From the NCBI GenBank assembly GCA_963678505.2, contig CAXXFP010000010.1:78775-102774 (forward strand): a stretch of 24,000 bases of DNA. Reading direction: 5' to 3'. The position numbers and the translations under genes were made by a program. Below the pieces are notes generated by a model. That model worked only from the letters and a program-made list of their open reading frames with translations, had not been told where the DNA came from and ran no database searches. Every line of letters starts with the position of its first letter. Position 1 is the stretch's first letter. Source of the stretch: Oscillospiraceae bacterium (GTDB lineage Bacteria > Bacillota > Clostridia > Oscillospirales > JAVBQB01). Positions 1-24,000 of the stretch are shown here, one piece after another.

Positions 1-166
1 CCGCGACGCCGGAATAGCGGTGCGGCCGGGTCCCTGAAAATACATGAGGTTTCCCCGCCTGCCGAAGGGCCTGCGGGGGATGACAGATATCGCAGATCAT
101 TTCCCGCGCGATCTGATCGGCGTATGGTTCTTTATTTATGTAACGCGCGGAGAAATGACGGTTTTT

Positions 167-1243
167 ATGGAAAAGCAGAAAGCTCTTGAAACTGCGCTGG
201 CACAAATTGAAAAGCAATACGGAGCCGGGGCGGTCATGCGTCTGGGACAAAACAGCAAGCTCAACGTGGCGGCCATCTCAACGGGCTCTCTGTCGCTGGA
301 CATTGCCCTGGGAATAGGCGGCGTGCCGCGCGGACGCATTGTTGAGATATTTGGCCCTGAATCCTCAGGAAAAACGACGCTTGCGCTGCATATCATCGCA
401 TCCGCGCAGAAGGCGGGCGGGGTGGCCGCGTTCATCGACGCCGAGCATGCGCTCGACCCCATATATGCGCAGGCGCTGGGCGTTAATATCGAAGATCTTC
501 TCGTATCACAGCCCGATAACGGCGAGCAGGCGCTGGAAATTACCGAGGCGCTTGTGCGCAGCGGCGCAGTCGACGTGGTTACCATCGACTCCGTTGCGGC
601 ACTTGTTCCCCGCGCCGAGATCGAAGGGGAAATGGGCGACGCCTTTGTCGGATTGCAGGCACGGCTCATGTCGCAGGCGCTGCGCAAGCTGGCCGGCGTT
701 ATCGGAAAGAACAACACCGTCGCCATCTTTATTAACCAGCTGCGTGAAAAGGTAGGCGTGATGTACGGAAACCCCGAGGTTACGACCGGCGGCCGCGCGC
801 TCAAGTTTTATTCGAGCGTGCGTATCGACGTGCGTAAGCAGGAGACCATCAAGGTGGGCGCCGATGTTCTCGGCAACCGCACGCGTGCCCGCGTGGTAAA
901 AAATAAAATCGCGCCGCCCTTCAAGGAAGCGGAATTTGACATTATGTACGGCGAGGGGATCTCACGTACGGGTGAAATTCTTGATCTTGGAGAACGGCTG
1001 GGTGTCGTGCAAAAAAGCGGCTCGTGGTTTACCTCGGGTGAGATACGCCTTGGACAGGGCAGGGACAACGCAAAACAGTATCTCAAGGACAATCCCGAGC
1101 TTGCGGATAAGCTGGAGGCCGAAATCCGCGCCAATTCGGACAAGCTGGTCGCGCTGTCGAAGAGCGCAAAGTCGGCTGGAAAGGCAAAAGCGGCTGGAAA
1201 GCCCGTTGCCGTGATTCCGGATGAAGATGCCCAGGCAAAATGA
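167..1243 (+). CDS. recA: Recombinase RecA
   Basis: Frame of ORF 44..1243. [28 protein letters not shown]-terminus and Walker [10 protein letters not shown] are canonical RecA. Start trimmed to ATG 167 (ATG 155 also possible); the upstream 41 codons look like read-in. Confidence 0.95.
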
Positions 1244-1712
1244 GCGGGATAACGAACCGCTCCGGCACAGAGCCCGTGCTTCGGCGGCGGGCATGCTGTC
1301 GCGCCGGCCGCTTTCTAAAATCAGGCTGATCGAAAAGCTGGTGGAAAAGGGCTACAGCGAGGCACTCGCACTGGAAACTGCCGAGTGGCTTGAATCCATC
1401 GGCTCCCTTAATGACGGGGAGTTTGCCGCAATGCTGGCACTTCGGTACCGCGCGCGTGGATACGGGCCGTACCGGATACAAAACGAACTGAAACGCCACG
1501 GCATCGACAGCGATATTACCGAGCAGACGCTTGGGGAAATGCCGGAAACAAACGAAGCCATCGACCGGTTTATCCGGGCAAGGCTGAAGGGTGAAAAGCC
1601 GGACAGATTGCAGCTTAAGCGCCTGTCCGACGCGCTTTTTCGCAAAGGATTCGGCTGGGACGAAATTCGCGAAGCGATTGACCGATATTTTGATACGGAG
1701 GAAACGGACTGA
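1221..1712 (+). CDS. recX: Recombination regulator RecX
   Basis: 163-aa ORF immediately after recA, overlapping its 3' end by 23 nt. Helical-repeat sequence ([20 protein letters not shown]...[21 protein letters not shown]...) and recA-recX synteny. Exact start (1221/1227) uncertain. Confidence 0.85.
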
Positions 1713-3043
1713 TGGCCGAGAAGGTTGGACTGATATCACTGGGATGCGCGAAAAACCTTGTAAACAGCGAGCAGATGCTCTGGCTGCTTGACGAGGCGGG
1801 CTATGAGATCACACCGGAGGCGGAAAATTCCGACGTGGTGATCGTCAACACCTGCAGCTTTATCGAAAGCGCGAAAAGTGAAGCCATTGAGAATATTCTG
1901 GAGCTTGCCGGACTGAAAAAAGAAGGCAAAATCAAAAAAATCATTGTGGCGGGTTGTCTGGCCGAGCGGTATAAGGATGAAGTGCTCGAGCAGATCCCGG
2001 AAGTCGACGCGCTCGTCGGCTGCGGCAGCTTTGGACGGATCGTTTCGGCGGTCGACAAGGTGCTTGAAAATGAAAAACTCAACTATTTCGATGATGTCAG
2101 CACCTCCGACGAGGAAGGCTCCCGCGTGCTGACGACGCCGGAGCATACGGCCTATATCAAGATTGCCGAGGGCTGCGACAACTGCTGCGCCTACTGCGTG
2201 ATCCCGTCCCTTCGCGGAAAATATCGCTCCAGACCCATGGAGCGCATCCTTGAAGAGGCGTCGGCGATCGCCCAGGGCGGCGCAAAGGAACTGATCGTGA
2301 TCGCGCAGGACATTACGCGTTACGGGCTTGACCTTTACGGGGAGCGCAGGCTTTCCGACCTGCTGCGCGCTATGTGCGAAATTGAAGGCGTGGAGTGGAT
2401 CCGGCTGCACTATCTGTATCCGGACGGCTTTACCGAAGCGCTCACCCAAACCATTGCCCAGGAAGATAAAATCGTAAAATATCTGGATATTCCGATCCAG
2501 CACATTAACGACGATTTGCTCAAGAGGATGAACCGCCGCGGGACAGGGCAGGAAATCGAAGCGTTGTTTTCTTCGCTGCGCGCGCGCATTCCGGGGCTCG
2601 TGCTGCGTACAAGCATCATCGTCGGGCTGCCGGGCGAAACGGAAACGGAGTTTACCCAGCTTTGCAGCTTTTTAAAAAGGGCAAAAATCGAGCGCGCGGG
2701 TGTTTTCCCATATTCCGCAGAGGAAGGCACTCCGGCGGCGCTGATGGAGGGACAGGTGCCTGAAGACATGAAGTTCCGGCGCGCGGAGATCGTCATGGGC
2801 ATTCAGCAGAAAATTATGGACGCCTATAACCGCAGGATGAAGGGGCAGCAGCTTCGCGTTCTGTGTGAGGGCTTTGACCGGTATGCGGACTGCTATTTCG
2901 GCCGCAGCTTCGCCGATTCTCCGGAGATAGACGGCAAGGTGTTCTTTAAAAGTGATGAAAAGCTGTCCGAGGGAGCGCTCATAAACGTGCAGATTACGGG
3001 CAGCATAGACGGGGATCTGCGCGGGAAAGCTGTTATAGAATAG
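1712..3043 (+). CDS. rimO: Ribosomal protein S12 methylthiotransferase RimO (radical SAM MTTase)
   Basis: N-terminal MTTase domain (VGLISLGCAKNLVNSE), radical-SAM CxxxCxxC (CDNCCAYC), C-terminal TRAM-like tail. ATG overlaps the recX stop (TGATG). Confidence 0.9.
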   Translation: MAEKVGLISLGCAKNLVNSEQMLWLLDEAGYEITPEAENSDVVIVNTCSFIESAKSEAIENILELAGLKKEGKIKKIIVAGCLAERYKDEVLEQIPEVDALVGCGSFGRIVSAVDKVLENEKLNYFDDVSTSDEEGSRVLTTPEHTAYIKIAEGCDNCCAYCVIPSLRGKYRSRPMERILEEASAIAQGGAKELIVIAQDITRYGLDLYGERRLSDLLRAMCEIEGVEWIRLHYLYPDGFTEALTQTIAQEDKIVKYLDIPIQHINDDLLKRMNRRGTGQEIEALFSSLRARIPGLVLRTSIIVGLPGETETEFTQLCSFLKRAKIERAGVFPYSAEEGTPAALMEGQVPEDMKFRRAEIVMGIQQKIMDAYNRRMKGQQLRVLCEGFDRYADCYFGRSFADSPEIDGKVFFKSDEKLSEGALINVQITGSIDGDLRGKAVIE

Positions 3044-3076
3044 ATTGCGGATAAATCAGGCATATGGAGCATTAGT

Positions 3077-3655
3077 ATGAAAAATACTGCAAATATGATA
3101 ACAATGGCGCGCATCGCGCTGATACCGGTGTTTATGTGGGCGGTATTCAGCTCATTTCCGTATTCCGGCGTGGTCGCGCTGGGTATTTTTATTGTGGCGA
3201 GCCTTTCCGACGGGGTGGATGGCTATGTCGCGCGGCACTATAATCAGGTGACGACCTTCGGGAAGTTTATCGATCCGCTGGCGGACAAGCTGCTTGTGAC
3301 CAGCGCGCTGTTTATTTTTGTGGAAAAGGGACAGATGGGGAGCTGGGCGGCCATGCTCATCGTGGCGCGCGAGTTTGCCGTGACCTCGCTGCGCGTGGTG
3401 GCCATGTCCGAGGGCACGGTGGTTTCGGCCGGTATTTCGGGAAAGATAAAGACCTTTGTACAAATTATCTGCATCACGATTATGCTGACAAGCTGGGCGG
3501 CCGTGCCGGTACTGTCCCAAAGCGTGACGGTCGGCATTCTGGCCGGTTGGGTCATGGTCGCCGTTACCCTCTGGTCTGGCTTCGTCTATTTTCACGAGCA
3601 CCGCGCACTGTTTATACAAAATGTTACGCCCCGGACGGGGCAAAAGGACAGATAA
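3077..3655 (+). CDS. pgsA: CDP-diacylglycerol--glycerol-3-phosphate 3-phosphatidyltransferase
   Basis: CDP-alcohol phosphatidyltransferase motif D-G-x2-A-R-x8-G-x3-D-x3-D present (DGYVARHYNQVTTFGKFIDPLAD). Hydrophobic multi-TM protein. GGAG 8 nt upstream of ATG. Confidence 0.9.
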   Translation: MKNTANMITMARIALIPVFMWAVFSSFPYSGVVALGIFIVASLSDGVDGYVARHYNQVTTFGKFIDPLADKLLVTSALFIFVEKGQMGSWAAMLIVAREFAVTSLRVVAMSEGTVVSAGISGKIKTFVQIICITIMLTSWAAVPVLSQSVTVGILAGWVMVAVTLWSGFVYFHEHRALFIQNVTPRTGQKDR

Positions 3656-3683
3656 GGCTTTTTTCAGGCAAAAGAACCATTCG

Positions 3684-3724
3684 GTGTTTTGGACAGGCGG
3701 CGGCGCGCCGCCTGTCCAAAACAC
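3684..3724. terminator. 41-nt perfect GC-rich palindrome after pgsA (possible terminator or insulator hairpin)
   Basis: gtgttttGGACAGGCGGCGgcgCGCCGCCTGTCCaaaacac. The T-run is 5' and the A-run 3' on the + strand, so there is no classical U tail. Confidence 0.4.
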
Positions 3725-3753
3725 TTGACACACCTTGTGTTTATCCGTAATAT
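3725..3753 (+). promoter_or_regulatory. SigA-type promoter of the cysE-cysS leader
   Basis: TTGACA (3725-3730), 17-nt spacer, TAATAT (3748-3753). Confidence 0.6.
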
Positions 3754-3759
3754 ATTGAG

Positions 3760-4035
3760 TATGAAAACCTGAATATTTTTTACCGCGATGAACGGAAAGA
3801 GTAGTGCGGGCGAGGCAATCAGAGAGGGCGGCCAATGTGCTGGAAGCTGCCTGTGCCGGACCGGCGTGAAGTGCGTCTGTGAGCGGGAGGGCGGGAAAAA
3901 CAGTATCGCCCTCCGTGCGGCCGCGTTAAGGCCTGTGGGCTATGGCGCGCGCAAGCCGTCCGGCCTGAAGTGATAAATTAGAGTGGAACCGCGGTTAACG
4001 CCCGCCTCTTTTGGGAGGACGGGTGTCTTTATATC
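3760..4035 (+). promoter_or_regulatory. T-box leader (tRNA-Cys-responsive) with terminator
   Basis: Stem I elements seen in order: GAUGA, AGAGUA, AGAGAG, then GAA-g-UGC-G (candidate Cys specifier UGC at 3872-3874). T-box sequence AAUUAGAGUGGAACCGCG at 3975-3993. Its UGGA matches a U73 discriminator, as in tRNA-Cys. Terminator stem 4001-4008/4015-4023 followed by UGUCUUUAU. Located upstream of cysE-cysS. Confidence 0.8.
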
Positions 4036-4187
4036 CCCCCGCGTTTGTCCTTGTTCATCGAAAGCACGATGCTGCGCGGATACGTCCGCGCCGCCGCTTT
4101 CATCCGGCGGGCCGCCCGCTTTATTCAGGCGGCATGAACACCTCGTGCGGGAAGCGTTTCCGGCATGCGGCGTGATTGGGGGATTTT

Positions 4188-4847
4188 ATGTTTAAAAGCA
4201 TTCGGGAGGACATTGATTCCATTCGGGAAAGAGATCCGGCCGCGCGTTCACGCACCGAAGTGCTGCTGCTGTATTCGGGGCTGCACGCGCTTATTTATCA
4301 CCGCATCGCAAACTGGTTTTACAGGCATAAAATGCTGTTTCTTGCGCGTTGGGTCTCGCAGTCTTCCCGGTTTTTGACCGGGATAGAGATCCATCCGGCG
4401 GTAAAAATAGGAAAAGGGCTGTTCATTGACCACGGTTCGGGCGTGGTCATCGGTGAAACGGCCGAAATCGGCGATTATGTCACGCTCTATCAGGGCGTGA
4501 CGCTGGGCGGCACGGGCAAGGAAAAGGGCAAACGGCATCCGACGATCTGCGATTATGCGATGGTTGGGTCGGGCGCGCGTGTGCTGGGACCCGTGGTCAT
4601 CGGCGCGCGCGCGAAAATCGCGGCCGGCGCGGTGGTGCTTGACGATGTGCCCGACGACGCGACCGCCGTGGGCGTGCCCGCGCGCGTGGTGCGCCTTGCA
4701 GGCAAAAAAGTCGAGTCCCAGCAGCTCGACCAGATTCATATGCCCGATCCCGTCTCGCTGGAGCTTTGTAAGCTGCAGGCGGAGTTTGACAGGCTCAAGG
4801 GCGAGCTGGACGCGTGCCGCGCCAAAAACAGTAAGACCGGGGAATGA
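4188..4847 (+). CDS. cysE: Serine O-acetyltransferase
   Basis: N-terminal SATase helices ([30 protein letters not shown]) and hexapeptide-repeat beta-helix ([24 protein letters not shown]). Start moved to ATG 4188, which has GGGGGA 5 nt upstream. Confidence 0.9.
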
Positions 4848-4929
4848 AAAAATCGGCCCGCCACGCGGGCTGTGATACGCCGCCGGAAATGCGCGCGGAG
4901 CGCGGGCGGCAGCAAATCGGGAGGTAAAC

Positions 4930-6315
4930 GTGAAAATTTATAATACGCTGAGCCGGTGCAAGGAAGACCTTGCGCCCATCGCGCCCCCGCAGGTTAAAAT
5001 CTATTCCTGCGGCCCGACCGTGTATTCCTTTGCCCACATCGGGAACATGCGCACCTATGTTTTTATGGATCTCCTGCGCCGTACGCTCAAATTAAACGGG
5101 TTTGTTCCGCTTCATGTGATGAACATCACCGACGTGGGGCATCTGACTGACGACGCCGACGACGGCGAGGATAAGATGGTGCGCGGCGCGCGTGAGCAGA
5201 AAAAAACGCCGTGGGAAATCGCGCAGTACTATACCGACGTCTTTTTGCAGGATATCGATTCCCTCAACATCGACAGACCCGAGATCATCCCGCGCGCGAC
5301 GGAGCACATCGAGGAGATGATCGCCTTTGTTGAGGGGCTTGTTAACAACGGGTACGCGTATGAGACGAGCGACGGCATTTATTTCGACATTGAGAAATTC
5401 GCCGACTACGGCAAGCTGTCCGGGCTTTCGCTGGACGATCAGCTCTCCGGCGCGCGCGTAGAGGTCAACCCCGAAAAACATCATCCGTCGGATTTTGCGC
5501 TGTGGAAAAAAGCGCCGAAGGAGCACATCATGCAGTGGCCGTCGCCGTGGGGAATGGGCTATCCGGGCTGGCATATCGAATGCTCCGCCATGTCCAGAAA
5601 GTATCTGGGCGACTTTTTTGACATTCATACGGGCGGCGTGGATCACATCCCCGTCCATCATGAAAACGAGATTGCGCAGTCGGAAGGGCTGCTGGGTCAT
5701 CCGGCGGTCAAATACTGGATGCACGGCGAGTTCATGCTGGTAAACGGCGGCAAAATGTCCAAAAGCCTGAAGAATACCTATACGCTCACCGAGCTTGCGC
5801 AAAAGGGCTTTTCACCGCTCCATTTCCGGTATTTCTGCTTAAACGCGCATTATCGCAACAAGCTCAATTTTACCTGGGACGGCATGAGCGCGGCCAAGGT
5901 TTCCTTTGAGCGTTTGCTTGCCGGCGTGATGGCGCACAAGGGCGCTGCCGGCAGCGTGCCCGCCGGTGTGATTGACGACCTGCGCGCGCAGTTTTTGGAT
6001 GCGGTCAACGACGATTTAAACGTCCCGAAGGCGCTGGGCATTGTTTGGAACATGGTTCGCCTGCCGGAAAAATCGGACGAGGTGTACAGGATGCTTATTG
6101 CGTGCGACGCGATTTTGGGGCTTGACCTTGACCGGCAGCCCGCGCAGCAGGCCGAGACGGCGCATGATCCGGAAATTGAAGCGCGTATACAGGCGCGCCA
6201 ACAGGCCAAAAAGGACAAGGATTTTGCGCTGGCCGACAGCATCCGCGACGAGCTCAAGGCAAAGGGTATTGTGCTCCAGGACACCCCGCAGGGTGTGAAG
6301 TGGCATAAAGAGTAG
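4930..6315 (+). CDS. cysS: Cysteine--tRNA ligase
   Basis: Class I aaRS with HIGH-type motif (AHIGN) and KMSKS. GTG start preceded by GGGAGG. Follows cysE as in Firmicutes cysES operons. Confidence 0.95.
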   Translation: MKIYNTLSRCKEDLAPIAPPQVKIYSCGPTVYSFAHIGNMRTYVFMDLLRRTLKLNGFVPLHVMNITDVGHLTDDADDGEDKMVRGAREQKKTPWEIAQYYTDVFLQDIDSLNIDRPEIIPRATEHIEEMIAFVEGLVNNGYAYETSDGIYFDIEKFADYGKLSGLSLDDQLSGARVEVNPEKHHPSDFALWKKAPKEHIMQWPSPWGMGYPGWHIECSAMSRKYLGDFFDIHTGGVDHIPVHHENEIAQSEGLLGHPAVKYWMHGEFMLVNGGKMSKSLKNTYTLTELAQKGFSPLHFRYFCLNAHYRNKLNFTWDGMSAAKVSFERLLAGVMAHKGAAGSVPAGVIDDLRAQFLDAVNDDLNVPKALGIVWNMVRLPEKSDEVYRMLIACDAILGLDLDRQPAQQAETAHDPEIEARIQARQQAKKDKDFALADSIRDELKAKGIVLQDTPQGVKWHKE

Positions 6316-6414
6316 CATTTGCTGTTTTTCACGCCGCCGCGCGGCGGCGCGAGCTGACCGTATGCCCGGGTGCGCGGTAAGCAGCTCAACCCGGCGGCGT
6401 AAGAAGGGGTTCGT

Positions 6415-6924
6415 ATGGAGCTTTGGGATTTATATGACGCACAGCACTCGCCGACAGGCAAAACAATGCGGCGCGGTCAGCCTGTGCCCAAGGGACTATA
6501 TCATCTGGTCGTGCACATCTGGATCGTAAACCCCGCGGGGGAGTTTCTCATCCAAAAGCGCGCGCCGGGTGTGGATATGTGGAAAAACCTTTGGTTTACG
6601 ACGGGCGGCAGCGCGGTGACCGGCGAGGACGGGCGCGCGGCTGCTGCGCGTGAGGTTTTTGAGGAACTGGGCGTCGCGCCCGATATGGACAGGGCGCAAA
6701 GGCTCTTTACCATCCGGCGCGAGGATAATTTCAGCGACATATGGCTGATCCGGCAGGAAATCAGTCTGGAACAGATAAAAATGCAGAAAAGCGAGGTTTC
6801 TCAGGTTGCATGGGCATCGCGCGGGGACATTGAGCAGCTCGTCAAAACGGGTGCGTTCGTATATTTTCCCTATATGAGCGAGGTGTTTGCGCTTACCGGA
6901 AACAAAGCGGAGGATAAGGCATGA
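6415..6924 (+). CDS. NUDIX hydrolase
   Basis: Complete Nudix box G-x5-E-x7-REUxEExGU (GSAVTGEDGRAAAAREVFEELGV). Stop overlaps the polA start (ATGA). Confidence 0.85.
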   Translation: MELWDLYDAQHSPTGKTMRRGQPVPKGLYHLVVHIWIVNPAGEFLIQKRAPGVDMWKNLWFTTGGSAVTGEDGRAAAAREVFEELGVAPDMDRAQRLFTIRREDNFSDIWLIRQEISLEQIKMQKSEVSQVAWASRGDIEQLVKTGAFVYFPYMSEVFALTGNKAEDKA

Positions 6925-9581
6925 AACTCATGGTCATAGACGGCAACTCCATACTTAATCGCGCTTTTTATGGGGTGCGGCTGCTTTCAAACCGCGACGG
7001 TCTGTATACAAACGCTGTCTATGGCTTTTTAAGCATACTTTTTAGGCTGCTCGACGAGCGCGCGCCGGATGCGCTGTGCGTATGCTTTGATTTAAAGGCG
7101 CCCACCTTCCGGCATCTGTCCTTCGAGGGCTATAAATCGCGCCGTACAGCCATGCCTGAAGAGCTTCAGGTGCAGATGCCGGTCGTCAAAGAAGTGCTCG
7201 ATGCGATGCATATTGCACGCTTTGAGCTGGAGGGCTTTGAGGCCGACGACCTCATCGGCACCATCAGCAGACGCAGCGACAGCGCGGGCTGGGACTGTGA
7301 GATCGTAACGGGCGACCGCGACAGCCTTCAGCTGGTGAGCGACCGCGTGAAGTCTTTGCTCGTTTCCACCGTGCAGGGGCAGACACAGACGAAGGAATAT
7401 ACGCCTGCGCGCATCAAAGAGGAATACGGCCTTACCCCCGCCCAGATCATCGACCTGAAGGGGCTGATGGGCGACAAGTCCGACGACATTCCGGGCGTGG
7501 CCGGCGTGGGTGAAAAAACGGCGCTCGAGCTTGTGCGAAATTTCGGGTCTATTGAGGAGATTTATCAAAGGCTGGACACGCTGGATATACGCGAAAGCGT
7601 GCGCAATAAGCTGCGCGCGGGCAGCGAAATGGCGGCGGTCAGCCGCAGGCTGGCCACCATCGACTGCGACACGCCCATTGATTTTTCTCCGGAAAAAGCG
7701 CTTTTGCGCGAACCGGACAACGATATGCTTTATCAGCTGTTTATAAAGCTTGAGTTTAAGACGTTTATGAATAAACTTAAGCTGGGCAAGCCTCAGGACG
7801 CGCCGAAGGACGCGCCGAAGGACGCGCTGGCGTTTATTCTGCCGCCGCACAGCCCCGTTTCCGGCACGCAGGCGCTCGATAAGCTTATTGCGGCGTGCGC
7901 CGCAGAACAGGCCGTGGGTTTTGCCTGTGCGCAGAGTCTTGACGCACTGGCACTGAGCACCGCAGACATGACCTATACGGTTTGCCGTGCGGATCATGAC
8001 GAGCAGGCGTATGAGCGTTTTCTGCACGCTGTTTTCTCCGATAAAATCAAAAAGGCAGGACATGATTTGCGCCCGCTGTTTGTAAGCCTTATGGCGCAAG
8101 GGTTTTGCGTGGACGGCTTTATGTTTGACGCGGCGCTTGGGGCTTATCTGCTTAACCCATCCGAGAGCGGCTATACGATTGAAAAAACAGCGCTGCGGCT
8201 GCTGAGTTTAGAGATTCCGCCGTCGGGCGCCTACGATGCGGAAAACGCTTTTTCGCCCCTTTCCGATCGCGGCGCGGCGCTCGACGCGATCGCGGCGCAT
8301 GCCGCGGTGACGTTTGAGGAATATAAGCGCATGGCGCCTGAGCTTGAAAAGCTTGAGATGAAGGAGCTTTATTATTCTGTCGAGCTTCCGCTGTGTCAGG
8401 TGCTCGCGGACATGCAGCACACAGGCTTTAAGGTGGATAAAAGCCGTCTGACGGAGTTTCAGGACAGTCTGGGACGGCGCATGGAGGACTGCGAAAAGCG
8501 GGTCTACGCGCTCGCAGGCGGACCTTTTAACATTAACTCGACCAAACAGCTCGGGCAGCTGCTGTTTGAAACGCTGGAGCTTCCGGCGGTAAAGAAGAAT
8601 AAAACGGGGTATTCCACCGACATAGATGTGCTTGAAAAGCTCAAAAGCAGGCACCCGATTATCGAGCAAATCATAGAATACAGGCAGCTGAGCAAGCTTA
8701 AAAGCACCTATGCCGACGGGCTTTTAAAGGTGATCCGGCCCGACGGGAAGATCCATTCCTCCTTTAACATGACTGCCACGACGACGGGCAGGATATCCTC
8801 GACCGACCCAAATCTTCAGAACATCCCCATCCGGCAGGATCTGGGCAGCGAGGTGCGCCGGATGTTCATTGCAGGGCAGCCGGACTGGGTGCTCATTGAC
8901 GCGGACTATTCGCAGATCGAGCTGCGAATCCTGGCGCACATCGCAAAGGATCCCGTGATGATCCGCGCGTTTGAAAGCGGAGAGGATATCCATACGGTGA
9001 CCGCCTCGCAGGTCTTTAACGTACCCGTCGAAGAGGTTACCTCGCTGATGCGCAGGAATGCCAAGGCGGTCAATTTCGGCATTGTTTACGGCATTTCGGA
9101 ATTTTCCCTGTCTGAGGATATCGGCGTATCGCGTGCGGAGGCACGGCGGTATATGGATAATTATCTGGAAAAGTACGCAGGCGTGCGCACCTATATGAAG
9201 GAAATTGTCGAGCGCGCCAAGCGCGACGGATATGTAACCACGCTCATGGGGCGCAGACGGTACCTGCCTGAGCTTAAATCCTCAAACTACAACATTCGTT
9301 CCTTTGGAGAGCGCGTGGCGCTCAATACGCCCATTCAGGGAAGCGCTGCGGATATCATCAAGCTGGCTATGGTAAACGTATGGCACAGGCTCAAAAAAGA
9401 GGGGTTTCGTGCAAAGCTCATTTTGCAGGTGCACGATGAGCTGATTGTGGAAGCGCCGCTTGAAGAGGCGCAAGCAGCCAAGCGCCTTTTAGTGGAAGAA
9501 ATGGAATCAGCCATGCACCTGAGCGTTGCGCTGCTGGCCGACGCGTCCGACGGATACACCTGGTATGACGCGAAAAAATGA
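6921..9581 (+). CDS. polA: DNA polymerase I
   Basis: 5' nuclease N-terminus. Family A motifs DYSQIELRILAH (A), RRNAKAVNFGIVYG (B), QVHDELIVE (C). The central 3'-5' exo-like domain lacks the DxE, NxxYD and YxxxD motifs by eye, as in Bst/Taq-type enzymes. Confidence 0.95.
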   Translation: MKLMVIDGNSILNRAFYGVRLLSNRDGLYTNAVYGFLSILFRLLDERAPDALCVCFDLKAPTFRHLSFEGYKSRRTAMPEELQVQMPVVKEVLDAMHIARFELEGFEADDLIGTISRRSDSAGWDCEIVTGDRDSLQLVSDRVKSLLVSTVQGQTQTKEYTPARIKEEYGLTPAQIIDLKGLMGDKSDDIPGVAGVGEKTALELVRNFGSIEEIYQRLDTLDIRESVRNKLRAGSEMAAVSRRLATIDCDTPIDFSPEKALLREPDNDMLYQLFIKLEFKTFMNKLKLGKPQDAPKDAPKDALAFILPPHSPVSGTQALDKLIAACAAEQAVGFACAQSLDALALSTADMTYTVCRADHDEQAYERFLHAVFSDKIKKAGHDLRPLFVSLMAQGFCVDGFMFDAALGAYLLNPSESGYTIEKTALRLLSLEIPPSGAYDAENAFSPLSDRGAALDAIAAHAAVTFEEYKRMAPELEKLEMKELYYSVELPLCQVLADMQHTGFKVDKSRLTEFQDSLGRRMEDCEKRVYALAGGPFNINSTKQLGQLLFETLELPAVKKNKTGYSTDIDVLEKLKSRHPIIEQIIEYRQLSKLKSTYADGLLKVIRPDGKIHSSFNMTATTTGRISSTDPNLQNIPIRQDLGSEVRRMFIAGQPDWVLIDADYSQIELRILAHIAKDPVMIRAFESGEDIHTVTASQVFNVPVEEVTSLMRRNAKAVNFGIVYGISEFSLSEDIGVSRAEARRYMDNYLEKYAGVRTYMKEIVERAKRDGYVTTLMGRRRYLPELKSSNYNIRSFGERVALNTPIQGSAADIIKLAMVNVWHRLKKEGFRAKLILQVHDELIVEAPLEEAQAAKRLLVEEMESAMHLSVALLADASDGYTWYDAKK
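7797..7828 (+). repeat. 12-bp tandem repeat (GACGCGCCGAAG x2.7) inside the polA linker
   Basis: Direct reading. Encodes DAPKDAPKDA between the 5' nuclease and exo-like domains. Confidence 0.7.
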
Positions 9582-9702
9582 TGAGCCGTCGGCTTTTTAG
9601 GAATTGCCGCCGGGGTGCCGGCGCATGAAAAAAACTGACTGTGAAACGGACGGGGGAGCGCGGGTTCGCGTTTTTTGCACCGACGTGGGGAGGGAGGAGA
9701 CT

Positions 9703-10140
9703 ATGAAGAATATTTTGTTTGTCTGTACGGGCAATACCTGCCGCAGCCCCATGGCCGAAGGGCTTTTTAATCTGGAGGCGGAAAAGGCGGGTCTGCCGGC
9801 GCGTGCGATTTCCTGCGGTATGGCCGTTTATTCGGGCGACCCGCCTACGCAGCAGGCAGTTGACGCGGCAAAAAAATACGGTGCGGACATTTCCGGACAT
9901 CGAGCAATCATGGTTTCCGACGCGCTTTTGGGGCTTTCCGACCGTGTTTTCTGCATGACAGGCGAGCATGCGCAAAGGCTCAAAGCGCGCTTTCCGGAGT
10001 ATGCCCACAAGGTTTTTTTGCTGGGCATGCAGGATATCGACGACCCGTTCGGGCAGGGGCAGGACCGGTATGACGAGACAGCCGCGCAGATATACGGCGC
10101 TGTTAAGGACCGCGTCGCGCAGATGGGCGGCGAAGTATGA
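9703..10140 (+). CDS. Low-molecular-weight protein tyrosine/arginine phosphatase
   Basis: N-terminal P-loop CTGNTCRSP (C-x5-R-S) right after ATG 9703, which has AGGGAGGAG upstream. The longer ORF from 9604 is rejected. Confidence 0.85.
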   Translation: MKNILFVCTGNTCRSPMAEGLFNLEAEKAGLPARAISCGMAVYSGDPPTQQAVDAAKKYGADISGHRAIMVSDALLGLSDRVFCMTGEHAQRLKARFPEYAHKVFLLGMQDIDDPFGQGQDRYDETAAQIYGAVKDRVAQMGGEV

Positions 10141-10586
10141 CACTTACCTTGATGCATTCCGGTCATCTCGGGCAGATGGCCGCACTCGAGCAGGTCTGCT
10201 TTTCCTGCCCGTGGAGCAAAACCATGCTCGCAGGCGAGCTTGAAAATCCGCATGCGCGCTATATCGTCGCCGAGGACGGCGGCGAAGTGCTTGGGTACAT
10301 GGGCATGTATATCGTGGAGGATCAGGGCTTTGTCTCCAACATCGCCGTGTCGCCCCATGTGCGCCGGCAGGGGATTGCGTCTGAGCTGATGCGCGAACAG
10401 ATTTGTTATGCGTGTGATAACGGCGTCAGGGAGATCATGCTTGAGGTCAGGGCGTCAAACACATCGGCCATAGAGCTGTATAAACGCTTTGGCTTTTTTT
10501 GTGCGGGCATGCGTCCGCGCTACTATGAGCGTCCCACGGAGGACGCGATATTGATGAATCTTGAAGTGACAGAGGCGGAACAATGA
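10137..10586 (+). CDS. rimI: Ribosomal-protein-alanine N-acetyltransferase (GNAT)
   Basis: GNAT acetyl-CoA motif (VSPHVRRQGIASELM). Sits immediately upstream of tsaD with overlapping start and stop codons on both sides. Confidence 0.8.
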   Translation: MTLTLMHSGHLGQMAALEQVCFSCPWSKTMLAGELENPHARYIVAEDGGEVLGYMGMYIVEDQGFVSNIAVSPHVRRQGIASELMREQICYACDNGVREIMLEVRASNTSAIELYKRFGFFCAGMRPRYYERPTEDAILMNLEVTEAEQ

Positions 10587-11599
10587 ACATTTTAGCCATA
10601 GAAAGCTCCTGCGACGAAACGGCGGCGTCGGTCGTGCGTGACGGCAGGACGGTGCTGTCGGACGTTGTGCTGTCCCAGGCGGATATGCACGCGGTATATG
10701 GCGGAGTCGTGCCGGAAATTGCCTCGCGCAGGCATATCGAGGCGGTTGCGGGGCTGGCGGACGAGGCGCTCAGCCGGGCTGGGATCACAAAAAGCGAGGT
10801 TGACGCCATTGCCGTGACCTATGCCCCGGGCTTGATCGGCGCGCTGCTTGTCGGCGTGAACTTTGCCAAGGCCGCGGCGTATGCCTTAAACGTGCCGCTT
10901 ATCCCCGTGCATCATCTGCGCGGGCATATCGCGGCAAATTATCTCGCGTTTCCGGAGCTTGAGCCGCCGTTTATGTGTCTGGTGGTTTCCGGAGGGCACA
11001 GCCTGATTGTGGATGTGCGCGGATATACGGATATGGAAATCATCGGCTCGACGCGCGACGACGCGGCAGGCGAGGTTTTTGACAAGGTGGCAAGGGCGCT
11101 CGGGCTCGGATATCCGGGCGGCGCCGCCATCGACCAGCTTGCCGCACAGGGCGATGAAAGCAAGTACGCGCTGCCGCGCGCAAAAGTGGAGAGCTGCCCG
11201 TATGACATGTCGTTTTCCGGCCTGAAAACGGCGGCGCTCAACATCATAAACAAAGCGAACATGACGGACACACAGGTCGATGCAAACGCGCTGGCGGCTT
11301 CGTTTTCGGCTGCGGTGAGCGATGCGCTGATCCCGCGCGCCGTATCCGCGGCGCTTGAGAGCGGACGTACGCGCCTTGCCGCGGCCGGCGGCGTGGCGGC
11401 CAATTCGCGCATACGGCGCGATCTGGCCAACATGTGCAAAACACATGGGCTTACGCTGTATGTCCCGCCTGCGGGCCTGTGCGGGGACAACGCCGCGATG
11501 ATCGGTGCGCAGGGCTATTACGAATACCTTGCCGGGCATGTGTCGGGAATGGACCTAAACGCATTCGCAACGAGGGAGATATCGGCCGGAGCGGTGTGA
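10583..11599 (+). CDS. tsaD: tRNA N6-adenosine threonylcarbamoyltransferase
   Basis: Kae1/TsaD signature N-terminus MNILAIESSCDETAASVV and metal-binding HHLRGH. Confidence 0.95.
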   Translation: MNILAIESSCDETAASVVRDGRTVLSDVVLSQADMHAVYGGVVPEIASRRHIEAVAGLADEALSRAGITKSEVDAIAVTYAPGLIGALLVGVNFAKAAAYALNVPLIPVHHLRGHIAANYLAFPELEPPFMCLVVSGGHSLIVDVRGYTDMEIIGSTRDDAAGEVFDKVARALGLGYPGGAAIDQLAAQGDESKYALPRAKVESCPYDMSFSGLKTAALNIINKANMTDTQVDANALAASFSAAVSDALIPRAVSAALESGRTRLAAAGGVAANSRIRRDLANMCKTHGLTLYVPPAGLCGDNAAMIGAQGYYEYLAGHVSGMDLNAFATREISAGAV

Positions 11600-12276
11600 G
11601 CCCGGCCTCGGGTGGAAATGTGCAGTCCCCGAAAAACTCTGTTTTTCTTATGTCCGCCGCAGGCAGTGCCGAAAGAGCCTGTCAAAACCGGCCAACGTGA
11701 AAATTGGCTTCCAGCGGGGGTAAGATACAAAGGCATGTGGAGTGTTTAGACCCTTCGGATATGAAATTTCTCTGTTTTTTTTGCTTCTCATCGGTGCGGC
11801 GCGGTCTTTAAAAAAGGGACGGCGCGCGCAGCGATTATTTTTATGTGCCGCGTCTGCAAAATGAGTGGGAAACCGGAACGATTCTAACAATTATGTAAAC
11901 TCAAAATGGACCTGCTTAAGCTGCCAATATGCGAATGCAGGTTTTGAAAAAAGGCGGTCAATATAGGGTATAAGCGTTGAGCGGCAATGGATACGTGCCT
12001 GTTGATAAACCTGTGGACAATGTGCATAACTCTTTGTAATCGATTGTTATTATTCTACTTACGTAAACTAAAAAGGCAGTTTTTGGGTTGCGACGTTTGG
12101 TTAAATACGTGTTTTTACAGGCTTAAGAATCATATAAAATGCAGGAGCGTCTATGCTTTTTTACACAGTATAAAAGGGAGAGGGGTGGAGGATGACCGGT
12201 ATAATACAAATTGTATATGGGAGCTGGCTGCCCCCGGAAAAGGCGCAGTGTAATCAGGCATTTTTTGTTGCCACGG

Positions 12277-12305
12277 TTGACTAAGCGCTGCGAATATGGT
12301 ATCAT
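12277..12305 (+). promoter_or_regulatory. Candidate mscL promoter
   Basis: TTGACT (12277-12282), 17-nt spacer ending in TGg (extended -10), TATCAT (12300-12305). Confidence 0.55.
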
Positions 12306-12375
12306 GTCCACGTTGCAGCGGCTTTTACGAGCTGCAAGGAAGCAGGTAAAGTCCTGCCGACTGGAGAGACTGCAT

Positions 12376-12834
12376 ATGAAGCTGATTAAAGAGTTCAGGG
12401 AGTTTATTTTTAAAGGCAATGTACTTGACCTCGCTGTGGCCGTTATCATCGGCGGCGCGTTCGGGAAAATAGTCAGCTCCATTGTCAGCGATATTTTTAT
12501 GCCGCTGATTGGTTTGCTTCTTGGCGGTATCAGCTTCGACAATCTTTTTTGGGCGGTTGACGGACACGCGTATGACTCAGCGGCCGCGGCGGCGCAGGCC
12601 GGTATTGGCGTTGTGAATATCGGTTTGTTTTTGAAGAATACGGTTGATTTTTTCATTATCGCATTGGTTATTTTCGTTTTTATCAAGATGCTTTCTCCGC
12701 TGAAGAAAAAGAAGGAAGCTTCCATAGCTCCGGTTGCACGCCTTTGCCCATACTGCAGAAAAGAAGTCGATCCCGCCGCGACCAGATGCCCGCACTGCAC
12801 GTCCTCACTGGATGCCGACGTACAGGTAAAATGA
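12376..12834 (+). CDS. mscL: Large-conductance mechanosensitive channel MscL with C-terminal CxxC...CxxC tail
   Basis: MKLIKEFREFIFKGNVLDLAVAVIIGGAFGKIVSS is the canonical MscL N-terminus and TM1. GGAGAG 7 nt upstream of ATG 12376. The longer ORF from 12211 is rejected. Confidence 0.9.
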   Translation: MKLIKEFREFIFKGNVLDLAVAVIIGGAFGKIVSSIVSDIFMPLIGLLLGGISFDNLFWAVDGHAYDSAAAAAQAGIGVVNIGLFLKNTVDFFIIALVIFVFIKMLSPLKKKKEASIAPVARLCPYCRKEVDPAATRCPHCTSSLDADVQVK

Positions 12835-12909
12835 TTACATACACGCAGCAAGCCGTTTTGGGCGTGAGAGCGCCGAGCACATTGCGGTGGCCGCGGTTTG
12901 TATAAATAC

Positions 12910-12985
12910 GCTGGTGTAGCTCAGCCGGTAGAGCAGCTGATTCGTAATCAGCAGGTCGAGTGTTCGAGTCACTTCACCAGCTCCA
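12910..12985 (+). tRNA. tRNA-Thr (anticodon CGU)
   Basis: Hand-folded cloverleaf. Acceptor GCTGGTG/CACCAGC, D arm GCTC..GAGC, anticodon stem GCTGA/TCAGC with loop TTCGTAA, T arm GAGTG-TTCGAGT-CACTT, encoded CCA. Confidence 0.9.
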
Positions 12986-12991
12986 TAATTT
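12937..12991. repeat. attL-like copy of the 55-bp direct repeat (3' part of tRNA-Thr plus 6 nt)
   Basis: Exact 55-nt identity with 14515-14569, compared by eye base by base. Confidence 0.85.
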
Positions 12992-12994
12992 TAA

Positions 12995-13027
12995 ATCCCT
13001 GTAACCACAATGGTTACAGGGATTTTT
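12995..13027 (+). terminator. Intrinsic terminator after tRNA-Thr (element-borne)
   Basis: 12-bp stem ATCCCTGTAACC/GGTTACAGGGAT, 5-nt loop, then TTTT. Confidence 0.7.
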
Positions 13028-13034
13028 GCTGCTA

Positions 13035-13442
13035 TTATACACATGGAAATAACCAGGACAAAATTGTCGGTTGGGGTTTATTCGGGGATTGCCCCCCATT
13101 AAAATAGACGAAAATACATAAAAGGTCAGACAGAATGTCCTGCCATTGCTTATATTCCAGCAGGAGCAGGAATGCCGACCGGGACAGCCGGAGGGGCCGG
13201 TTGGATGTGGAGGTCTTGGGTGTGTCCACATACACCCCTTTGCCGGGGAGGTAATTGGAGGTTTGGGAAATCATTATGGTCTGTTCCTAAAAATCCACGT
13301 CCTGCCACCGCAGCCCGGCCAGCTCACCACGGTGCAAGCCAGATAGCAAGTCAAAGGTCAGTATAACCCTCCACTTTATCGGCTCATCCCGTAGCAGCTC
13401 CAGCAAGCGCCGGGCATCCGGCTCATCGAGATAAAAGTCTGT
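13035..13442 (-). pseudogene. Tyrosine recombinase (phage integrase family) fragment, truncated at both ends with an in-frame stop
   Basis: Minus-strand translation: TDFYLDEPDARRLLELLRDEPIKWRVILTFDLLSGLHRGELAGLRWQDVDF*EQTIMISQTSNYLPGKGVYVDTPKTSTSNRPLRLSRSAFLLLLEYKQWQ... It shows the integrase hallmarks (TGLRRGEL-like box with catalytic Arg, W.DVDF, PKT..S.R.). In-frame TAG at 13287-13289, no start codon, and the HxxR and Tyr catalytic region is absent. Confidence 0.75.
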
Positions 13443-13460
13443 TCAATAAATAAGGAAGTG

Positions 13461-13489
13461 TTGCAGATTTTTACGGTTAAGCATATAAT
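13461..13489 (+). promoter_or_regulatory. Candidate promoter P1 of the island cassette
   Basis: TTGCAG (13461-13466), 17-nt spacer, TATAAT (13484-13489). Confidence 0.5.
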
Positions 13490-13549
13490 AGATAACAAGA
13501 AGAGCCTATTAAAAGATATAAAAATGTGCAGATTTGTCTATTATTTTCG

Positions 13550-13578
13550 TTGACATATTTTCATCAAAAGAGTAATAT
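13550..13578 (+). promoter_or_regulatory. Candidate promoter P2 of the island cassette
   Basis: TTGACA (13550-13555), 17-nt spacer, TAATAT (13573-13578), overlapping TATAAT at 13576-13581. Confidence 0.6.
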
Positions 13579-13584
13579 AATAGT

Positions 13585-13766
13585 ATAGGTGGGCAACATT
13601 GAGTGTCTACCCAAGCGTTGAAGTAGGAGGGCGCGCCGAAATGCGTTGGCCTATGGAGCTTTCGGGAGGGGTTTGTGTAAGAACCTCAAATCGGCTTAGG
13701 CAGAAATGCCGAAAGAAAATGCACCATAAAGGCTCTGCTTTAAAGCAGAGCCTTTATGCTATTTGT
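13585..13766 (+). ncRNA. Candidate structured RNA or leader between P2 and the 190-aa ORF (unclassified)
   Basis: Locally GC-rich segment in an AT-rich island. Hand-folded hairpins at 13590-13613, 13632-13645, 13666-13687 and 13699-13710 (GGCA-GAAA-UGCC tetraloop). Ends in terminator hairpin 13725-13758. Motif GAAA(A)UGC occurs three times. Confidence 0.4.
13725..13766 (+). terminator. Strong hairpin (15-bp perfect stem) with a weak U tail, immediately upstream of the ORF's RBS
   Basis: CATAAAGGCTCTGCT/AGCAGAGCCTTTATG with a 4-nt loop, followed by CUAUUUGU. Lies 23 nt upstream of ATG 13782. Confidence 0.6.
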
Positions 13767-13781
13767 AGGTAGAGGTAAGAA

Positions 13782-14354
13782 ATGGACAAACTAAAAGAAT
13801 GCGCAGAGGCATACGAAAAACTACTAGGTGTCGAGTACCATATTCAAGTTGGAAGAAAAGAAAAACTGTATTCCATCAATCTTTCCTTTAAAAAAGAAAA
13901 TTTTGTCCACCTTACGGGATTACATAAGTTAAAAGACCTGGGTATCCATACAATAAAAAGAGAATATGTTTTTGATGATATCATGAATGGTCAAATAACT
14001 GTTGAAGATATTATGCGCAGCTCATTCTATCCCGAAATGCAACCAAGGTTGGAACCGTTTATTCAGATTGAGAGCCTATTAGATAGCAACAATAATGTTT
14101 TCTTATACAGTGAAAAGCGTAACAATTTTTCGCTTATTAAGGCTGAATACGTTTTAAAAAATGAATTCGAAAATAATGTTGTTTATATTTTTCTTGACAA
14201 GAATGAGCGTGAACCTGGCCACTTCTGCCGGACTTTTTTCCCAAAATCAAAACAGGACTATACAATAAACCAGGCAAGATGCGCGCTATTATATAAAGAA
14301 AAAATTGACATAAATACTAACACTAAAACTATACAATTCAACAGGCTGGCATGA
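13782..14354 (+). CDS. Hypothetical protein, possible PBECR4/BECR-fold nuclease-like toxin (family assignment from memory, unverified)
   Basis: 190-aa ORF with AGAGGT 6 nt upstream. Low GC and Lys/Asn/Ile-rich composition, unlike the host genes. Motifs FVHLTGLHKLKD, CRTFFP and ALLYKEKI resemble what I recall of PBECR4-annotated Firmicutes proteins. Confidence 0.75.
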   Translation: MDKLKECAEAYEKLLGVEYHIQVGRKEKLYSINLSFKKENFVHLTGLHKLKDLGIHTIKREYVFDDIMNGQITVEDIMRSSFYPEMQPRLEPFIQIESLLDSNNNVFLYSEKRNNFSLIKAEYVLKNEFENNVVYIFLDKNEREPGHFCRTFFPKSKQDYTINQARCALLYKEKIDINTNTKTIQFNRLA

Positions 14355-14514
14355 TTAATGCCCATAAATGAGGACTGGTTCTGGGGTTTATTTGGGGTTT
14401 GTTTGGGCAAAAATGGGCAGTTGAGCGTCAGCGGCAACGAAAAATGAAAACCCGAAAAGCCGCATTATACAAGGCTTTGCTGGCATAGGCGGATATGTGA
14501 AAAACATAGTTAGC

Positions 14515-14569
14515 CTGATTCGTAATCAGCAGGTCGAGTGTTCGAGTCACTTCACCAGCTCCATAATTT
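14515..14569. repeat. attR-like copy of the 55-bp direct repeat (displaced tRNA-Thr 3' end)
   Basis: Exact identity to 12937-12991. No tRNA 5' half upstream of it, so it is not a second tRNA gene. Confidence 0.85.
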
Positions 14570-14572
14570 AAA

Positions 14573-14616
14573 AGCCTTGCAATGCCTGAAAACATAGGTG
14601 GCGCAAGGCTTTTTTC
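14573..14616 (+). terminator. Intrinsic terminator after the displaced tRNA 3' end (probably the original tRNA-Thr terminator)
   Basis: Stem AGCCTTGC/GCAAGGCT with a 22-nt loop, followed by TTTTTT. Confidence 0.6.
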
Positions 14617-14684
14617 ATTTTTTGGGCGGTATCAAGGCGGCACCTATAAAGGGGAAAAAAGCGCAAAAAACACATAAAAAGTAG

Positions 14685-14720
14685 GTGGCAAACGCGTGGC
14701 AACGTGGCAAACGCGTGGCA
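14685..14720. repeat. Four phased GTGGCA(A) repeats (GTGGCAAACGC GTGGCAAC GTGGCAAACGC GTGGCAGA)
   Basis: Direct reading. GTGGCA starts at 14685, 14696, 14704 and 14715 (spacing 11/8/11). Confidence 0.6.
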
Positions 14721-14731
14721 GATTTTCGCAG

Positions 14732-14758
14732 CAAAAAGCCCGCCTTAATCGGCGGGCT
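14732..14758 (-). terminator. Intrinsic terminator of the minus-strand HD gene
   Basis: Stem AGCCCGCC/GGCGGGCT with a 6-nt loop. On the minus strand it is followed by TTTTT. Lies 73 nt downstream of the stop at 14831. Confidence 0.65.
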
Positions 14759-14830
14759 GTCTTATTATCTCACGATATGCACATGCTGTCGCAGCGCCTG
14801 CTCGATAGCCTTTTGCCGGATGCCGATCTA

Positions 14831-15430
14831 TCAGCTTTTTGTTTTTTGAAGGAATATCTGGATATTGAGCTGCTCTTTAGCTATGTCTGCTCCCGACCGG
14901 CCTATCCTGTCGCACAGACCCAGCAGCGCGACCTCATGAACGCTTGTTTGCCTTTTCATTGACTGAATATCGGCAAAAGGCAGCGATTTATTCACAAACA
15001 GGATCTGCATATGCCATCTGACCAGCGAGGAAACCTGACGAATAAACTCAGCATCGCAGTCAAATTCGCTTAAAAACTGCGCGGACAGCTCGGCGCCAAG
15101 CTTTTCATGGTTATACGATGTTATTCTTTCTTTATGGTTTCTTGTCGTGCCGGGTTTGCCGATATCATGAAGCAGCGCAGCCCACATGAAGACCTGCACG
15201 TTTTCGCTTTGATCCTTCATCTGCGCAGCGGCGTCGAGCACAAGCAGGGTATGATTCCAGACGCTGCCCTCCGGATGATATTTCGGAGACTGCAGCGTCT
15301 GTTTTAACCGCATCAGCATCAAAAAAGGATACTCCCGGAACCAAGGCTCCTCCGCTGATCCGGTCAGGAATACGGACGGCTTGGCATCCCCCATTAAATG
15401 GCGGTTTAATTCTTCAAATAGAGCCTGCAC
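14831..15430 (-). CDS. HD-domain phosphohydrolase (similar to the HD domain of CCA-adding enzymes)
   Basis: LQSPKYHPEGSVWNHTLLVLD plus LLHDIGK are HD-superfamily metal-binding motifs. GTG start with a weak RBS, possibly coupled to the upstream small ORF. Confidence 0.8.
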   Translation of the reverse strand: MQALFEELNRHLMGDAKPSVFLTGSAEEPWFREYPFLMLMRLKQTLQSPKYHPEGSVWNHTLLVLDAAAQMKDQSENVQVFMWAALLHDIGKPGTTRNHKERITSYNHEKLGAELSAQFLSEFDCDAEFIRQVSSLVRWHMQILFVNKSLPFADIQSMKRQTSVHEVALLGLCDRIGRSGADIAKEQLNIQIFLQKTKS

Positions 15431-15432
15431 CG

Positions 15433-15576
15433 TTACTTTTTTATCTGATTGATCGTGTTTAAACCGAATTCGGCTCTCGCGCTTTCAGCCTGAGGATCAT
15501 GCTTGATATGCTTGGAATGAAATTCTCCGTCTGTTTTTTTCCCGTTTTTTGTGCTTTTTCTTCTATTTGGGCTCAT
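15433..15576 (-). CDS. Small basic His/Lys-rich hypothetical protein (47 aa)
   Basis: My own translation: MSPNRRKSTKNGKKTDGEFHSKHIKHDPQAESARAEFGLNTINQIKK. AAGGGAG 7 nt upstream of ATG. Stop is 2 nt before the HD gene's GTG. Below the ORF-track length cutoff. Confidence 0.35.
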   Translation of the reverse strand: MSPNRRKSTKNGKKTDGEFHSKHIKHDPQAESARAEFGLNTINQIKK

Positions 15577-15601
15577 TGTTTTACTCCCTTATAAATAATG
15601 T

Positions 15602-15632
15602 CTGCGCAATAAATCACGGATTTATTGCGCAG
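15602..15632 (-). terminator. Perfect 13-bp hairpin between the HMA-like gene and the downstream small ORF (attenuator or terminator)
   Basis: CTGCGCAATAAAT/ATTTATTGCGCAG with a 5-nt loop. The minus-strand tail ACAUUAUUUAU is only moderately U-rich. Confidence 0.45.
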
Positions 15633-15707
15633 CAAAAGGCGCTTAACCGATTACCGATGTTCCGCGGGCAACGAAACAATAAAGTGAGCGTACGCAATGG
15701 CTGCCGT

Positions 15708-15917
15708 TTATTCGTAAACTATTTTAAATCCTGTGTTTTCAATACAGTTTTTTATTTCACTTTCCGTCGCGGGGGAATTATATTCGACCTTGATTGTGCC
15801 TTCCGCAGGATTAACGCCGACCTCATGAACGCCCTTTATCTTATCCAGCGCGTTTTTTACCTGTGTTTTGCATTCTTTATTCTGAATTCCTGTGACGCTG
15901 CACAGCACCGTATTCAT
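15708..15917 (-). CDS. Heavy-metal-associated (HMA/CopZ-like) domain protein with a degenerate metal-binding motif
   Basis: 69 aa with a beta-alpha-beta-beta-alpha-beta pattern that aligns to CopZ. The GMxCxxC site reads GIQNKEC, so the first Cys is missing. GGGGGA 6 nt upstream of ATG. Confidence 0.75.
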   Translation of the reverse strand: MNTVLCSVTGIQNKECKTQVKNALDKIKGVHEVGVNPAEGTIKVEYNSPATESEIKNCIENTGFKIVYE

Positions 15918-15941
15918 TGTAATCCCCCTTTAGTTTTGCGT

Positions 15942-16091
15942 TTAGCCGCCGTTTTTTTCGTGTCCTCCGTCATGCTTGCCGATTTTATGACCGTTTATAA
16001 GACCCGCATCCGCGTTTTCCTTCGGATTGATCTTTCTCAGCTCAGGGTTGCTTTTGCGCCTGTCTCTTATCCTGTTTTTGTTGTTATTCAC
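15942..16091 (-). CDS. Small basic hypothetical protein (49 aa, GTG start)
   Basis: My own translation: (M)NNNKNRIRDRRKSNPELRKINPKENADAGLINGHKIGKHDGGHEKNGG. AGGA upstream. Ends 24 nt before the HMA-like start. Low complexity, so weakly supported. Confidence 0.3.
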   Translation of the reverse strand: MNNNKNRIRDRRKSNPELRKINPKENADAGLINGHKIGKHDGGHEKNGG

Positions 16092-16522
16092 AGTGTTTTC
16101 CTTTCGTTTACATGGCTTTATGCGCCTTATTAGTATTTAATAAACCATCGGATTTATTCAGATATGCCGTCAGGAATTTGTGGATGCCGTTAATAATTTC
16201 CCAAGTACACGAGTTAATTCGTATTTGAAATTCTGTTAGTTGGAGCGGCTGCGGATCTTCGTGCGAACTGAAAAAAAATAAAAATTATTTTCTTTCGGAT
16301 ATTCTATATAATGTTTTATTTCATCCTGCCGATATATATACCGAAAGACTATGAACCTGCGGAGATATGTGACTGAAAATGCAGCCGGTTGGGTTCAGAA
16401 CATTTTTGTTTACGTTTTCTGATTTGACGTCGAATAGACAACTTTAATATCCGCCGCGCGATGCCCCGGCGGCAGCAAGCCTTTTTCGCACAATGAAATA
16501 CAAATGATTGGTTGGGTGACTG

Positions 16523-18337
16523 TTGAATAAGAAAGCTGGTTTGCAGATCAGCAAGGAGACGCAGCTTGAATATGCAATGAGATGTCTGGCCAATAACCCC
16601 GACGGGGTATTCTGGTCAGACTCAAACGGCGTTATTGTCTATGTAAACAACGCCGCGTGCAAGGAACTGGGCTATTCCAAAGAAGAACTGCTCGCGATGA
16701 AGATTTCTGATTTTGATGTTACTCTTTTCGAGTGCGATTTGAAAGCCGACAGCCCGTTTATTCAGGCGACCTCCAGCGGTCAAATCGCTCGAATGAATAC
16801 CGTGCACCGGCACCGTGACGGACATCTGATTCCGGTTGAAATAACAATGGGAGTGCTTGAGGAAGAAAAAGCCTCCCTGGGTTTCAGCTTTGTTCGCAAT
16901 ATGTCAGAACATATGGGTGCGGAAGATAAGCTCAAAGAGGCGTATAAGGACCTGGAAAGGAACAACGTCGAGCTGGGCCGGCTTTATCACGACCTGACTG
17001 CAAGGGAAGAACAGCTCAAGCATCTTGCCTATCATGACACCTTAACGGGGCTTCCCAACAGAACCCTTCTTATGGAGGATCTCCAGCGGATCACAAAAGT
17101 CACTGAGGACAAGTCTGTAAGAACAGCGGTGCTTTTTATTGACCTTGACAATTTTAAAAATATCAACGATGGCTTGGGACACAGCGTGGGCGATGTGATC
17201 TTAATTGAGGCCGGGCAGAGAATGCAGAGCAATCTGCGCAAAACGGATATTATTTATCGTTTCGGGGGCGATGAATTCATTGTTCTGTTGCAGGATGTCG
17301 GTTCCTTTGATGAGATCGCACAGCTGGCGGACCGGATTTCAAAATGCCTGGTGGCTCCGTTTAAAATTGACATGATTTCCATCTATCTGACCTGCAGTAT
17401 CGGCGTTTCGGTTTTTCCGGAACATGCCGCGTTTCCGGAAGAGCTGCTGATGTATGCGGATGCGTCGATGTACAAGGCCAAAACCAACGGGAAAGACCGT
17501 GTTCAGTTTTTTAACCTGGAGCTTAAAAAAGAGGTTATCAATAAAATCGAACTGCAGAACAAGCTCAGGCAGGCAATACTCAATCAGGAGCTTTATTTAA
17601 ACTATCAGCCTCAGTTTAACCGCATGACCGGGCAAATCAGAGGGATTGAGGCGCTTATCCGATGGGAAAATCCGCATTTGGGCAATATCAGCCCGAATGT
17701 GCTCATCCCCATTGCCGAAGAAATGGGCTTTATTGTTCCGATCGGAGAATGGGTTTTACGGCAGGCCTGCTATGATGCGTTCAGGTGGGAAAAGGAGTAT
17801 CAGTTTGACGGGTATATATCGGTCAATGTTTCCACAAAGCAGCTGCGAAATTCAGATTTTATCAAAACAGTCAAAGAAACAATTGCTGTGACCGGGCTAA
17901 ACCCGGCACGCCTCGAGCTTGAAATCACAGAAAGCGTTTTTATTGATTCCTTTGAGTCGACTGTGGAAAAACTTCTGGAACTGAAAAGCATGGGCGTGCG
18001 TATTTGTCTGGACGACTTCGGTACGGGGTATTCTTCTTTGGGCTATCTGATACAACTGCCCATTGATACGCTGAAAATCGATAAGGCTTTTATTGAACAG
18101 AGTCAGGCTGATTCCAATAAGAAAAATATCACGGGAGCAATTGTTTCCATGATGTCCGATCTGGGAATAGAAACGATTGCGGAAGGCGTCGAAACGCAGG
18201 AACAGTTCGACTATATAATGAACACTAAAACCGGTAATTTTCAGGGATATTTGCTGAGCAGACCGGTTTTGGAAGAGGTTGTGGGACGAATCCTGCAAAA
18301 AAACGGTCAGGGAGTACGCTTTAACGGAATGATTTAG
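16523..18337 (+). CDS. PAS-GGDEF-EAL signalling protein (diguanylate cyclase/phosphodiesterase)
   Basis: PAS (VHRHRDGHLIPVEI). GGDEF intact (RFGGDEF) with an RxxD I-site (RKTD) 5 residues upstream. EAL intact (EALIRW, DDFGTGYSSL, EGVET). TTG start 16523 is uncertain; in-frame ATG 16577 is the alternative. Confidence 0.9.
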   Translation: MNKKAGLQISKETQLEYAMRCLANNPDGVFWSDSNGVIVYVNNAACKELGYSKEELLAMKISDFDVTLFECDLKADSPFIQATSSGQIARMNTVHRHRDGHLIPVEITMGVLEEEKASLGFSFVRNMSEHMGAEDKLKEAYKDLERNNVELGRLYHDLTAREEQLKHLAYHDTLTGLPNRTLLMEDLQRITKVTEDKSVRTAVLFIDLDNFKNINDGLGHSVGDVILIEAGQRMQSNLRKTDIIYRFGGDEFIVLLQDVGSFDEIAQLADRISKCLVAPFKIDMISIYLTCSIGVSVFPEHAAFPEELLMYADASMYKAKTNGKDRVQFFNLELKKEVINKIELQNKLRQAILNQELYLNYQPQFNRMTGQIRGIEALIRWENPHLGNISPNVLIPIAEEMGFIVPIGEWVLRQACYDAFRWEKEYQFDGYISVNVSTKQLRNSDFIKTVKETIAVTGLNPARLELEITESVFIDSFESTVEKLLELKSMGVRICLDDFGTGYSSLGYLIQLPIDTLKIDKAFIEQSQADSNKKNITGAIVSMMSDLGIETIAEGVETQEQFDYIMNTKTGNFQGYLLSRPVLEEVVGRILQKNGQGVRFNGMI

Positions 18338-18522
18338 CAGGCGCGAGGGGGGCCGCGAGGCTTGCGGCTCAGGCCTTGGGACGCTGCGATTGTGCAAGCG
18401 CAGTAAACTGCCAAAGAAAAAGCGGGTATCCCCGCGTAAATGCCCTGTTTTCGGCGGACCGTCAGTGGCCGCAGCCGGAAGGCGGAATCGGGCGCGCGCA
18501 GCGTAGGTAAGGATAAAAACAC

Positions 18523-18551
18523 TTGCAATTTCCATATAACTGTGCTAATAT
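18523..18551 (+). promoter_or_regulatory. Candidate rpmE promoter
   Basis: TTGCAA (18523-18528), 17-nt spacer ending in TGc (extended -10), TAATAT (18546-18551). Confidence 0.55.
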
Positions 18552-18664
18552 TTTTTTGCTGTCTTTATAAGGCATCATTGTAATGTCTTTTGGCACGCGG
18601 GCGTATCTATACAGCCCGGCGTTTATGATAGCAAGATCAGCAACCGGAGAAAGAGGTGAATATG

Positions 18665-18868
18665 ATGAAAGAAGGCATCCATCCCAACTACACGCAGACC
18701 ACCATTAAATGTGCCTGCGGCGAGGTTATAGAAACGGGTTCTACCAAGCAGAATTTACGCGTTGAAATCTGCTCGAAGTGTCACCCCTTTTATACCGGTA
18801 AACAGAAACTGGTGGACACCGGCGGACGCGTTGACCGCTTTAAAAAGAAATTCGGCATCGATAAATAA
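18665..18868 (+). CDS. rpmE: 50S ribosomal protein L31 (Zn-ribbon type A)
   Basis: [10 protein letters not shown]-terminus, CxC...CxxC cysteines, [14 protein letters not shown] 8 nt upstream of ATG 18665. Confidence 0.9.
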
Positions 18869-18967
18869 TGTCCGCACGAATCAATCACAATGCGATTGCT
18901 TCGCACGGTATTTAGCCGCGCCGCGGAATCACAGAGACGGTGAAACGCGATCAAGGCACATAATTAG

Positions 18968-18999
18968 GCAGCTGGCAATAAAATATGCCGGCTGCTTTT
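18968..18999 (+). terminator. Intrinsic terminator after rpmE
   Basis: 9-bp stem GCAGCTGGC/GCCGGCTGC (one G-U pair) followed by TTTTGTGTTTATT. Confidence 0.7.
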
Positions 19000-19151
19000 G
19001 TGTTTATTGTTATTATTGCTTAAAGAATATTAATTTTTCGTTAAATTTTGACATCAAAGATATTGTAATAAACAGGTAAATATTTTAATATATAGAGTAT
19101 ACTGTTTCTTTGTGGAATTATCCTGAATGTTGTCGAAAAAGGAAGGCCGCT

Positions 19152-19724
19152 ATGCAAGCTCTCAAAGACAGGATTTTAAAGGACGGCCGGGTAAAGGGCG
19201 GGGATGTGCTCAAGGTCGACAGTTTTTTGAACCATCAGCTCGATATTGGGTTTTACAACCTGATCGGTCAGGAATTTAACCGCATATTTTCCGGCACGGA
19301 GGTCACTAAGATCCTCACTATTGAGGCGTCGGGCATCGGGATTGCCTGCATCACCGCCCAGTATTTTAACGTGCCGGTTCTTTTTGCCAAAAAAGCCAAA
19401 TCCAAAAACCTGGACGGGCAGCTCCTTGTCAGCCAGGTCTATTCCTATACGTATCAGAACACATATGATATTACTGTCGAAAAAAGATTCCTGTCAAAGG
19501 ATGACAGGGTACTTATTATTGATGATTTCCTTGCCCGCGGGGCTGCCGCGCGCGGGCTCATTGACCTTGTCAATCAAGCCGGGGCCAAGCTTGCCGGCGT
19601 GGGAATCGTGATTGAAAAAGGATTTCAGGAGGGCGGCAGGACGCTGCGTGACAGCGGCGTGCGCGTGGAGTCGCTTGCCGTTATTGACTCCATGGATGAA
19701 AATCAGATCGTTTTTCGGGACTGA
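19152..19724 (+). CDS. xpt: Xanthine phosphoribosyltransferase
   Basis: MQALKDRILKDGRVKGGDVLKVDSFLNHQLD N-terminus and PRPP-binding loop VLIIDDFLARGAA. AAGGAAGG upstream of ATG 19152. Confidence 0.9.
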   Translation: MQALKDRILKDGRVKGGDVLKVDSFLNHQLDIGFYNLIGQEFNRIFSGTEVTKILTIEASGIGIACITAQYFNVPVLFAKKAKSKNLDGQLLVSQVYSYTYQNTYDITVEKRFLSKDDRVLIIDDFLARGAAARGLIDLVNQAGAKLAGVGIVIEKGFQEGGRTLRDSGVRVESLAVIDSMDENQIVFRD

Positions 19725-19805
19725 CCGTGTTTGTAAGCGCCGGCAGATTCCCCATCTGCGTGACGCTGACATAAAAAGCCAACAAAAAAACAGGAGGAAT
19801 TATAC

Positions 19806-20969
19806 GTGAACAAAAGACTTACAGCTATTTTTGTCGCGACATTTCTGGTCATGGCCTTATTTGCAGGCTGCGCCGCTCCGGACGCTCAGCCGAGTGCGTC
19901 CCCGGCAGAATCCGCCGCACCGTCAGTCCAGCCCAGCGCAGAGCCGGTGGCCGCGGGCATACCGGCCGATAAATTGAAGGTCGGCTTTGTGTACATCGGC
20001 ACGGTCGGCGACATGGGGTATAACTACGCGCATGACCTGGGCCGCAAGGCGCTTGAAGAGCAGCTCGGCGTCAAAACAGTTTTCGTTGAAAACGTTCCCG
20101 AAAACTCCGACTGTGAAAAAACGATCCGCGACCTGATCGATCAGGGCTGCAACGTGATCTACGCCACCAGCTTCGGTCATGGCCAGTGGGCCATGAAGGT
20201 TGCCAAGGATCATCCCGAAGTCTATTTCGGACATGCCACCGGCAGCGACACCGCCGACAACCTTTCCACTTACATGGGCAAAATTGAGCAGCCCCGCTAT
20301 CTTTCCGGTATCGCGGCGGGCATGAAGACGACCTCGAAAAAAATCGGGTATGTCGCTGCGATGCCTATCCCGGAAGTTATCCGCGGCATCAACGCCTTTA
20401 CGCTTGGCGTACGCTCCGTAAATCCGGACGCCACCGTCGAGGTCATCTGGACCAACACCTGGTTTGACCCGGCGCTTGAAAAACAGGCGGCTCTGGAGCT
20501 GATCAACAAGGGCTGCGACGTGATCGCCCAGCACTGCGACTCCACCGCCGCGCAGCTTGCGGCTCAGGAAAAAGGCGTTTTTGCCGTCGGCTACAATTCG
20601 GCCACTTTTGACGCGGCGCCGAAAGCCTATCTGACCGCTCCGCTGTTTAACTGGTCGGCTTTTTATGTAAACGATGTGAAGAGCATCATGGACGGCACAT
20701 GGAAATCCCGTCATTACTGGGAAGGCATGAACGACGACACGGTCAAGCTCGACGCGCTTTCCGTCAACTGCGCAGAGGGGACGAGCGATAAGGTTAAAGA
20801 GATGGAAGACAAAATGAAATCCGGCGAGTTTATCATCTTCTCCGGCCCGATTAAGGATAATACAGGTAAGGAAATGGTCGCCGCGGGCGCCGCGATGACC
20901 GATGACGAAGTCTGGTCGATGAGCTGGTTTGTCGAAGGCGTGATCGGGACTGTTCCCAAACAATCCTAA
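19806..20969 (+). CDS. BMP-family (PnrA/Med-like) ABC transporter substrate-binding lipoprotein, probably for nucleosides
   Basis: Signal peptide with lipobox LFAGC, Ser/Pro/Ala-rich linker, and a BMP-family-like body (GFVYIGTVGDMGYNYAH...). GTG start with AGGAGG upstream. Confidence 0.9.
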   Translation: MNKRLTAIFVATFLVMALFAGCAAPDAQPSASPAESAAPSVQPSAEPVAAGIPADKLKVGFVYIGTVGDMGYNYAHDLGRKALEEQLGVKTVFVENVPENSDCEKTIRDLIDQGCNVIYATSFGHGQWAMKVAKDHPEVYFGHATGSDTADNLSTYMGKIEQPRYLSGIAAGMKTTSKKIGYVAAMPIPEVIRGINAFTLGVRSVNPDATVEVIWTNTWFDPALEKQAALELINKGCDVIAQHCDSTAAQLAAQEKGVFAVGYNSATFDAAPKAYLTAPLFNWSAFYVNDVKSIMDGTWKSRHYWEGMNDDTVKLDALSVNCAEGTSDKVKEMEDKMKSGEFIIFSGPIKDNTGKEMVAAGAAMTDDEVWSMSWFVEGVIGTVPKQS

Positions 20970-20989
20970 GTTTTCGGCTTTAAAAGAAC

Positions 20990-21022
20990 CGATCGTGTGA
21001 AAACAGCGTTTTCACACGATCG
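20990..21022 (+). terminator. Intercistronic 15-bp hairpin after the binding-protein gene (partial terminator or mRNA stabiliser)
   Basis: CGATCGTGTGAAAAC-agc-GTTTTCACACGATCG followed by TGCTTTTA. Confidence 0.5.
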
Positions 21023-21099
21023 TGCTTTTACGGGCCCGGCAGGGACGCGGTTTGCGTTCTTGCCGGGCATCCGTTAAGTCTAATGTTGTGGAGGGCGTT

Positions 21100-22635
21100 A
21101 TGCAAAACGAAAGCGGCGCGTATATTGAGCTTCGAGGCATAACAAAATCCTTCGGTGGCATTTTAGCCAACGACGGGATCGATCTGACGGTTTCAAAGGG
21201 CGAAATCCATGCGCTGCTCGGAGAAAACGGTTCAGGCAAGTCTACGCTTGTCAACATGCTTTCAGGCATCTACAGCCCGGACGCGGGAGAAATCCTGCTG
21301 GAGGGACAAAAACTGACGATATCCTCGCCGAAGGATGCCATTATGGCGGGCATCGGCATGGTGCATCAGCATTTTAAGCTCATTGACGTGCTGACGGCCA
21401 GAGAAAACATTATTGTAGGGCAGGCCGGCGGCTTTTTTATCGAAGGGAAAAAACTCTCCGCGCAGATCAAGGCCCTGGCCGGAAAATACGGACTGAAAAT
21501 CGAACCGGACAAAAAGGTCTATAATATGTCGGTCGGCGAAAAGCAGACGGTGGAGATCCTCAAGGTTCTGTACCGGGGGGCAAATCTGCTGATCCTTGAT
21601 GAACCGACCGCTGTTTTAACCCCGCAGGAGATTAAAGGACTTTTTGACATCCTGCGGAAAATGAAAGCCGCCGGCTGCGCCATCATTATCATTACGCACA
21701 AAATAAATGAGGTGATGGAAATCAGCGACAGGATCACCGTGCTGCGCCGCGGGAAGAGCATACAGACGGTGGAAACCGACAAGACGACGCCGCACGAGTT
21801 GACCGAGATGATGGTCGGGCGCCCGATTTCCCTTGAAATCGAGCGCGCACAGGCGGACGAGTCGGTGAAAACGCCGCTGCTGACAGTGGACCGCCTGACC
21901 GTGATATCGCCTGATGGGGCAAAACGGCTCGACGAGGTGAGCTTTACATTGACGGGCGGGGAAATTCTGGGGATTGCCGGAATTGCCGGCAGCGGACAAA
22001 AGGAACTTTGCGAGACCATCGTCGGCTTGCAGAAGGCCGCGTCTGGCAGTGTGATTTTTATAGGCAGTAAAATACTGGGTATGTCGCCGCGTGAAATCAT
22101 CAAAAAGGGCGTCAGCATGTCCTTTATTCCGGAGGACAGGCTGGGAATGGGCCTGGTTGCCGGCATGGATATCACCGATAACGTGCTTTTGAAAGCCTAT
22201 CAGAACATGCCAGGCTTCTTCATAAACAGGGAAATCGGCAAAAAGATGGCCAAGGACATCATTGGGAAATTTGATATCAGCACACAGGGCGTAGACCAGC
22301 CGGTTAAGAACCTGTCCGGGGGCAACATCCAAAAGGTGCTGCTTGGACGTGAAATACAGCTGAGCCCCAGCCTGCTCATTGCCGGATACCCTGTCAGGGG
22401 GCTGGATATCGGCGCGTCTTACGGGGTATACGATGTGCTCAACGAGCAGAAAAAAAAGGGTGTCGGAGTTTTATATGTCGGCGAGGACCTGGACGTGCTG
22501 CTTGAGCTTTGCGACCGGATCATGGTACTCAGTCAGGGCAGGGTCATTGACATTGTAGACGCGCGTGAAACGACCAAAGAGGATATCGGGCTGATGATGT
22601 TCGGCCAACAGGTCGGCGGGAAGGGCGGCAATTGA
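21100..22635 (+). CDS. ABC transporter ATP-binding protein with duplicated ATPase domains
   Basis: Walker A GENGSGKST and GIAGSGQKE. Signature-like MSVGEKQ and LSGGNIQK. Start trimmed to ATG 21100, which has GGAGGG upstream. Confidence 0.9.
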   Translation: MQNESGAYIELRGITKSFGGILANDGIDLTVSKGEIHALLGENGSGKSTLVNMLSGIYSPDAGEILLEGQKLTISSPKDAIMAGIGMVHQHFKLIDVLTARENIIVGQAGGFFIEGKKLSAQIKALAGKYGLKIEPDKKVYNMSVGEKQTVEILKVLYRGANLLILDEPTAVLTPQEIKGLFDILRKMKAAGCAIIIITHKINEVMEISDRITVLRRGKSIQTVETDKTTPHELTEMMVGRPISLEIERAQADESVKTPLLTVDRLTVISPDGAKRLDEVSFTLTGGEILGIAGIAGSGQKELCETIVGLQKAASGSVIFIGSKILGMSPREIIKKGVSMSFIPEDRLGMGLVAGMDITDNVLLKAYQNMPGFFINREIGKKMAKDIIGKFDISTQGVDQPVKNLSGGNIQKVLLGREIQLSPSLLIAGYPVRGLDIGASYGVYDVLNEQKKKGVGVLYVGEDLDVLLELCDRIMVLSQGRVIDIVDARETTKEDIGLMMFGQQVGGKGGN

Positions 22636-23723
22636 TGTTTAAAATTGTAAAGAAAACCGAGCTTCCTGCACTCCAGTCGGCGCTTCTGCGCTTCGGTGCG
22701 GCGGTATGCGCGCTGATTGCCGCGTCGCTGATTATGCTGATACTGGGGTATAATCCGTTTCTGGTATACGCCAAAATTGCCGAGGGCTCGGCGGGCACGC
22801 TCTACCGTATCACGGAAACCATCAACAAGACCATTCCGCTGGTCGTTATGTCGCTGGGCATCGCGGTGGCCTTTAAGATGAAATTCTGGAACATCGGGGC
22901 TGAGGGTCAGTTTTATATGGGGGCTTTTGCCGCGGCGTATGTTGCCTTTACGCTGCCCGGTCTGCCCGCTTATATCCTGATTCCGCTGATGATGCTGGCG
23001 TCGATCCTTTTCGGCGGACTGTGGGCGCTCATCGCGGCGCTCCTGAAAACAAAATTTGGCACCAGCGAGACACTGGTCACGCTGATGCTCAACTATATCG
23101 CGATCAAATGGATCACCTATCTGCAGTACGGCCCGTGGCGGGACCCGAAGGCAAGCGGCTTCCCGCGCATGAGCCGCTTTGTGGACGCGGCCGTGCTGCC
23201 TGAGCTGTTTGGCGTGCATATTGGCTGGATCGTCACGCTGGTGCTGGCCGTCCTGATCTACGTGCTGATGAAGGACACAAAGCTTGGCTATGAAATCTCG
23301 GTGATCGGTGAAAGCGAGGCCACAGCGCGCTACGCGGGCATAAGTGTGGTGAAAACGGTGCTTATTTCCATGCTTATAAGCGGCGGCCTGTGCGGGCTTG
23401 CGGGCATGATGCAGGCGTCCGCGATCGAAGGCTCGCTGTCGGATCAAATGTCCGGCGGGTTGGGCTTTACCGCCATCATCACCACCTGGCTTGCCCGGCT
23501 TAGCCCGCCGATGGTGCTTGTGGTATCGTTCCTGTTTGCCATGCTGCTGCAGGGCGGCTCATATATACAAAGCGCGCTGCAGATACCGTCCGCTGTGGTG
23601 GAGATATTGCAGGGAAGTATCCTGTTTTTTGTGCTGGGCAGTGAATTCTTTATTCAGTATCGAGTGGTTTTTGATGCTGCCCGCTCTAAAAAGGGCGCGT
23701 CCGGAAAGAAGGGGGATGCCTGA
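22632..23723 (+). CDS. ABC transporter permease (BMP-system type)
   Basis: 363-aa polytopic membrane protein. Start overlaps the ATPase stop. Confidence 0.9.
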   Translation: MMFKIVKKTELPALQSALLRFGAAVCALIAASLIMLILGYNPFLVYAKIAEGSAGTLYRITETINKTIPLVVMSLGIAVAFKMKFWNIGAEGQFYMGAFAAAYVAFTLPGLPAYILIPLMMLASILFGGLWALIAALLKTKFGTSETLVTLMLNYIAIKWITYLQYGPWRDPKASGFPRMSRFVDAAVLPELFGVHIGWIVTLVLAVLIYVLMKDTKLGYEISVIGESEATARYAGISVVKTVLISMLISGGLCGLAGMMQASAIEGSLSDQMSGGLGFTAIITTWLARLSPPMVLVVSFLFAMLLQGGSYIQSALQIPSAVVEILQGSILFFVLGSEFFIQYRVVFDAARSKKGASGKKGDA

Positions 23724-24000
23724 TGGATGATTTTATTTTGACTGCAAGCCTGTTTTTACAAACGGCGGCGCAAATGGGGACCCCTATCCTGCTTGCCACG
23801 CTGGGCGGGATTCTGGGCGAAAAGGTTGGACACCTCAACCTGGGGGTTGAGGGGATGATGCTTATGGGCGCGGTCATGGGCTTTCTTGCCGGGGTCGGCA
23901 CGAAAAATCCTTTTCTTGCCGTGCTTTGTGCCGGACTTGCGGGCGCTTTCGGCGCTTTGATTTATGCCTTTGTAACGGTAACCCTGCGCGGCAACCATGT
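23723..24000 (+). CDS. Second ABC transporter permease (5' partial, continues beyond the window)
   Basis: ATG overlaps the previous stop (ATGA). My translation MDDFILTASLFLQTAAQMGTPILLATLGGILGEKVGHLNLGVEGMMLMGAVMGF... is typical of the paired permease. No stop before the window end. Confidence 0.8.
   Translation, partial: MDDFILTASLFLQTAAQMGTPILLATLGGILGEKVGHLNLGVEGMMLMGAVMGFLAGVGTKNPFLAVLCAGLAGAFGALIYAFVTVTLRGNH

Follow-up and report, generated by a model that had tools for sequence, protein, structure and literature searches.

A candidate type III-like toxin-antitoxin or abortive-infection cassette pairing the drum RNA with a PBECR4-family protein in a decayed islet at tRNA-Thr

Introduction

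In canonical type III toxin-antitoxin systems, the antitoxin consists of short repeats in tandem, which the toxin itself processes, and the toxin has the ToxN/AbiQ fold. Experimental precedent for a structured, non-repeat RNA antitoxin that is followed by a terminator and an RNase toxin comes from the RCd22/AbiF (AbiFCd) system of C. difficile (PMC12373285). The RNA of this system neutralises its toxin both in cis, by termination, and in trans, by direct binding (PMC12373285). A complex of the same type, PbAbiF-AbiFr, is that of Zilberzwige-Tal et al. 2025, as summarised in PMC12737573.

Two catalogued families are relevant to the locus described here. The drum motif was reported by Weinberg et al. 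(2017, NAR), whose account of the motif already notes an association with a nearby protein and describes a Rho-independent terminator after the RNA (PMC5737381). The same account picks drum out for its extreme conservation, taken to make a demanding biochemical role likely, and considers the motifs of its group improbable riboswitches (PMC5737381). A K-turn has been predicted for RF02958 by others (PMC11702757). PBECR domains have been described mainly in polyvalent proteins of phages and conjugative elements and in MuF fusions, with no RNA partner mentioned (PMC5512222). Our search of the literature found no functional study of drum (RF02958) or of PBECR4 (PF18813).

Here, we analyse a 24,000-nt stretch of an Oscillospiraceae bacterium contig (CAXXFP010000010.1; hereafter the window), in which a preliminary description made from the letters alone had proposed that a cassette of promoter, structured RNA, terminator and nuclease-like ORF lies inside a fossil island. 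We compare this cassette with its homologues and with the systems above, and we weigh the toxin-antitoxin reading against other possible relations between the RNA and the protein.

Results

The islet is inserted at a tRNA-Thr gene (anticodon CGT; 12910-12985, + strand; found by ARAGORN and scored as an Rfam tRNA at 69.2 bits), which is its integration target. A repeat search returned a 68-nt direct repeat whose att-like left copy (12937-13004) covers the 3' part of the tRNA and whose att-like right copy (14515-14582) forms the right end of the islet; the copies are 94% identical, are spaced by 1578 nt and represent a duplicate of the 3' part of tRNA-Thr. Between them, on the - strand at 13035-13442, lies a decayed tyrosine-integrase fragment whose translation (...LLSGLHRGELAGLRWQDVDF*EQ...TPKTSTSNRPLRL...) is interrupted by an in-frame stop and retains only the start of the catalytic domain; its match to Phage_integrase (PF00589) covers profile positions 3-61 of 172 and, at 24.1 bits (E 3.6e-5), stays under the 27.1-bit cut-off. 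The direct repeat at tRNA-Thr and the decayed integrase establish that the proposed fossil island is real. Its integrase has decayed yet the drum-PBECR4 cassette remains intact, and this cassette is the sole intact cargo of the 1.58-kb islet.

The cassette promoter lies on the + strand at 13550-13578 and consists of TTGACA (13550-13555), a 17-nt spacer and TAATAT (13573-13578), a 10/12 match that also makes it the top-scoring + strand promoter-like site of the region in a promoter scan; transcription would start near 13585. This is the downstream member of two tandem promoters named in the preliminary description. The upstream member (TTGCAG-17-TATAAT, 13461-13489, + strand), which had been called near-consensus, does not hold up: its -35 hexamer matches at only 3 of 6 positions, it fails the criteria of the scan and has no counterpart in homologous loci, and it is a weak site that probably lies outside the unit. 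Within this locus, the scan found no + strand promoter-like site between drum and the PBECR4 ORF. The RNA is followed by an intrinsic terminator on the + strand (13725-13770; terminator scan), made of a hairpin at 13725-13758, as originally described, whose perfect 15-bp stem encloses a 4-nt loop and has a GC-rich core (GGCTCTGC/GCAGAGCC), and of a T-rich tail (CTATTTGT) with 5 T in 8. The distance from this hairpin to the ATG at 13782 is 23 nt; a Shine-Dalgarno-like AGAGGT, identified by reading the sequence, stands 6 nt ahead of the ATG (13771-13776, + strand) and is followed by the 190-aa ORF (13782-14354, + strand), all of which had been read correctly before. The cassette is composed of one sigma-70-type promoter, then a compactly folded RNA of ~185 nt (a 5' hairpin P0, the drum core with its pseudoknot, and the terminator), then the ATG of PBECR4. 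A 57-aa ORF with a TTG start that overlaps the RNA (13599-13772) was rejected as a gene: it has no family match, and it is judged not to be coding because homologous RNAs carry frame-breaking indels that are not multiples of 3.

The RNA at 13613-13729 (+ strand) is a full-length drum motif with helices P1-P4, matching RF02958 at 88.6 bits (gathering score 43 bits; E 7.4e-16) over model positions 1-112 of 112, and the Rfam scan of the whole window returned only drum and a tRNA. The preliminary description had reported that repeats are absent and had argued that the RNA would be of a different kind from type III repeats. TRF indeed finds no tandem repeats in 13300-14380, and the window contains one copy of drum; the RNA is non-repetitive, as proposed, but it is not a new kind, being the catalogued drum. 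Across 59 distinct homologues, 91.6% of cells in the drum helices are paired and 20 of the 27 pairs are changed on both sides, a level that none of 500 shuffles reached and that compares with 27-44% in slid registers. The copy studied here has two non-canonical pairs within P2. A pseudoknot (13636-13694, + strand) between the P2 loop CCGA (13636-13639) and TCGG (13691-13694) is supported by the same 59 sequences, over which all four of its pairs are 100% canonical and each shows compensatory double changes (e.g., GC in 44 and AU in 15).

Beyond the Rfam model, an 8-bp 5' hairpin, P0 (GGTGGGCA / TGTCTACC; 13588-13611, + strand), covaries in its own right: in alignment A4, comprising 54 distinct sequences, 98.6% of its cells are paired and 7 of 8 pairs are changed on both sides, with 0 of 500 shuffles as good and 23-62% in slid registers, and P0 is also formed in the minimum free energy (MFE) fold. 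For the 186-nt stretch 13585-13770, the predicted folding energy is -69.4 kcal/mol (z = -3.4), a stability equalled by none of 200 shuffles, in agreement with the hairpin-dense character attributed to it at the outset, and the drum core and the terminator both form within one MFE fold. Columns of the RNA average 81% identity, compared with a median protein identity of 51%, and drum carries many invariant unpaired nucleotides, including a single-stranded GAAAGAAAA segment.

The 190-aa protein matches the Pfam family PBECR4 (PF18813) at 140.5 bits (gathering cut-off 27 bits; E 1.1e-40), with residues 3-188 aligned to profile positions 1-187 of 188. The profile search that the preliminary description had proposed thus bears out the PBECR4 resemblance that it had suggested, and Pfam, with the E-value limit set at 10, returned besides PBECR4 only one weak OB-fold match. 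Invariant residues of the family include H43, K49, R89, D101, K172 and K174, and a CR[ST]FFPK motif is conserved. According to Iyer et al. 2017 (PMC5512222), the PBECR active site combines a His of the N-terminal core helix with a Thr/Ser towards the C terminus. In our protein, the invariant H43 lies within the predicted helix 40-45 and the conserved CR[ST]FF (R150 and T151 here) in a C-terminal strand, as possible counterparts of this pattern. The AlphaFold2 model has a pLDDT of 95.4, and Foldseek searches with it against the PDB returned nothing significant (best E 0.04, TM 0.23 or lower), with a CDI toxin appearing in the list only at rank 24; a PDB sequence search gave no match. In BFVD, the model retrieves two viral homologues without a name, at a TM of about 0.6; matches to MuF or polyvalent proteins are weak only. 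Neither PADLOC nor NCBIfam has a match for the protein, and PHROGs places it in a family of unknown function only. The label RNase derives from the name of the Pfam family and from the profile analysis published by Iyer et al. 2017 (PMC5512222), and the protein is accordingly described here as a predicted BECR-type, metal-independent endoribonuclease and candidate toxin. PBECR4 is a family of about 1,880 clusters at 50% identity that is frequent in Clostridia of the gut and also occurs on plasmids of Enterococcus and Streptococcus; a tblastn search of sequenced phage genomes found no match in 50,697 records.

The RNA and the protein are consistently found together. In 87 of 87 other PBECR4 loci with upstream DNA, drawn from gut Clostridia, Treponema and Enterococcus/Streptococcus plasmids at 29-52% protein identity, drum lies directly upstream on the same strand. 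This sample is made up of genome loci with upstream DNA (78/78), distant homologues at 31-35% identity (6/6) and Enterococcus/Streptococcus plasmids sampled from 20 matches (3/3). The order of promoter, structured RNA, terminator and nuclease-family ORF given in the preliminary description is correct and is kept throughout these loci. In the reverse direction, a DNA pattern for drum that is independent of the protein, but is biased as a reverse test since it was built from PBECR4-linked copies, found 122 loci, with PBECR4 downstream in 104 of the 114 that had room for it (91%). The gap between drum and the ATG measures 41-63 nt in most of 74 loci; a hairpin with a T-run occupies the same spot in 66 of 66 distinct homologous spacers, its stem sequence varying by locus, and Shine-Dalgarno sites of GGAG/AAGGA type occur at the matching place. 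In the 74-locus alignment, at least 80% conservation is seen for TTGACATATT...TATAAT, which keeps a constant distance upstream of drum, and a TTGACA-17-TATAAT promoter is kept in most loci.

By contrast with this conserved core, ORF clustering over the 74 loci found no conserved flanking gene, the widest flanking cluster occurring in 11, and Pfam assigned 123 nearest neighbours to 100 different families, none of them in more than 5 neighbours. With no conserved flanking cluster and heterogeneous neighbours, the idea of a conserved protein partner or immunity gene was rejected. Adjacency to a tRNA was likewise discarded as a general trait of the module, being seen at only 4 of 60 loci. Homologues on plasmids adjoin AbiH, another context adjoins SIR2_2 plus HerA, and neighbours elsewhere include relaxase, resolvase, integrase and polyvalent-protein genes. 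These contexts, together with the decayed integrase beside an intact cassette in our islet, fit a role in addiction or defence. Drum also occurs without the protein: there are about 10 orphan loci, some of them at the ends of prophages with integrase and XRE-type genes next to them, and complete promoter-P0-drum-terminator units without a gene are found as two extra units in one locus (L049) and one in another (L165). Across loci, the distances between RNAs correlate with those between proteins (Mantel r 0.75), which is no proof of co-adaptation because simple linkage would give it too; at the present locus the RNA is nearest to one clade (85%) and the protein to another (52%), so that the two phylogenies disagree.

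Discussion

We propose that drum and PBECR4 work together as a type III-like toxin-antitoxin pair or an abortive-infection module, with the same architecture as AbiF and its ncRNA. Architecture, linkage and the analogy with RCd22/AbiF speak for this reading, to which we would assign about an even chance of being right. As a plausible mechanism, the majority of transcripts would end at the terminator, and drum RNA would therefore be in excess, while a minority would read through and be translated into PBECR4, the predicted endoribonuclease. The drum RNA would bind PBECR4 directly and hold it inactive, possibly through the invariant single-stranded GAAAGAAAA. If the module ceased to be transcribed, because a phage had taken over the cell or because the plasmid or islet had been lost, and its RNA decayed, PBECR4 would be set free, cleave cellular RNA and thereby bring about growth arrest.

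Weighing against this reading are the outcome of the fold searches, which gave no significant PDB match, the lack of a PADLOC match and the disagreement of the RNA and protein phylogenies at this locus. Across phyla, moreover, the conservation of drum far exceeds that of the protein, which is unusual for an antitoxin that has to fit no more than its own toxin and could mean that drum contacts some conserved component of the cell or a conserved ligand. The pair could, though we think it rather improbable, represent a new mechanistic class in which an RNA-protein defence enzyme relies on drum for sensing or specificity. In a sensing version, drum would be a mimic of some conserved RNA target of the cell, and PBECR4 would fire once drum was displaced or cleaved during infection; in a directing version, drum would guide the PBECR4 nuclease. 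If so, gene-less drum copies at prophage ends could be decoys with which phages disarm the system. The pseudo-ToxI of phage PhiTE is an analogue of such decoys.

Other relations between the two partners are conceivable, and each of them draws on part of the same evidence. Drum might be a positive partner that assembles with PBECR4 into a functional ribonucleoprotein, in which it could act as scaffold, activator, sensor or specificity determinant; alternatively, the enzyme might have drum as its dedicated substrate. The obligate linkage is compatible with such a role, and the extreme conservation of the RNA, its invariant unpaired nucleotides, its pseudoknot and its predicted K-turn (PMC11702757) are more typical of demanding biochemical roles; moreover, AbiF-type RNA-protein pairs are reported, in the account given by PMC12737573, as ancestors of RNA-guided Cas13. 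However, a strong promoter, a terminator ahead of the gene and additional gene-less units point to a large excess of RNA, which is the stoichiometry of an inhibitor and not of a cofactor, and drum has no variable, spacer-like segment, and we regard a positive partnership as unlikely. We are more doubtful still that drum acts purely in cis, as a 5' leader of the PBECR4 mRNA that serves as a riboswitch-like or protein-autoregulated attenuator and has no role in trans. The constant position of drum upstream and on the same strand in 87 of 87 loci, the terminator after it and its complex, aptamer-like fold would all suit a leader, and RCd22 too acts in cis by premature termination (PMC12373285). 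Over 58 loci, however, the longest complementarity between drum and the 5' arm of the terminator reaches 5.62 nt, whereas shuffled arms reach 6.12 nt; variable terminator stems next to a near-invariant drum, with no excess complementarity, indicate that there is no conserved antiterminator, and an antiterminator or riboswitch expression platform was rejected on this basis. Aptamer and terminator also coexist in the MFE fold, and the motifs of drum's group were thought improbable riboswitches in the drum account of Weinberg et al. (PMC5737381). Together with this lack of antiterminator pairing, the stand-alone copies (about 10 orphans and 3 gene-less promoter-drum-terminator units) argue against a purely cis-acting leader.

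The orphan and duplicated units could, on the other hand, be taken to mean that drum is an independent small RNA with a cellular or mobile-element function of its own and that PBECR4 merely travels along, for instance as a processing or protective factor. The Rfam class of drum ("Gene; sRNA") and the prophage-end location of orphan copies, next to integrase and XRE-type genes, point the same way. This reading is nevertheless very improbable in our view, given that PBECR4 stands downstream of 91% of the pattern-found drum copies with room for it, at a fixed 41-63 nt, that PBECR4 loci without drum number 0 of 87, and that the distances of RNA and protein are correlated (Mantel r 0.75).

Both parts of the cassette are already catalogued, as RF02958 and PF18813. 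Set beside the account of drum published in 2017, the present analysis adds that the partner is Pfam PBECR4, in fixed orientation and spacing over 87 loci, that the promoter is conserved, that a covarying P0 lies outside the Rfam model and that the pseudoknot has explicit support. An RNA flagged in 2017 as probably sophisticated in its function is thereby tied one-to-one to a predicted RNase in the same layout as proven RNA-antitoxin systems, which yields a testable hypothesis. If the toxin-antitoxin reading is true, RNA-antitoxin systems would extend beyond ToxN and HEPN/AbiF to a third, unrelated predicted-nuclease family, and a large, pseudoknotted, single-copy RNA inhibitor would be added to them. 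Because the family is large and occurs on Enterococcus and Streptococcus plasmids, the question matters for how plasmids are maintained and phages repelled in hosts of clinical relevance, and a matched RNase-inhibitor pair could come from drum-PBECR4 as a possible tool.

Compared with the systems already described, the RNA is a full-length member of the drum motif of Weinberg et al. 2017, with a terminator after it and one linked protein, and nothing excludes its membership. The DUF3800-associated and skipping-rope motifs, which are grouped with drum in that work's account of it, are likewise structured RNAs followed by a terminator and one protein family; their RNAs and proteins differ from drum-PBECR4, and no DUF3800 protein is present here. 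The protein resembles the PBECR domains of Iyer et al. 2017 (PMC5512222) as a full-length, solo version on a mobile element, but differs from them in the RNA linked to it, and its modelled fold matched no solved BECR structure. With type III systems (ToxIN, CptIN, TenpIN, AbiQ/antiQ), drum-PBECR4 shares its gene order, a mobile-element or defence context and a pseudoknotted RNA; unlike them, it has no repeats and no ToxN-family match (Pfam; PADLOC empty), and the preliminary description was right to set it apart from the canonical type. AbiF with its ncRNA has, like drum-PBECR4, one promoter, a structured motif of the 2017 set, a Rho-independent terminator and a gene of an RNase family. Pfam finds no Abi_2 match and the Rfam scan no abiF RNA (RF03085) in this cassette: the AbiF toxin is an Abi_2/HEPN protein paired with the 36-37-nt abiF motif (RF03085), whereas here PBECR4 is paired with a 112-nt drum that carries a pseudoknot and an extra 5' hairpin.

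The cassette joins a drum RNA to a PBECR4 gene

The promoter (13550-13578), hairpin (13725-13758) and ORF (13782-14354) assigned to the cassette in the preliminary description are all present. The promoter, TTGACA-17-TAATAT, scores 10/12 and is the top plus-strand site in our scan of 12500-15500; the hairpin, a perfect 15-bp stem-loop, was recovered by the terminator scan, and a 23-nt spacer containing AGAGGT separates it from the 190-aa ORF. The region 13585-13770 folds more stably than 200/200 dinucleotide shuffles (z = -3.4). The ORF had been likened to PBECR4, rightly, as the HMM check returns a full-length match to Pfam PF18813 (PBECR4; E 1.1e-40). Tandem repeats are absent (TRF), as had been seen, and the suggestion of an RNA of a different kind stands insofar as the RNA is non-repetitive; it is not a new kind, however, 13613-13729 being a full-length, already catalogued Rfam RF02958 drum RNA (88.6 bits, E 7e-16; gathering score 43 bits). 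By profile match, the locus is a member of both families. An additional promoter proposed at 13461-13489 did not hold up: its -35 hexamer matches 3/6, it falls below the scan criteria and its sequence is not conserved in relatives, and on these sequence grounds it is not counted as part of the unit.

With no plus-strand promoter-like site found by the scan between drum and the window ORF, and with a terminator-to-Shine-Dalgarno gap that in relatives appears too short to hold a promoter, terminator read-through would be the sole route to a PBECR4 transcript. On the minus strand, a promoter-like site (TAGACA-16-TATACT, 10/12, 13609-13582) overlaps P0, a hairpin 5' of the Rfam model, and is probably a by-product of conservation for the RNA.

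Both parts were catalogued before, and work from 2017 already hinted that they occur together. Weinberg et al. 2017 (PMC5737381) describe drum as a strongly conserved motif with a Rho-independent terminator after it, report a "compelling association" with a nearby-encoded protein, judge a riboswitch or self-cleaving ribozyme role improbable for its motif group, and put forward no function. The PBECR domains, as defined by Iyer et al. 2017 (PMC5512222), are predicted RNases of the BECR fold from phages and conjugative elements. Our literature search found no paper connecting or testing drum and PBECR4; the value of the present analysis lies in an explicit, testable functional link between them rather than in a new object.

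The cassette is the sole intact unit of a decayed islet

A 1.58-kb islet is bracketed by two 94% identical copies of a 68-nt direct repeat (12937-13004 and 14515-14582), which duplicates the 3' part of tRNA-Thr(CGT) (12910-12985). Within it, only the cassette is still intact, and the neighbouring integrase has decayed, as first described: the tyrosine-integrase fragment (13035-13442, minus strand) carries an in-frame stop and matches Pfam PF00589 only over profile positions 3-61 of 172 (E 3.6e-5, below cut-off). The cassette is AT-rich (ORF GC 0.32-0.35) and the host flanks have a GC of 0.49-0.65. Just inside both islet ends lie TGGGGTTTATT-type direct repeats (13072-13091 and 14382-14412, the latter an 11-nt unit in 2.4 copies), which are possible arm-type sites for integrase binding. 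Some 100 nt to the right of the right att-like repeat, GTGGCAAACGCGTGGCA occurs as a perfect 17-nt direct repeat (14685-14701 and 14704-14720, 2 nt apart), and a GC-rich 8-bp hairpin (14737-14758) with a terminator score on both strands sits between the islet and a convergent 199-aa ORF (14831-15430). Adjacency to a tRNA was not borne out across loci as a general trait of the module.

Drum and PBECR4 are linked across loci

When upstream regions of homologues were collected, as initially proposed, a conserved upstream RNA was found throughout. The protein-first set comprised 80 genome loci with relatives at 40-52% identity, spanning Lachnospiraceae, Oscillospiraceae, other Clostridia, Peptococcaceae, Selenomonadaceae and Treponema; drum (Rfam at gathering threshold) lies directly upstream of PBECR4 on the same strand in 78, and the remaining two, L064 and L077, are contigs without upstream DNA. 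Drum is also present in 6/6 distant homologues (31-35% identity) and, lacking helix P4 but above threshold, in 3/3 Enterococcus/Streptococcus plasmids sampled out of 20 plasmid matches at 29-34% identity, giving 87/87 PBECR4 loci with upstream DNA. Reduced drums without the P4 hairpin score 46-52 bits (L209 2352-2447, L210 2341-2437, L211 2307-2404), and on pKUB3006-2 the next gene downstream of PBECR4 encodes an AbiH-family protein.

In the RNA-first search, a DNA pattern made up solely of the bases that are invariant in drum retrieved 122 loci from viral and metagenome contigs, and PBECR4 follows on the same strand in 104 of the 114 with downstream room, a proportion obtained with a pattern derived from PBECR4-linked copies and with some metagenome contigs duplicating genome loci. 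All exceptions re-scanned (11/11) are genuine drum RNAs. At one locus, L122, drum (2778-2893) and terminator are intact and PBECR4 is reduced to its N-terminus, MDLLQKSAAVFERLIGYQYRF..., ~60 nt after drum, apparently a decayed toxin gene whose RNA was kept.

The layout is conserved as well. The Rfam 3' end of drum lies 41-63 nt from the ATG in most of 74 measured loci, and 66/66 distinct spacers contain a GC-rich stem-loop, a T-rich run and then a Shine-Dalgarno site, the terminator stem sequences varying from locus to locus. Upstream of drum, TTGACATATT...TATAAT is conserved to at least 80% at a fixed distance; the window has this promoter at 13550-13578, its -10 being slightly weaker. No conserved flanking protein gene was found, the commonest flanking ORF cluster occurring in 11/74 loci; the 123 nearest neighbours fall into 100 different Pfam families, each in at most 5 neighbours, and include SSB, relaxase, resolvase, integrase, YodL and polyvalent-protein domains. 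AbiH, or SIR2_2 with HerA, lies near the cassette in individual loci. Rfam pemK RNA motifs (RF02913) occur a few kb from drum-PBECR4 (L009 727-807, L012 4295-4394), and an orphan drum in L152 adjoins a gene pair resembling BrnT/BrnA by eye, which suggests toxin-antitoxin-rich neighbourhoods.

Structure and conservation of the RNA and the protein

The upstream RNA covaries, the outcome for which the preliminary description had proposed a search. Among 59 distinct sequences, the Rfam drum helices are 91.6% paired, with both-side changes in 20/27 pairs; 0/500 shuffles attain any of five pairing measures, and slid registers of the alignment are only 27-44% paired. To these helices we add a pseudoknot between the P2 loop CCGA (13636-13639) and TCGG (13691-13694), in which 4/4 pairs show compensatory changes and are canonical in 100% of sequences. 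The 8-bp P0 hairpin (13588-13611), downstream of the inferred transcription start and ahead of the Rfam 5' boundary, is 98.6% paired and changes on both sides in 7/8 pairs; the Rfam model appears to lack the 5' end of the RNA. A new K-turn is listed for RF02958 by CaCoFold-R3D (PMC11702757), and the invariant G8/A9 and G44/A45, which flank a bulge of 3 nt located between P1 and P2, would be consistent with such a turn. Mean identity of RNA columns is 81%, against a median protein identity of 51%. The window RNA is nearest to loci L051/L061/L066/L067 (~85% RNA, 42% protein identity) and the window protein to L001/L005 (52% protein, 70% RNA identity), a mismatch suggesting that the RNA and protein halves have recombined or that the protein is an outlier.

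The exact window protein occurs on one contig only in a 15-billion-protein collection, its closest relatives being at most 52% identical; the family counts 1,879 representatives at 50% identity (E ≤1e-3), mostly solo and ~190 aa long. Invariant residues in the homologue alignment include H43, K49, R89, D101, K172 and K174, and the CR[ST]FFPK motif is conserved. AlphaFold2 models the protein confidently (pLDDT 95.4), with H43 on a short helix, an inserted helical segment and a sheet at the C-terminal end. In the structural comparison proposed for the BECR fold, Foldseek of this model returned no significant match in the PDB, and the nuclease fold therefore stays a prediction.

Drum as an RNA product and competing explanations

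That drum is purely a cis leader of PBECR4 seems quite improbable. Drum is nearly invariant and the terminator stems are variable; complementarity of drum to the terminator 5' arm (5.62 nt in 58 loci) is no better than that of shuffled arms (6.12 nt), and in the MFE fold aptamer and terminator form together. Moreover, gene-less promoter-P0-drum-terminator units with an identical TTGACA-17-TATAAT promoter adjoin normal drum-PBECR4 pairs, two after the PBECR4 gene in L049 (3775-3886 and 4155-4267) and one upstream in L165 (9036-9149, minus strand). Such units resemble gene-dosage copies of the RNA alone, and about ten drums are orphans. The missing antiterminator excess, the coexisting fold, the gene-less units and the orphans speak for drum as a distinct RNA product, made in excess over the protein. 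A 106-nt orphan variant (65-72 bits; L081 7970-8075, L082 2451-2556, L100 3917-4022 on the minus strand, L144 1771-1876) lacks PBECR4 and lies at prophage-like ends, close to genes for an integrase and an XRE-type repressor, two of the four (L081, L082) being on IMG/VR viral contigs; such variants may be decoys carried by phages, or no more than remnants.

A functional RNP, with drum as cofactor or sensor, is unlikely, although RNA conservation unusually exceeds protein conservation and the window's nearest RNA clade differs from its nearest protein clade, both of which speak for it; that drum is an independent sRNA has only a slim chance of being right. The parts, their order, conservation and linkage, the lack of a protein partner and the stand-alone RNA units are established. 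The reading with the best support is a type III-like module of RNA antitoxin and protein toxin, or an abortive-infection module, to which we give roughly an even chance. The termination ratio, RNA-protein binding, inhibition, toxicity and trigger that we infer for such a module would combine as follows: the strong promoter would yield abundant terminated drum RNA and rare terminator read-through would yield PBECR4, which drum would bind and silence, and loss of transcription would free the predicted RNase.

Comparison with known systems

Experimentally, the nearest parallel is RCd22/AbiF of C. difficile. RCd22, likewise a Weinberg-2017 motif RNA, is co-transcribed with its toxin gene from a single SigA promoter, transcription mostly ends before that gene, and the RNA neutralises AbiF both in cis and, by binding it directly, in trans (PMC12373285); the AbiF-AbiFr complex is now counted among type III TA systems (PMC12737573). 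Unlike AbiF systems, the window locus has neither an Abi_2 match nor an abiF motif, and unlike the canonical type III families it has neither repeats nor a ToxN-family match. Its architecture is type III-like, but it differs in the family of its candidate toxin and in having an RNA that is large, pseudoknotted and present as a single copy.
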